NCBI GenBank assembly: GCA_041660745.1
Contig: JBAZVT010000003.1
Span: forward strand, 1,880 to 65,879
Reading direction: 5' to 3'
DNA from: Minisyncoccota bacterium
GTDB lineage: Bacteria; Patescibacteriota; Minisyncoccia; Phycocordibacterales; JBAZVT01
DNA length: 64,000 bases
In this document: one piece after another, positions 1-64,000 of the stretch
Layout: each line of letters begins with the position of its first letter
How positions within the stretch are numbered: the stretch's first letter is position 1
Made by a program: the position numbers and the translations under genes
Notes under the pieces: model-generated
What the model was told of the DNA's origin: nothing
Seen by the model: the letters and a program-made list of their open reading frames with translations, nothing else
The model's database searches: none

Positions 1-117
1 TGAGTCCATACTGACACCTTCTTCGGTGACCATTCCAGTCTGGCGCATGAGGGCGTCGGTAAGGGTTGTCTTGCCGTGGTCAACGTGTGCGATGATTGCT
101 ATATTTCTGATTTCCAT
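1..117 (-). CDS. typA: Translational GTPase BipA/TypA, N-terminal fragment (gene continues beyond window start)
   Basis: Reverse complement of 1-117 translates [39 protein letters not shown], the G1 P-loop (AHVDHGKTT) and VMDS signature of BipA N-termini. ATG is complement of 115-117. Confidence 0.65.
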
Positions 118-182
118 TTTGATAAAAAATACTTAAATTACGGAACTAAAAAAACGCCTCTCGGCTGTTTATGTGTGTATAA

Positions 183-1559
<1,377 letters not shown>

Positions 1560-1570
1560 AATTTTTTAGC

Positions 1571-1607
1571 AAAAAAATGACCGCATTGTAAGCGGTCATT
1601 TTTTTTG
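1571..1607. terminator. Rho-independent terminator hairpin between eno and gpmI
   Basis: aaaaaaaTGACCGCattgtaaGCGGTCAtttttttt: perfect 7-bp GC-rich stem flanked by A and T tracts (bidirectional). Confidence 0.6.
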
Positions 1608-1640
1608 CTCATTTTTCCTTTTTTTCGTATACTTAAATAC

Positions 1641-3161
1641 ATGAAATCAAATCATGGGAAACAAACAGCCTTAATTGTTTTAGACGGGTGGGGCTATCGA
1701 GAAGAAACAAAAGACAATGCCATTGCGGCTGCAAAAAAGCCGAATTTTGATAGGTTGTGGAACATGTATCCTCATACTACCTTAGAGGCGAGCGGGCTCG
1801 CTGTGGGGCTTCCAGAAGGTCAAATGGGTAACAGTGAAGTCGGGCATACTACTATTGGTGCGGGGGCGATTATGGATACTGACTTGGTGAGAATTTCAAA
1901 ATCCGCTAATACTGGTGAGTTTGAAAAAAATCCCGCTTTCAGTACTCTTTTTGAACATGTAAAGAAAAATAATAGCACGTTACATTTTTGCGGACTTATT
2001 GGTCCAGGTGGCGTGCACGCACACAGCGAACATCTCTTTGCATTACTTCGCAGCGCAAAGAACTCGGGTCTTTCTAGAGTAACCGTGCATGCATTTATGG
2101 ATGGTAGGGACACACCCCCACAAAGTGGATCTGGATATCTCAAAGAGCTCGAAGAAAAAATTGCGGAAATTGGCGTGGGACATATTGCAACAGTTTCTGG
2201 TAGGTACTACGCAATGGATCGTGATAGTAATTGGGATCGATTGGCGCAAGCAGAGGCGGCGATATTCTTTGCAAAGGGGAATGAATTTTCTGGCTCCGCA
2301 TCAGCCTATATGGAGCTGCAATATCAGAATGCGGTTGTAGATGAACATGTGATTCCTGCGGTGTGTACAGATATTGGGGCGGGATCATCTATTATCGAAA
2401 AAAATGACGGTGTTTGCTTCTTCAATTTTCGTGCTGATCGTGCTCGCATGTTTACACGTCACTTGTCGGAGAAAATTGTTACTGAAAATTTATTCATAGC
2501 AACGATGACTGTATATGATGAGGCTGTACCTGTATCTGCCGTCGCTTTTCCTCCGATTTCTATTACTGAGACTCTTGCAAAATCTATTTCAGAAGCTGGG
2601 TTATCACAAGTACATGTTGCGGAAACAGAGAAATTTGCGCATGCGACATACTTCCTTAATGGTGGGCATGAGCAACCATATCCAGGGGAAGAACACGTGT
2701 TAATTCCAAGTCACAAAGATGTTGCGACACACGATCTTGCTCCAGAGATGCGTGCTGCGGAAATTGCAGATAAGGTTGTTGAATATATAGAAAAGGGAAC
2801 TGATTTTATTTTTATCAATTTTGCAAACCCAGACATGGTGGGGCATACAGCAAACGTCCCTGCGATTATTACTGCGATTGAGGCAGTGGATACTGTCTTA
2901 GGGAAAGTTATTACTGTCCTAGAAAGGAAAGGTGGAGTTGCTTTTATTACGGCAGATCACGGAAACGCAGAAGTGAATATTGATCCAGAAACAGGGAAGA
3001 GACATACTGCTCACACCACAAATCCTGTCCCGGCAATTCTTACAGAGGTGGGGACTGTTCTCCGGGATGGTTGTGGACTTTCACATATCGCCGCAACAGT
3101 TTTGCAGGTTATGGGTGTTGATGTGCCACGAGAGATGACGGGGAAGAGTTTGATTGGGTAA
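1641..3161 (+). CDS. gpmI: 2,3-bisphosphoglycerate-independent phosphoglycerate mutase
   Basis: Start at MKSNHGKQTALIVLDGWGYRE, then NSEVGHTTIGAG (iPGM metalloenzyme motifs). ~506 aa, downstream of eno. Confidence 0.9.
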   Translation: MKSNHGKQTALIVLDGWGYREETKDNAIAAAKKPNFDRLWNMYPHTTLEASGLAVGLPEGQMGNSEVGHTTIGAGAIMDTDLVRISKSANTGEFEKNPAFSTLFEHVKKNNSTLHFCGLIGPGGVHAHSEHLFALLRSAKNSGLSRVTVHAFMDGRDTPPQSGSGYLKELEEKIAEIGVGHIATVSGRYYAMDRDSNWDRLAQAEAAIFFAKGNEFSGSASAYMELQYQNAVVDEHVIPAVCTDIGAGSSIIEKNDGVCFFNFRADRARMFTRHLSEKIVTENLFIATMTVYDEAVPVSAVAFPPISITETLAKSISEAGLSQVHVAETEKFAHATYFLNGGHEQPYPGEEHVLIPSHKDVATHDLAPEMRAAEIADKVVEYIEKGTDFIFINFANPDMVGHTANVPAIITAIEAVDTVLGKVITVLERKGGVAFITADHGNAEVNIDPETGKRHTAHTTNPVPAILTEVGTVLRDGCGLSHIAATVLQVMGVDVPREMTGKSLIG

Positions 3162-3182
3162 TGTTGGACGTGTATAAAAAAT

Positions 3183-3212
3183 CTAAAAACCTCAAGATTG
3201 TTGGTCTTGGGG
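3183..3212. terminator. Terminator-like hairpin after gpmI
   Basis: aaaaccTcaaga-ttgttgg-tcttggGgtttt: near-perfect inverted repeat with a T-run. Confidence 0.4.
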
Positions 3213-3317
3213 TTTTGTGTTTAGCGGTTGATTATGAAGAAAAAATAACAGGTGTCTTCATGATTCCTACATGATTAGTGGCTCAAAATATGATGTAATA
3301 GGGTGCCCCTTGTTTTT

Positions 3318-3347
3318 CATGAAGATTATTCATATAATCTTCATGTG
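3318..3347. promoter_or_regulatory. 10-bp-stem palindrome containing a TATAAT hexamer, 45 bp upstream of the response regulator gene
   Basis: tcatgaagatt-attcatataat-cttcatga: perfect 10-bp arms. Candidate operator/promoter element. Confidence 0.25.
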
Positions 3348-3390
3348 ATATTCCTACTGTAGAAGAGTAATAGTTTAATATACATTTTAT

Positions 3391-4059
3391 ATGCGAATAC
3401 TAATTGTTGATGATGATGAGAGTATGGGCAAGATGCTCCAAAAGGGTTTAGAAAAAATGGGTTACGCCGCAGATTATCTTTCAGATCCGGAATTGGCAGA
3501 ACGCCGTCTAAGTGTTTCTCATATGGATTATGACGCTGTTATTCTAGACCTCATGATGCCTAAGAAGACTGGTTTTGAAGTTGCAAAAAGTCTTCGTTCT
3601 CAGAAGATTGGTATTCCTATTCTTGTCCTCTCTGGCAAGTATGATATCAATGACAAGGTTGCTGCCCTTGATAGTGGGGCAGATGACTATATGGTTAAGC
3701 CATTTTCTCTTGATGAAGTTGTTGCTCGTATTAGAGCGTTGCTACGTCGTCCAAAAGAAGTGATTCCTGAAGTAATGCATACACGAAACATTACTCTTGA
3801 CCCAGCAACGCGCACTGTTACGGTGAACAACAAAGCAATTGAGCTGACTGTAAAGGAGTTCTCCCTCTTAGAATATTTAATGCGTCATCCTGGACAAGTA
3901 GTAAATCGTAATCAAATTCTTGACCATCTTTGGGGTTTTGATTTTGACTCATTTTCAAACGTTGTTGATGTGCATGTGAAAAACCTGCGTCGTAAGCTTG
4001 GTGGTGCAAAGTCGCCAATAGAAACCATTCGTGGTGTGGGGTATAGGATTAAGACTTAA
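3391..4059 (+). CDS. OmpR-family two-component response regulator (REC + winged-helix)
   Basis: MRILIVDDDESMGKML with Asp pocket and phospho-acceptor context LDLMMP. C-terminal trans_reg_C wHTH (VHVKNLRRKL...GVGYRI). Confidence 0.85.
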   Translation: MRILIVDDDESMGKMLQKGLEKMGYAADYLSDPELAERRLSVSHMDYDAVILDLMMPKKTGFEVAKSLRSQKIGIPILVLSGKYDINDKVAALDSGADDYMVKPFSLDEVVARIRALLRRPKEVIPEVMHTRNITLDPATRTVTVNNKAIELTVKEFSLLEYLMRHPGQVVNRNQILDHLWGFDFDSFSNVVDVHVKNLRRKLGGAKSPIETIRGVGYRIKT

Positions 4060-4092
4060 TATAGAGTAATAGGATAAAGAGTAATTAAGCAG

Positions 4093-4139
4093 GCAAGACA
4101 AGCCGCGCCCCGCAAGGGCGCGGCTTGTCTTGCTATTTT
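4093..4139. terminator. Rho-independent terminator
   Basis: GCAAGACAAGCCGCGCCCcgcaaGGGCGCGGCTTGTCTTGCtattttc: 18-bp perfect stem plus T tract. Confidence 0.65.
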
Positions 4140-4186
4140 CTCCTTACGTTGCATACTATTTTGAGATATTTGATTTGTCTGTATAA

Positions 4187-5326
4187 TTGCTTCAAATGGC
4201 TTCAGAGAATCTTCACGGAAGAAAAATTTTTAATCATGCAGGAAGTATCGCTGCGAGTAGTTTTTTTCTTTTTATAGCATTGGGCGCTCTCGCTGTTTGC
4301 GCTTTTTTTGCAGAAAGTGTGTTTGAGCAGATTAAGGCAAAAGCTGCTACTGCCTCGGCCAGCCCTTTGGTAAAATTTAAAACAGACTCTGGCAAAAAAC
4401 CTCAATTTATTCTTCTTGGTTTTGATGGATCACGTTCTCTGGATGCGTGGGAAAAGATTCTAGATTTTTCGCAAGAAATGAAGGGGATTGGTACACATGT
4501 TAATTTTACTTTTTTTATAAGCGGAGTGTATTTATTGGATGAACAGAATAAAGATATATACAAAGATCCACTTGGAAGCATTGGGCGGTCTCTTATTGGT
4601 TTTGGAAGATCAGATGACATTGCTCCGCGGGTATCTTTTATTAATAGGGCAATTACTGATGGGCATGAAATCGGTTCTCACGCCAATGGGCATTTTAGTG
4701 GGCATCGGTGGACGTTTGAACAATGGATGCAAGAATTTACATCTTTTAATTTTTTGATTGATGCCATTAAAACAAATAACAGTAATTTGGTTTTACGCGA
4801 ATCTTTGCGAGTTTCCTCGGGCGACATTATTGGTTTCCGTGCACCAGAACTCGCTACCAATGTAAACATGTATCACGCGCTAGCCTCATCAAGTTTTGTG
4901 TATGATGCAAGTGGTATCTCACAAAAAACAGATTGGCCAAAACGAGATAAATTCGGTATATGGCATATTCCATTGTCTACTATTTTCTTGAATCCGGGTC
5001 GTATTCCTACTATTACTATGGATTATAGTGTTTTTATGACTCAAACAGACGCTCAGGACACTGTCTTGAAAGATTCTCCTGAGTGGATGAGACTATATGA
5101 ACAGTTGTCTGGTGCGTACCGGGAATTGTTTGATGGTGTATATGACGGCGGAAGAGAGCCTATTGCTATTGGACATCATTTCTCGGAATGGAATAGTGGG
5201 GTGTACTGGGAAGTTATGAAAGATTTTATTCGTGAAGAATGCGGAAAACCAGAAGTTAATTGTGTGACATACAAGGAGTTGGTGGGGTATATGGAGGCAC
5301 AAGAAAAGAGTCTGGTGAGTTTATAA
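4187..5326 (+). CDS. Polysaccharide deacetylase family protein (CE4/NodB-like) with N-terminal membrane anchor
   Basis: LLGFDGSRS (TFDDG-like motif), HEIGSHANGH (HEIG metal-binding motif), N-terminal hydrophobic helix. Likely start MASENL at 4196. Confidence 0.55.
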   Translation: MLQMASENLHGRKIFNHAGSIAASSFFLFIALGALAVCAFFAESVFEQIKAKAATASASPLVKFKTDSGKKPQFILLGFDGSRSLDAWEKILDFSQEMKGIGTHVNFTFFISGVYLLDEQNKDIYKDPLGSIGRSLIGFGRSDDIAPRVSFINRAITDGHEIGSHANGHFSGHRWTFEQWMQEFTSFNFLIDAIKTNNSNLVLRESLRVSSGDIIGFRAPELATNVNMYHALASSSFVYDASGISQKTDWPKRDKFGIWHIPLSTIFLNPGRIPTITMDYSVFMTQTDAQDTVLKDSPEWMRLYEQLSGAYRELFDGVYDGGREPIAIGHHFSEWNSGVYWEVMKDFIREECGKPEVNCVTYKELVGYMEAQEKSLVSL

Positions 5327-5362
5327 AAAGAGTGGAAATATCCACTCTTTTTATTTTATTTT
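5327..5362. terminator. Bidirectional terminator between convergent deacetylase and kinase genes
   Basis: aaaagAGTGGAaatatTCCACTctttttatttt. Confidence 0.5.
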
Positions 5363-6475
5363 TTTTGCTGAGTCTTTAATGTTGGGAAGCAGAATAAAAA
5401 ATGTTGTTCCGGCGTGGACTTTTGAGGTAAACCATATTGTCCCGCCCATTTTATCAATAATCGTTTTTACAATATATAGACCCAAGCCCGTTCCTTCTAC
5501 CTTCATGTTTTTGATATTTTTTGCACGATATAGTTTGGTAAATATATTTTTTTGTTCGTGAACGGGGATACCGTAACCATTATCTTTTATGGTAACTAAG
5601 ATCCCATTTTTAATTGACATTTTTTTAGACTGAGTGCAGTGTTGTTGGACTTCAATGGTAACTTTTCCTTTGGTGGGGGTGTATTTTAAGGCGTTTGAAA
5701 TGATATTTTGGATGACAATTCTAGTCAATTTCTCATCAATATTTAACACAGAGTCTTTTAGGTGGGATATAAATTGGAAGTGTATGTTTTTTTCTTTCGC
5801 AATATGATACTGCTCATGCATAATATCTTCGATCATTTTTTCTATATCAGTTTCGTGTGCTTCAATAGAAAATGTTCCTCCTTCAATTTTTGAAATATCG
5901 AGGAGGTTGTTGACCAAATCTGTAAGTTTGTGATTGCTGTCGTGGATTTCTCGGATGTATTCTTTTTGTTCATCCGTCATATTCATGGTTGGGTCGAGAA
6001 GCATTTCTGCGCTCATATTGATAACGGAAAGTGGCCCTCTGAATTGATGTGAAAGGAATGAAATAAATTCGGTTTTTGCTTTATCAATTTCTTTTTCTCG
6101 CGTAATATCCCGTTCTATAGCGAGGAAAAATCTTACATTTCCTTTTGAATCTATAATGGGAGATAGGTGCATTTGTGCTATGTATGTAGAACCATTTTTT
6201 CTTCGGTTCGTGATTTCATATGAGAAATTCTTTTTTTCAATAAGAATTGTCTTCCACAATTCTTTATAAAAATTCTGTGGCATGACTCCGCCCCAAAGTG
6301 ATGGTTTGTGTCCAATGATTTCCTCTTTTGTATATCCCGTCATCTTTTCGCCGACGTGATTTACATAAATGATAGTCCCTTCTTTGTCCGTAATAAAAAT
6401 ATGGTCAAACGCTTGTTCAACAGCGTTCTTAAATAGTTCTGACGAAATTGTGTTGGTAGGTTCGTTCATAGACAA
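5351..6475 (-). CDS. Cytoplasmic PAS-domain sensor histidine kinase
   Basis: PAS (FITDKEGTIIYVNHVGEKMTGYTKEEIIGHKP). HisKA H-box (LSHQFRGPL), N-box (NALKYTP), G1 (DNGYGIP), G2 (GTGLGL). No transmembrane segment. Confidence 0.85.
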   Translation of the reverse strand: MSMNEPTNTISSELFKNAVEQAFDHIFITDKEGTIIYVNHVGEKMTGYTKEEIIGHKPSLWGGVMPQNFYKELWKTILIEKKNFSYEITNRRKNGSTYIAQMHLSPIIDSKGNVRFFLAIERDITREKEIDKAKTEFISFLSHQFRGPLSVINMSAEMLLDPTMNMTDEQKEYIREIHDSNHKLTDLVNNLLDISKIEGGTFSIEAHETDIEKMIEDIMHEQYHIAKEKNIHFQFISHLKDSVLNIDEKLTRIVIQNIISNALKYTPTKGKVTIEVQQHCTQSKKMSIKNGILVTIKDNGYGIPVHEQKNIFTKLYRAKNIKNMKVEGTGLGLYIVKTIIDKMGGTIWFTSKVHAGTTFFILLPNIKDSAKKIK

Positions 6476-6683
6476 GTTCTTTTTTTATGCCAATAAGTCA
6501 TTATTAAGAAATTGTTTCAGAATTATGAAGATGTAGTATTGTATCTATGTGGCTAAATTAAGCCATATAACGTAATTTATTAATACAGTTTTACTATATA
6601 CATGAAGTATGTGATTTCTGTGTTTATTGTATACTTCATGAGAATAAATTGCAACTTTGTCAATAGCACGTTAGTATAAACTC

Positions 6684-7322
6684 ATGAAAGATGGAGATAT
6701 TGTTTTGGTTGATAAGCCGAAGGGTATTACATCGTTTGATGTGATACGGAAGTTGTGGCGAACATATGGAAAGATGAAAATGGGGCATGCGGGGACACTT
6801 GATCCAAATGCAACTGGTCTCATGATACTTGCAGTTGGGTCTGCAACAAAGCGCTTAAATGAATTTTTGAAACTGCCCAAGTGTTATGAGGCAGAAATAC
6901 AGTTCGGTATACAGACTGACAGTGGCGATTGCACAGGGAAGATTATTGCAACTACAGATACTGAAGGTCTATCCACACAGCGAATTACAGATACTCTTGT
7001 GGGGATGAAAGGAACACTTGAACTTGCAGTGCCAATGTACTCGGCAATAAAAAAAGATGGGAAAGCGTTGTATGCGTATGCTCGTGCCGGAGAAGCTGTG
7101 GTGGTTCCTGTAAAACCGATGACTATTCGTAATGCGCATTGGGATGGGTATGATTCGGTGACAGCTCGAGCAAAAGTATTCTTTGATGTGGAAAGCGGGA
7201 CGTATATTCGTACCCTTGCAGAGGAATTAGGAAGACGAATGAATACTGTTGCGACATTGGTTGAGCTTCGTCGGCTTTCAATTGGAGAATATAAAGTTGA
7301 AGGTGCTTTAAAATTGGAATAA
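6684..7322 (+). CDS. truB: tRNA pseudouridine(55) synthase TruB (short form, no PUA domain)
   Basis: VDKPKGITSFDVIRKL, GHAGTLDPNATGLMILAVGSATK with catalytic Asp motif. Confidence 0.85.
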   Translation: MKDGDIVLVDKPKGITSFDVIRKLWRTYGKMKMGHAGTLDPNATGLMILAVGSATKRLNEFLKLPKCYEAEIQFGIQTDSGDCTGKIIATTDTEGLSTQRITDTLVGMKGTLELAVPMYSAIKKDGKALYAYARAGEAVVVPVKPMTIRNAHWDGYDSVTARAKVFFDVESGTYIRTLAEELGRRMNTVATLVELRRLSIGEYKVEGALKLE

Positions 7323-7398
7323 TAAAGGGTATCCACTCCAGGGCAGATCCCTGGACCATTTTTGGAATTCGCAGACTCGCCCAAAACTATAGCAGAGC

Positions 7399-7483
7399 TA
7401 TAGGGTATTTACCCTTTGATGCCTTCCTCGGCTCGGAAGTGAGAAAGGGGACTTTCTCACTTCACTCACTCTACGTCAGCAAT
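7399..7483. repeat. Palindromic intergenic repeat, family 2 (AGGGTATTTACCCT + GCCTTCCTCGGCTCGGAA...CTACGTCAGCA)
   Basis: Same module recurs inverted at 30242-30325 and direct at 60876-60940. Confidence 0.6.
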
Positions 7484-7490
7484 AAGAGTC

Positions 7491-8213
7491 TTAGAAGGTC
7501 TTTTTAATGTATACGAGGTACTCTATATTGCCAGTTCCGCCAATAATAGGAGATTGGATTGATTCCCATTCTGATAGGTGGTTTGCAGTCGTCCAGGCGT
7601 GAATTTTCTCAAGTGCAGAATTGCGGGCGTTTTTGTCAGTCACAACGCCCTGTCTGTTGAGATTGTCTTGTCCCACTTCAAATTGTGGTTTTACAAGGGC
7701 TATAATTTCGGCATCGTTTTTTAATAATGTCAGTACTGCAGGTAGGACTTGTGTCAGGGAAATAAAAGAAACGTCTATGACTGCGAGATCAACCAGCTCG
7801 GGTAGTTGTACTTTCCTCACATCCATCTGTTCTAGGGTGATGACGCGCGAATCATTTCGTAGTGAAGCATCAAGTTGGTTTGTGCCGACATCAATGGCAT
7901 ATACTTTTTGTGCCCCCGCTTGCAATAGGCAGTCTGTAAAACCTCCGGTTGATGATCCGATATCTGCCACTACATATCCTGATGGTTTTACAGAAAATAC
8001 TTCTAAAGCTTTCTGTAATTTTTCACCACCACGACTCACAAAAGGAAGAGGTTTTATGATATGTATATCTAACTCCTCTTCAATTTCCTCGCTTGGTTTT
8101 ATAATTGATTTGTTATTAATGGTTACCAGGCCGCGTTTAATAAGCTCGGCTGCGGCGGTGCGAGAACGACAAAGCCCTTTTTTAAACATGAGAACATCGA
8201 CTCTTTTTTTCAT
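7491..8213 (-). CDS. tlyA: TlyA-family rRNA 2'-O-methyltransferase (S4 + FtsJ-like domains)
   Basis: N-terminal S4 RNA-binding (RVDVLMFKKGLCRSRTAAAELIKRGLVTIN). SAM motif VADIGSSTGGFTDCLL. Confidence 0.8.
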   Translation of the reverse strand: MKKRVDVLMFKKGLCRSRTAAAELIKRGLVTINNKSIIKPSEEIEEELDIHIIKPLPFVSRGGEKLQKALEVFSVKPSGYVVADIGSSTGGFTDCLLQAGAQKVYAIDVGTNQLDASLRNDSRVITLEQMDVRKVQLPELVDLAVIDVSFISLTQVLPAVLTLLKNDAEIIALVKPQFEVGQDNLNRQGVVTDKNARNSALEKIHAWTTANHLSEWESIQSPIIGGTGNIEYLVYIKKTF

Positions 8214-8295
8214 CAGTAACCAGCATACCGTAAATTTTCTGTAAAATCTAATCCTGAGCTAAAATATAACTATTTTACTACTTTCATTTTTGTAC

Positions 8296-8315
8296 TTGAA
8301 TTTGGGTGGTATAAT
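8296..8315 (+). promoter_or_regulatory. Extended -10 promoter (TGgTATAAT) immediately upstream of the ECF sigma start; leaderless or near-leaderless transcript
   Basis: tggtataat at 8307-8315, only 4-7 nt before ATG at 8320/8323. No properly spaced -35. Confidence 0.3.
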
Positions 8316-8319
8316 CCAC

Positions 8320-8886
8320 ATGATGGAAAAAACCGATGAAGAACTTGTCAAAGAGTATAATGTCACCGGGGACACAGATGTATTTGAGGTGCTTGTGAGG
8401 CGGTATGGTAAGTCTATATATAATTTTATCTATCGATATGTTGGCGCTGATTCTTACTCGAATGATTTGGCTCAAGATACGTTTGTAAAAATGTGGAAGA
8501 ATATAAAAAAATTTGATGGTAATAAACGATTTAAAACATGGATATTCCAGATTGCAAAAAATACCGCTTTAGATTGGCTAAAGTCGAAACATTCAAAAAC
8601 TTTTTCTGAGATTGAGGCTCTTATGGGTCTCGACGAGGAGTATTTGTTTGAGGTTATTGATACCGAACCTCTTCCTGATGAGTTAGTGGGAAGAAAGGAA
8701 TTAAAAAAAGAAGTTGAGCAAGCTCTTGTAAATATTAATCCAGAATATCGTGCTGTTGTTTCTTTGCATATTTTTTCAGATCTTACGTTTCAAGAGATAT
8801 CAGATATTACAGGGGTGTCAGTGCATACAGTAAAAAGTCGTTATAGGAGGGCACTCATAATGCTTAAAAAACATCTTATGCCGTAG
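8320..8886 (+). CDS. ECF-subfamily RNA polymerase sigma-70 factor
   Basis: Sigma70 region 2 (DLAQDTFVKMWKNIKKFD) and region 4 HTH (FQEISDITGVSVHTVKSRYRRALIMLK). Confidence 0.85.
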   Translation: MMEKTDEELVKEYNVTGDTDVFEVLVRRYGKSIYNFIYRYVGADSYSNDLAQDTFVKMWKNIKKFDGNKRFKTWIFQIAKNTALDWLKSKHSKTFSEIEALMGLDEEYLFEVIDTEPLPDELVGRKELKKEVEQALVNINPEYRAVVSLHIFSDLTFQEISDITGVSVHTVKSRYRRALIMLKKHLMP

Positions 8887-9329
8887 TGCACCAAAGCCTT
8901 CCTCTGTGTCGTACTATAAACATGAATGAATATGAGAAATTAATTCAATGTATACCAGATATACACCCCAGGGAAGATTTTGTGGAGGTGGTTATGTTAC
9001 GAGTTAAAAAAGAATTATACATGCGAGCATGGAGACGTTTTGTTACCGGTTCGTTTTTTGCGGTAGCTTCTTTTGTGGCTCTCGTTCCTGCGGTTGTACA
9101 GTTGTACTCCACATGGTTTCAGTCTGGTTCCGCAGAGATAATCTCCCTTGTTTTTTCAGATTTTACTATCGTGACTACCTACTGGAAAGAATTTCTGCTG
9201 TCGTTTGTAGAATCGGTGCCATTTATTCCTTTTGTGGCGGTGTTGGCTTCAGTGTGGGTATTTCTCGTTTCGGTGAGAAGTTTGTTTAAAATACCGACAA
9301 AATCTTTTGGCTTGTTATTCAATAAGTAA
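8886..9329 (+). CDS. Putative membrane-anchored anti-sigma factor (one TM helix), translationally coupled to the ECF sigma gene
   Basis: GTG at 8886 overlaps the sigma stop (TAGTG); alternative ATG at 8922 (MNEYEKL). Central TM helix FFAVASFVALVPAVV. Position-based call, no zinc-finger motif. Confidence 0.4.
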   Translation: MHQSLPLCRTINMNEYEKLIQCIPDIHPREDFVEVVMLRVKKELYMRAWRRFVTGSFFAVASFVALVPAVVQLYSTWFQSGSAEIISLVFSDFTIVTTYWKEFLLSFVESVPFIPFVAVLASVWVFLVSVRSLFKIPTKSFGLLFNK

Positions 9330-9339
9330 TTATTATCAT

Positions 9340-9852
9340 ATGGATTTAGATATAAAAAAGGGAGTTCAGTCAAAAACATTTAAATGGGTTTTGTATAGCA
9401 TAGGAATTTTTCTTATATTAGTTATTGTTTTTCGTGCAGGTATGTTCGTTGGCTTTTATCAGGCGAAATTCTTGGGTAATTGGAATAATAATTATTCTAA
9501 TAATTTTATTGGTCCACGAGAAGGCTTTGGAAGAATGGGACCTGGTGGCACAATGGATTTTAGAGATGACGCCTTTTTTAATTCTCACGGTGTTGTGGGA
9601 TCTGTCTTAAAGACGGCATCCTCATCTTTTATTATTGTGGGGAATGACGGTGTTGAGAAAAAGGTTATTGTTGGTAAAGAAACATCGATACGAAAATTTC
9701 GAGATGAGATTAAGGTTTCGGACATTATTGTTGATGATCAGGTTGTTGTTTTTGGGGCTCCCAATAGCGCTGGACAGATTGAAGCTCGACTTATAAGGAT
9801 TGCACCCATGCCAATGAATGGAAAAGCTTTGCCAAAATCATTTATTCAATAA
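9340..9852 (+). CDS. Hypothetical membrane protein (N-terminal TM)
   Basis: MDLDIKKGVQSKTFKWVLYSIGIFLILVIVF; no recognisable domain. Confidence 0.45.
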   Translation: MDLDIKKGVQSKTFKWVLYSIGIFLILVIVFRAGMFVGFYQAKFLGNWNNNYSNNFIGPREGFGRMGPGGTMDFRDDAFFNSHGVVGSVLKTASSSFIIVGNDGVEKKVIVGKETSIRKFRDEIKVSDIIVDDQVVVFGAPNSAGQIEARLIRIAPMPMNGKALPKSFIQ

Positions 9853-9854
9853 GT

Positions 9855-11522
9855 ATGAAAAAAACAAACTTCTTTTTACGAATCGGTCGTTTTATAAAGA
9901 GACATAAGATAATTTCTCTTGTAATTATTCTTATTATTATCGTGAGTGGATACTGGTTATATCATTCTAAAACAACAGCAACCGCAGAGACGAAGTATGT
10001 TATCGGCACTGTGCGTGTTGGCGATGTCTCGTCTGTAGTCACTGGTACAGGTCAGGTTTCTGCAGAAAGTAGTGTGGATATTAAATCAAAAGTCTCGGGT
10101 GATATCGTGGCACTATATGTAAAAAATGGTGATGAGGTGGGTGAGGGGAGTATCATTGCTCAGATTGACTCTGAGGATGCATTGAAAAATCTACGAGATG
10201 CGGAAATAAATTTAAAAAGCGCACAAATTTCTTTAGATAAAGTTCTTCAGCCGGCAAATACTTCTACGGTATATGACGATGCTTTTAATACAATTACAAA
10301 TGCATTTCTTGATTTGCCAGTTATTTCAGATGAATTGTATAGCATGTTATATGACCGGAAGCATTCTCTGTACTTGGCTGATGATCAACAGGTTAATTTT
10401 TACTCGGGGAAGACGGGGGTGAGTCTTAAAAGAGGTGCAGAGTTAGAATATAATACCGCCAAAAAACTCCTTAAGAGTTCCTTGGCCACATATAGAACAA
10501 CACCTCGTCTTTCGGAGCCGGCCGTTATAGAATCATTGCTCGGAGATACTTTGGTTACTGTGCGTGCGATGTCGGACGCATTAAAAAACATACAAACAAC
10601 AGTTAATTATATTAGTGATAAAATTGATACAGATAAACCCTCAGAACTTGGTGTTGACCAAAGTGCTCTTGTTTCGTATACATCAAAATTGAATGGCCAT
10701 GTGTCTAATGTACTGTCTTCACAGACATCTATTGAATCTGCAAAAACTTCGGAAGTTAATGATTCTTTAGATATCCAGTCACAGAAACTTTCTCTTGAAC
10801 AAAAGAAAAATGCTGTTTCGGATGCCCAAGACACGCTTTCTGATTATTATGTTCGTGCCCCGTTTGGTGGAGTTGTTGCAGATGTGCCGGTTAGTGTAGG
10901 TGATGGTGCTTCTTCTGCAATGGTACTTGCAACCATTATTACTAAAAAACAGATTGCTACAATACCCCTCAATGAAGTGGATGCTGCAAAAGTAAAAACT
11001 GGTCAAAAGGTAGTCTTAACATTTGATGCAGTGTCGGGTCTAGAAGTCGTTGGGGAAGTGTCTGATGTTCAAACATTAGGAACAGTGAGTCAGGGTGTTG
11101 TCTCTTATGATGTTCAAATATCTTTTGACACCCAAGACACTCGCGTGAAGCCATCTATGAGTGTGTCCGCAGCCATTACGACCGACATAAGGGAGAGTGT
11201 GTTGTCGGTGCCGACATCCGCCGTGAAAACAAGTAGAGGGGGTTTGTATGTTGAAGTCGTTGATAATGTTCCAAAAGGCTCAGGAACGACTACTGCTGTG
11301 GGGGGGATCATATTATCAACGCCACCACGACAGCAGATAGTAGAAGTGGGGCTTACGGGTGATTCACGAATAGAGATTATTTCTGGTCTCAACGAGGGAG
11401 ATCGTATCGTTACACGTACCATCACGGCATCAGGTGCGGCGACGACAGCTAGTGCTGGCAGTATTTTGACGGGTGGAAATCGTAGTACGACTGGGCAGGC
11501 TGCACGGGCGCTCGGACGATAA
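9855..11522 (+). CDS. HlyD/MacA-family periplasmic adaptor (membrane fusion protein)
   Basis: N-terminal TM, biotinyl-lipoyl-like hairpin region and coiled-coil. YVRAPFGGVV motif typical of MFP beta-barrel domain. Precedes MacB-type ABC genes. Confidence 0.8.
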   Translation: MKKTNFFLRIGRFIKRHKIISLVIILIIIVSGYWLYHSKTTATAETKYVIGTVRVGDVSSVVTGTGQVSAESSVDIKSKVSGDIVALYVKNGDEVGEGSIIAQIDSEDALKNLRDAEINLKSAQISLDKVLQPANTSTVYDDAFNTITNAFLDLPVISDELYSMLYDRKHSLYLADDQQVNFYSGKTGVSLKRGAELEYNTAKKLLKSSLATYRTTPRLSEPAVIESLLGDTLVTVRAMSDALKNIQTTVNYISDKIDTDKPSELGVDQSALVSYTSKLNGHVSNVLSSQTSIESAKTSEVNDSLDIQSQKLSLEQKKNAVSDAQDTLSDYYVRAPFGGVVADVPVSVGDGASSAMVLATIITKKQIATIPLNEVDAAKVKTGQKVVLTFDAVSGLEVVGEVSDVQTLGTVSQGVVSYDVQISFDTQDTRVKPSMSVSAAITTDIRESVLSVPTSAVKTSRGGLYVEVVDNVPKGSGTTTAVGGIILSTPPRQQIVEVGLTGDSRIEIISGLNEGDRIVTRTITASGAATTASAGSILTGGNRSTTGQAARALGR

Positions 11523-11538
11523 AAAAGACGATACTAGT

Positions 11539-12255
11539 ATGATTGAATGTAAAAATATAACAAAAATATATAAAAGTGGAGATACAGAAACATTCGCACT
11601 TAACAATGTTTCTTTTACGATTGCGGACGGTGAGTTTGTGGCAATTATGGGGCCGTCTGGTTCTGGTAAGTCAACACTTATGCATATTCTTGGCGCATTA
11701 GATACTCCCACGTCTGGAACATATGTTCTTGATGGAGAAGATGTTTCTACGCTTTCTGACGATGAACTCGCGGATATCCGAGCGCAAAAAATTGGTTTTG
11801 TATTCCAAGCATTCAATCTTCTACCTCGTGCAACGGTGCTTCGTAATGTTAGTCTTCCTCTCGTGTATTCAGGCGTTTCTGAACAGGAGCGAACAGTGCG
11901 AGCACAGGAGGCATTGCGGTCCGCGGGACTTTCCGAGGATAGGTGGGGTCATCTTTCAAATCAACTCTCGGGCGGTCAAATTCAACGTGTGGCAATTGCG
12001 CGTGCACTTGTGAATAATCCTTCTGTTATTATGGCGGATGAACCTACTGGCAATCTTGATTCAAAAACTGGAGAGATCGTCTTGGGGACGTTTCAACACT
12101 TTAATCGTGAATTAAAACGAACTATTATTTTAATTACGCATGAACTTGATGTCGCACAACATGCTGATCGTATTATCCATATCAAAGATGGAAAAATTGT
12201 TGAAGATAGAAAAAATCTGAATAAGAGAGTAATTGAGCATGTAAAATATTTATGA
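11539..12255 (+). CDS. MacB/LolD-type ABC transporter ATP-binding protein
   Basis: Walker A GPSGSGKST, Q-loop, signature LSGGQIQRVAIARAL, Walker B IIMADEPTGNLD. Start MIECKNITKIY at 11539. Confidence 0.9.
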   Translation: MIECKNITKIYKSGDTETFALNNVSFTIADGEFVAIMGPSGSGKSTLMHILGALDTPTSGTYVLDGEDVSTLSDDELADIRAQKIGFVFQAFNLLPRATVLRNVSLPLVYSGVSEQERTVRAQEALRSAGLSEDRWGHLSNQLSGGQIQRVAIARALVNNPSVIMADEPTGNLDSKTGEIVLGTFQHFNRELKRTIILITHELDVAQHADRIIHIKDGKIVEDRKNLNKRVIEHVKYL

Positions 12256-13475
12256 CAATAAAAGATTTACTTCACGAAACGACATCGGCATTGCTTGGCA
12301 ACAAGGTTCGTACGGGACTAACAATGCTTGGAATTATTATTGGCATCGCTTCCGTGATTGCCATGCTTGCTGTTGGACAAGGTGCAAGTGGTTCTATTCA
12401 GTCTAGTATTCAGGCACTTGGTTCTAATTTGTTATTGGTGAGTCCTGGAGCTCAAAGAGGACCCGGAGTACAAGTGAGTGCTGGCCGTGGTTCATCGCAG
12501 ACGCTTACCCGGGCAGATGCAGATGCTATTGGAGTATCAGTTTCTTCTGTTGCTGCCGTTGCCGCCAATGTTTCTACTCGCCTACAAATAGTTGTATCTG
12601 GTGCAAATACAAATACGTCTATTATTGGTACGGTGCCAGAGTATGCAGTGGTTCGGAATGTAGAAATTGCAGAAGGCGACTTTATTACCGAAGAAGATGT
12701 AAGAGATTTGGGTCGTGTAGTGGTGCTTGGTCCCACGACACGAGATGATTTATTTGGGATTGACGGAGAGTCTGTCGGGAAAACAGTGCGTGTAAACGGT
12801 ATTAATTTTAAGGTTATTGGAGTTACAAAATCTAAGGGTGGTTCTGGTTTCGGTAATGCTGACGATCGAGCATACATACCACTGACATCTGCACAGAAGT
12901 TTCTAACTGGGAATATATATGTAAGTGAAATAAGTGTACAAGCCGAGAGTTCTGATGTTATGGCTGATGTGCAGAGTCAGATTACAGCGCTTCTTTTAGA
13001 TCGACATAATATTACCGATCCAACATCGGCTGATTTTAATGTATTAAACCAAGCAGATATTATTTCTAGTGCGTCATCTGTTACTAATATTCTCACTATC
13101 CTTTTGGCGTCTGTGGCGGGCATCTCTCTTGTTGTTGGAGGTATTGGAATTATGAATATGATGTTAACCACAGTGACGGAACGTACGAGGGAAATTGGTC
13201 TCAGAAAAGCTATCGGTGCAAAGAAAAAAGATATCAGTGCTCAGTTTTTAATTGAGTCAATTGTTCTTACGTTTACGGGCGGAATTCTTGGGGTAATATT
13301 AGGTTGGACAGTTGCGTTTATTATAACTGCAACAGGATTGTTGACTGCACAGGTCTCTCTTTTTGCAGTGCTGCTTGCATTTGGTGTGGCGGCAGCAATA
13401 GGTATTATTTTTGGTTATTATCCAGCTAAACGTGCTGCGGGTCTGAACCCGATTGAAGCATTGCGTTATGAGTAG
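12252..13475 (+). CDS. MacB/FtsX-family ABC transporter permease
   Basis: N-terminal TM, large periplasmic domain, C-terminal FtsX 3-TM bundle. Start overlaps ATPase stop (ATGA). Confidence 0.85.
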   Translation: MTIKDLLHETTSALLGNKVRTGLTMLGIIIGIASVIAMLAVGQGASGSIQSSIQALGSNLLLVSPGAQRGPGVQVSAGRGSSQTLTRADADAIGVSVSSVAAVAANVSTRLQIVVSGANTNTSIIGTVPEYAVVRNVEIAEGDFITEEDVRDLGRVVVLGPTTRDDLFGIDGESVGKTVRVNGINFKVIGVTKSKGGSGFGNADDRAYIPLTSAQKFLTGNIYVSEISVQAESSDVMADVQSQITALLLDRHNITDPTSADFNVLNQADIISSASSVTNILTILLASVAGISLVVGGIGIMNMMLTTVTERTREIGLRKAIGAKKKDISAQFLIESIVLTFTGGILGVILGWTVAFIITATGLLTAQVSLFAVLLAFGVAAAIGIIFGYYPAKRAAGLNPIEALRYE

Positions 13476-13503
13476 AACAAAATACCAGCCCGAAGATGCT
13501 GTT

Positions 13504-13740
13504 TTAGTCGATGGGAATATCTAATATTTTTCCAGGGGAGTGATGTCCAGAAATAATACGTATTTTTTTTGGCGTAATGTTAAAATGCTCCGCGATTATT
13601 TCTATAACTCTTCTATTTGCGCGATTATTTTCTGCTGGTTCTCGTACGGATATATTAAAATGATCCGTGCTTTTTTGTGTAAGAGTATCTTTTTTTGAGT
13701 CGGGAGTGACGCGAACTTTTATATACATACAGGCTATCAT
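13504..13740 (-). CDS. YggU/DUF167 family small protein
   Basis: IKVRVTPDSKKDTL...ISVREPAENNRANRRVIEII: matches the conserved YggU signature region. Confidence 0.55.
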   Translation of the reverse strand: MIACMYIKVRVTPDSKKDTLTQKSTDHFNISVREPAENNRANRRVIEIIAEHFNITPKKIRIISGHHSPGKILDIPID

Positions 13741-14073
13741 ATCAGAAAAAAATATTGTTTGTCATGGAATAATGCCCTTGCACATTTTTATATTTCGTTT
13801 TGATTTTTTAATTACAAAATTGCCGAAGTGGGCCATTTGTGATGACAATACTTTTTTAAATAAAATAAATTAACACATTCTTAATTAACCGTTCACCGCA
13901 TTCTCACTCTTTTGTTTTAATAATTACCCATGAATTATGAAATCCCATTCCTTGTTGCACCAGACTTTTTAAAAAAGTTTTGGCGTGCCGGGGCGCGGAT
14001 TTCATAATTTAAAAAGGTCGGCGAAAATAATTTCTTTAGGTTTTGTATTACTACTTTATTTTAAAAATATATT

Positions 14074-14730
14074 ATGAAAAAAATTTTTGCTTTCACTTCA
14101 ATTATTGCTTTAGCTCTTGTTTTTGCTCCAGCGGCATCTCATGCAGCTTGGAGTAATGACGTAAATATCACGACAACGAATTCTGCAGACATTGTTAATT
14201 CCTTTAATGTATCCGCACACACGGGTGACAATGTCTCAAAAAGTGGTTCTGGAGGTGCGTCTGGGGGTGGTGGTTCAGTAACAAATTCTGGCAGTGCTAA
14301 CACAGGTGGGGCTGGAGGAGCTGGAGGTGCAGGCGGAGAGGGGGGTGTAATTGCAACTGGTGATGCTTCCGTATCAGTTCTGGTCACCAATATAGCAAAT
14401 GATACTGACATAGAGGTTGATTCAACTGCATTGGCGGAGGATGCTTCCGATAACGATGTAAATATTATTACATCAAATACAGCAGCGCTACGAAATGAAG
14501 GAGTTCTATCAGCGTTCACTGGCTCAAATAAGGTAAAAGCTGGTTCAGCATCTAGTGATTTGTCTGGCACTGGTGGCAGTGTTGATTCAAGTGGTAATGA
14601 AAATGTCGCCGGTGCTGGTGGCGCCTCTGGAGCAGGAGGTATGGGTGGATCTATTGTAACTGGTCATAGCACTGTATCTGCAGATGTTATGAGTATTGTT
14701 AATATGACGGTTAAGCGTGTTATGAGATAA
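14074..14730 (+). CDS. Secreted Gly/Ser-rich repeat protein (paralog 1 of the TGDA-repeat family)
   Basis: Signal peptide MKKIFAFTSIIALALVFAPAASHA. Internal duplication HTGDNVSKSGSGGASGGGG... / ...GSASSDLSGTGGS...; TGDASVSVLVTNIANDTDIEVDS motif shared with the two following genes. Confidence 0.6.
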   Translation: MKKIFAFTSIIALALVFAPAASHAAWSNDVNITTTNSADIVNSFNVSAHTGDNVSKSGSGGASGGGGSVTNSGSANTGGAGGAGGAGGEGGVIATGDASVSVLVTNIANDTDIEVDSTALAEDASDNDVNIITSNTAALRNEGVLSAFTGSNKVKAGSASSDLSGTGGSVDSSGNENVAGAGGASGAGGMGGSIVTGHSTVSADVMSIVNMTVKRVMR

Positions 14731-14825
14731 CTACTTTTGTCGTCGGAGGAAAGGGATTTTTCCCTTCCTTCGGCAAGGTTTTGATGCGATGTCAAAACCT
14801 TGCCGAAGGAAAACCTTCCAATTCT

Positions 14826-15365
14826 ATGAAAAAAGCATCATATATTTTCTGTTGTGTGCTGGTGTATTCTGGCTTCTATACTGCACTGATAGTATCGGCA
14901 GCTTCTTCCTCTGTGGTTAATTCAATCACGATTACTTCAGAAACTGGGGGTAATACTGTATTGGGCGGTGAAGAAAGTCGGGGTACTTCTAATACACATA
15001 TCCAGGCAAAGACAATTATAGATGGTGTTGTAGTAGAGGATATTAATCAGAACTATTCTTCTACGAGTCCGGTTAATTTTAAAGAAACATACAATCAGAA
15101 TATTGGATCGGGAAATGAAACGGAGACAGTGAAAACAATTATAAAAGTTCAGGCGCAGACAGGTCAAAGTTCATTGGTGGAAGATTTTAATAAAAAGAAA
15201 GCGGCGACATCAACAGCCACAACGTCTCTCGCACGTCCTGTGAAGACAACGCAAGATGGTCACGTTGCGGCTTCGAGTTCAGTATTATTAGCCGAAGGGG
15301 GTTTGAAAGCGCGAGGCCTTCTTCAACAATTTATATCATATGTATTTTCAATCTTTCGTTTCTAA
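14826..15365 (+). CDS. Secreted/anchored hypothetical protein (paralog 2, same locus)
   Basis: Start MKKASYIFCCVLVYSGFYTALIVSAASS (signal anchor) at 14826. The upstream in-frame extension crosses a strong hairpin (14757-14815) and is unlikely to be coding. Confidence 0.5.
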   Translation: MKKASYIFCCVLVYSGFYTALIVSAASSSVVNSITITSETGGNTVLGGEESRGTSNTHIQAKTIIDGVVVEDINQNYSSTSPVNFKETYNQNIGSGNETETVKTIIKVQAQTGQSSLVEDFNKKKAATSTATTSLARPVKTTQDGHVAASSSVLLAEGGLKARGLLQQFISYVFSIFRF

Positions 15366-18090
15366 ACATATTGTTTCACAAGGCAGAGGGATTGTTTCCT
15401 TCTGTATAATTTTTTCTTTGCTCTTGGCCCAAGGTGGTGCGGTTATTGTTGCAGGGGCACAAACACCTGATTCTAGTTTAGGTACGACAACAGAGTCTAG
15501 CACCATAACAGAAGCTGCTATTGTGCCAGAGGAAAATGATTCTGTGACGTCTATTACGACTGGTGACGCATCTGCGGAGAGTAGTGTGGAAACTGGAACA
15601 AATACCAATCTTATTTCTGAGGGGCAGAGTACATCTTCCTCGGACACCCTAATGGCAACGAGTACACACGATTCTTTATTAGAAGTGGCTACGACTAGCG
15701 CAACTACTTCTTCCGATACCACTACCACAGGCACAAGCACGTCTCTAGTACCTGATGAGGGTACAGAGGTTATTGTGGACACAACAAGTACGTCCACTAT
15801 TGTAAATAATGCCACAACTACTGCAAATACAGGTGTAAATGAAATTCAAAACGCAACATCGACCACGGCAACAAGCACTGCCACAAGTACAGCGGTTATC
15901 GATACTGGTGATGCGGCGGCTAGTACAAATATAATTAATGTTGCCAATGTTAATGTGTTTGATTCTAATGGAATGATCATGCTTCTTAATAGTTTATCTG
16001 GTATGACGGGTAATGTTGATTTGCGAGATGCACTCTCGGGAATTACTTTTGAATCATTCTGTGGCGAGGGGTGTGATGGAACGAGTACACCTTTATCTGC
16101 TCTCATTTCAAATAATAGTACATCAACAATTGATAATAACATTGTTGTTGGTGCTCAAACGGGGAATAACGGTATTTCTGGACCAGGCACTGACGGAACT
16201 ATTATGACTGGGGATGCGTATGCGGCAGCCAATGTGGTAAATATGGCAAATACAAATATTGTTGATTCAAATTATCTCCTCTTTGTTTTTAATGGGCTGG
16301 GAAATATGATTAATGGTGATTTTATTTTGCCGAGCGCAGGATTCTTCTCTAACTTTTTTTCTGGAAGTTCAGGAAGTAGTATGTCGGGGCAGTCTACTCC
16401 CGCAGTCTTATCTTCCACAACTGATCTAGATATACAAAATGAGAATTCGTCGATAATCAATAATTCCGTTGATGTTCATGCGGGCACGGGGGATAATAGC
16501 GTGTCGTCTGAAATGGGATCTACAACAGCTTCTAGTAGTATTGTAACGGGAGACGCACAGTCTGGAACAAATATTTTTAACGAGACTAATAGTAATCTTG
16601 TCGGCGGCGGATCGTTCATGGTACTTTTTAGAGTTTTTGGAAAATGGAGTGGAAATGTACTAAATACTCCAGACGGAATTCAATGGAAAGAAACACCTCA
16701 TGGGGTTGAACTTGTTGGAGATGTTCCTTCTGTTCTTGATTCAAGCGAGACAGATTCATCTGATCAAAATATATCAATTTCTAACAACAATAGTTCAAGT
16801 GTCACAAACAATATAGAGGTGTATGCGTTGACCGGAGATAATAAAATTACGGACAAAACTGGAAACTCTGAGATTGAGACTGGAGATGCATATGCAACAG
16901 CGAACGTAGTCAATATTACTAATACCAATATTGTTGGACGTAACTGGATTCTCGCAATCATTAATATCTTTGGTGATTGGGGAGGGAATATTTCTTTTGG
17001 TCAACCTGATTTGTGGGTTGCGGGGGAAGTGGAATCCCCTGGAAAGATTACGCGTGGTTCAGAACTAAAATACACATTTACTATTACAAACAAAGGCGAT
17101 GCTCCCGCGCATGATGTTGTGTTAAAGAATGTTTTTGATAGTCCATACGTGTACTTTGGAGAGAGATCAACTGATGTTCCTAATAATATGTCTGACTGGA
17201 ATATTGGAACATTGGCACCACAACAAACTGTTACTGTAGAAAAAGTGGCAACTGTAGACACGGGCTTGCCACGAGGGTCAACTCCCGTCTCGTCTGAAAT
17301 TTCTGTGCAGGGGAATGAAACTGATGCAAATACAGTAGATAATAGTGACGTTATATCATTTGTAGCTTCCGGATCTACGTCTTCAAGGGGTGGGAGTAGA
17401 CCTCGAGAAACAAAAATGCCATTACCAATACTTCTTGTTTCTACGACAAATGATGCGCTGACGACGCCTCTTATGGCTACTGCAAGTAGTAGTGTAAATT
17501 ATACTATTACAATAGAAAACAATGGGGATACTTCGTATAATTCCATCCTTACAAACACACTCAAGGATAGTTCTGGGGGTATTGTTAGTCAGGAACAGTG
17601 GAATTTGGAAATGATTGCTCCGCGTGAAGAAGTTTCTGTTTCATATACAGCTATCTTTGGCACAAGTACACCCCCCGGAGTGTATACCAATTATGCTCAG
17701 GTGGTCGCGTCCTCTTCGGAACAACTTGGGCAGTCTGTTGTCTCAAATGTGGCGACGAGTGCTGTGGTTATTCTTAGCCCAGAGGTCTTTAATGCAGGAT
17801 TTTCCTTTGCCACAACCACCCCTGTTCTTTCTACAGAGAACATTGAGCCACTTGCAGGGGCTATTTCAGACTCAAACATAGTTGATTCGTCCCCAGACGC
17901 TACTGCTGTGGAAAAAATAGATACTATAGTAAACAATCAGGTTGCAAATGTGGGAAGCGCGTGGAATTTTGTAGTGAGTCCATATTGGCTCATTTTCCCA
18001 ATACTTGGACTGATATCACTGGCATTATTAAAAAAGAAGGGTAGTGTGAGACAGTTTGCGAGGATGAGAAATAAGTTTACGGTTTGGTAA
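15340..18090 (+). CDS. Large cell-surface repeat protein (916 aa): signal peptide, Thr/Ser-rich stalk, 4x ~40-aa TGDA..N..N.NTNI repeats, two DUF11-like conserved-repeat domains, C-terminal TM anchor
   Basis: Repeats TGDAAASTNIINVANVNVFDSNGM / TGDAYAAANVVNMANTNIVDSNYL / TGDAQSGTNIFNETNSNLVGGGSF / TGDAYATANVVNITNTNIVGRNWI. DUF11-like ITNKGDAPAHDVVLKNVFDSP and TIENNGDTSYNSILTNTL. C-terminal WLIFPILGLISLALLKKKG. Confidence 0.7.
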   Translation: MYFQSFVSKHIVSQGRGIVSFCIIFSLLLAQGGAVIVAGAQTPDSSLGTTTESSTITEAAIVPEENDSVTSITTGDASAESSVETGTNTNLISEGQSTSSSDTLMATSTHDSLLEVATTSATTSSDTTTTGTSTSLVPDEGTEVIVDTTSTSTIVNNATTTANTGVNEIQNATSTTATSTATSTAVIDTGDAAASTNIINVANVNVFDSNGMIMLLNSLSGMTGNVDLRDALSGITFESFCGEGCDGTSTPLSALISNNSTSTIDNNIVVGAQTGNNGISGPGTDGTIMTGDAYAAANVVNMANTNIVDSNYLLFVFNGLGNMINGDFILPSAGFFSNFFSGSSGSSMSGQSTPAVLSSTTDLDIQNENSSIINNSVDVHAGTGDNSVSSEMGSTTASSSIVTGDAQSGTNIFNETNSNLVGGGSFMVLFRVFGKWSGNVLNTPDGIQWKETPHGVELVGDVPSVLDSSETDSSDQNISISNNNSSSVTNNIEVYALTGDNKITDKTGNSEIETGDAYATANVVNITNTNIVGRNWILAIINIFGDWGGNISFGQPDLWVAGEVESPGKITRGSELKYTFTITNKGDAPAHDVVLKNVFDSPYVYFGERSTDVPNNMSDWNIGTLAPQQTVTVEKVATVDTGLPRGSTPVSSEISVQGNETDANTVDNSDVISFVASGSTSSRGGSRPRETKMPLPILLVSTTNDALTTPLMATASSSVNYTITIENNGDTSYNSILTNTLKDSSGGIVSQEQWNLEMIAPREEVSVSYTAIFGTSTPPGVYTNYAQVVASSSEQLGQSVVSNVATSAVVILSPEVFNAGFSFATTTPVLSTENIEPLAGAISDSNIVDSSPDATAVEKIDTIVNNQVANVGSAWNFVVSPYWLIFPILGLISLALLKKKGSVRQFARMRNKFTVW

Positions 18091-18243
18091 ATATCGTTCA
18101 GAATTTCTAAAAAAGAGTACGTGTAAAATTCTACTGAATTTTCACTCGGTCTCGGCTACCCGCCTGCGAAGCCTCATTTTTAGAAAATCCTCACTCCAGT
18201 AGAATAAGGTGTCCTTCGGACTCTAGGATTAGGGTACATAGAA

Positions 18244-18272
18244 AAGCCGCCTGAGTACAGGCGGCTTTTCTT
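18244..18272. terminator. Rho-independent terminator after the surface-protein gene
   Basis: aaaAGCCGCCTGagtacAGGCGGCTtttcttg. Confidence 0.6.
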
Positions 18273-18317
18273 GTATGTAGAGGAGGAAATGCCTTATTTT
18301 AAGCAAAATAACACATA

Positions 18318-18346
18318 TTGACGGAAGTACTCAAAAGGTGTATAAT
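18318..18346 (+). promoter_or_regulatory. Consensus sigma-70 promoter TTGACG-N17-TATAAT
   Basis: ttgacg (18318-18323), 17-nt spacer, tataat (18341-18346). ~70-nt leader with strong RBS aaaggagg before ATG 18418. Confidence 0.5.
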
Positions 18347-18417
18347 AGTATGTAGAGTGACTGAAGTCACAAACCGACTTCCGCCGGGTTGCGGATTGAA
18401 ATAAAAAGGAGGTCGTT

Positions 18418-18945
18418 ATGACCAAGGTTCAGGGTAATTGCGTTATTTTCTTGCTTGTGTCATTGATCATTGTTGGTTTTTGTATGCTTCCGGTGAACAA
18501 GCGTGAAAAACTGCTTCAGAATCAGTCAACAATGGCGCCGGCGGCAATGTCTCAAAACACCAGAGTCTTTCTGGATTACGTCGCTGGCAAGACAATCTCC
18601 AAGACTGACGTGGACGAAGCCTTTTACATAAGGGGTTCGGCTGGTTGGCTCGACACGGAGAAGATTCTTCGTGTGGCGAATGATCTCAAGGTTCCATGGG
18701 CTCAAGTCCATGATACGCTGGTTGTTCTCAACGAGAACTCGACAGTCATGTACATCGGTTCACAGGACAAGATTCTCGCCAAGTTTCGGGCGACCACTCA
18801 GCCAACCACAGCGCCGACGGTTCAGGTGGAGGCGACAAGTCAGGGTTCGTTGCCACCGGCAAGTGTCGTCGTCTATGGATGCTGGGCTCGCAACTATGTG
18901 GAGTCGGCGTACCAGGCGACTCATGATATGGGTCGGTGGGAATAA
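18418..18945 (+). CDS. Hypothetical membrane-anchored protein inside a GC-rich (~52%) island
   Basis: N-terminal TM (VIFLLVSLIIVGFCML); no recognisable domain. Local GC clearly above the ~40% flanks; island bounded by promoter and two terminators. Confidence 0.55.
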   Translation: MTKVQGNCVIFLLVSLIIVGFCMLPVNKREKLLQNQSTMAPAAMSQNTRVFLDYVAGKTISKTDVDEAFYIRGSAGWLDTEKILRVANDLKVPWAQVHDTLVVLNENSTVMYIGSQDKILAKFRATTQPTTAPTVQVEATSQGSLPPASVVVYGCWARNYVESAYQATHDMGRWE

Positions 18946-18962
18946 GGAAGATTACGTTTGGT

Positions 18963-19035
18963 TCTAGTGCCCGTGAACAGCAGTTCGCGGGCATAGTTTT
19001 TATAAAAAAACCGGCTGATGGCAGCCGGTTTTGTT
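18963..19035. terminator. Two tandem terminator hairpins
   Basis: TGCCCGTGAACagcaGTTCGCGGGCA and aaaaaaCCGGCTGatggCAGCCGGttttgttttt. Confidence 0.55.
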
Positions 19036-19036
19036 T

Positions 19037-19924
19037 TTAATCAAAAAACTTTATGAGATAGGAGTCGATTTCTCGTTGATCCATATCGTAAAAATTCTTT
19101 TTATCTCGGTAGAGTTTTTTGGCGAGACTCTCTCCGACATATCTCCAATGCCAAGGTTCATATTGATAATAAGCATTGTTCTGCGGGTATGAAAGTATAA
19201 AACCATATTTATAGGCATTATCTTGAAGCCATTTGTATGCAATCGTTCCATCAAATTGAGAATAATCTGAACCTAATTTGGCGGTGGTGAGATCAACTGT
19301 TGTTCCGAGTTGGTGTTCAGAATATCCCTGGTCTGCAGAGAATTTATTCGCGCCCGCACCATAGATCACTTTGTAGCTCGAGTTTAGTGAAGTCTGTTCT
19401 CCAAAAGAGCGGTATGCAGAGATGATTCGTAAGTCAGTCCCTGTAGCTTGTACGTCCTCTAGCATTTCTTTTAGGTGGGGCCAAACACCAGATAGTATTT
19501 CAAGGGGGCGTTCTTTGTTGTTGAGATATTCGGTGGAGATTAGCCGCAGTCTTTTGGGTGTGTAATGTTCGTTAAGAAAAAATACTTTTGAATATTTTTG
19601 TAATAATTGTTCGTCTATTGCGTTAAGTTTTTCTAACTCACTAACAGAGCTAGAAATATCTTCAATCTGTTCATTAAAAAGATTGTTCTTCTCTTGTTCG
19701 GTAGCAAGGGCCTCGCTTAGATTAAACTTATCGGTTTCAACTTGGGTCAGTTTTTCGCTTAGGTCTCTATTGAGCTGAATTTCTGCTTGAAGCGCTTGGT
19801 GAGTGTTGCGTGCGATCAAATAGTAGCGGACTCCTCCCACAGCACATAACACAGTAATCCCAATAGTTATAGGGAACACAAAATGCTTATATTTTGAAAG
19901 GGATTCTGAAAAAGATGGGTTCAT
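19037..19924 (-). CDS. D-alanyl-D-alanine carboxypeptidase, VanY/peptidase M15B family, with N-terminal TM and coiled-coil
   Basis: Zn-binding motifs SGYRSF-like (ISAYRSFGEQ), HQLGTTVDL, EPWHWRYVG. Confidence 0.8.
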   Translation of the reverse strand: MNPSFSESLSKYKHFVFPITIGITVLCAVGGVRYYLIARNTHQALQAEIQLNRDLSEKLTQVETDKFNLSEALATEQEKNNLFNEQIEDISSSVSELEKLNAIDEQLLQKYSKVFFLNEHYTPKRLRLISTEYLNNKERPLEILSGVWPHLKEMLEDVQATGTDLRIISAYRSFGEQTSLNSSYKVIYGAGANKFSADQGYSEHQLGTTVDLTTAKLGSDYSQFDGTIAYKWLQDNAYKYGFILSYPQNNAYYQYEPWHWRYVGESLAKKLYRDKKNFYDMDQREIDSYLIKFFD

Positions 19925-19961
19925 GGGTAAGATTATACCATAAATACTGCTGCTTGTGGTT

Positions 19962-20129
19962 TTAGCCGTTACTGAGCTTAAACCCTAACCAAATGCCCCC
20001 AATCCCACCTACTGCGGAGAGCGTGATTGACCACATGGAGAGAAATCCCGCCCCCCAGAGATTTGGTACGTAGCTACCAATAGTAGAACCCACAATCATT
20101 CCGATCCAGATGAGAGATTTTGATTCCAT
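19962..20129 (-). CDS. Small (55 aa) membrane protein, GlsB/YeaQ/YmgE (transglycosylase-associated) family-like; absent from the ORF track (<60 aa)
   Basis: Reverse complement translates MESKSLIWIGMIVGSTIGSYVPNLWGAGFLSMWSITLSAVGGIGGIWLGFKLSNG*: two Gly-zipper helices typical of this family. Confidence 0.45.
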   Translation of the reverse strand: MESKSLIWIGMIVGSTIGSYVPNLWGAGFLSMWSITLSAVGGIGGIWLGFKLSNG

Positions 20130-20165
20130 GCGGATAGTATATCAAAAAATTAGTTCTTGTGTTTT

Positions 20166-21134
20166 TTAACTTAATATAATATTAAATATATAGCCCGTCG
20201 CAATAATCCCTGTAGCGACTATGCCAGCAAAAATGAGAATAAGTTGGGTTTTCATAACCTTCTTTAATATGATAAATTCGGGTAATGATAGTGCGGTGAC
20301 TGACATCATGAACGCCAACGCTGTCCCTACACTGACTCCCTTTTCCAAAAGAACACTCACAAGAGGAATGATGCCTGCCGCATTTGAATATAGTGGTATC
20401 CCTATAATTACTGCAACAGGGACGCTGTACCAGTGAGATGAGCCAATAATAGCAGTCAGGGCACTCGCTGGAACATAGCCATGAATAAGTGCTCCCAATC
20501 CGATGCCGACCAAGAGATAGGGCCAGACTTTTTTGATAATACCCAGTGTGTATTCGGAAGCAAAGTAGGCTCGTTTGGAGACGCTTATTTTTGTTTCTTC
20601 AAAATGAGCTGAAATTTTTTGTTTAAACACAAAGTCTTCGATGAGGTTTTCTGGTTTTAGGCGTCCAATGATAATACCACTCAGTATCGCGATTATTAAT
20701 CCTGTGATGACATAGAGGAGTGCAATTTTCCAACCAAACATTCCCAATAGAAGCACAAGAGCGACTTCGTTAATCATTGGAGATGATATGAGAAAAGAAA
20801 ATGTTACTCCAAGTGGCACCCCTGCCTGTATAAAACCTAGGAAAAGGGGAATAGCACTACAAGTACAGAATGGAGTAATGATTCCAAATAAAGACGCCAA
20901 GATATTACCAACGAATTCATTTTTTCTTACGAGAATACTACGTATTTTTTCCGCGGGTATAAAAGTTCTTACAAAAGAAATGGTGAAAATGATAATGACG
21001 AGCAGGAGAAGTATTTTGATTGTGTCATATATGAAGAAGTTCACAACGTGTGCAATGTGTGTTTCTGTCTGGATGTTTAAAATAGTAAAAGTTAGAAAGT
21101 CTGCAACAATTTTAATAGGATAAAATATGTCCAT
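20166..21134 (-). CDS. ArsP-like / DUF318 (YraQ) family permease
   Basis: Multi-TM; ITPFCTCSAIPLF matches the TPFcSCS motif of ArsP organoarsenical permeases. Sits in an ArsR-controlled redox cluster. Confidence 0.7.
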   Translation of the reverse strand: MDIFYPIKIVADFLTFTILNIQTETHIAHVVNFFIYDTIKILLLLVIIIFTISFVRTFIPAEKIRSILVRKNEFVGNILASLFGIITPFCTCSAIPLFLGFIQAGVPLGVTFSFLISSPMINEVALVLLLGMFGWKIALLYVITGLIIAILSGIIIGRLKPENLIEDFVFKQKISAHFEETKISVSKRAYFASEYTLGIIKKVWPYLLVGIGLGALIHGYVPASALTAIIGSSHWYSVPVAVIIGIPLYSNAAGIIPLVSVLLEKGVSVGTALAFMMSVTALSLPEFIILKKVMKTQLILIFAGIVATGIIATGYIFNIILS

Positions 21135-21146
21135 GTAAATAAATTA

Positions 21147-21389
21147 TTAAGCAGACTGTTGTAAAATTATATTTTTTATTTTCTCCATATCCGCCGTTGC
21201 TCCAACCAAGACAACCTTATCGTTAATGACAAGCACGGGGCTCTGTAAAAGTCCCATTGCCACTATTTTCTGAATATCGCTTATATATTCGATTTCTGCC
21301 GTAATACCCATATCTCTTACGGTAGTTTGTACCAACTCAAACATTTTTTTACATGTAGGACATCCTGAACCAAGCACTTGGATTTTCAC
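21147..21389 (-). CDS. Thioredoxin-fold redox-active disulfide protein (CPTC motif)
   Basis: MKIQVLGSGCPTCKKMFELV: small Trx-like protein usually paired with DUF318 permeases. Confidence 0.7.
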   Translation of the reverse strand: MKIQVLGSGCPTCKKMFELVQTTVRDMGITAEIEYISDIQKIVAMGLLQSPVLVINDKVVLVGATADMEKIKNIILQQSA

Positions 21390-21401
21390 GAGATATAGAG
21401 A

Positions 21402-21641
21402 TTATTTAGCGAGTAATGATTTAAATACTTCTGGTTGAAAACCAACAATGATATTGTTATCTATTTGAATTACAGGCACGCCCATCTGACCGCTTTTTTC
21501 TACCATTTCTTCACCAGCCTTTCTATCTTTGCTAACGTCAATATCTTCAAAGGGGACATTATTTTCTTTAAAGAAATCTTTTGCGTAAACACAGTATGGA
21601 CATGTTGGCGTTGAATAGACTTTTACGGTGTGGTTTTTCAT
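21402..21641 (-). CDS. Glutaredoxin-like protein (CPYC active site)
   Basis: VKVYSTPTCPYCVYAKDFFKENNVPFEDIDV. Confidence 0.8.
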   Translation of the reverse strand: MKNHTVKVYSTPTCPYCVYAKDFFKENNVPFEDIDVSKDRKAGEEMVEKSGQMGVPVIQIDNNIIVGFQPEVFKSLLAK

Positions 21642-21670
21642 ATTGTTTTTTAATTATTGTTAATTTGTAA

Positions 21671-21943
21671 TTATTTGTATTTACAGATCAATTTTTTAAG
21701 ATCTGATACAAAAGGTTTGTCGGGAAGTTGATAAAAAGTACATTTGCCTTCTTGTGTGGGGTTAAGTAAGCCGTCGCGTTCCATAATGTGTAAGTGATGG
21801 GATACAATTGCGACGCTCATGGCGAGTTCTTTTGCAATGTCTGATACGCAAATTTTTTTATTATTAAAAATAACGCATAGAATTTTTAGACGGTTTTCTT
21901 CACCAACAGTCTTTAGTGCTTGTGCTAGTTCGTTCAAATGCAT
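21671..21943 (-). CDS. ArsR/SmtB-family metalloregulator
   Basis: HTH_ArsR: NRLKILCVIF...ICVSDIAKELAMSVAIVSHHLHIMERDGLL. Confidence 0.85.
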   Translation of the reverse strand: MHLNELAQALKTVGEENRLKILCVIFNNKKICVSDIAKELAMSVAIVSHHLHIMERDGLLNPTQEGKCTFYQLPDKPFVSDLKKLICKYK

Positions 21944-21990
21944 GTTTGAATGATATACCTAATAGAAAAAGATGTCAACAAAGTAAAAAC

Positions 21991-22027
21991 TCACACAATC
22001 TACAAATTGTGTGAGTTTTTTATTAAT
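21991..22027. terminator. Rho-independent terminator
   Basis: aaaaaCTCACACAATctacaaATTGTGTGAGtttttt. Confidence 0.6.
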
Positions 22028-23066
22028 TTTTGTTTAAAGTTATTTCTGAAGTTTTTTCTGGGGTTATAGTATTCTTGATAATATCCCAGTAGGTTGAGTC
22101 TCCTTTTTTTGTTTTTTGCCAATACCACCATTCTGATCCCCACATATAGACTCGCGATGCTCCAACACGGCGAGCGTAATTAATATTTTTTTCTAATTGT
22201 CGCGGATTCATTGTTTGTTCTTGTGTAGAAATGTCTGTGGTGAGGGGGGATCCATTATGAAACCATGGTTCACCTTGCAGTTCTGAAATAAAGAAATTAT
22301 CAAAACTGTTACCAAATAAACGTGCTTTTATTCGGTAAAGTCCTGCGGGAAGATAGTCGTAGTGCCACACGAAGCCGTAGCGAGAAATGATAAGTCTGTA
22401 TAGCGTTGAGCCGAGGATGTCTCCTGTTTTTGATGCTGAATACCATATAGACATCTCACCACTGTCCGTCATAACAATTTTACGGGTGGGATCCAATTGT
22501 CGTACGAGTGCGACTTCACGTTCAACGAGTGTTTTGTCAAAGGCATCGCAATCGCCAAAATCAAATTTGATAAAAGGCTCGTTTTCAATTTGCCAGTATT
22601 CTATGGATGGATTATTTTTGTATCTTTCAATCGCGTGTTGTATATAAGAGAGTACTTCTGACTGTCTTTTTTCTTTACTAAGTTCTCTTGCCCACTGGGG
22701 AAAATAACATTCTGGCCACCGGGGTATTTTTTGTCCGACGACAAAAAGAATTTTTGTATTATGTTTTCCCGCCTCATTCACAAGATAATCTGTTTCGGAA
22801 AAATCAAATGTTCCTTGTTGGGGTTCGAGCTTATTCCAGGGAGCGGATAAGCGTATCATTGTGGGTTTGAGGTCAGCAAGTATTGCTTGATATGTTTCTT
22901 TCCAGTCAAGGCCGAGAGACTCAGCGTATTCTGGACTGAAACTTACGCCAAATCGGGTGTTGGAGATATTATAAGAAAGAGTCCATAGAATCCCATATAT
23001 AAGAATGAGTATACCTATCAGTATTACGAGTATTCTTTTAATATATTTTAAAATTTTTTTATACAT
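22023..23066 (-). CDS. Membrane-anchored glycoside hydrolase, clan GH-A (GH5/GH113-like)
   Basis: N-terminal TM; WQIENEP (catalytic acid/base NEP motif of clan GH-A TIM-barrel hydrolases). Confidence 0.5.
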   Translation of the reverse strand: MYKKILKYIKRILVILIGILILIYGILWTLSYNISNTRFGVSFSPEYAESLGLDWKETYQAILADLKPTMIRLSAPWNKLEPQQGTFDFSETDYLVNEAGKHNTKILFVVGQKIPRWPECYFPQWARELSKEKRQSEVLSYIQHAIERYKNNPSIEYWQIENEPFIKFDFGDCDAFDKTLVEREVALVRQLDPTRKIVMTDSGEMSIWYSASKTGDILGSTLYRLIISRYGFVWHYDYLPAGLYRIKARLFGNSFDNFFISELQGEPWFHNGSPLTTDISTQEQTMNPRQLEKNINYARRVGASRVYMWGSEWWYWQKTKKGDSTYWDIIKNTITPEKTSEITLNKN

Positions 23067-23083
23067 ACTATGTTAAATCAGCT

Positions 23084-24004
23084 CTAAAGAAATAAAAGAC
23101 CCGTAACGATAAGTACTATTGCTAGCGTCTGCATGATAAATTCTTTTCGAGTAAAATCTTCGGAGAATATTTTAGGGCGCATTTTTGTAAGAAGAAATAT
23201 AAAAATAAATACAAGGACATATTGTAAGCCAGCAAGCGCATTGACGATTGCCACACTTCCTATTGCAATAGCGTATTGAATACAGAGGGTGGAAACAATC
23301 CCAAGAGTTTTTGTTGTTGCAAACTTTGTGATTGATCCTTTTTGTTTTTCTACAGGTTGTTGCTGTGACTGTTCTGGAATGGCAACTTTTTTGTTGAATA
23401 TTTGTTTTCTAAAGCGGGGAATTAAAATAATGGCAATACCAACAATTCCTATTGAGCTTTTTGTCCAGATGAGTCCATTAATGAAGGGGTAGAGGGTGTA
23501 GATGTGTTTTGCGGAGATGTGTGAAAATGCAAATAGTAATCCGGAAATTATCGCCCACAGGAAGCCAAGATAGAGACCTTTTTCTCTATTGCTTTTTTCA
23601 TAGGAAAGAAAAAAGCTTGCGCCAATGAGAAGGGTGAGTCCTATTTTTTCATGCGGACTAAATGATGTGTTGAGTACAAAATACGAAAGAATAGCAGTTG
23701 CGACTGCGACTACCGCACCGACAAGTGGTGTAAGGTGGCTCGCTTCTCCGTGTCTGAACGCTATGTACATGGCCCACACTCCAAGACCGAAAGATATACC
23801 TGAGCCGAGCGACCACAACAAGTCTATGTTGTGTGGAAATCCAAAAAACGGTAGAAGGACTACAGTTATTGCTGAGAAGATTGTTGTGTAAAAAGCATAT
23901 ACTGCCGGATGTTTGAAGTTTGTTGTCAGAATACTTTTGTCTAATATTGAGACAAAAGCTAGAGCTGCATATCCGACAGATGCAAAGATAAATGAAGTGA
24001 TCAT
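23084..24004 (-). CDS. Polytopic membrane protein, EamA/DMT-like transporter
   Basis: ~10 predicted TM helices in two halves; no catalytic motifs. Confidence 0.45.
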   Translation of the reverse strand: MITSFIFASVGYAALAFVSILDKSILTTNFKHPAVYAFYTTIFSAITVVLLPFFGFPHNIDLLWSLGSGISFGLGVWAMYIAFRHGEASHLTPLVGAVVAVATAILSYFVLNTSFSPHEKIGLTLLIGASFFLSYEKSNREKGLYLGFLWAIISGLLFAFSHISAKHIYTLYPFINGLIWTKSSIGIVGIAIILIPRFRKQIFNKKVAIPEQSQQQPVEKQKGSITKFATTKTLGIVSTLCIQYAIAIGSVAIVNALAGLQYVLVFIFIFLLTKMRPKIFSEDFTRKEFIMQTLAIVLIVTGLLFL

Positions 24005-25356
24005 AAGAAGTGGATATCTTGTATCTCTGTTTTGGTGCCTTGAGTAACGACGTTTATAATATTTTTTGTGCCATGTTTCGGACCATTCAAATAACCGTCC
24101 AGCGCTCCTTCAGCGAGAAGTCCTGAATTAATCCAGTCAAAAAGCCATTGGTGGGTATATCGTGAATCATCCTGCTGGAATCCAGCACCAATCATTTGCA
24201 ACCAAGATTTGTTGAATGTTTCTTGGGATCCGACAGTTGGTGCCATGATGATTGGAAGTCCGAGTCCTGCGTAAAATGAAAGCTCGCTCGGTTTTGTCCA
24301 GAGTAGATCAGTTTCTTGTAGGATCATGTCGAACTCCTTGAAATATTCAAATTTGTTTTGGTTGTATATAATCTGTATTCCGTTGTTATAGAGATCTTTT
24401 AAATTATTTTTTTCAATTGCTTCTTCAAATTTTTCTTTAATTATTTTTGATGAGCCTGCTACGAGATTTATTTTGATGGCCCCTTTTTTAATAGCTTCTG
24501 ATAGGGATGAGAGAACTTGAATACCGATTTCACTCTGTGCTCCAGCACCACCAATAGCGAAAGTGATTGTGATAGGAGTGTTGTCATATATCGCTCGCTT
24601 GATTTTTCCACAGTGTGCAGAAATAGTTTTGTTGAATTTTTTTTCAAAAATACCACGTGGGTCAAGTTTAATTATTCTGCGAGAAAGAGCCTTGAGTAGA
24701 ACATTGTCAGTATCGTCTGTTCCAATAAGTTCTTCAGGAAGCGGAAAACCAGTCACAATTATTTTTTGAGAGTTTACGCCATACATCTGTAATCGTTCTT
24801 GCACTCGGCGAGTTGGGGCAAGATAGGTAATTCTGCTTGTCTCTGGATTTAAAGGTGCCCACGCACGAGAGATATCGGTATCCGTGCAAAGACAATAGAT
24901 GTCACCGGCATATCCATGTTCTTCGGCAAAAAAGGCTGCAGTAAAAAATGTCGCCACAAAAGGGAGGGGTTTTTTGTTGAGAGTATCTATCAGATCTTTT
25001 CCAAAACCTTTATGTATTGCTCGGTATGTTTTTTGTAGTTGGGCTGTTGGTTTTGAAAGGTCTCGTTTTGGGTAAAACTGTTCAATCGTCTGAAAGAAAT
25101 CTAAAATACCGAAGATTATTTTCCCAACAAGAGGAAAACTCGTCATTTTGGAAAACCAATTATATCTTTTTTCCATTGTGTCCCAGATAATTTTATCGCT
25201 TTGTGCAATGCCGGGATAATTGTTTGCTGCGATAATCATGGGTTCTTTTATATTCCACTGTGGTGGTGTGGTTGCAATTGAAAGGAGGGGAAAACCGGCT
25301 CGCTGGTGTCCATATCCCATATCAACAGCGACTACGTATACATGTTCATGTTTCAT
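24001..25356 (-). CDS. Glycosyltransferase, GT28 / MGDG-synthase (UgtP-like) family
   Basis: N-terminal VAVDMGYGHQRAG and C-terminal GT-B nucleotide-binding half (GAGFQQ..). 451 aa; overlaps downstream gene by 4 nt. Confidence 0.6.
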   Translation of the reverse strand: MKHEHVYVVAVDMGYGHQRAGFPLLSIATTPPQWNIKEPMIIAANNYPGIAQSDKIIWDTMEKRYNWFSKMTSFPLVGKIIFGILDFFQTIEQFYPKRDLSKPTAQLQKTYRAIHKGFGKDLIDTLNKKPLPFVATFFTAAFFAEEHGYAGDIYCLCTDTDISRAWAPLNPETSRITYLAPTRRVQERLQMYGVNSQKIIVTGFPLPEELIGTDDTDNVLLKALSRRIIKLDPRGIFEKKFNKTISAHCGKIKRAIYDNTPITITFAIGGAGAQSEIGIQVLSSLSEAIKKGAIKINLVAGSSKIIKEKFEEAIEKNNLKDLYNNGIQIIYNQNKFEYFKEFDMILQETDLLWTKPSELSFYAGLGLPIIMAPTVGSQETFNKSWLQMIGAGFQQDDSRYTHQWLFDWINSGLLAEGALDGYLNGPKHGTKNIINVVTQGTKTEIQDIHFL

Positions 25357-25792
25357 ATAGATAGATTATAGCAAGTAATCTATCTGTTGTGCCATGATAT
25401 AACTGTGAATAATAGAGCCTGTTTACAATCTAATGTTTGAAACAAAAAAGACGAGCGAGTTTTGGAAAACTCGCTCGTCTTTTTTGGTATGTAATAATTA
25501 CAAGCTGAATGTGGTGCCGAGGAAATATGGCCAAAGGATAATGGCGAGTACTCCTTTCCAGAAGGCGAGGTGAAGAAAGCCTATGGTGAAAAGCCATGCT
25601 CCTACCCATAATAACCCCGCACAACCACCTTGATTGACGTTTATTTTTTGCATGGTTTCAGTGTATAATTTTTTTATGTGAAATGAGGGAAGAGTTTTAT
25701 TGCTATGGTAGGATGAGATAAGTATAAAAAATCCGTCGGGAACCACTTGGTGGTTCCCGACGGGGTATTGGCTGTATGCCGAGATAGGGGGG

Positions 25793-26392
25793 TTACCCAT
25801 GCTTGACTTGCGGAGTGAGGAATCTTTGCCCGCTCGCTTTTTTCTGACGCATCCACTTCGTGATCATCCGGTCGTAGTCCGAGGTAGCTGCAAAGACCTT
25901 GATCACCAACCTCTCGCGCTGGTCTTCCGAGATAGCGCCGGTTACAGTCAGTGATGCAACCACCCACTCATAATCGGTAGGATCAATGACCGGGATTGTC
26001 GAGATCCCGTTCTTGGACGCTGCGCGGATGAGCGAGGGGCCGCCGATATCAATCTCCTCAATGTCAGGTTTGTTCTTGAAGTCGTACAGATTGACCACGA
26101 CGAGATCAATCAGGTCGATGTGGTGCTCGACGAGCGCCGCAAGGTGTGCGGGAATGGCTCGTGCGGCGAGTATGCCGCCGAAGATGTTTGGATGGAGTGT
26201 CTTGACACGGCCGTCCAGCATTTCGGGAAAGCCCGTGACCTGCTCAATCGGAGTTACCTCGATGCCGACTGCCCGCAGTGCTTTCGCCGTCCCGCCGGTA
26301 GAGATGAACTCCCAACCTAGGGTGGCGAGCGGAAGAAGTTTTTCCAACCCACTCTTGTCCGTAACCGACACCAGTGCTCTTGGCATTGCCAT
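25793..26392 (-). CDS. Standalone IMP cyclohydrolase domain of PurH (MGS-like fold); AICAR-transformylase half absent
   Basis: MAMPRALVSVTDKSGL...STGGTAKAL...GFPEMLDGRVKTLHPNIFGGILA...VVNLYDF...IDIGGPSLIRAASKN aligns along PurH residues 1-199. High GC (~55%), adjacent to IS481. May be a truncated remnant. Confidence 0.65.
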   Translation of the reverse strand: MAMPRALVSVTDKSGLEKLLPLATLGWEFISTGGTAKALRAVGIEVTPIEQVTGFPEMLDGRVKTLHPNIFGGILAARAIPAHLAALVEHHIDLIDLVVVNLYDFKNKPDIEEIDIGGPSLIRAASKNGISTIPVIDPTDYEWVVASLTVTGAISEDQRERLVIKVFAATSDYDRMITKWMRQKKASGQRFLTPQVKHG

Positions 26393-26479
26393 GAGAACTC
26401 CTTTTTAGGATTTTCTGCCACTGAAAGCCGTGGCCGCTTAACCGTTCTGAATGTAAGACTACGTATTTAATTTTTTATG

Positions 26480-27529
26480 TCAAGATTTTGTACTCGTCCA
26501 CCACATATGAGACTCTGACGCTGGTAATGTAGACACAATATACCTCAAAGGAGATACAAGACCAAGCGACCAATGAGGACGCCTAGTGTTGTACCAAAGT
26601 AACCAATTAATGAGAGCTTCATTAAAAGCATCAATGTCATGAGCTAAAAGTTTTCTGTTTCTGTTAACAAAAGCTTCCACAACAGTTCGGTTGAATCGTT
26701 CAACTTCAGCGTTCATTTTTGGCGATCTTGGATATGTGTGAAAATGAACGATGTTGTTCTTTTCAAGCAGAACGTCAAAGTGGTCAGCAAACTCACTACC
26801 ATTGTCTGTTTGCACATGCGTAACAGGAAGTGGTGCAACATGTTTAAACTTCATCATGAAGTCAGCAGATGCTTTTGATGAATGAGAAGTATACGCATAT
26901 GCAAAAGCAAATTTTGATTCGCAATCAATACCAGTGAGCAAATATCTTTTAATACCATCGGTGAAGCGGATGACCGAATCTGCTTTAACTAGTCCTCCTT
27001 CGTGACCTTTAGAACGCAGTTTCTTGCGTTTAACTCTGATTTTCTCTCGAAAGGTATCTGATTTTGCATAGTATGAAAGTTTCGTATATTTTGGAAGTTT
27101 TCCTTGTTTCTTGAGATCATTTAACATTCGACCGACAGTAGATGCGGAGAGATCGGCAACCTTGTCTTCTTTCATGAGTACCGCCAGTTTGTCTTTGGAA
27201 AGTCTTGGATCATTCTGGCGTTCCTTGAGAATGAAATCTTCTACAACTTTTGGGATGACACGTTTTCTTCTTTGTTTAGGAGCAGTACTTTTTTTGTTGA
27301 GAAACTCCAGTTTTCCCATACCATCTCGAAGTTCTTTTTGCCAGCGAAAAAGAGTTGGTCTTGAAATGCCAAAGGCTTCTTTAGTGGCAGTTGTTCCATA
27401 CTTCTCCCAAAACGCTAATATCCTGCACCTTTCTTTTGCGGTTTCGCTAATCATATACTTGAAGCGTATCACACGCTCCCAAGTACTAATGAAGCCCTTT
27501 GTTCCTCTAAATTTATTGAAAATGCGCAT
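26480..27529 (-). CDS. IS481-family transposase (HTH + rve DDE integrase core)
   Basis: N-terminal HTH, then integrase core (THVQTDNGSEF...YNTRRPHWSLG) characteristic of IS481/IS3-like rve transposases. Confidence 0.85.
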   Translation of the reverse strand: MRIFNKFRGTKGFISTWERVIRFKYMISETAKERCRILAFWEKYGTTATKEAFGISRPTLFRWQKELRDGMGKLEFLNKKSTAPKQRRKRVIPKVVEDFILKERQNDPRLSKDKLAVLMKEDKVADLSASTVGRMLNDLKKQGKLPKYTKLSYYAKSDTFREKIRVKRKKLRSKGHEGGLVKADSVIRFTDGIKRYLLTGIDCESKFAFAYAYTSHSSKASADFMMKFKHVAPLPVTHVQTDNGSEFADHFDVLLEKNNIVHFHTYPRSPKMNAEVERFNRTVVEAFVNRNRKLLAHDIDAFNEALINWLLWYNTRRPHWSLGLVSPLRYIVSTLPASESHMWWTSTKS

Positions 27530-27560
27530 ATGAAAACTCTAATTAAAGAGTCTCATATGT
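26503..27560. mobile_element. IS481-family insertion sequence (~1.06 kb) with perfect 14-bp terminal inverted repeats
   Basis: Left IR acatatgagactct (26503-26516), right IR agagtctcatatgt (27547-27560), enclosing a single transposase gene. Confidence 0.7.
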
Positions 27561-27670
27561 TTCTGAACTTATGCAGGTTATGGCAAAAAACGCCTTAGCA
27601 GGAGAGCCCCAAGACTAACTGTTGAAAAAAGCCTCAAAAGTGCTAAGGTGTATACATACAAACTTATACC

Positions 27671-29047
27671 ATGAGAATTCTATTCATCTCAAACGACCTT
27701 ATAGCTGGAAATCTCGCCTATCGCCTCAAACAAGAAGGTCATGATGTTAAGTTGTTCGTTGAAGAACCCCTCAGTAAAGAATGCTTCTCTGGATTAGTAG
27801 AAAAAATCGAAGATTGGAAAAAGGAACTTGATTGGGTTGGAAAAGACGGGTTGATTGTTTTTGATGACGCAGGATACGGTGAAATGCAAGAAAAGCTTCG
27901 TAACGATGGCTATACTGTATTTGGCGGTTGCTATGTTGGCGACAAACTTGAAACAGAAAGAGAGTACGGCCAAGCAATCTTCAAAGAATACGGCCTCAAG
28001 ACAGCTCCCCTCAAAAACTTTTCTTCTGTCCAAGATGCAATTGCATATGTAAAGAAAAATGGTGGGTCCTGGGTTATCAAACAAAACAACCACAACTTCA
28101 AACATCTCAGCTACGTGGGTAAATTTGAGGACGGAAGAGATATTGTTAACGTTCTAGAAAACTACGAACTACGCAACGGAGAGATAGACAAAATTACTCT
28201 GCATAAAAAGATTGAAGGCGTGGAAATAGGAGTGGGTAGATATTTTAATGGAACAGACTGGGTAGGGCCAATAGAATATAATATAGAACATACGAAACTA
28301 TTCCCTGGCTGTATTGGACCGACAACGAGCGAAATGGGAACTCTTGCTTGGTATGACGATGATGAATCAGGCAAACTTTTTAAAGAAAATTTAAATCTTC
28401 TCAAGCCATTCCTGCAACATATAGGCTATCGAGGTGATTTTGAAGTCAATTTTATAGTTAACGAGACGGGTGCATATCCACTGGAAGCAACCGCGCGTCT
28501 CGGCACCCCCATCATTCATTTGCATGATGAGATACACGAGAGTCCATGGGGAGAATTTTTATATGCCATCGCCCGTGGTGAACAATATGATTTAAAATAC
28601 AAGAAAGGATTTGGTATTGTCGTTGTTATTGCCACTCCCCCATTCCCATACTCAGAACGTGCTTACAATAGACTTTCAAACAACAACTCATACCGCTACA
28701 ACATATATTTTGATCACGAGATGAGCGCAGAAGAAATGAGCCATATTCATTTTGAAGAGGTGGCTGTGCGTGCTACTGATCCAAAACAACTCTATGTTGC
28801 AGACAGCCGAGGTAATGTTCTCTATGTTACTGGTATGGGACAAACAATCCAGGAAGCACGGGATATCACCTACGAAAAAATAAAACCGATTGTTATTCCT
28901 AAAATGTTCTACAGAAACGATATCGGAGTCGAATTTGAAAAAAATAGTCTTGGAAAACTTAAGGAATGGGGCTACATAGCCGACGGAGAAAAAAGTGAGG
29001 TAGCAGAAATGAACACAATTAGTGAGAAAACGATCGTAGGAATATAA
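27671..29047 (+). CDS. PurD-family ATP-grasp enzyme (phosphoribosylamine--glycine ligase-like, divergent)
   Basis: MRILFISND N-domain; ATP-grasp segment AIAYVKKNGGSWVIKQNN; C-terminal VLYVTGMGQTIQEARDITYEKIKPI...FYRNDIG parallels PurD VLCVTALGHTVAEAQ...FCRKDIG. Confidence 0.6.
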   Translation: MRILFISNDLIAGNLAYRLKQEGHDVKLFVEEPLSKECFSGLVEKIEDWKKELDWVGKDGLIVFDDAGYGEMQEKLRNDGYTVFGGCYVGDKLETEREYGQAIFKEYGLKTAPLKNFSSVQDAIAYVKKNGGSWVIKQNNHNFKHLSYVGKFEDGRDIVNVLENYELRNGEIDKITLHKKIEGVEIGVGRYFNGTDWVGPIEYNIEHTKLFPGCIGPTTSEMGTLAWYDDDESGKLFKENLNLLKPFLQHIGYRGDFEVNFIVNETGAYPLEATARLGTPIIHLHDEIHESPWGEFLYAIARGEQYDLKYKKGFGIVVVIATPPFPYSERAYNRLSNNNSYRYNIYFDHEMSAEEMSHIHFEEVAVRATDPKQLYVADSRGNVLYVTGMGQTIQEARDITYEKIKPIVIPKMFYRNDIGVEFEKNSLGKLKEWGYIADGEKSEVAEMNTISEKTIVGI

Positions 29048-29066
29048 TTCGCATCCAAAAGAACAA

Positions 29067-29093
29067 AAAACCGCCACACGGCGGTTTTTTGTT
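29067..29093. terminator. Rho-independent terminator
   Basis: aaaaaaCCGCCacacGGCGGttttttg. Confidence 0.6.
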
Positions 29094-29104
29094 ACAGACT
29101 ATTT

Positions 29105-30094
29105 TTATGTTTCTAAAAGCTCTCGTATCCCATCTTCAATATTCACTGTTGGCTTCCAGTCGAGAAGTTTCTTAGCAAGCGCATTATCAGCAAGAGTGTG
29201 TTTCGGTTCTAAACGTCCAGAAATATGTTCAACGGGACCGCCAATAAGCTCGGCAATTTTATTAATTGAAACATTATTCCCCGCCCCAATATTTATCACC
29301 TCACCCTTCCCCACCTTATCACTTTCCATTGCCAAGATATTTGCTCGCACAACATCACGCACATGAGTAAAATCGCGAGTCTGTTTACCATCTCCAACAA
29401 TAGTCATTGGCTTCCCTACCTGTCGCTGTTTCAAAAAACTCGGGATTACAAGTGCATATGCACCCTCAGAACTCTGCCTCAAACCATATACATTAAAATA
29501 TCTGAGACTGACTGTAGGCACCCTGTACACCTCGCTCCATGTCTTGCAATATATTTCTCCAACATATTTTTGTAAGCCATAGGGACTCTTGGGCATTGCA
29601 GTCATAGACTCAACCAGTGGCATTGTTGGTTGGTCACCATATACAGAACTTGAAGCAGAATAAATAAGTTTTTTGACCCCTGCCCATCTACATGCCTCAA
29701 GCACATTTATTGTTCCGCCAATATTAACTTCGTTTGTTTCCTGAGGATGTTCTATAGAATACTGAACGCGAGGCAAAGCAGCACAATGGAAGACGTACTG
29801 AACATCTTTAAATACTTTCTTTATTGATTCCAGACTACACACATCGGCAATATGAAGTGTTGCTTTTTTGTTCACATTTTCTCTCCTCCCTTCAGATAAA
29901 TTATCTATAATATGCACATTGAAACCTCTTTCAACTAATGCATCAACTATATTAGAGCCAATAAAACCGGCACCGCCGGTTACAACAACTTTTATAGTTG
30001 ATGGCGGGATAGTGACTCGTTTTAGTCTACTTCGTTTTGTATTTTTATTTTTCATTATCATCATAGGAAGAGACATTATAACGTATCTAGACAA
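29105..30094 (-). CDS. NAD-dependent epimerase/dehydratase (UDP-glucose 4-epimerase-like), paralog A
   Basis: Rossmann VVVTGGAGFIGSN, catalytic YxxxK (PYGLQKYVGE). Likely start at MKNKNTKR (~30055). ~70% identical to paralog B. Confidence 0.8.
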   Translation of the reverse strand: MSRYVIMSLPMMIMKNKNTKRSRLKRVTIPPSTIKVVVTGGAGFIGSNIVDALVERGFNVHIIDNLSEGRRENVNKKATLHIADVCSLESIKKVFKDVQYVFHCAALPRVQYSIEHPQETNEVNIGGTINVLEACRWAGVKKLIYSASSSVYGDQPTMPLVESMTAMPKSPYGLQKYVGEIYCKTWSEVYRVPTVSLRYFNVYGLRQSSEGAYALVIPSFLKQRQVGKPMTIVGDGKQTRDFTHVRDVVRANILAMESDKVGKGEVINIGAGNNVSINKIAELIGGPVEHISGRLEPKHTLADNALAKKLLDWKPTVNIEDGIRELLET

Positions 30095-30241
30095 CCAGTC
30101 ACTGTGGATTACTCACAAAAACTACACTAGCCCACAGAATATTTTTTTACGCATGAAAAAATAATTTTTATCCACACACAAAGCCGTTCGCTGATAAGCG
30201 AACGGCTTTGTGATTTATTTTTCGTTTTCTTTTTCTATTGC

Positions 30242-30325
30242 CGACGTAGAGCGAACGAACTGAAAAAGTGCTGACTTTTTCAGTTCTGAGCCGAGGAAGG
30301 CATCAAAGGGTAAATACCCTTTATT
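30242..30325. repeat. Palindromic intergenic repeat, family 2 (inverted copy) between the two epimerase paralogs
   Basis: Reverse complement matches AGGGTATTTACCCTTTGATGCCTTCCTCGGCTC...CTACGTCG seen at 7399-7483. Confidence 0.6.
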
Positions 30326-31244
30326 TCTCCATCTCCAACAGCTCCCTTATCCCCTCCTCAATTTTCATTGATGGTTTCCAGCCAAGTAACTTACGGGCAC
30401 GTGAATTATCTGCAAGGGTGTGTTTCGGTTCAAGACGTGCGGGGATATGCTCTGCGGGACCGCCAATGAGTTTGGCGATTTCATTCACGGAAATATTCTG
30501 TCCGGATCCTATATTAATCACCTCGCCCTTCCCCACCTTATCGCTCCCCATCGCTAAAATATTTGCTTGTACAATATCTCGCACATGAGTGAAGTCGCGA
30601 GTCTGTGTACCATCTCCTGTAATAGTCATCTTCTTGCCCTCACGATGCTGTTTGAGAAACCGGGCAATAACAAGTGCATAAGCACCCTCTTCGCTCTGGC
30701 GAGGGCCGTAGGCATTAAAATAGCGCAAACTGACGGTAGACAAGCCATACACCTCACTCCACGTTTTACAATAGAGTTCCCCGACATATTTCTGTAAACC
30801 ATAGGGACTTTTTGGACTGGCAAGCATACCTTCCACAAGAGGCATTTTTGTCTGATCACCATATGCCGCAGATGAGGCGGAATAGATAAGTTTTTTCACC
30901 CCTGAAGCGCGACAGGCCTCAAGCACATTTATTGTTCCGCCAATATTAACCTCGTTTGTTTCTTGAGGATGTTCTATAGAATACTGAACTCGAGGCATCG
31001 CAGCAAGATGGAATACATAGTCAGCACCTTTGAATAATTTTTTCAGAGCTGTGAAATTACAAATATCTGCGACATGAAGATGTGCCTTTTTATGCACATT
31101 CTTTCTCTTCCCCTCCGAAAGATTATCTACAACATGAACATCGAAACCCTTCTCCACAAGTGCATCTGTTAGATTTGAACCTATAAATCCTGCTCCACCA
31201 GTGACGACAACTTTGATTTTTGAATCATTCTTCAATGCAGGCAT
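30321..31244 (-). CDS. NAD-dependent epimerase/dehydratase (UDP-glucose 4-epimerase-like), paralog B
   Basis: MPALKNDSKIKVVVTGGAGFIGSN; same catalytic motifs as paralog A. Confidence 0.85.
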   Translation of the reverse strand: MPALKNDSKIKVVVTGGAGFIGSNLTDALVEKGFDVHVVDNLSEGKRKNVHKKAHLHVADICNFTALKKLFKGADYVFHLAAMPRVQYSIEHPQETNEVNIGGTINVLEACRASGVKKLIYSASSAAYGDQTKMPLVEGMLASPKSPYGLQKYVGELYCKTWSEVYGLSTVSLRYFNAYGPRQSEEGAYALVIARFLKQHREGKKMTITGDGTQTRDFTHVRDIVQANILAMGSDKVGKGEVINIGSGQNISVNEIAKLIGGPAEHIPARLEPKHTLADNSRARKLLGWKPSMKIEEGIRELLEMEK

Positions 31245-31249
31245 AAAAA

Positions 31250-31702
31250 TTAAATATGATTTTTAATGTATTCAAACGCCTCTTTAAACATGTCGCGAGC
31301 ATCGTCAAAAGAAATTGTGGCAAGTGCTTGCTCAAATGGGAACCACTGACAATCACGGATCTCGGAAGGTTGTGGAGTGACAGACTGCCCTGGTGCGATG
31401 CCCACAAAAAATGTGAGTGTCCTGTGATATTTCTTTCCTTCACGCTCAAAGGAATACTCATTTACATACTTAGGCGAGTCTTGTATAAGAACCCCCGTAA
31501 GCCCAGTCTCCTCTCGAAGCTCTCTTTCGGCAGCAGCAACATCGGTTTCATTACCCTCTCGGTGACCCTTTGGGAAAAACCAATTTCCTGTCTTAGAACT
31601 TCGGACAAGTAAAAAGAACAGCTCGTTATCTTTCTTAAACACAGGAATAACCCCGTAAGAACTGTCTTCTATTACAGTTTCGTTTGTAGTCATTTGTTCC
31701 AT
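31250..31702 (-). CDS. NUDIX hydrolase
   Basis: Nudix box GKWFFPKGHREGNETDVAAAERELREETGL. Start taken at MEQMTTNET so it does not overlap the upstream gene. Confidence 0.8.
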   Translation of the reverse strand: MEQMTTNETVIEDSSYGVIPVFKKDNELFFLLVRSSKTGNWFFPKGHREGNETDVAAAERELREETGLTGVLIQDSPKYVNEYSFEREGKKYHRTLTFFVGIAPGQSVTPQPSEIRDCQWFPFEQALATISFDDARDMFKEAFEYIKNHI

Positions 31703-31745
31703 GATAGCATAAAATCGGGGTGTTTTCCTAAACGCCCCGATTTTC

Positions 31746-33137
31746 TTAAACCCCAGTTCGTGAAATAAGAGCCTTGAGCGTTTTAAGTGCAATTTTAATG
31801 TCTAGCACAACAGAGCGATTTTTGATGTAATACAAGTCGTAGGAAAGCTTTGTTTTAGTCTCAGATGCTGCCGCGTCAAACTTGGGCGGAGCGACCTGGT
31901 ACAGCTGTGCCCACCCAGAAAGACCGGGCTTAATTAAGTGGCGGATATTGTAATATGGAATCTCTTTTTCATACACCTTCACAAGTTCCGGCATTTCAGG
32001 ACGAGGACCAATAAGTGACAAGTCCCCTTTCATCACATTCCACAACTGAGGCAACTCATCAATACGAGTCTTACGAAGAAAAGCGCCAACACGAGTAATG
32101 CGACGTGCATTATTACCCTCGCGAAGATCCACAGACATGCTGCGGAATTTAATCACTCGAACAGTTTTGTTGTTTACCCCCACACGCTCTTGAATAAAGA
32201 AAAATGGCTTGCCGTCTTCTATCAAAATCGCAAACATAACAAAAGGAGTAATAATAAGAGCAATGATTCCGAGAATAACAGCAATAATAATATCCATCAC
32301 ACGCTTTAGGGCATCATAGGTCACTTTTGGTGAAACAGAAATGTTTTCCAAAAACCAATTATATCTCACAAGTGAAAGAGGAATCCGATCGAAAATATCC
32401 TCATATATTTTATGCATATCAATAAAATGTACCTTTGAAAAAATGAGATTGTATAATGAGGGCAAAATAGGTTCCACTTTTTCATTACGCAAATCAATGG
32501 CGATCATATGAATATCCTCTCCGTACACCCGAGAGACAATCTCTTGTTGAAAATCAACACCCTGAACCTTGTCCAAGTCTAACGACGACACGAAGCGAAT
32601 ATTATAACGTGAATTATTATTAACCTCCTCCACCAGTTCTTTCATTTCTGAACCAGATGCTACAATAATTGCATTCTCTTTCTTCCCTGCTCCAAAAAAC
32701 TCCACCCCATAAATACGCCATAGAAGCATGAAGCCAAAAGATATAATGAGATATATAAAAAGATTTGTTTTTGGGGTTATTCCAAAGTACGGAATGAAGT
32801 AAAAGAAAAGAACAGCAATAATGCTATTTATTACCTGAGCCTGAAATATAATATGCGGCAATTTCTTTTTAAGAAAAACTGTGTGCTTTTCATAGAGGCC
32901 AGCAATATAGAAGACAGCAATCCACACCGCAAAAAGCATTGAAAACGGTACGGCATGACTCACGAAGAGTTCTTGGGATGGTAATCCACCATATCGGACG
33001 ACGAGCATTATCCATAGAGAAATAAAGAAAAAAATGATATCCCCAAGGAATAGCACGAGTGACTCTTTTTTACCGTTATAAACCATAATGAAGCATACTA
33101 CAACAGTTTTGGCATTTGATAAAGACCTCAAATTCAC
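31746..33137 (-). CDS. Undecaprenyl-phosphate sugar phosphotransferase (WbaP/WcaJ-type bacterial sugar transferase)
   Basis: N-terminal TM bundle; C-terminal RVGVNNKTVRVIKFRSM...DELPQLWNVMKGDLSLIGPRP catalytic domain. Confidence 0.85.
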   Translation of the reverse strand: MNLRSLSNAKTVVVCFIMVYNGKKESLVLFLGDIIFFFISLWIMLVVRYGGLPSQELFVSHAVPFSMLFAVWIAVFYIAGLYEKHTVFLKKKLPHIIFQAQVINSIIAVLFFYFIPYFGITPKTNLFIYLIISFGFMLLWRIYGVEFFGAGKKENAIIVASGSEMKELVEEVNNNSRYNIRFVSSLDLDKVQGVDFQQEIVSRVYGEDIHMIAIDLRNEKVEPILPSLYNLIFSKVHFIDMHKIYEDIFDRIPLSLVRYNWFLENISVSPKVTYDALKRVMDIIIAVILGIIALIITPFVMFAILIEDGKPFFFIQERVGVNNKTVRVIKFRSMSVDLREGNNARRITRVGAFLRKTRIDELPQLWNVMKGDLSLIGPRPEMPELVKVYEKEIPYYNIRHLIKPGLSGWAQLYQVAPPKFDAAASETKTKLSYDLYYIKNRSVVLDIKIALKTLKALISRTGV

Positions 33138-33220
33138 CGCCCCACCCTAAAAAGGTCGGACCTTTTTATGACAACTTTTGAAATACTTGTCTAGGAATTG
33201 CTGTTTTAAAGGGTTATTTT

Positions 33221-34366
33221 GTGTATAATACAACAATGAAAAACAAGAAAAAGGTCCTTCATCTCATTACCAAATCCAACTTTGGTGGCGCACAACGGTA
33301 CGTCTTTGACCTAGCGACATCTCTACCGAAAGAAGCGTACGAAACAACTGTAGCATTTGGTGGACATGGAATTCTTGAAGAAAAGCTACACACTGCAGGC
33401 ATACGGACAATCACCATACAAAACCTAGAGCGCAATATTGGTATTTTGAAAGATATCTCACTTGTATTTTCATTACGAAAGTTATTCAAGAGCGAAAAAC
33501 CAGATATTGTACACGTAAATAGCTCAAAAATAGGCGGCGTAGGAGCCTTGGCAGCACGCTGGGCCGGTATTCCGAAAATCGTCTTCACAGCTCACGGCTG
33601 GGCATTCAACGAGCCACGTGGATATTTTTCACAAACAGCCATCAAGTTCCTCTCGTGGCTCACCGTGCTTTTTTCTACCGATGTAATCGTACTTTCACAA
33701 AAAGAATTTGACCAGGCGAGCGATTGGCTCTGCACACAAAAGAAGCTGCGGATCATTCCTACAAGCGTCACGGCGACAACCTTTGCAACCCAGACAGAAT
33801 CACGCAATGCAGTGGCGCCACACATAGAACCGGGGAAAGTATGGCTTGGAAGTATCGCGGAACTGCATCGCAACAAAGGACTCGATATTCTCGTGGATGT
33901 TTTTGCAGAGATTGCACACACATACCCCAACACAGTCTTGGTTTTGATTGGCGGCGGCGAGGAAGAAGAAAATCTCAAGAAAAAAATATCTGAGTATGGG
34001 TTGCAAGAGCGAGTGGTTCTGCCTGGATATATACTCGACGCAAAAAAATATCTTCCAGCGTTTGATATATTTGTACTCCCCTCCCGCAAAGAAGGCTTGC
34101 CGTATGTGATTTTAGAGGCTGGGCAAGCAGGTGTACCAATTATCTCAACAAGTGTTGGGGGAATACCAGAAATAATAGAAGATATGAAAAGTGGCATACT
34201 CGTGCGCCCACAGTCTGTATACGAACTCAAAAAAGGGCTAGAATATGCACTCACCCATTCCGAAGAAATGAAAAAGTATGCGCGAACACTTCAAGAAAAA
34301 ATCACTCAAAATTATTCACTGGAAAAACTTTTAGAAAAAACAGAAGAAGTATATAGAAAAAAATAA
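33221..34366 (+). CDS. Glycosyltransferase family 4 (GT-B, retaining)
   Basis: EGLPYVILEAGQAGVPIISTSVGGIPEII (EX7E-type motif). Confidence 0.85.
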   Translation: MYNTTMKNKKKVLHLITKSNFGGAQRYVFDLATSLPKEAYETTVAFGGHGILEEKLHTAGIRTITIQNLERNIGILKDISLVFSLRKLFKSEKPDIVHVNSSKIGGVGALAARWAGIPKIVFTAHGWAFNEPRGYFSQTAIKFLSWLTVLFSTDVIVLSQKEFDQASDWLCTQKKLRIIPTSVTATTFATQTESRNAVAPHIEPGKVWLGSIAELHRNKGLDILVDVFAEIAHTYPNTVLVLIGGGEEEENLKKKISEYGLQERVVLPGYILDAKKYLPAFDIFVLPSRKEGLPYVILEAGQAGVPIISTSVGGIPEIIEDMKSGILVRPQSVYELKKGLEYALTHSEEMKKYARTLQEKITQNYSLEKLLEKTEEVYRKK

Positions 34367-34368
34367 GG

Positions 34369-34410
34369 AGAAATAAACCGCGCCCCATGGGGCGCGGTTT
34401 ATTTCTCCTT
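34369..34410. terminator. Bidirectional terminator between convergent GT4 and ftsW genes
   Basis: GGAGAAATAAACCGCGCCCCatGGGGCGCGGTTTATTTCTCC: ~19-bp perfect stem. Confidence 0.65.
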
Positions 34411-34418
34411 ATACTTTA

Positions 34419-35576
34419 TTATGCCCCCACCCCCACAATCTCGTTTCGAGCACTGTCTTTATGTGCTGGGCGACTATATCGACGCATGCCCATCAACAAA
34501 CCAATTGCGCCAAATTCAGTGAGCAAATGTGATCCTCCATAACTCATAAAAGGCACAGTAACACCAGTTACAGGCAACAAACCAATATTCATACCGATAT
34601 GGACAAGAAAATGACTGATAAACAATATAGCAACCCCACACCCGAACAATATCTCAAAATTTGTGGCTCCCCTCACTGCATTTGCAAGAACACGCCAAAT
34701 AATCACTCCGTACAAAACAAACAAAAGCATCACTCCAACATACCCCCACTCTTCAGCAAACGCTGCAAAAATAAAGTCCGTTTCATATTCAGGCAAGAAT
34801 TTTAATCGTGACTGCGTGCCGTAGCCAACACCCTTACCGAGGATCTGTCCCGAACCAACCGCAACTGTTGACTGATACGCATTGTATCCTGTACCACGAA
34901 TATCCGCGAGAGGATGTATAAAATTCATAATACGATTTTTTTGATAATCCTTAAACACCCCTACCCATAACCCACCAAAGACAAGCGCACCAATCAGAAA
35001 CACCGCAAACAAATGCTTTTTATTAATTCCAGAAACGAGCACCATTCCAAGCCAAATACAAAACATAATAATTGCTGATCCAAAATCTGGCTGGAGAAAG
35101 ACGAGCCCGAAGATAATAAACGCGTACACACCCGAAACAAGGATGTGTCGGATGTTGGCAATCTCAATATGTCGTCGCGAAAAATATTTTGCCAATACTA
35201 AAATAAGTATAACCTTGATTGGATCAGAAGGTTGAAACGACACGCCGCCTAGTTTAAACCAACTCTCTGCACCCTTTGTCGCAGTAACAAAGCCCAGAAG
35301 CACAAGGAGCACCACACATGATGAAGCAAATAATGCAACAAGGACACCTGTGCGACGCAAGAAACGAAAATCAATAAAACTAATTCCTATAGAAAAAAAA
35401 GTCATAATAAACACCCACAAAAGTTGTTTTTCAAACTGAAAATTACTTCCAACAAAGGAATTCATTGTTACCATCCCTGCAGCAGCAACAAGAAAAACTG
35501 CACACATAAGAATCCAATCAACAGAAAAGAAACTAGCGAAACGATGTGTGATATTTCTGCGAAAATCTTCTATCAT
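34419..35576 (-). CDS. SEDS-family peptidoglycan glycosyltransferase (FtsW/RodA)
   Basis: 10-TM topology with conserved SEDS loop (GYQSTVAVGSGQILGKGVGYGTQ...LPEYETDFIFAAFAEEWGYVG). Confidence 0.85.
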   Translation of the reverse strand: MIEDFRRNITHRFASFFSVDWILMCAVFLVAAAGMVTMNSFVGSNFQFEKQLLWVFIMTFFSIGISFIDFRFLRRTGVLVALFASSCVVLLVLLGFVTATKGAESWFKLGGVSFQPSDPIKVILILVLAKYFSRRHIEIANIRHILVSGVYAFIIFGLVFLQPDFGSAIIMFCIWLGMVLVSGINKKHLFAVFLIGALVFGGLWVGVFKDYQKNRIMNFIHPLADIRGTGYNAYQSTVAVGSGQILGKGVGYGTQSRLKFLPEYETDFIFAAFAEEWGYVGVMLLFVLYGVIIWRVLANAVRGATNFEILFGCGVAILFISHFLVHIGMNIGLLPVTGVTVPFMSYGGSHLLTEFGAIGLLMGMRRYSRPAHKDSARNEIVGVGA

Positions 35577-35585
35577 AATGGGTTA

Positions 35586-36971
35586 CTATTTCAGACTGGA
35601 ATAAACCCGAGAAACTATTTCTATGGAAGTAGGGCCCTTCTTACAGATAGAAGTGGCAATATTATTATAAATACCTTTCAACTGATCGGTTGTTGCTGCA
35701 GTGTAGAAATGACCAGCCGAACTTGCTGCGTTTTTCAAGAAATCAGAACTCACCTTTGCACCGAGACCGATTGTATAAACTTCCACCCCACTCTCCTTTG
35801 CAGATGAGACGGCTGCCAACGCTTGTTGTTCAGGATATTTTACACTTTCACCAGCAGGATCCCGCGGTAACGTTGCGGCACCATCAGTGAGTAGTACGAG
35901 CACTTTACCCGCACGCTCATTATGTCGCGGCGATTCAAGCTCCTCCCGTGCTTTTGTAATCGCATCCGCGATATTTGTATTTTGCAAAACACCGGTCTTA
36001 ATTGAAATAGCGGTGATAGACTGCTTCAATACATCATACGCATTTGACAAGACGCTCGTTGTTGCGATCGTTGCTTCGTTAGCAAAAGAAACTACACCCG
36101 CCTGATCTTCTTTTCGAAGTTGCCCGAGAAAAGAAGCGGCAGCATTTTTTACATCAGTAAGTGGTTGGGGCGGATTCTTGTTGTCATCAGCCATACTGCC
36201 AGAACGATCCAGCGCAAGCACTATATCCACAGGAACATCACACATACCCTCACCTGCATCTATCGGCATTGGCCATGTAAACGTAACCCTCTTCTTCTCA
36301 CCGCCCAAGAGACCGTCTACAATTGTGCGAGATGAAGCTATGACATTTTCTTTACTATCAAAAATCAAAGCTATAAGTTCTATATTTTGATACGGATCAA
36401 CTCCAGGATTAGACACTGTTACATCCAAACGTGGTGTGGTATCTCTACCCGTGAGAACTGTATTTTCTGTTTTTATTTCAGGTTCTTGTCCTGAAAACTT
36501 TTTCCAAAGTATTTTACCGGGGAACTCAAGCGTCACACGATTAGGTTTTGCTTTGTCCAAGACTAAATTTTGTTCAAAAATAGCAGTACTTTTCCGTGCA
36601 GGAAGAAACGTAACCCCTTCTTTCGTCGCAAGAAGATTGTTCTGCCTATCAAATACTCTAAAAATATATGGGGCACTAACAGCACGAGCAGTAGCGTTTG
36701 GATTTTCTACATACGCAGCCAAACTGTATACATTCCCTTTTATATTAAAAGACCGAGCCCAATGGATAATAGGGTTAATCGTCTGCGCAGTACAAAGCAG
36801 TGAACATGTTCCCCCACAATCAATCCCTTCTTCAACACCATTCTGCTTGCCATCTGCACATGTTGGACGTTGATATATGAGAATCGCTAAAGGAATAGCA
36901 ATAATTAGAAAAACGGTTAAGAAAAAACCGCCGCCATATAACATTTTTCTACGCGTTGCCCATGCTGACAT
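35586..36971 (-). CDS. Membrane-anchored von Willebrand factor A (vWA) domain protein
   Basis: N-terminal TM; MIDAS motif VLALDRSGSM...VVSFAN...TDG. Confidence 0.75.
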   Translation of the reverse strand: MSAWATRRKMLYGGGFFLTVFLIIAIPLAILIYQRPTCADGKQNGVEEGIDCGGTCSLLCTAQTINPIIHWARSFNIKGNVYSLAAYVENPNATARAVSAPYIFRVFDRQNNLLATKEGVTFLPARKSTAIFEQNLVLDKAKPNRVTLEFPGKILWKKFSGQEPEIKTENTVLTGRDTTPRLDVTVSNPGVDPYQNIELIALIFDSKENVIASSRTIVDGLLGGEKKRVTFTWPMPIDAGEGMCDVPVDIVLALDRSGSMADDNKNPPQPLTDVKNAAASFLGQLRKEDQAGVVSFANEATIATTSVLSNAYDVLKQSITAISIKTGVLQNTNIADAITKAREELESPRHNERAGKVLVLLTDGAATLPRDPAGESVKYPEQQALAAVSSAKESGVEVYTIGLGAKVSSDFLKNAASSAGHFYTAATTDQLKGIYNNIATSICKKGPTSIEIVSRVYSSLK

Positions 36972-37029
36972 GCGAATATTATATCATATATTAAAATAAC
37001 TATGCGCAACAAAAAACTGCACTCTGGCA

Positions 37030-37205
37030 GTTTTTAAATCTAAATGAGTATCGAATACTAAGTTCTGGGTCATGCTTCTCCTTCTTACAGAAGCTGTACA
37101 CCTTTTGGATATAATTTCGCAAAACTCAATTCTATCTCAAAAGGTCTTGCGCTGGGGACCCAACCCCAGCTCACCCTCCAATGGAGGGGAAAGTAATAAA
37201 AAAAC
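37030..37205 (-). ncRNA. Putative small structured RNA, or degenerate 5S-tail duplication, between the 5S terminator and the vWA promoter
   Basis: Bounded by two terminator hairpins and two perfect 19-nt direct repeats (37050-37068, 37238-37256). Contains hairpins CCCTCCattGGAGGG and CTGGGGttgggtCCCCAG. Confidence 0.3.
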
Positions 37206-37236
37206 ACTCGAGTGGAGTGCTTTTTTCATCTTCTGT
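37205..37236 (-). terminator. Rho-independent terminator directly after 5S rRNA
   Basis: rRNA-sense AAAAAAGCACTCcactcGAGTGttttttt. Confidence 0.55.
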
Positions 37237-37248
37237 AATCGAATACTA

Positions 37249-37362
37249 AGTTCTGGCGGCTAGCTACTTTCCCCTCCATAAGAGTATCATCACCGCAAGA
37301 GAGCTTAACTTCTGAGTTCGGAATGAGATCAGGTGTATCCCCTCCGCCATACCACCAGAACT
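37249..37362 (-). rRNA. rrf: 5S ribosomal RNA
   Basis: Reverse complement AGTTCTGGTGGTATGGCGGAGGGGATACACCTGATCTCATTCCGAACTCAGAAGTTAAGC...GCCGCCAGAACT matches the universal 5S core CCGAACTCAGAAGTGAAAC; 5'/3' ends pair. Confidence 0.85.
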
Positions 37363-37495
37363 TAAAATTCGATATATCAAAAAACAAACCTAATAATTAC
37401 ACGGAAATACACACATCTCGCCCATCGCGAGTAGTATATAATTCCATGTAACAGGGTAAAAAACAAAAAATCTTTCTGTGACGTATCACAGAAGT

Positions 37496-40919
<3,424 letters not shown>

Positions 40920-50386: not shown

Positions 50387-51082
50387 TTATTTTGGCTCAC
50401 CTCTTAAATCTCCAAGATCCCTGAACTCAAGCCAGTCAGAAACAATACTTTCAAAAGATGGCGCTGGAGACGAAAAGTAATCCGGAAACTCATCAGCTTT
50501 TAGTATTTTTGATTCAGGTCTTAAATTAAAGTTAATTTCCACATATTCCTTGTAACTTGAATATTTATAATTATCTAAGAAATTCTCAGCTTTTTGCATG
50601 TCCACAACCCCCCTCTCTTTCCACGCAGGATCAATAATCTTTACCGGATTTAAATGTATATATGAAACTAAATACTTTAAATATTCGTCGGTATTTGCAT
50701 GAACTGCTTTAAATCGGCTCTCAAAAAGACTTCCGGTCCGTGTATTTTTTCTATTGAAATACATTGAGTATGACGTAAGCAATTTACCCAAAAATTTACT
50801 TATACCACCTTCTTCTGTTTCTTTTAAAAGTATGTGGAAATGATTTGGCATCAAACAGTATGCGCCGACAGAAACAATACTATCTTTCTTTTGAAAATTA
50901 AAAATATCCTTAAATTCCTTCTCAATCTCCCTAAAAGTTATATTTTGAGATGTATTATAAACAAATAAACCTTTAATAAAACGTTGATAATCTCTTTCGT
51001 CCTGAAAAATAAAGCGTTTATCAACGCCTCGAGCATAAATGTGATAGTACTCTCCTACACTAAATTCGATTTTTCTTTGCAT
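50387..51082 (-). CDS. IS200/IS605-family Y1 HUH transposase, REP-associated (RAYT / TnpA_REP-like)
   Basis: HUH motif LMPNHFHILL; catalytic Tyr region YLKYLVSYIHLNP; N-terminal YHIYARGVDKRFIF. 231 aa; flanked on both sides by REP palindromes. Confidence 0.8.
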   Translation of the reverse strand: MQRKIEFSVGEYYHIYARGVDKRFIFQDERDYQRFIKGLFVYNTSQNITFREIEKEFKDIFNFQKKDSIVSVGAYCLMPNHFHILLKETEEGGISKFLGKLLTSYSMYFNRKNTRTGSLFESRFKAVHANTDEYLKYLVSYIHLNPVKIIDPAWKERGVVDMQKAENFLDNYKYSSYKEYVEINFNLRPESKILKADEFPDYFSSPAPSFESIVSDWLEFRDLGDLRGEPK

Positions 51083-51096
51083 TTTTATAAGAATAG

Positions 51097-51143
51097 AGGT
51101 TTTACATAGGACCGCCCTATGTTTTTACATAGGGCGGTCCTAT
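51097..51143. repeat. REP hairpin, partner of the 50341-50386 copy
   Basis: ACATAGGACCGCCCTATGtttttaCATAGGGCGGTCCTATGT. Confidence 0.7.
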
Positions 51144-51146
51144 GTT

Positions 51147-51329
51147 CTATCTATTGCTATTGTCTAAAGCATTAATGACAGAAGATGGGGTTGGGTTGGA
51201 AGCACGAAGATCGTTGCCGGAAACATAGCTGTTGTAAGAGAGGATGCCGGTGACGATGAGGCTTGCAAGAAGGATCGCGATAAAACTGAGGAAAAAATTG
51301 AAGAATGTTTTATCGAAGCAGTCTGACAT
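51147..51329 (-). CDS. Small hypothetical membrane protein (60 aa)
   Basis: MSDCFDKTFFNFFLSFIAILLASLIVTGILSYN. Upstream in-frame extension overlaps a REP copy and is probably non-coding. Confidence 0.3.
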   Translation of the reverse strand: MSDCFDKTFFNFFLSFIAILLASLIVTGILSYNSYVSGNDLRASNPTPSSVINALDNSNR

Positions 51330-51420
51330 TGTAATCGTATTATAACAAAGGCCTTCAGATAAGGGAAAAATGTTGCTCATAATCTGTGGATAACTCAAGA
51401 ATATATAAAATGCATACGAC

Positions 51421-51480
51421 CGCCCTATGTATGTCACGGGAAAATTCCCAACTCCCTACCCTAGGGATGTCCTATGTATA
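51421..51480. repeat. Degenerate REP-like palindrome (ACGACCGCCCTATG ... CCTATGTATACG)
   Basis: Shares the ACCGCCCTATG core and an upstream CTGTGGATAACT motif (51384-51395) with the copy at 50310-50386. Confidence 0.5.
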
Positions 51481-51506
51481 CGCCACTGAAAAAATCAGGC
51501 AAAACA

Positions 51507-51531
51507 AAAACCACCCGAAGGTGGTTTTTGT
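51507..51531. terminator. Rho-independent terminator after the PG-binding protein gene
   Basis: aaaaACCACCcgaaGGTGGTttttg. Confidence 0.55.
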
Positions 51532-51573
51532 AAATCTGTCTAGCTAAAACTAGTGCTTAGCTTAGAGGGTAGA

Positions 51574-53454
51574 TTATTTAAGTCTTGATACTTCTGTATC
51601 AATGTCATTCAAGCCAGCTACGTATGATGTTGCGGCTGAAGTAACTGCATCACTGAAGTTAACTTCTGCAAGCTTAACACCTACATAGTTTGTTGATGAT
51701 GTTGCACCGTTCTCAACAGTAACCTTCAAAGTGAATGTTTCTGTCTGTCCCTCTTGAACGAGGTATGAGCCACCGGTCAAATCAGCATCTGAACTGAGAT
51801 CACTTGAAACTGTTGAACCTGAAATTGGGTTAACAATTGCAAACTGAACGCCAGTTGAAGTTGCTGTTGTTGTTGCACCCTTGAGGATGTAAGCATCTTC
51901 ACCAAATGATGTAACACTGAACTTGATTGTGTATTCGTTTCCAAATACTGTTTCTGAGTCGTTAGAAGCAACAACTGAAGTGCTGACTTCCTTGACTGAG
52001 ATACCATTTACGTAGAATGTCATAGTTTCACCGTTTGCAGAACCTGAAACTGAAACTACATCACCCTGAACGTTTTCAACGTCGAAGTCGTTTGAAACTC
52101 CAACAGAGACTTCTGCAGCATCACCGTTTGCGAATGTTGCATCGTCTGTGTCATTGAGGTCAACTTTAACAGTCAAAGTAACTGTATCATCTTCGTCAAT
52201 TGAAAGATCGAGATCTTCAAACAATACTTCACCTGAAGCATTAGCTGAAGCGATAGTTACAGAATCAAGAAGATCTGAACCGTCGTAAAGGTAAACTTTC
52301 TTGAACATACCTGTGATTGTACTTGTTGCACCTGAAGTTGTTGCAATAACAACTGGGATTTCATTAACAACCATATCTCCATCGTTTGCCTTGAGCTTGA
52401 AGACAAGAGCTGTAACATCTGTTGTGTCATCAGACTCGTCAACTTCAATACTCTGAGCGTCTGGATTTGAAGTTGCTTCACTTACAACGAGATCCTCACC
52501 TGAGAGGCCAGCAACATCAAAGGTTTCAACTGTACCCTCGAGGTCTGTCTGAGATCCAGCAACCTTACTGTAGGTATCACTGATTCCAGCACCATCAACT
52601 GCGCGGATTCCACTTACTGGAATTGCAACAGTCCATGTTGTACCTTCGTCATCTCCGTCAACGTTCTCAACTGCAGTAACCTCAACAAAGAGTTCTGCAA
52701 CTTCATCTGCTTTTACAACACCACTAAGGCCTGTAAAGCGGAATGAGTATACATCACTGTCTTCGTCTGCTTCTGAAGCATCCATAGTGTCAATGGTCTT
52801 ACCATCAAGGACGAGAGCTACTGAGTCAATGTATCGTGTCAAACGATCTGATGCACCTGTAGCAACTGTTGTTGCTTTGAAGTCAACATCAATACGTGAA
52901 ATAACGATATCTGAATCTTTTGCTTCAACCTCAAGACCGAGAACCTGAACATCTTCGTCACCTTCTTCAATTGATGAATCAACTGAAAGTGTGTCATTGA
53001 TGTCAAGAGAACCTTCTTCGCCAGATGTTGTTACAACTGGTGTTGTTGGTGTTCCTGGTGTAACTACAACTGGAGCTGCAACATTCAATGCTGCGCGGGT
53101 CAAAGGACCAACGTAACCTGTTGCACTGATTCCCTTTGTAGCTTGGTATGCCTGTACAGCTGCTTTGGTGATAGCACCGAAGTAACCTGTAGCTGGTGTA
53201 ACACCGAGCTTTGCCTGGAGAGCTGAAACATCAGCACCTCGTGAGCCTACAGTAAGATCTGTTGAGTAAACATATCCTGCTGGTGTTGATACTGTTGAAC
53301 CACTAAGCTGGGCGATCTGGGCCTGGAGCTGAGCGATCATTGCGTTCAAAGCTGCAATGTCTGTTGTCTGTGCCTTTGCTACTGGAGCGAAGACAAGACC
53401 AAGGACGATAGCAACTGCCGCAACTACTGCGAACAATTTTGTTGTTTTTGTCAT
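51574..53454 (-). CDS. Secreted protein with two N-terminal peptidoglycan-binding (PG_binding_1) domains and a long Thr/Val/Asp-rich beta-rich repeat region
   Basis: Signal peptide MTKTTKLFAVVAAVAIVLGLVFAPVAKA (ATG at complement 53454). PG-binding repeats GSRGADVSALQAKLGV...GYFGAITKAAVQAYQATKGISATGYVGPLTRAAL. Confidence 0.8.
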   Translation of the reverse strand: MTKTTKLFAVVAAVAIVLGLVFAPVAKAQTTDIAALNAMIAQLQAQIAQLSGSTVSTPAGYVYSTDLTVGSRGADVSALQAKLGVTPATGYFGAITKAAVQAYQATKGISATGYVGPLTRAALNVAAPVVVTPGTPTTPVVTTSGEEGSLDINDTLSVDSSIEEGDEDVQVLGLEVEAKDSDIVISRIDVDFKATTVATGASDRLTRYIDSVALVLDGKTIDTMDASEADEDSDVYSFRFTGLSGVVKADEVAELFVEVTAVENVDGDDEGTTWTVAIPVSGIRAVDGAGISDTYSKVAGSQTDLEGTVETFDVAGLSGEDLVVSEATSNPDAQSIEVDESDDTTDVTALVFKLKANDGDMVVNEIPVVIATTSGATSTITGMFKKVYLYDGSDLLDSVTIASANASGEVLFEDLDLSIDEDDTVTLTVKVDLNDTDDATFANGDAAEVSVGVSNDFDVENVQGDVVSVSGSANGETMTFYVNGISVKEVSTSVVASNDSETVFGNEYTIKFSVTSFGEDAYILKGATTTATSTGVQFAIVNPISGSTVSSDLSSDADLTGGSYLVQEGQTETFTLKVTVENGATSSTNYVGVKLAEVNFSDAVTSAATSYVAGLNDIDTEVSRLK

Positions 53455-53555
53455 ATAGTAATGAATTCTAATAAATGAGTATTTGTGCAAGACACGTTAC
53501 TTAATAAAAAGGTGTGTTCACACAACTACTGTAATAAATTTCACGATCGTACTAT

Positions 53556-53573
53556 ATATAGTACGTTAGTGAA
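53556..53573. promoter_or_regulatory. Perfect 18-bp palindrome CGTACTATATATAGTACG ~100 bp upstream of the PG-binding protein start; candidate operator or promoter element
   Basis: Perfect dyad symmetry with central TATATATA. Confidence 0.3.
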
Positions 53574-53814
53574 CCTAATAATGCGTCATCACTCTTGCGA
53601 GCGACAACAAACTACACATTCACTAATCTCGGGGGCTTTATTACTCAACCGCCCCAGGTGGACAAAAGAATTTATTCATTCGTCCACGCGAGGCAGTTAA
53701 ATCGACACAAAGCTTTTACGAGTTTAGGTGATGAAAGTAGGTCTGAGTTCTATCGGAAGCAACCATGTCTGAAGAAGTGTACGGGAATGTCTTTTAGACT
53801 GGGAATAAGAAATC

Positions 53815-53886
53815 CTGGATTGCTTCGGATGATTACATCCTCGCAAAGACAGAAACTGGATCCCCGCATCCGCGAGGATGACAGAG
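53815..53886. repeat. Palindromic repeat, family 1 (CTGGATTGCTTCGG ... CCTCGCAAAGACAG + GGATCCCCGCATCCGCGAGGATGACAG)
   Basis: Arms shared with 43118, 55771 and 61593 copies. Confidence 0.55.
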
Positions 53887-54251
53887 AAAAGATGTCTTAA
53901 TTCAAAGTCTTACTGCGCTATTTAATTGTCAAAGGTCTATCGTATTATCCACCCTCTCTGTAACATCTTACGAACACCGCGTGTATTCGTTACATGCCTT
54001 CATTAACTTTCTATCTGTAATGTGGACGTACCATGAAGATACATCTACTGGATAATTATATTCCTTATACAGGTACACTGCAAAGGATACTGTGGATAAC
54101 TTCTAAAAAATCCCGCACGGGACACATCTAGAAGTGGGTATAAGTATAGTCTTTTTATGAAGAAAGTCAATGAAGAAAAGGATTAAAAAGTAATTATGTG
54201 GCTAAAAGCATACGTATTTAGTATGAGTATAAGGAGGTAAAAGAATGCTAA

Positions 54252-54300
54252 AAACAGAGGCTTAGCCTTTTTGAAGATCCAAGGCTAAGCCTCTGTTTTT
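54252..54300. repeat. Palindromic repeat, family 4 (ACAGAGGCTTAGCC ... GGCTAAGCCTCTGT)
   Basis: Three copies: 54252-54300, 54562-54608, 63516-63563. Confidence 0.6.
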
Positions 54301-54358
54301 AAAAGAAAAAAGGAGAAGGTTAAATCATAGACTGTTCTCTACTACACAAAAAGCCACA

Positions 54359-54428
54359 TGTCATTCCCACGAAGGCGGGAATCTGGATTTGCATTGAACC
54401 TGGATTCCCGCCTTCGCGGGAATGACAG
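54359..54428. repeat. Long near-perfect inverted repeat, family 1 variant (GTCATTCCCACGAAGGCGGGAATCTGGAT ... TGGATTCCCGCCTTCGCGGGAATGACAG)
   Basis: ~26-bp arms around a 17-bp spacer. Confidence 0.6.
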
Positions 54429-54561
54429 AGAGGAGGACAAAAAAGATATTAGAAGGCTCGCAAAGACAGGAGAGGAAAAAAGCAAAGACAAAAGTCCGAC
54501 CTTTTTGCAGTAAAAAGGTCGGACTTTTGGAAAGACGAGATATGAAAGAAAATATGAAAAT

Positions 54562-54608
54562 ACAGAGGCTAAGCCTTTCTGGGGATTTAAGGCTTAGCCT
54601 CTGTATTT
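54562..54608. repeat. Palindromic repeat, family 4 copy; likely terminator of the wHTH gene
   Basis: TACAGAGGCTAAGCCtttctggggatttaaGGCTTAGCCTCTGTAttt. Confidence 0.55.
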
Positions 54609-54618
54609 ATTTTGTCCT

Positions 54619-55506
54619 TTAAGCGAACGCGAGAGAGTATGTACTCCAACGGCGTTCCCCTTCTTTCTTAAGGACACCTTCGGCAACAAGGGCGAGAAGC
54701 TCGCGTTGGAGAGTTTTCTCACTACACCCCTTCACCACATCAGCAATATCTTTCACACTAACTTTACTCTTTCTGGTTACAAGGGCGAGAATTGCAGTAA
54801 CACGTTTTGTCTTCTTTTCCTCCACAGGAGACACATGAGCTGGTCGTGCCGGAGCTATATTTTGAGTAAATGTCTTTTTGACAGAAGTGGACGATGAAAC
54901 AAACGGAGCCTCTGCAGGTCGAGATTGTTCACGAGATATAAAGGACACTTTTTGTGAGGGCATAAAGTTGTCTTTTATAACTTTTCTTTCTTCCTCTCGG
55001 ACGGCTGACACATCTGCGTGCGTGGAATTTATTTCTGGTTTTTTTACATGGAAAAATGATTCCCCAAATGCCATCGGATTCACTCCAATAGTTTCAGAGG
55101 CCTCTTTCTTGTCCACAAGATTTATAAGTGCTGTAAACTCCCGTAAAAGTATCGTGTGGTTCATCGGACTAATGAGTCCAGCGGTATGTGCTATTTCTAC
55201 GAGCGTTGCAAGATGGGTAATTCCCTTCTTCACACTTACAAGCGAAAACCCTGAACCTGTTCCTGAGATGGACATAGCCGTGAGAATGTCTGAGAGAATT
55301 GTTGACGATGCGGAGCGCATATTCCACTTCATCGGCTCATTGTCCGAGAAGAAATTTGTAATGAGGTAGAGTGCAGTAGCGAGACGTTCTGTCTTTTTGT
55401 ATATAAAAGCAGATCCAGCATCACCATTAAAGACACTTAAAGAAACCTCTTTCTTTTCAGGGGTATTTTGTACGGCTGTATTCTGGATGTCTTTTTGATT
55501 ATCCAT
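54619..55506 (-). CDS. Hypothetical DNA-binding protein with C-terminal winged helix-turn-helix
   Basis: C-terminal KRVTAILALVTRKSKVSVKDIADVVKGCSEKTLQRELLALVAEGVLKKEGERRWSTYSL (wHTH). N-terminal ~200 aa unassigned. Flanked by long repeat-rich non-coding DNA. Confidence 0.55.
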   Translation of the reverse strand: MDNQKDIQNTAVQNTPEKKEVSLSVFNGDAGSAFIYKKTERLATALYLITNFFSDNEPMKWNMRSASSTILSDILTAMSISGTGSGFSLVSVKKGITHLATLVEIAHTAGLISPMNHTILLREFTALINLVDKKEASETIGVNPMAFGESFFHVKKPEINSTHADVSAVREEERKVIKDNFMPSQKVSFISREQSRPAEAPFVSSSTSVKKTFTQNIAPARPAHVSPVEEKKTKRVTAILALVTRKSKVSVKDIADVVKGCSEKTLQRELLALVAEGVLKKEGERRWSTYSLAFA

Positions 55507-55770
55507 AGTATTGTCTTTTATGTATTAAACGTACCTTCTAAAGTGTCCTTTATAGCACTTCCTTCCCGAGACATTTGTAATGGACATTAGTATACACCTG
55601 ACCCCAGAAATTGCAATAGGTCAAAGAATTGCAATGTCTTTTATATGTCTTTGAACATGTTTATACGGCGAAGTACGGGGATAAAAACGGTGGATAACAT
55701 TGTAGTTACTATAAGACGAACGTGATATAATAAGAGAAGTATAAGGAAGGGTGTGAGAAAGAGAAAAATA

Positions 55771-55903
55771 CTGGATTGCTTCGGAATACCTCGCAACTAG
55801 AGCACCTGATACCCGCGAGCGGTAAAGACAGAATGGAAAAGGTAGGAGAAAATAGAGGAACAAAGACTGGATTGCCACGTCGGCAACCTCCTCGCAATGA
55901 CAG
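55771..55903. repeat. Composite family 1 repeat (two CTGGATTGC...CTCGCAA(T/C)...GACAGAATGGAAAAG units) upstream of ftsK
   Basis: Tandem half-units at 55771-55835 and 55868-55903. Confidence 0.55.
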
Positions 55904-55939
55904 AATGGAAAAGACAAAAAACATAAAAACTAAACTATC

Positions 55940-58297
55940 ATGGCACGAGAAAAATTAGAAAAAGAAACACGAACAGAGCGCGAGGAACGTGGCGAGAAAT
56001 TTGAACGTTCCCAAAGAAAACAGAAAAAACAACGTGGTGTTTTTCGAGACCTCCAAGACGAGACCCGTCAGCATGTCTGGGGGATCGTATTTTTTGTTAT
56101 TGGAATTTTTCTCATTTTGGCAGCATTCGGCGGCAGCGATAGTAACCTCGCAGGACGAGCTGGTGGATTCTTCTATGGGACATTTCACACCCTACTCGGT
56201 ATCGGTTATTACATGATTCCCCTTCTCATGTTCATGCTCGGCATATCTTTTATGAAAGCTATGGAGAGAAGTTTTGCACTTACAAAAACTATTGGTGCGG
56301 TAATCTTCTTCCTCTCTTCTCTCGGAACAATTGGCACTATCGGTATCATTGTTGATGATCGCATCGGTGGCATCCTCGGATATTATGTTGCCCTACCCCT
56401 TGTCGGACTTTTTGATATTTATGCGACGCTCATCTTCCTCCTCGCACTCGTCGGTATTTCTTGTCTCATCATATTTGATACACACATCAACTTCAGCACC
56501 TTTGCTTTCGTAAAAAGAATGTTTGCACGGAAAGAAAAAGTACTCTCTGCAGAATTGGATACCGAGGAGGAGAAAAAGGCAGATGCAGCTATTGCTGTTG
56601 AGATGAAAAAAGTAGAAGAAAAGCCAGAACAAGCAGCCCAGAAAAAAGCACCTCTCGGAAAGATAGATGATAAAGATTTTTCTGTCTCTCAGAGGCACTT
56701 TGCCCTTGGGGTAAAGTTCATCCCTCCCCCGCTCTCCCTGCTGGAACGAGATAAAGGGAAACCAGAAGTTGGTGATATCAAAGCACAAGCAAACATCATC
56801 AAGCGTTGTTTACAGAATTTCGGCATCACTGTGGAAATGGACGAAATCTCTATCGGACCAACTGTCACACGATACGCACTCAAACCCGCAGAAGGTGTGA
56901 AACTTTCAAAGATAGTCTCACTCCAAAACGACCTATCTCTAGCTCTCGCTGCCCACCCCATCCGTATTGAAGCACCTATCCCCGGCAAGTCGCTCGTAGG
57001 TGTTGAAATACCAAACGTTACCAAAACCATGGTTGGTCTTGGATCCATGTTTGCTATGCCAGAATTCTTGGAATCACCAAAACCAATGCTTGTATCTATC
57101 GGTCGCGGTATTTCTGGAGCATCGCATTTCTCCGACTTGGCAAAAATGCCCCACCTCCTTGTTGCTGGTGCTACCGGTTCCGGTAAGTCTGTGACCATCC
57201 ACACACTCATCACTTCGCTTCTCTACCGCAACTCACCAGAAGACATGAAATTCATTATGATTGACCCGAAGCGTGTGGAACTTACTCTCTACAACAAAAT
57301 CCCCCACCTCCTTACCCCCGTTATTACTGATGCGAAGAAAACTATTCTATCTCTGAAGTGGGCAGCTAAAGAAATGGACCGACGCTATGATGTGTTGCAG
57401 ATTGAAAAGTGTAGAGATATAAACTCGTACCACAAGAACATCCTCGGTCCCGCCATGAAGAAATATGAGGAAAAGCTAGCAAAAGGAACCGTAAGCGAGG
57501 AGGACCAGAAAAAGATGCCTGAGACGATGCCTTACATCGTGATTATTATAGACGAGCTCGCAGACCTCATGCAGGCATACCCACGAGAACTGGAATCAGC
57601 GATCGTCCGCCTCGCACAAATGAGTCGTGCTGTTGGTATTCATCTCATTATTTCCACACAACGTCCATCTGTAAACGTTATCACCGGTCTTATCAAAGCA
57701 AACATTCCGACTCGTATTGCTCTTCAGGTGGCTAGTCAGATAGATTCACGCACAATTTTAGATATGGGAGGTGCCGAAGAATTGCTCGGCGCCGGAGATA
57801 TGTTGTATCTCTCCCCTGATATTTCCAAACCAATCCGCGTACAGTGTCCGTTCATATCTGAAAGCGAGGTTAAAAAGGTAGTGGATCATGTTGCGGAACA
57901 ATACGCAGGATCAATTCCAAGCGAAATTAACTTTAGTGAAGAACAACAAAAAAATGCCCTCTTTGACGCACAGCTCGACGAAGTAGCTGATATGGAAGAC
58001 GAGGACGAACTCTATGAAGAGGCTCGAGAGATTGTTATTGCATCACATAAAGCATCTACTTCATTTCTTCAGCGAAAGCTGGGGGTTGGATATGCTCGCG
58101 CGGCAAAACTTATTGATTCACTGGAAGCACGCGGTGTCGTGGGTCCTGGAAACGGATCTAAGGCTCGTGATGTCCTGGAAAGTGCCCCTCAAGGCATTGG
58201 GGAGGACTTTGCAGCAGCAAGTGCAGAAGCAGCACGAGAAGATGCTAGATCTGGTGGTAATACAGATACAGAAGAAGAAGAGGCTAAAACGTTTTGA
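55940..58297 (+). CDS. ftsK: DNA translocase FtsK (N-terminal 4-TM domain, linker, RecA-like motor, gamma domain)
   Basis: Walker A LVAGATGSGKSV; Walker B IVIIIDELADLM; gamma-domain wHTH (ASTSFLQRKLGVGYARAAKLIDSLEARGVV). Confidence 0.9.
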   Translation: MAREKLEKETRTEREERGEKFERSQRKQKKQRGVFRDLQDETRQHVWGIVFFVIGIFLILAAFGGSDSNLAGRAGGFFYGTFHTLLGIGYYMIPLLMFMLGISFMKAMERSFALTKTIGAVIFFLSSLGTIGTIGIIVDDRIGGILGYYVALPLVGLFDIYATLIFLLALVGISCLIIFDTHINFSTFAFVKRMFARKEKVLSAELDTEEEKKADAAIAVEMKKVEEKPEQAAQKKAPLGKIDDKDFSVSQRHFALGVKFIPPPLSLLERDKGKPEVGDIKAQANIIKRCLQNFGITVEMDEISIGPTVTRYALKPAEGVKLSKIVSLQNDLSLALAAHPIRIEAPIPGKSLVGVEIPNVTKTMVGLGSMFAMPEFLESPKPMLVSIGRGISGASHFSDLAKMPHLLVAGATGSGKSVTIHTLITSLLYRNSPEDMKFIMIDPKRVELTLYNKIPHLLTPVITDAKKTILSLKWAAKEMDRRYDVLQIEKCRDINSYHKNILGPAMKKYEEKLAKGTVSEEDQKKMPETMPYIVIIIDELADLMQAYPRELESAIVRLAQMSRAVGIHLIISTQRPSVNVITGLIKANIPTRIALQVASQIDSRTILDMGGAEELLGAGDMLYLSPDISKPIRVQCPFISESEVKKVVDHVAEQYAGSIPSEINFSEEQQKNALFDAQLDEVADMEDEDELYEEAREIVIASHKASTSFLQRKLGVGYARAAKLIDSLEARGVVGPGNGSKARDVLESAPQGIGEDFAAASAEAAREDARSGGNTDTEEEEAKTF

Positions 58298-58397
58298 TTA
58301 CAAAACATTCGCCCAGGGAAAAAGATTATTAATCGGTCGGAGATTAACCAACACATCTATGAGGATAGAAAACAACAGAGGAAAAATTATTTTGAAA

Positions 58398-58716
58398 ATG
58401 AGCGTTGTTATTGTTGTTATCCTGGGCGTTGCTGGATATTGCTACCATCAATCCTCAAGACTCATAGATGGGCCTCAGGTCACCATCATCTCCCCTCTCA
58501 ACGGCTCAAGCTCTTCATCACCTCTTACAGAAATTGTTGGTATCGCCAAAAAATATTTCAAAAATCACACTCAACGATCGCCAAATTTTTATTGATGATA
58601 ATGGGAACTTTAGTGAACGGCTTTTATTATCAGATGGGTATAATATTTTAAAGATTGACGCTCAAGATAAGTTTGGAAAGAAAACGGAAAAAAAGATAGA
58701 AATCGTTAGAATTTAA
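58398..58716 (+). pseudogene. Possible frameshifted small gene (N-terminal TM + Ig-like fragment) between ftsK and recA
   Basis: Two overlapping reading frames (58398-58595 and 58468-58716) each carry half of a plausible small anchored protein (MSVVIVVILGVAGYCY... / ...YNILKIDAQDKFGKKTEKKIEIVRI). Either a real frameshift or a sequence error. Confidence 0.25.
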
Positions 58717-58743
58717 TACAATTAATAATAAAAGGAAATTTTT

Positions 58744-59820
58744 ATGGTGAAGAAAGAAAAAAAGGAAGCTAATTCAGGAGTGCGAGAAATCGAAGCGGCT
58801 ATTGCAGAAATCAAAACGAAATTTGGCGATGAATCAATCATGCGTCTCGGCGAAAGACCTCATGTGGATGTAGATGTAATCCCCACAGGCTCTATTGGTC
58901 TCGATGCGGCGCTTGGTGTCGGAGGTCTTCCGCGCGGAAGAATTGTTGAAATATTTGGTCCAGAATCATCTGGTAAGACTACCCTCGCCCTTCATGTCGT
59001 GGCAGAGGCTCAAAAGAAAGGCGGTGTCTGTGCATATATTGATGCAGAACACGCAATGGATCCAGAATACGCAACTAAACTTGGTGTTAATATCGACAAC
59101 CTCCTCCTCTCTCAACCAGATACGGGCGAACAGGGTCTTGATATTGTGGACAGTCTAGTCAGAACAGGAAAAATCGATGTTATTGTCATAGACTCAGTCG
59201 CAGCACTCACACCAAAAGACGAAATTGAGGGAGAAATGGGCGCATACCATGTCGGCAAACAAGCTCGCCTTATGTCACAAGCTCTCCGCAAGCTCACTGG
59301 TATCGTTGCAAAAAGCAAAACCATTGTCATTTTCATTAACCAGATCCGCATGCAAATCGGTGTGATGTTTGGCAACCCAGAAACAACACCGGGAGGAAAG
59401 GCCTTAAAATTCTACACCTCCATACGTATTGATATCAGAAAAATAGCTCAGATCAAGAAAGGAGAAGAAATCATGGGAAGCCGTGTCCGCGTAAAAGTGG
59501 TCAAAAACAAGGTGGCTGCCCCATTCAGGCAGACCGAGTTCGATCTTATGTACAACGAAGGTATCTCTATTGAAGGTGAGATCCTCGCTCTCGGAGAAAA
59601 AATGGGCATGATTTCAAAGAGTGGTGGTGCTTCCTATACCTATGGTGAAATGAAACTTGGACGTGGCTATGACGCAACACGAACATTCCTCCGCACCAAT
59701 CCAAAAATAAAAGACGAAATCCTCGGCAAGATTCGCAACGAGCTCAAAGAAGGTAAAATTATGACCGTTGGAAAAACAAAAGAAGAAGTGGAGGATGAGA
59801 AGGAAGAAGAGCCAAGCTAA
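58744..59820 (+). CDS. recA: Recombinase RecA
   Basis: Walker [11 protein letters not shown]1/L2 loops; [29 protein letters not shown]. Confidence 0.95.
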
Positions 59821-59900
59821 GATACCGCACACTACTTAAAAATAGACAAAAACGGCCAATTAGCATAGAATTGCGAGGTTACTATAATATAAAAGGCACA

Positions 59901-64000: not shown

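Follow-up and report, generated by a model that had tools for sequence, protein, structure and literature searches.

A 64,000-nucleotide stretch of DNA (hereafter, the window) from a Candidatus Paceibacterota genome was analysed. Its region 25430–29047 is best read as holding three independent neighbours: a stand-alone IMP cyclohydrolase (IMPCH) gene, an IS481-like insertion sequence (IS) and a native PurD-like ligase gene, a reading to which we assign a probability of roughly 75%. The proteins of the IMPCH, transposase and PurD-like genes are MFA6094465–67 from a Paceibacterota MAG; the IMPCH record, MFA6094465.1, is annotated by NCBI as 'hypothetical protein'. An earlier note on this DNA had described one broken, GC-rich purine-gene island split by the IS. 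This description did not survive, as only the 600-bp IMPCH open reading frame (ORF) deviates in composition, while the IS (GC 0.39) and the PurD-like gene (GC 0.40, third-position GC (GC3) 0.36) do not depart from the composition of the genome. No gene is split, and the IS sits between two divergently oriented genes.

A stand-alone IMP cyclohydrolase in Patescibacteria

The IMPCH gene (25793–26392, minus strand) encodes a complete PurH N-terminal domain of 199 amino acids, as judged from domain matches, composition and catalytic residues. In agreement with the earlier note, matches were restricted to the N-terminal MGS-like IMPCH part of PurH. Pfam reported MGS and the first 62 positions of AICARFT_IMPCHas, NCBIfam reported positions 5–198 of 510 in PRK00881, and the NCBIfam PurH equivalog scores were 218 and 192 (cut-offs 402 and 528). 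The whole domain aligned with solved PurH/ATIC structures (E = 7e-43 to 3e-33), and the four catalytic residues and the nucleotide-binding motifs SVTDK, STGGT, GRVKTLHP and IDIGGP are conserved. In contrast to PurH/ATIC, the protein has no AICAR-formyltransferase (AICARFT) domain, fused or nearby, and NLYDF replaces NLYPF, followed by a 9-residue deletion. The absence of the transformylase half had been pointed out before; we found no AICARFT remnant anywhere in the window, where 25430–25790 holds a small hydrophobic ORF and two hairpin terminators. A wider set of Patescibacterial loci (306 kb), taken together with the window, likewise yielded no AICARFT domain.

Nearly all of the best 120 IMPCH homologues are 182–221 amino acids long; several of these lie on contigs of 0.1 to 1 Mb, and some are named 'IMP cyclohydrolase [Patescibacteria]' by NCBI. 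By neighbour joining, the protein falls in a clade of 34 sequences, all stand-alone and none full-length. The 9-residue loop deletion was present in 37/40 stand-alone sequences and 0/78 full-length sequences, with a distance from NLY(D)F to IDIGGP of 13 residues in the former 37 and 21–22 residues in all 78 full-length proteins. Stand-alone IMPCH proteins of about 200 amino acids are a large Patescibacterial clade, and in other lineages the gene occurs alone among housekeeping genes. The existence of this clade, with its own loop deletion, rules out reading the gene as a fragment or truncation of purH. The clade is old and has long lacked the AICARFT half.

Residues K64, Y103, D115 and K127 align with K66, Y104, D125 and K137 of human ATIC, of which Y104 and K66 have been described as conserved active-site residues (PMC9525906). 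All four are invariant in 38 family members, and dN/dS against a related contig (L002) was 0.16. Together, these results rule out decay of the gene, which the earlier note had considered, and it has been kept under purifying selection since the split from the lineage of L002 and L003. Since the catalytic and nucleotide-binding residues are fully conserved, the protein is predicted to close the ring of FAICAR to give IMP. To carry the final purine enzyme when no FAICAR supplier is known is biochemically odd. An AICARFT or PurP gene may lie elsewhere in the genome. IMPCH may also have a non-canonical, salvage-type role.

Stand-alone IMPCH proteins are known from two other settings. ForH, from the formycin gene cluster (PDB 6NKO), is a solved stand-alone IMPCH-domain protein of 216 amino acids and has been cited as the IMPCH homologue used to locate that cluster (PMC7118188). 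Its match to the window protein (E = 4e-25; 1.6e-40 with the family profile) is, however, weaker than that of PurH itself. The ForH gene is part of a secondary-metabolite cluster from a Streptomyces of 72% GC, whereas no biosynthetic cluster was found around the window gene. Phages with a split purH (PHROG 30501) also have a separate IMPCH ORF of about 195–210 amino acids; the PHROG 30501 profile matched the window protein end to end (E = 1e-39), and 75 of the best 80 viral loci carry IMPCH as a stand-alone ORF. However, the phage proteins have retained the long loop of 22 residues and are 40–47% identical. In at least 26 phage loci a separate AICARFT ORF adjoins, which leaves this step of the pathway whole there, whereas none lies near genes of the Patescibacterial clade.

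Locus, composition and origin of the IMPCH gene

Two runs of a related, IS-free organism (L002 and L003), in which neighbouring genes show 76–81% protein identity to the window, carry IMPCH at the same locus (GC 0.56 versus 0.42, GC3 0.72). Downstream synteny includes genes for a 51-amino-acid protein, DUF6938, EamA, a glycosyl hydrolase, Grx, VanY and CLIPPER. Just past the IMPCH stop codon lies an intrinsic terminator (25733–25763, minus strand) with a 14-bp stem, including 10 G–C pairs, followed by ATTTTTT. The earlier note's tiny hydrophobic ORF is a small membrane protein gene of 51 codons (25498–25653, minus strand) with an 82% identical syntenic ORF in L002/L003; gene calls for L001 and L003 include it. 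The interval between it and the DUF6938 gene contains a bidirectional terminator-like hairpin (25443–25486, inverted repeat I1), which has a perfect 21-bp stem (100% complementary), a 2-nt loop and adjacent A and T runs.

Upstream of IMPCH, we identified a likely promoter (26456–26483, minus strand) consisting of TTGACA (26483–26478), a 16-nt spacer and TAGTCT (26461–26456). The same TTGACA-N16-TAGTCT arrangement occupies the same place in L002/L003. The −10 hexamer matches the consensus at 3/6 positions and was not listed by a consensus scan; promoter activity is predicted from the sequence. Alignment with L002/L003 defined a 5′ UTR with a Shine-Dalgarno motif, AAAGGAG (26393–26455, minus strand), in which the window and both relatives share a 25-nt block, GTTAAGCGGCCACGGCTTTCAGTGG, without a mismatch. 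This 5′ UTR had no Rfam match and no unusual fold (z = −1.1). The same stand-alone IMPCH context, which the earlier note had itself named as contrary to its reading, was therefore found in L002/L003, where locus, promoter and 5′ UTR, downstream genes and GC excess are all shared. As these relatives are IS-free, the IS neither delivered nor broke IMPCH.

The earlier estimate of about 55% GC for the IMPCH ORF, against about 40% in the flanks, was borne out (0.56 versus 0.41 for the window). GC3 is 0.675, compared with a mean of 0.341 across 36 real window genes (sd 0.038, maximum 0.415; z = 8.7), and GARP/FYMINK is 1.15 versus a window mean of 0.79. The first and second codon positions and the amino-acid composition are likewise shifted towards GC. 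The gene is compositionally foreign, and a horizontal origin is therefore most likely. Of the earlier idea of a horizontally acquired purine fragment, the foreign composition of IMPCH stands, but the gene is no fragment and the PurD-like gene is native. We infer that IMPCH was most likely acquired already stand-alone from a higher-GC Patescibacterium, in a transfer that would predate the split from the L002/L003 lineage. As for a donor, the nearest sequences examined at the DNA level are only 58–59% identical, and homologues at this level occur in higher-GC Patescibacteria (L084, 60% GC; L086, 53% GC).

A single ancient transfer with neutral amelioration afterwards would not lead one to expect a GC3 of 0.68–0.72 to persist in both the window and L002/L003 lineages, where synonymous sites are saturated (dS about 1.6). 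This persistence would be expected if the gene were vertically inherited and its GC maintained by selection on codons, mRNA structure or an antisense ORF. Consistent with such selection, IMPCH lies 5–8 GC points above its own genome in L084 and L086, and an antisense ORF (25986–26408) is open in the window, the corresponding frame aligning without stops with L002 (68% identity over 125 amino acids). We nevertheless regard maintenance by selection as unlikely. IMPCH equals or falls below genome GC in L088 and L004, and antisense frames can be expected to stay open simply because third positions are GC-rich. Moreover, codon positions 1 and 2 and the amino acids are GC-shifted too, as expected from a GC-rich donor, and the lineage contains further gene-sized GC-rich inserts (window 18418–18945; a 186-amino-acid gene and an AAA_28 gene in L002).

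A native PurD-like ligase beside IMPCH

Where the earlier note had placed a PurD-family gene, a PurD-related ORF is indeed present (27671–29047, plus strand). On the basis of family matches, native composition and a structure model, it encodes a PurD-paralogous ATP-grasp ligase of 458 amino acids. Pfam GARS_A and GARS_C scored just above their cut-offs, and the score against PurD (GAR synthetase, TIGR00877) was 90.6 (cut-off 288). The structure model (pLDDT 89) suggests the full four-domain fold of PurD, and each of its 15 best PDB matches is a GAR synthetase (TM-scores 0.67–0.78). ATP-grasp residues K137, K144, E185, E272 and R276 and the C-terminal YRxDIG are kept, but the protein is only 20–23% identical to PurD. 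The PurD motifs GGREHA, APGN, GPNTGGMG and RFGDPE are absent, these and DHKR having been replaced. The loss of the PurD substrate motifs indicates that the substrate differs, and the ligase probably joins a different amine and carboxylate pair.

The search for PurD-like homologues returned 1,336 clusters at E ≤ 1e-5, the best 120 being 53–62% identical and, where named, all from Paceibacterota/Parcubacteria. Unlike purD, the gene lies outside a pur operon and has an EamA transporter as its conserved neighbour: it adjoins the orthologous transporter gene in 4/4 other lineages, where it is near HisKA, TrpRS/TyrRS and DnaJ/DnaK genes. Native composition and membership of a conserved Paceibacterota family normally found elsewhere, by EamA, rule it out as part of an island. 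The family is conserved across Paceibacterota, with ATP-grasp machinery and PurD fold retained.

Could the two adjoining genes form a two-step route for AICAR-to-IMP salvage? PurP is an archaeal ATP-grasp FAICAR synthetase; by analogy, the ligase would formylate AICAR using formate and ATP, leaving ring closure to IMPCH. The two genes both occur widely in Patescibacteria, no AICARFT was found in the loci examined, and the ligase combines ATP-grasp catalytic residues with the absence of PurD substrate motifs. The adjacency, however, is peculiar to this genome. In five other lineages with IMPCH, the 7–10 kb on each side of it, contig permitting, contain no PurD-like gene, and in four other lineages with the PurD-like gene, IMPCH is absent from the at most 8–10 kb covered on each side. 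The compositions, foreign for IMPCH and native for the ligase, point to separate histories, the conserved partner of the PurD-like gene is the EamA transporter, and the protein has no sequence similarity to the PurP families in Pfam. Such a pairing is therefore improbable.

An IS481-like element between the two genes

Comparison with other copies placed the ends of the IS at about 26478 and 27575 (minus strand, about 1,098 bp). In transposase orientation the ends read 5′-TGCATAAG ... CTTGACA-3′. Homology with three other copies (L098, L099 and L100) begins exactly at TGCATAAGTTCA (27575) and extends to TTGAC(A) (26478–26483), with unrelated flanks beyond; the 3′ boundary is ambiguous by about 6 nt, and TTGACA may be IS-borne or native. 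The earlier description of an intact IS481 at 26503–27560 with 14-bp inverted repeats was correct as to the intact element and the perfect repeats, but these are sub-terminal: the left copy (ACATATGAGACTCT, 26503–26516) is set 25 nt in from the 3′ end and the right copy (27547–27560) 15 nt in from the 5′ end.

The element resembles the IS481 family in its size (about 1.1 kb), TG...CA termini, inverted repeats and single DDE transposase with an N-terminal HTH and an rve core. The intact transposase gene (26480–27529, minus strand; 349 amino acids) matched Pfam rve, rve_3 and HTH_32, and its DDE triad is D184, D242 and E277, with a 35-residue D-to-E spacing. More than 100 homologues share 70–79% identity; all are 348–349 amino acids long and most lie on contigs of about 1.2 kb, the element type being widespread as short repeat contigs. 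It differs from the family in scoring below the cut-off of the NCBIfam IS481 model NF033577 (176 versus 224 bits), although this was still the best match, in its sub-terminal perfect repeats and in lacking an identifiable target duplication. A further difference is that the terminal TTGACA contains the transposase stop codon; in 4/4 copies this TTGACA is followed 16 nt on by a −10-like hexamer.

The IS is missing from the relatives, its position coincides with a synteny break, and homology with L002 ends at TTGACA. A search for a target-site duplication, suggested as a check in the earlier note, revealed none at the IS ends beyond chance. The loss of synteny together with the missing duplication suggests that the PurD-like gene came to lie beside IMPCH through a rearrangement mediated by the IS. 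The IS landed intergenically upstream of IMPCH, interrupting nothing. The −35 hexamer of the IMPCH promoter coincides with the IS 3′ terminus (TTGACA), and IMPCH would therefore stay expressible.

That the region is a recently acquired purH–purD island, delivered or broken by the IS and carrying a decaying truncated purH, is very improbable. The strong GC richness of the IMPCH ORF, the directly adjoining IS and the placement of purH beside purD in canonical pur operons, such as those of the Bacillales loci L014 and L074, are in its favour. Against it stand the native composition of both the IS and the PurD-like gene, the divergence of the PurD-like protein from real PurD and the opposed orientation of the two genes. 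IMPCH, for its part, has intact catalytic residues, a low dN/dS and no AICARFT remnant, sits in a clade of stand-alone proteins marked by a loop deletion of their own, and occupies the same locus in IS-free relatives.

There is a negligible chance that chimeric assembly or binning contamination produced the GC-rich segment, as its sharp, gene-sized GC shift might suggest: the same junctions appear in an independent Logan assembly (a contig with 99.97% identity over 10.7 kb, covering the IMPCH gene and native flanks) and recur in both runs of the related organism, and the promoter and 5′ UTR run on into native flanks. The Logan contig, L001, breaks off at 26517, within the end of the IS.

A stand-alone IMP cyclohydrolase gene

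The open reading frame (ORF) at 25793-26392 (minus strand, 199 amino acids) matches the N-terminal IMP cyclohydrolase (IMPCH) domain of PurH and no other part of it, as the earlier note had claimed. Pfam assigned MGS (62 bits against a cut-off of 24) and positions 1-62 of AICARFT_IMPCHas, NCBIfam PRK00881 aligned at positions 5-198 of 510, and PurH chains in the PDB matched the protein with E values down to 7e-43, while its scores against the equivalog models of bifunctional PurH fell below their cut-offs (218 versus 402 and 192 versus 528). The AICAR-formyltransferase (AICARFT) half is indeed missing: no AICARFT similarity was found in the window, where a full-length PurH query matches the N-domain only, and no AICARFT domain is encoded in the window together with 306 kb of Patescibacterial loci.

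Gene decay, which the earlier note had considered, is contradicted by the sequence. K64, Y103, D115 and K127 align with K66, Y104, D125 and K137 of human ATIC, which we take to be the catalytic residues, and do not vary among 38 family members; dN/dS is 0.16 between the window gene and its orthologue on L002, a Logan contig of a related organism free of the insertion sequence (IS) found in the window. Y104 and K66 of ATIC are conserved active-site residues (PMC9525906).

Nearly all of the best 120 database homologues are 182-221 amino acids long; many are encoded on long contigs, of up to 1 Mb, and NCBI names some of them 'IMP cyclohydrolase [Patescibacteria group bacterium]'. In three annotated lineages (loci L084, L086 and L088), IMPCH is encoded alone among housekeeping genes such as HisRS, DnaG, sigma-70 and GatCA. 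When 40 stand-alone and 78 full-length IMPCH N-domains were compared by neighbour joining, the window protein fell in a clade of 34 stand-alone and 0 full-length members, and NLY(D)F and IDIGGP lie 13 residues apart in 37 of the 40 stand-alone proteins versus 21-22 in all 78 full-length ones. Searching genome contigs with a profile of the IMPCH alignment returned mostly full-length PurH of ordinary bacteria, with L004 the sole Patescibacterial locus among the matches listed. Judged from sequence, the IMPCH gene is an old, intact and selected stand-alone gene, and no purH fragment. Many Patescibacteria would retain only the last purine-synthesis enzyme, as a distinct and long-standing stand-alone protein, and this orphan last step points to something that metabolic reconstructions of these episymbionts are missing, namely the supplier of FAICAR. 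A search of the accessible literature for stand-alone IMPCH, purH or purD in CPR/Patescibacteria returned nothing relevant.

ForH of the formycin cluster provides a precedent for a stand-alone IMPCH domain, with a solved structure (PDB 6NKO). Split purH genes of phages provide another: the IMPCH protein matches the PHROG 30501 profile end to end, the domain is a separate ORF in 75 of the best 80 viral loci, and a separate AICARFT ORF is adjacent in at least 26 of these 80. The Patescibacterial clade differs from both ForH and the phage proteins in having a loop deletion and no nearby formyltransferase partner. On the IMG/VR phage contigs (L101-L180), the IMPCH ORF is of the long-loop type and about 200 amino acids long, and the AICARFT ORF is about 313 amino acids long (in L119, for example, 633-1202 and 1238-2233, respectively); PurM, MazG and DnaB-like genes are often found near the phage split purH.

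The locus in relatives and the insertion sequence

The earlier note viewed the gene as a purine fragment disrupted or delivered by an IS481 element, and would have counted the same arrangement in related genomes against this view. L002 and a second contig of the IS-free related organism, L003, neither of which holds a transposase, carry IMPCH syntenically (68-70% identity), flanked by proteins 76-81% identical to those of the window. Common to window and relatives are the downstream gene order (51-amino-acid gene, DUF6938, EamA, glycosyl hydrolase, Grx, VanY and CLIPPER) and a predicted TTGACA-N16-TAGTCT promoter with its 5' untranslated region (UTR); the IMPCH gene of the relatives is likewise GC-rich (GC 0.56 versus 0.42, GC3 0.72). 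Because IS-free relatives share this locus with its gene, promoter, downstream order and GC excess, IMPCH was neither brought in nor disrupted by the IS, and the shared excess means that the foreign composition predates the divergence of the two lineages. A chimera is excluded, since an independent Logan contig (L001, 99.97% identical) spans the IMPCH gene and its flanks. The sequence features behind the reading of an island split by an IS are real, but the story built on them is not supported, and its dissolution is a caution against reading too much into purine genes beside an IS in CPR genomes.

In the 5' UTR, a 25-nt block that contains a 5-bp hairpin, GTTAAGCGGCCACGGCTTTCAGTGG (26408-26432, minus strand), is unchanged in L002 (about 7944-7968) and L003, whereas the IMPCH coding sequence is only 71% identical between the window and its relatives. 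No riboswitch or other RNA was matched by Rfam in this 5' UTR, and its fold is ordinary. Downstream of the ORF, where only a tiny hydrophobic ORF had been described, there is such a gene, encoding a 51-amino-acid membrane protein (25498-25653; 82% conserved in relatives), but also an intrinsic terminator (25733-25763) and a second hairpin (25443-25486).

The description of an intact IS481 element with 14-bp inverted repeats at its ends held in part. A 349-amino-acid DDE transposase is encoded, with HTH, rve and rve_3 domains and the triad D184, D242 and E277 (35-residue spacing), but its best NCBIfam model (IS481, NF033577) scores 176 bits against a cut-off of 224. More than 100 transposase homologues of equal length (70-79% identity) were found, mostly on contigs of about 1.2 kb, as is usual for a repeat. 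Aligned with three other copies (L098, L099 and L100), the four having flanks unrelated to each other, homology begins exactly at TGCATAAGTTCA (27575) and stops at TTGAC(A) (26478-26483), with the transposase stop codon inside the terminal TTGACA. The perfect 14-bp repeats are therefore sub-terminal, as homology among the copies extends beyond them, and the element has imperfect TG...CA termini in addition. A metagenome search with the 3' pattern of the IS retrieved two copies only, sufficient to fix the IS ends, and no copies were found in viral contigs. The target-site duplication sought at the ends did not emerge: matches of 4-5 bp were at chance level for 1,640 combinations of boundaries, and the comparison-defined boundaries had no match.

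Exactly 16 nt past TTGAC(A), all four copies have a TAnnnT hexamer in otherwise unrelated flanks (L098, about 4045-4075), the -10-like hexamers being TAGTCT, TATAAT, TAATAT and TAGTAT. In the window, the resulting TTGACA-N16-TAGTCT at the IS end (26456-26483) is the predicted IMPCH promoter, at the same position as in the IS-free relatives. The IS would either supply or abut the IMPCH -35 box, and IMPCH is therefore predicted to stay expressed. As a family, these elements either carry an outward -35 box that makes hybrid promoters or insert right beside promoters. An IS that ends in a -35 hexamer bears on how insertions in tiny genomes spare downstream genes from silencing. A candidate relic of an IS end upstream of TTGACA in L002 was rejected, as 959 of 5,000 shuffles scored equally well. 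The IS insertion beside IMPCH is an ordinary one. Synteny with L002 breaks down upstream of the IS, and this loss, together with the missing target duplication, suggests an IS-mediated rearrangement.

Foreign composition and origin of the gene

Of the GC-rich island described earlier, only the 600-bp IMPCH ORF stands out (GC 0.56, GC3 0.675), compared with a GC3 of 0.341 ± 0.038 (maximum 0.415) in 36 real window genes (z = 8.7). The IS (GC 0.39, GC3 0.33) and the PurD-like gene beyond it (GC 0.40, GC3 0.36) are native in composition, and the anomaly is confined to the ORF. Horizontal acquisition is thus consistent with the foreign composition of IMPCH but does not extend to an island, as nothing else in the region deviates and L002 and L003 share the locus.

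The shift towards GC is seen at each of the three codon positions and also in the amino acids encoded. Homologues with 58-59% identity are found in higher-GC Patescibacteria (L084, 60% GC; L086, 53% GC), and the composition of IMPCH equals that of the host in L088 and L004. On the basis of these observations and of other GC-rich inserts, we infer that an already stand-alone IMPCH gene was most likely taken up from a higher-GC Patescibacterium. A further GC-rich, gene-sized ORF lies at 18418-18945 (plus strand, 175 amino acids, GC 0.51, GC3 0.585, no Pfam match); the syntenic place in L002, between VanY and CLIPPER, has no gene call. The IMPCH locus seems to gather foreign genes. L002 itself has a GC-rich 186-amino-acid ORF (GC 0.60) and an AAA_28 P-loop gene (GC 0.55) at 5122-7022, ~1 kb upstream of its IMPCH, with AT-rich small ORFs between them; both GC-rich genes are absent from the window.

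When IMPCH of the window is compared with that of L002, synonymous sites are saturated (dS 1.6; third-position identity 0.53 where the residues are identical), and GC3 is despite this still about 0.7 in both, which sits less easily with such an uptake. The persistence might be due to selection, to replacement of the allele at a later time or to a dS estimate that is unreliable.

The PurD-like gene and the genomic setting

The gene that the earlier note assigned to the PurD family (27671-29047) has the fold of that family but not its signatures. Its structure model (pLDDT 89, pTM 0.89) predicts a PurD-type four-domain ATP-grasp protein, with Foldseek ranks 1-15 in the PDB all being GAR synthetases (TM-scores 0.67-0.78, 434-462 columns) and biotin carboxylases behind them. 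With 90.6 bits, the protein falls short of the TIGR00877 equivalog cut-off of 288. In an alignment of 15 family members and 4 canonical PurD proteins, the ATP-grasp lysines and glutamates are kept, as is the YRxDIG motif, while GGREHA, APGN, DHKR, GPNTGGMG and RFGDPE are absent; in all 15 members, DLIAGNLA stands in for GGREHA, a deletion for APGN, GPxTSEMGT for GPNTGGMG and R[FL]G[ST]PI for RFGDPE. As PurD signatures we take N-terminal GGREHA, APGN, GPNTGGMG and R-[LF]-G-D-P-E, as read also from the canonical PurD proteins in the alignment. Homologues form 1,336 clusters (E ≤ 1e-5), of which the best 120 are 53-62% identical and, where named, from Paceibacterota/Parcubacteria.

Around the PurD-like gene, no pur genes were found in 5 lineages over a distance of no more than 8-10 kb to either side. 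In the four other lineages (L090, L092, L094 and L096), the gene directly adjoins an orthologous EamA transporter in varying orientation, near HisKA, TrpRS/TyrRS and DnaJ/DnaK/GrpE, and IMPCH never occurs within 8-10 kb of it. Its adjacency to IMPCH is peculiar to the window's genome. Ligase and transporter are possibly a functional pair. The window's own EamA gene (23084-24004) was rejected as an orthologue of the linked transporter (23-27% identity versus 39-41% among orthologues). The protein, a PurD paralogue, is best described as a predicted ATP-dependent amine-carboxylate ligase. Its family, routinely annotated as 'phosphoribosylamine--glycine ligase', has no PurD substrate motifs, and its presence should not be taken to indicate purine synthesis.

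A bolder reading, to which we give about one chance in ten, is that the short-loop stand-alone IMPCH of Patescibacteria, which would lack de novo purine synthesis, marks an unrecognized route to IMP, in which FAICAR would be host-derived or produced from salvaged AICAR by a formyl-transferring enzyme other than PurH (the PurD-like ligase being one candidate). The GC-rich codons of the window's lineage would, on this reading, be held by selection and not be a waning mark of transfer.

The three proteins encoded here match MFA6094465, MFA6094466 and MFA6094467 exactly, which come from an 80.8-kb contig of a Candidatus Paceibacterota MAG. The window has the look of a typical CPR chromosome (enolase, iPGM, two-component genes, FtsW, FtsK, RecA, EF-P, L10/L12 and a 23S-5S rRNA pair); no purine-synthesis genes were found in it besides IMPCH and the PurD-like gene, and the PurD-like and DUF6938 genes had zero PADLOC or PHROG matches that would point to a defence-system or phage origin. 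GC skew flips sign, with cumulative skew maximal, at about 28000-29500, and genes lie on the plus strand left of about 19 kb and on the minus strand right of 29 kb. The switch resembles a replication terminus, and termini often gather foreign genes and IS elements; a search for a dif-like site gave nothing at the switch, the single weak match lying at 42.4 kb.

The 23S rRNA gene (37507-40906, minus strand) measures 3,400 nt against a 2,925-position model, which implies about 475 nt of insertions, and contains no ORF of at least 120 amino acids. The window has a second mobile-element gene, a low-GC ORF (50387-51082, minus strand, GC 0.32) that encodes an IS200-like Y1 transposase domain. A short stretch of 0.53-0.55 GC (45400-45600) lies upstream of the gene for a 1,263-amino-acid beta-helix protein. 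Two adjacent NAD-dependent epimerase/dehydratase genes (29105-30094 and 30321-31244, both minus strand), whose proteins are 77% identical, are a tandem duplication.

Follow-up and report, generated by a model that had tools for sequence, protein, structure and literature searches.

The window analysed here, a stretch of 64,000 nucleotides from a Minisyncoccota genome, raises the question of why so much non-coding DNA lies on both sides of a gene for a winged-helix (wHTH) protein. A sequence-only reading had described two ORF-poor stretches there, had called this the most anomalous non-coding stretch in the window, and had named as candidates a degraded integrated element with its repressor, a regulatory hub, a replication-related site or a long ncRNA. 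The description itself is borne out: with the likely ATG of the downstream gene placed at 53454 (MTKTTK..., signal peptide), the first stretch covers 53455-54618 (1164 bp) and is the longest gene-free stretch among the window's long ORFs, and the second, 55507-55939, is non-coding too. The sole ORF of more than 100 aa in the first stretch (53595-53900, plus strand) gave no match in a family search and is disrupted by a 95-nt indel in the closest relative, L001.

The wHTH gene (54619..55506, minus strand, 295 aa) stands between ftsK (55940..58297, plus strand), a divergent and conserved left neighbour with recA next to it, and a gene for a secreted surface protein with a PG_binding_1 domain (51574..53454, minus strand, 626 aa from the ATG). 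The order recA(-) ftsK(-) / wHTH(+) / long spacer / PG_binding_1 gene(+) is found in essentially all of 80 GTDB loci and in L001 (Paceibacterota), with median spacers of 261 bp upstream and 596 bp downstream of the wHTH gene, and in nearly every locus the next gene after the wHTH gene is an ortholog of the PG_binding_1 gene. The product of this downstream gene matches the Pfam domain (E=9e-11), its PDB sequence matches are limited to the PG-binding domain, and the gene is fast-evolving. Identity to L001 is 83.7% for recA, 81.3% for ftsK, 76.7% for the wHTH gene and 56.4% for the PG_binding gene, compared with 87.3% for the non-coding DNA from the predicted promoter P1 to the ATG and 93.9% for the final 281 nt of the leader.

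The candidate of a degraded element with its repressor holds that the wHTH gene and the flanking repeats are foreign DNA, the remnant of a mobile element or prophage. It can call upon a repeat-dense stretch with a small HTH protein and on a RAYT-type transposase 2.4 kb away. However, every locus examined (~80 genomes) shows the wHTH gene and its two neighbours in the same order, with the same housekeeping genes beside it; the protein has more than 1200 homologs, and those with an organism label come from Patescibacteria. Neither an integrase nor att-like boundaries were found, and the palindromes flanking the RAYT gene (50340-50382, 51102-51144) belong to another family than the repeats of the region, so that a mobile origin is extremely unlikely.

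The repeats are real, and at least seven copies are present instead of the five first counted. Hairpin elements of the form CTGGAT...WGACAG lie at 53815-53852, 53856-53884, 54359-54390 (inverted), 54396-54428, 54452-54469 (partial), 55771-55831 and 55867-55903; there are also a 52-nt terminator-like hairpin in two copies (54249-54301, 54558-54609) and a hairpin at 54489-54529. The repeats are hairpin elements of the NTS/SRM type that were inserted in this lineage. The NTS or Ssn-related motif (SRM) hairpin repeats include dRS3 of Neisseria, where NTS-type repeats have been linked to recombination control near surface-protein genes (PMC11893778). Two copies (53856-53883 and 54400-54427) fit the published SRM pattern exactly, TGTCATTCCCGCGAAGGCGGGAATCCAG (54400-54427, minus strand) fits the NTS consensus CGTCATTCCCGCGMAVGCGGGAATCYRG except for the first base, and the window's repeats are likewise intergenic, oriented, clustered and adjacent to a surface-protein gene (PMC11893778). 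They differ in that the longer copies (37-63 nt), despite having the same termini, contain loops that exceed the limit of the SRM pattern, and in that the host is an ultra-small CPR bacterium. The 64-kb window yielded no GIY-YIG ssnA-like ORF.

The positions of repeat copies differ between the window and L001. A 95-nt insertion with two NTS/SRM-type repeats (53799..53894, plus strand; repeats at 53815-53852 and 53856-53884) is missing at the same point in L001; the variable 3' flank of the wHTH gene (54176..54618), which holds terminator-like hairpins and an inverted NTS/SRM pair (54359-54427), aligns to L001 with many gaps and an identity of only 47%; and two more SRM-like repeats just upstream of ftsK (55760..55915, plus strand) are gapped or unalignable there. 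The number of copies and the differing insertions would suit a functionless spacer in which repeats are tolerated and accumulate. Nevertheless, once the repeats are removed the spacer still measures ~620 nt and is conserved above the level of recA, and orthologous spacers without these repeats (median ~600 bp) have in common the box, promoters, boxA-like word and RNA motif discussed below. Simple accumulation is already refuted for the conserved core and has next to no probability as an account of the whole region; it remains true for 54176-54618, 53799-53894 and 55760-55915. It had been proposed that such accumulation would be the answer if GC skew did not switch here and if the spacers of relatives were short and repeat-free: no switch was found, but the spacers of relatives are long and conserved.

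A replication-related site was another of the candidates, namely a chromosomal origin, or a DnaA-titrating or DnaA-reactivating site of the datA/DARS kind, with a cluster of DnaA boxes. It draws on three boxes with at most one mismatch within 260 bp (53945, 54091 and 54197, the last with one mismatch), a further one-mismatch box at 55689, perfect boxes elsewhere in the window at 51385 and 50311, a coarse cumulative skew minimum near 52-54 kb, and the deep conservation of the perfect box. Over the whole window, 35 boxes have at most one mismatch, as against 19.0 ± 4.3 in shuffled sequences (0/100 shuffles reach 35). The suggested GC-skew check, when run per gene, points in the opposite direction. 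To the right of the region the skew is about +0.02 for plus-strand and -0.11 for minus-strand genes, which matches the left replichore (29-51 kb), while the opposite replichore (1-26 kb) has values of +0.17 (plus) and +0.08 (minus). Because the right side matches 29-51 kb and not 1-26 kb, both flanks belong to the same replichore and there is no origin-type switch; the only sign change, from + to -, occurs at 27-29 kb. In addition, dnaA is absent from the window and from the ±6 kb around the orthologous locus (80 genomes; 86 loci). No pronounced AT-rich tract stands out either; GC reaches its minimum over 100 bp at 0.28.

The boxes themselves also argue against an origin. Each spacer has one conserved box, which is always at a fixed distance from a -10 element, and the imperfect extras are barely above background (0.63 vs 0.25 per kb). 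Three DnaA-like words had been singled out: TTATCCACC, a DnaA-box-like word, does lie at 53945-53953 (plus strand) but falls in a gap of L001 and is non-conserved; TGGATAAT is present, at 54049-54056 and not at 54047, would belong to the -10/start region of promoter P2 and is altered by an indel in L001; and TGTGGATAA, the perfect minus-strand box at 54091-54099, is conserved. Only this box and the one at 55689 are retained in L001. An origin or a related site is thus largely refuted already, and we consider it very unlikely.

The perfect DnaA-box consensus TTATCCACA (54091..54099, minus strand) is better understood from its surroundings. A promoter scan identified two candidate promoters on the same strand: P1 (TTGACT-16-TATACT, 54143..54170), which is 100% conserved in L001 and whose word TTGACTTT occurs in 30/58 orthologous spacers, and P2 (TTTGCA-18-TATAAT, 54055..54084), found in the same arrangement in 52 loci. 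A small GC hairpin with a T-run (54110..54123, minus strand) separates P1 from the box; in L001 its stem is retained while the loop and closing pair differ, and similar small hairpins occur upstream of the box in many loci. Transcription would meet, in order, P1 (54170..54143), the small hairpin, TTATCCACA some 8 nt upstream of the P2 -35 (about -52 to -44 relative to P2), and P2 itself (54084..54055). Exactly one perfect sense-strand TTATCCACA is present in 52 of the 58 orthologous spacers, always 30-32 nt upstream of the TATAAT -10, and perfect boxes have a density of 1.37 per kb in the spacers vs 0.116 per kb over all loci.

In E. coli, the dnaA gene has a DnaA box between its promoters P1 and P2, and DnaA-regulated promoters exist in B. 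subtilis. The arrangement described here resembles the former, with a perfect 9-mer box between tandem promoters and at a fixed distance from the downstream one, although the target would be a cell-surface protein gene and not dnaA, and the putative box is single. Most likely, to judge from its identity with the universal box consensus, the box upstream of P2 is where DnaA would bind as a transcription factor. A different factor could act there, because elsewhere in these genomes perfect boxes are found at a variable distance of 40-46 nt from the -10 elements of unrelated genes.

P2 would start a ~590-nt leader of the PG_binding_1 surface-protein gene, since consensus matches and strand point to a start at P2, read-through from P1 and co-transcription of leader and gene. 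The predicted leader RNA (53455..54048, minus strand, ~594 nt), which would extend from the start region of P2 as far as the ATG and serve this gene, is 87-94% identical to L001 and has a folding z-score of -7.4; orthologous leaders measure 200-800 nt in 52 loci. Along it would come a boxA-like word, the two repeats inserted in this lineage, a covarying motif (53735-53615), more hairpins (among them the 18-bp palindrome), UUAUUAR words rich in A/U and, finally, a start codon without a Shine-Dalgarno sequence. A single TAAAAGACA word (53786..53799, minus strand), the same as that of the operator-like array of the wHTH gene, is conserved in L001. With regard to the palindrome, the perfect 18-mer CGTACTATATATAGTACG is real but is located at 53548-53565; the position first given, 53556-53573, is roughly the right arm of a larger dyad (53540..53573, centre 53556/53557, arms 53540-53556 and 53557-53573, 88% complementary) that would form a hairpin within the leader. 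The dyad is identical in L001 and is thus uninformative for covariation, and more distant loci showed no recognisable equivalent. As for the window-specific hairpins in general, this palindrome included, their support comes from only two nearly identical genomes.

The boxA-like element GACCTTTGACAATTAAATAGC (53917..53937, minus strand) has the core CTTTGACAA at 53926-53934, which occurs with at most one mismatch on the sense strand of 37/52 leaders (chance expectation ~2.5); the 23S leader within the same window carries the related word CCTTGAAAAATAAC. By analogy, it may take part in Nus-factor antitermination. It could alternatively serve as a -35, since it contains TTGACA, but no consistent -10 follows. 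Like rRNA-operon leaders (NusB/NusE), the region has, as predicted here, a tandem pair of sigma-70-type promoters followed by a long leader that is not translated, and the window's word CTTTGACAATTAAATAG resembles the E. coli rrn sequence GCTCTTTAACAATTTATCAG. It differs from them in that the leader precedes a protein-coding surface-protein gene, in that Nus binding is putative, and in the presence of an extra covarying motif without rrn counterpart. The same word CTTTGACAATTAAATAG resembles GYTCTTTAANA, the gamma-proteobacterial boxA consensus (PMC5725501). boxA has been described upstream of non-rRNA genes as well (Baniulyte et al., 2017; PMC5725501).

Within the leader lies a conserved structured RNA motif (53615..53735, minus strand; covariance model R1, 42.3 bits, E=1.5e-5). 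It consists of CUA and a pyrimidine-rich strand, UUGUGUCGA, optional hairpins, an (A)AUAUGA-like junction, and a purine-rich strand followed by UAGU; the window's copy has a modest score (42 bits) and the junction GUAAUAAAG instead of AAUAUGA. The 12-pair helix of the motif is 90-93% paired, vs 37-54% when the partner strand is slid, with compensatory changes in 9/12 pairs. In the hand-anchored MAFFT alignment A5, 89.7% of cells are paired (41-54% slid) and the covariation score is 0.593, vs 0.26 in shuffles, 0/500 of which reach 0.593. The same helix was recovered independently by RNAalifold on a subgroup, and the G-U pairs fall on the sense strand. Over 928 kb, R1 gives 50 sense-strand matches, one per locus and all in the orthologous spacer (28 of them outside the seed, to which the window's own copy belongs), and elsewhere only one weak antisense match (E=0.81); in 447 kb of unrelated metagenome DNA containing the motif's 14-mer it gives none. 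About 30 of the 80 loci have no R1 match, some being truncated contigs and some possibly divergent. The recommended search for known RNAs yielded no Rfam 15 match to the motif, which is uncatalogued.

The candidate of a long ncRNA therefore holds insofar as a conserved structured RNA exists. A free-standing ncRNA gene, trans-acting or structural and merely upstream of the surface-protein gene, would account for the strong promoter of its own, the very high conservation, the predicted structure with its covarying motif, and the 100-300 nt between motif and start codon. However, no intrinsic terminator was recognised between motif and ATG (window, subgroup 1); in every case the RNA has the orientation of the PG_binding gene and borders directly on it; R1 has no second copy in the window's other 62 kb or in ~12 kb per locus; and no further promoter could be recognised for the downstream gene. 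An independent RNA gene is unlikely, and most simply the conserved RNA would be the long structured 5' leader of the PG_binding_1 gene.

Long stabilising 5' UTRs precede S-layer and surface-protein genes, as in slpA of Lactobacillus and in slpA of Thermus, which has the regulator SlrA. The leader described here similarly precedes a secreted, presumably abundant, fast-evolving surface-protein gene, with a predicted dedicated DNA-binding regulator encoded next to it; it is, in contrast, much longer (200-800 nt) and carries a boxA-like word together with a defined covarying motif, and the PG_binding_1 protein is only a putative S-layer protein. High leader identity beside a diverged gene (94% vs 56% against the closest relative) could also reflect recombination and not selection on RNA function, the leader being mainly an anchor or expression site at which diverged surface-protein alleles are swapped, with its identity maintained by gene conversion. 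The link of NTS-type repeats to recombination control near Neisseria surface-protein genes is in line with this (PMC11893778). Compensatory changes over 50 distantly related genomes, however, require selection on pairing, and the motif, box and promoters are retained between lineages whose flanking proteins are only 30-40% identical, which makes a recombination anchor quite improbable.

The remaining element is the wHTH gene and its product. A C-terminal wHTH had been considered the protein's only recognisable feature; it is indeed present (aa 227-292; HTH_DeoR matches 29/31 members, and structure comparison shows a resemblance to ArsR/SmtB/BlaI), but the N-terminal 110 residues also give a confident model (pLDDT >90) of a four-helix bundle (aa 30-141) of the Avd / 23S-rRNA-IVS-protein type. 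Against 2gsc/2rld the bundle reaches Foldseek TM-scores of 0.81-0.84 (normalised to target length); Avd (4dwl) is also among the matches listed, and PF05635 matches weakly in 4/31 members. The model thus suggests an Avd-like bundle fused to a DeoR/ArsR-type wHTH. The bundle superposes on the IVS 'S23 ribosomal' protein 2gsc with an rmsd of 1.5 Å over ~106 residues; unlike the IVS proteins and the DGR accessory protein Avd, it is joined to a wHTH by a disordered linker of ~85 residues, and no reverse transcriptase or DGR lies nearby.

Upstream of the gene, a predicted promoter (TTGCAA-16-TATACT, 55616..55589) and 5'UTR (55507..55730, minus strand) are 82.5% identical to L001 and contain a one-mismatch DnaA-type box (55689-55697) and WRGACA/TGTCYW words at ~55512, 55544, 55575-55590, 55635 and 55647. 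Across loci, WRGACA reaches 12-18 per kb in the upstream spacer (sense strand), vs a background of 1.6 per kb (290 observed vs 30 ± 5 in shuffles), with spacing peaks at 11, 19-21 and 30-31 bp, and inverted copies bracket the wHTH -10. The region thus resembles an operator, a helically phased array of TATAAARGACA words. As in ArsR/SmtB, DeoR and BlaI/MecI, whose wHTH fold is matched, the repeated sites overlap the -10 and start region of the gene itself; the array differs from these systems in having a long phased direct-repeat array (median 4, maximum 13 per locus) and not one palindrome, and no metal-binding or effector domain is recognisable in the protein. The wHTH gene is probably autoregulated through this array, its own product being the likely binder through a putatively oligomerising Avd-like bundle, a flexible linker and the DeoR/ArsR-type wHTH; past the gene's terminator hairpins lies the variable tract that accumulates NTS/SRM-type repeats. 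The conserved promoters, the conserved box and the phased operator-like array lend weight to the regulatory hub among the first candidates.

A model of the region can be built on what was observed, namely synteny, conserved sequence, covariation, and where the motifs lie and how they are phased. To these observations the model adds predicted transcription starts, predicted proteins bound at the box, at the array and at the boxA-like word, and a function for the RNA motif, which could lie in the binding of a protein or small molecule for regulation, or in processing or stabilising a very abundant mRNA. Taken together, the region is probably a cis-regulatory module conserved in Paceibacterota that was invaded by mobile hairpin repeats.

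The two spacers that flank the gene of the winged-helix-turn-helix (wHTH) protein (54619-55506, minus strand) contain no credible open reading frames, the sequence-only reading having described them as ORF-poor, and the downstream one, 53455-54618, is the longest gene-free stretch of the window. The anomaly noted in these long spacers is real. On one side lies ftsK (55940-58297, plus strand), followed by recA and efp, and on the other the gene of a secreted protein with a PG_binding_1 domain (51574-53454, minus strand) and a RAYT-like Y1 transposase gene (50387-51082, minus strand). A MAG of Candidatus Paceibacterota encodes a hypothetical protein identical to the 295-aa wHTH protein, whose family has more than 1200 members; those labelled with an organism are Patescibacteria. 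The region is probably a conserved regulatory module inflated by mobile repeats, and we infer the functions of all its elements from sequence. The module would comprise the gene of a wHTH regulator with an Avd-like bundle, apparently autoregulated, then tandem promoters with a DnaA-type box, and then a long boxA-bearing leader with a covarying RNA motif, which precedes a surface-protein gene that diverges rapidly; in the window's lineage, mobile hairpin repeats and extra terminator hairpins would have enlarged the module by about 0.6 kb.

In the locus of the closest relative (L001) the gene order is the same, the wHTH protein is 77% identical and the spacer measures 1 kb. Alignment to this locus splits the spacer in two. 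The first part, 54176-54618, is composed of repeats and hairpins that resemble terminators and shows no conservation (identity 47%, numerous gaps); over the second, 53455-54175, identity is 87%, and it rises to 94% in the final 281 nt. This second part surpasses recA (84%), ftsK (81%) and the wHTH gene (77%) in conservation, and the downstream surface-protein gene (56%) by a wide margin. When the non-coding segments of the window were searched with nhmmer against 86 loci, the close relative alone was recovered, which indicates that similarity at the DNA level is lost further out; conservation was therefore traced through k-mers and anchored alignments instead. In a class-wide set of 80 loci from GTDB species representatives, the order recA(-) ftsK(-) / wHTH(+) / spacer / PG_binding gene(+) is kept in all 80, and the downstream spacer has a median length of 596 bp (range 239-1280 bp). 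Because loci across the class share long spacers, the long spacer is ancestral and not a product of repeat accumulation. The suggestion that the region is a degraded integrated element accompanied by its repressor was rejected, given that the wHTH locus is syntenic in every locus examined and no integrase lies alongside it. When 45784-51100 is compared with 13724-14311 of L001, rplJ-rplL is found directly after the PG_binding gene in L001, whereas the window carries about 7 kb extra at this point, namely the RAYT gene together with an ORF of 202 aa and the gene of a beta-helix/LTD protein of 1263 aa.

The repeat copies, first counted as five, are real and number at least seven, and those at 53799-53894 and approximately 55760-55915 are insertions relative to L001, which has a repeat of the same kind elsewhere. 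The 18-bp perfect palindrome also exists, but at 53548-53565; the coordinates originally assigned to it are those of its right arm. The hairpin repeats resemble the NTS/SRM repeats, which typically flank the ssnA GIY-YIG gene and have lately been linked in Neisseria to ssDNA nucleases and the control of recombination (PMC11893778). Exact matches to the SRM pattern, HGTCWYN(0-2)YYVSBRHN(0-5)WNVSBRGN(0-2)RNCYNB (PMC11893778), occur at 53856-53883 and 54400-54427, both on the minus strand, with 0.16 expected in shuffles; the second, TGTCATTCCCGCGAAGGCGGGAATCCAG, fits the Neisseria NTS consensus except for its first base. Longer copies of the form CTGGATTGC...CTCGCAAWGACAG have the same termini as the SRM-matching repeats. 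Approximately 10 hairpin copies are present in the window, all of them intergenic and at positions that differ from those in L001; multi-copy, intergenic and insertion-polymorphic, the repeats behave as NTS/SRM repeats do. A search of the 64-kb window with a GIY...YIG regular expression found no GIY-YIG ssnA-like ORF.

The region's repeats were also considered as REPs of the nearby RAYT, and this was rejected because a different family, of CATAGGACCGCCCTATG palindromes, flanks the RAYT gene. On either side of the gene stands a 43-nt pair of palindromes, CATAGGACCGCCCTATG-N-CATAGGGCGGTCCTATG (50340-50382 and 51102-51144), with AGTTATCCACAG after each copy. A half copy lies at 51410-51430, and the layout is of the REPIN/RAYT kind. 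Besides its occurrences at 54249 and 54558, the 52-nt terminator-like hairpin ACAGAGGCTAAGCCTT...AAGGCTTAGCCTCTGT has a third copy at 63518-63562, and the terminator hairpins are themselves a repeat family in the window. Elsewhere, a repeat of approximately 70 nt (families D8 and D18) has two copies, 7415-7482 and 60871-60935, which are 86-94% identical and lie in spacers 53 kb apart, and 29105-31244 holds a tandem pair of NAD-dependent epimerase/dehydratase paralogues with 76% identity over 300 nt.

The three DnaA-box-like words reported in the downstream spacer are all present, although one begins at 54049 and not at 54047, and two of the three are missing from L001, which keeps only 54091-54099. 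According to k-mer counts and anchored views, a perfect TTATCCACA occurs on the sense strand (that of the wHTH and PG_binding genes) exactly once in 52 of 58 orthologous spacers, and in these 52 loci the box stands 30-32 nt upstream of a TATAAT. Between the two lies a -35-like TTTGCA or TTTGAA, which defines a predicted promoter, P2, placed at 54084..54055 in the window by a promoter scan; upstream of the box there is a small GC hairpin and a second predicted promoter, P1 (TTGACTTT...; 54170..54143 in the window). The distance from the box to the start of the ORF ranges from 200 to 800 nt in the orthologous loci. A consensus box at a fixed position with respect to promoter elements is one of the features of a DnaA-regulated promoter, for which P2 is a candidate. 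Other perfect boxes in these genomes are likewise found in spacers upstream of genes, at variable distances. One of them, at the rplJ-rplL promoter of L001, is homologous to 51385-51393 of the window, where this box-bearing promoter faces the RAYT gene; TTATCCACA as a general mark of the rplJ-rplL promoter was rejected, being present in just one of the 10 loci with L10 in range. Our literature search found no earlier description of DnaA boxes, promoter motifs or structured RNAs in CPR/Parcubacteria.

Boxes clustered in a long spacer could also denote a replication-related site, and boxes with up to one mismatch are about twice as frequent across the window as in shuffles (35 vs 19 +/- 4.3), with imperfect boxes at 0.63 per kb in the orthologous spacers vs 0.25 per kb in the background. 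Conserved boxes, however, are not several per spacer, as the counts of the perfect word show, and GC skew has no switch from negative to positive at the site. To the right of the region, per-gene GC skew is approximately +0.02 for plus-strand genes and -0.11 for minus-strand genes, as at 29-51 kb, which places the region in the same replichore, and unlike 1-26 kb, where the values are +0.17 and +0.08, respectively. By GC content in 100-bp windows no strongly AT-rich tract stands out, the lowest value being 0.28, at 54150-54249, the P1 region. Linkage to dnaA and dnaN is usual at a bacterial oriC, if not obligatory, and tblastn with approximate B. subtilis-like DnaA query segments returned no dnaA match in the window or in the 86 loci. 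The replication-origin reading of the region is very probably wrong, and for annotation the locus shows that a long spacer with DnaA boxes is insufficient to call an origin. The sole change of GC-skew sign in the window, from positive to negative, falls at approximately 26480-29100 (about 27-29 kb), beside an rve-family IS transposase gene (26480-27529), and it could represent the terminus or a joint produced by rearrangement or by assembly.

From the P2 start region to the ATG at 53454, the leader would extend over approximately 594 nt. A first block of it, gaaCTTTGACAAttgAATAG, is shared by 37 of 52 leaders, the same number in which CTTTGACAA, with at most one mismatch, is found on the sense strand. 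This word agrees at seven of eight core positions with the boxA consensus GYTCTTTAANA, which is that of gamma-proteobacteria (PMC5725501) and may not be that of the host. A related word, CCTTGAAAAATAAC, is found in the window's own 23S leader, the one rRNA leader examined. The possibility that the word is instead the -35 element (TTGACA) of a third promoter was rejected, since no consistent -10 follows it and many orthologs read CTTGAAAA. The leader is a candidate boxA or Nus-factor leader on a protein-coding gene. The rRNA content of the window amounts to one 23S and one 5S; no 16S rRNA or tRNA was found in the whole 64 kb by an Rfam scan and ARAGORN. The 23S match (37251-40906, minus strand), with the 5S gene next to it, covers 3400 nt against a 2925-nt model, a length that implies one or more insertions.

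The second block of the leader consists of CUA, a Y-rich strand and UUGUGUCGA, then 0-100 nt of optional hairpins, and then (A)AUAUGA, an R-rich strand and UAGU. In one subgroup, RNAalifold pairs the two strands with 10 compensated pairs. Automatic placement of the 3' strand was wrong in about nine loci, including the window, and was corrected by inspection and then with a covariance model. In an alignment of 23 sequences, which represents all subgroups and the window, pairing reaches 89.7%, and only 41-54% if the 3' partner is displaced by 1-3 columns, nine of the 12 helix pairs show double changes, and the covariation score is 0.593, vs 0.26 in shuffles, with none of 500 shuffles reaching 0.593. 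The covariance model built from this alignment (R1) has one sense-strand match per locus in 50 loci, 28 of them outside the seed, always in the spacer before the PG_binding gene, and a single weak antisense match elsewhere in 928 kb; the window's copy, at 53615-53735 (minus strand), scores 42.3 bits. Pairing in a 51-sequence alignment is 93.4%. A metagenome scan with the motif's 14-mer TTTGTGTCGATTTA gave chance matches only, without intermediate relatives, and served as a specificity control: R1 had no matches in 447 kb of unrelated metagenomic DNA containing the 14-mer.

A long non-coding RNA had been among the candidates, with a check for RNase P, tmRNA, 6S and SRP RNAs suggested. Neither these families nor others, riboswitches and leaders included, match the region: at the gathering score, Rfam 15 recognises the 23S and 5S rRNAs alone in the whole window, the region yields noise only at E up to 10, the leaders of five orthologous loci yield nothing at E up to 0.1, and ARAGORN detects neither tRNA nor tmRNA in the window. 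A description of the motif was not found in the literature. Predicted folding of the complete 594-nt leader is much more stable than that of its shuffles (z = -7.4), a difference to which the inserted repeats and the palindrome contribute. A structured, conserved and covarying domain in an inferred 5' UTR is one feature of riboswitches and other cis-regulatory leaders; as an expression platform, neither a terminator nor anti-RBS pairing was recognised in the leaders examined. The motif lies 100-300 nt from the start codon. The final 150 nt or so of the leader (53455-53600, minus strand; columns 630-740 of A4 for the subgroup-1 leaders) contain several UUAUUAR words, and the start codon of the PG_binding gene has no Shine-Dalgarno sequence; the words may enhance translation as an A/U-rich element or may form a repeat to which a protein binds.

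In the AlphaFold2 model of the wHTH protein, residues 30-141 form a four-helix bundle predicted with confidence, and a disordered linker joins it to the wHTH domain (aa 227-292). By Foldseek, the bundle superposes on 2gsc and 2rld, of the 23S-rRNA-IVS or 'S23' family (TM-score 0.81-0.84, normalised by target length; E ~5e-3), with Avd also listed, and the wHTH domain resembles ArsR/SmtB/CadC/BlaI. Profile searches agree weakly with these structural matches: PF05635 is detected in 4 of 31 members only, with E=0.04, and HTH_DeoR in 29 of 31, with a best E of 1.2e-5, the window's own protein remaining below the Pfam cut-off. In fold or profile, the wHTH domain is of the DeoR/ArsR winged-helix repressor type.

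Across the family, the spacer between ftsK and the wHTH gene is rich in WRGACA words, with the extended form TaTAAARGACA, at a sense-strand density of 12-18 per kb vs 1.6 per kb in the background (290 observed vs 30 +/- 5 in shuffles). Inverted copies bracket the -10 element (TGTCYT-N11-14-TATAATGGACA), and direct copies are most often 11, 19-21 or 30-31 bp apart, a phasing that is as expected for sites bound on one helix face. The simplest reading of this pattern is that the wHTH gene would be autoregulated by its own oligomeric product. In the window, 14 of 21 strict operator-like matches fall between 53.8 and 55.9 kb. Eight strict [AT]AA[AG]GACA matches lie from 54613, at the wHTH stop codon, to 55488, within the coding sequence and not upstream alone. 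A different word, CCATTACARAT, is found just after the -10 in three start regions, all on the minus strand: the 23S rRNA promoter region (approximately 41150-41190; TATACTAATACCCATTACAGATATG), the wHTH promoter and 5' UTR (55572-55594; TATACTAATGTCCATTACAAATG) and the start of the PG leader (approximately 54015-54030; CCACATTACAGATAG). It may be a common site or an element of start regions.

In CPR/Patescibacteria, whose genomes are tiny and have few recognisable regulators, the control of gene expression is, to our knowledge, barely understood. The locus described here provides a concrete and testable regulatory module, conserved across a whole class, in which a strongly covarying RNA motif is absent from Rfam and the universal DnaA-box consensus occupies a fixed promoter position outside any origin. 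It also presents a new domain fusion, of an Avd-like bundle with a wHTH, for which a phased operator is predicted, and extends NTS/SRM repeats to CPR bacteria, where they again adjoin a surface-protein gene. A bolder proposal, put forward tentatively and rather unlikely as a whole, is that the UUGUGUCGA/AUAUGA motif (53615-53735, minus strand) is a regulatory RNA of a new class, either a riboswitch or a sensor bound by a dedicated protein, which would control the major fast-evolving surface protein of Paceibacterota; DnaA would couple its promoter to the replication cycle, and the locus would also be under multivalent regulation by the Avd-like wHTH protein. If true, this would be a CPR-specific circuit that joins replication, cell division (ftsK/recA) and envelope synthesis.
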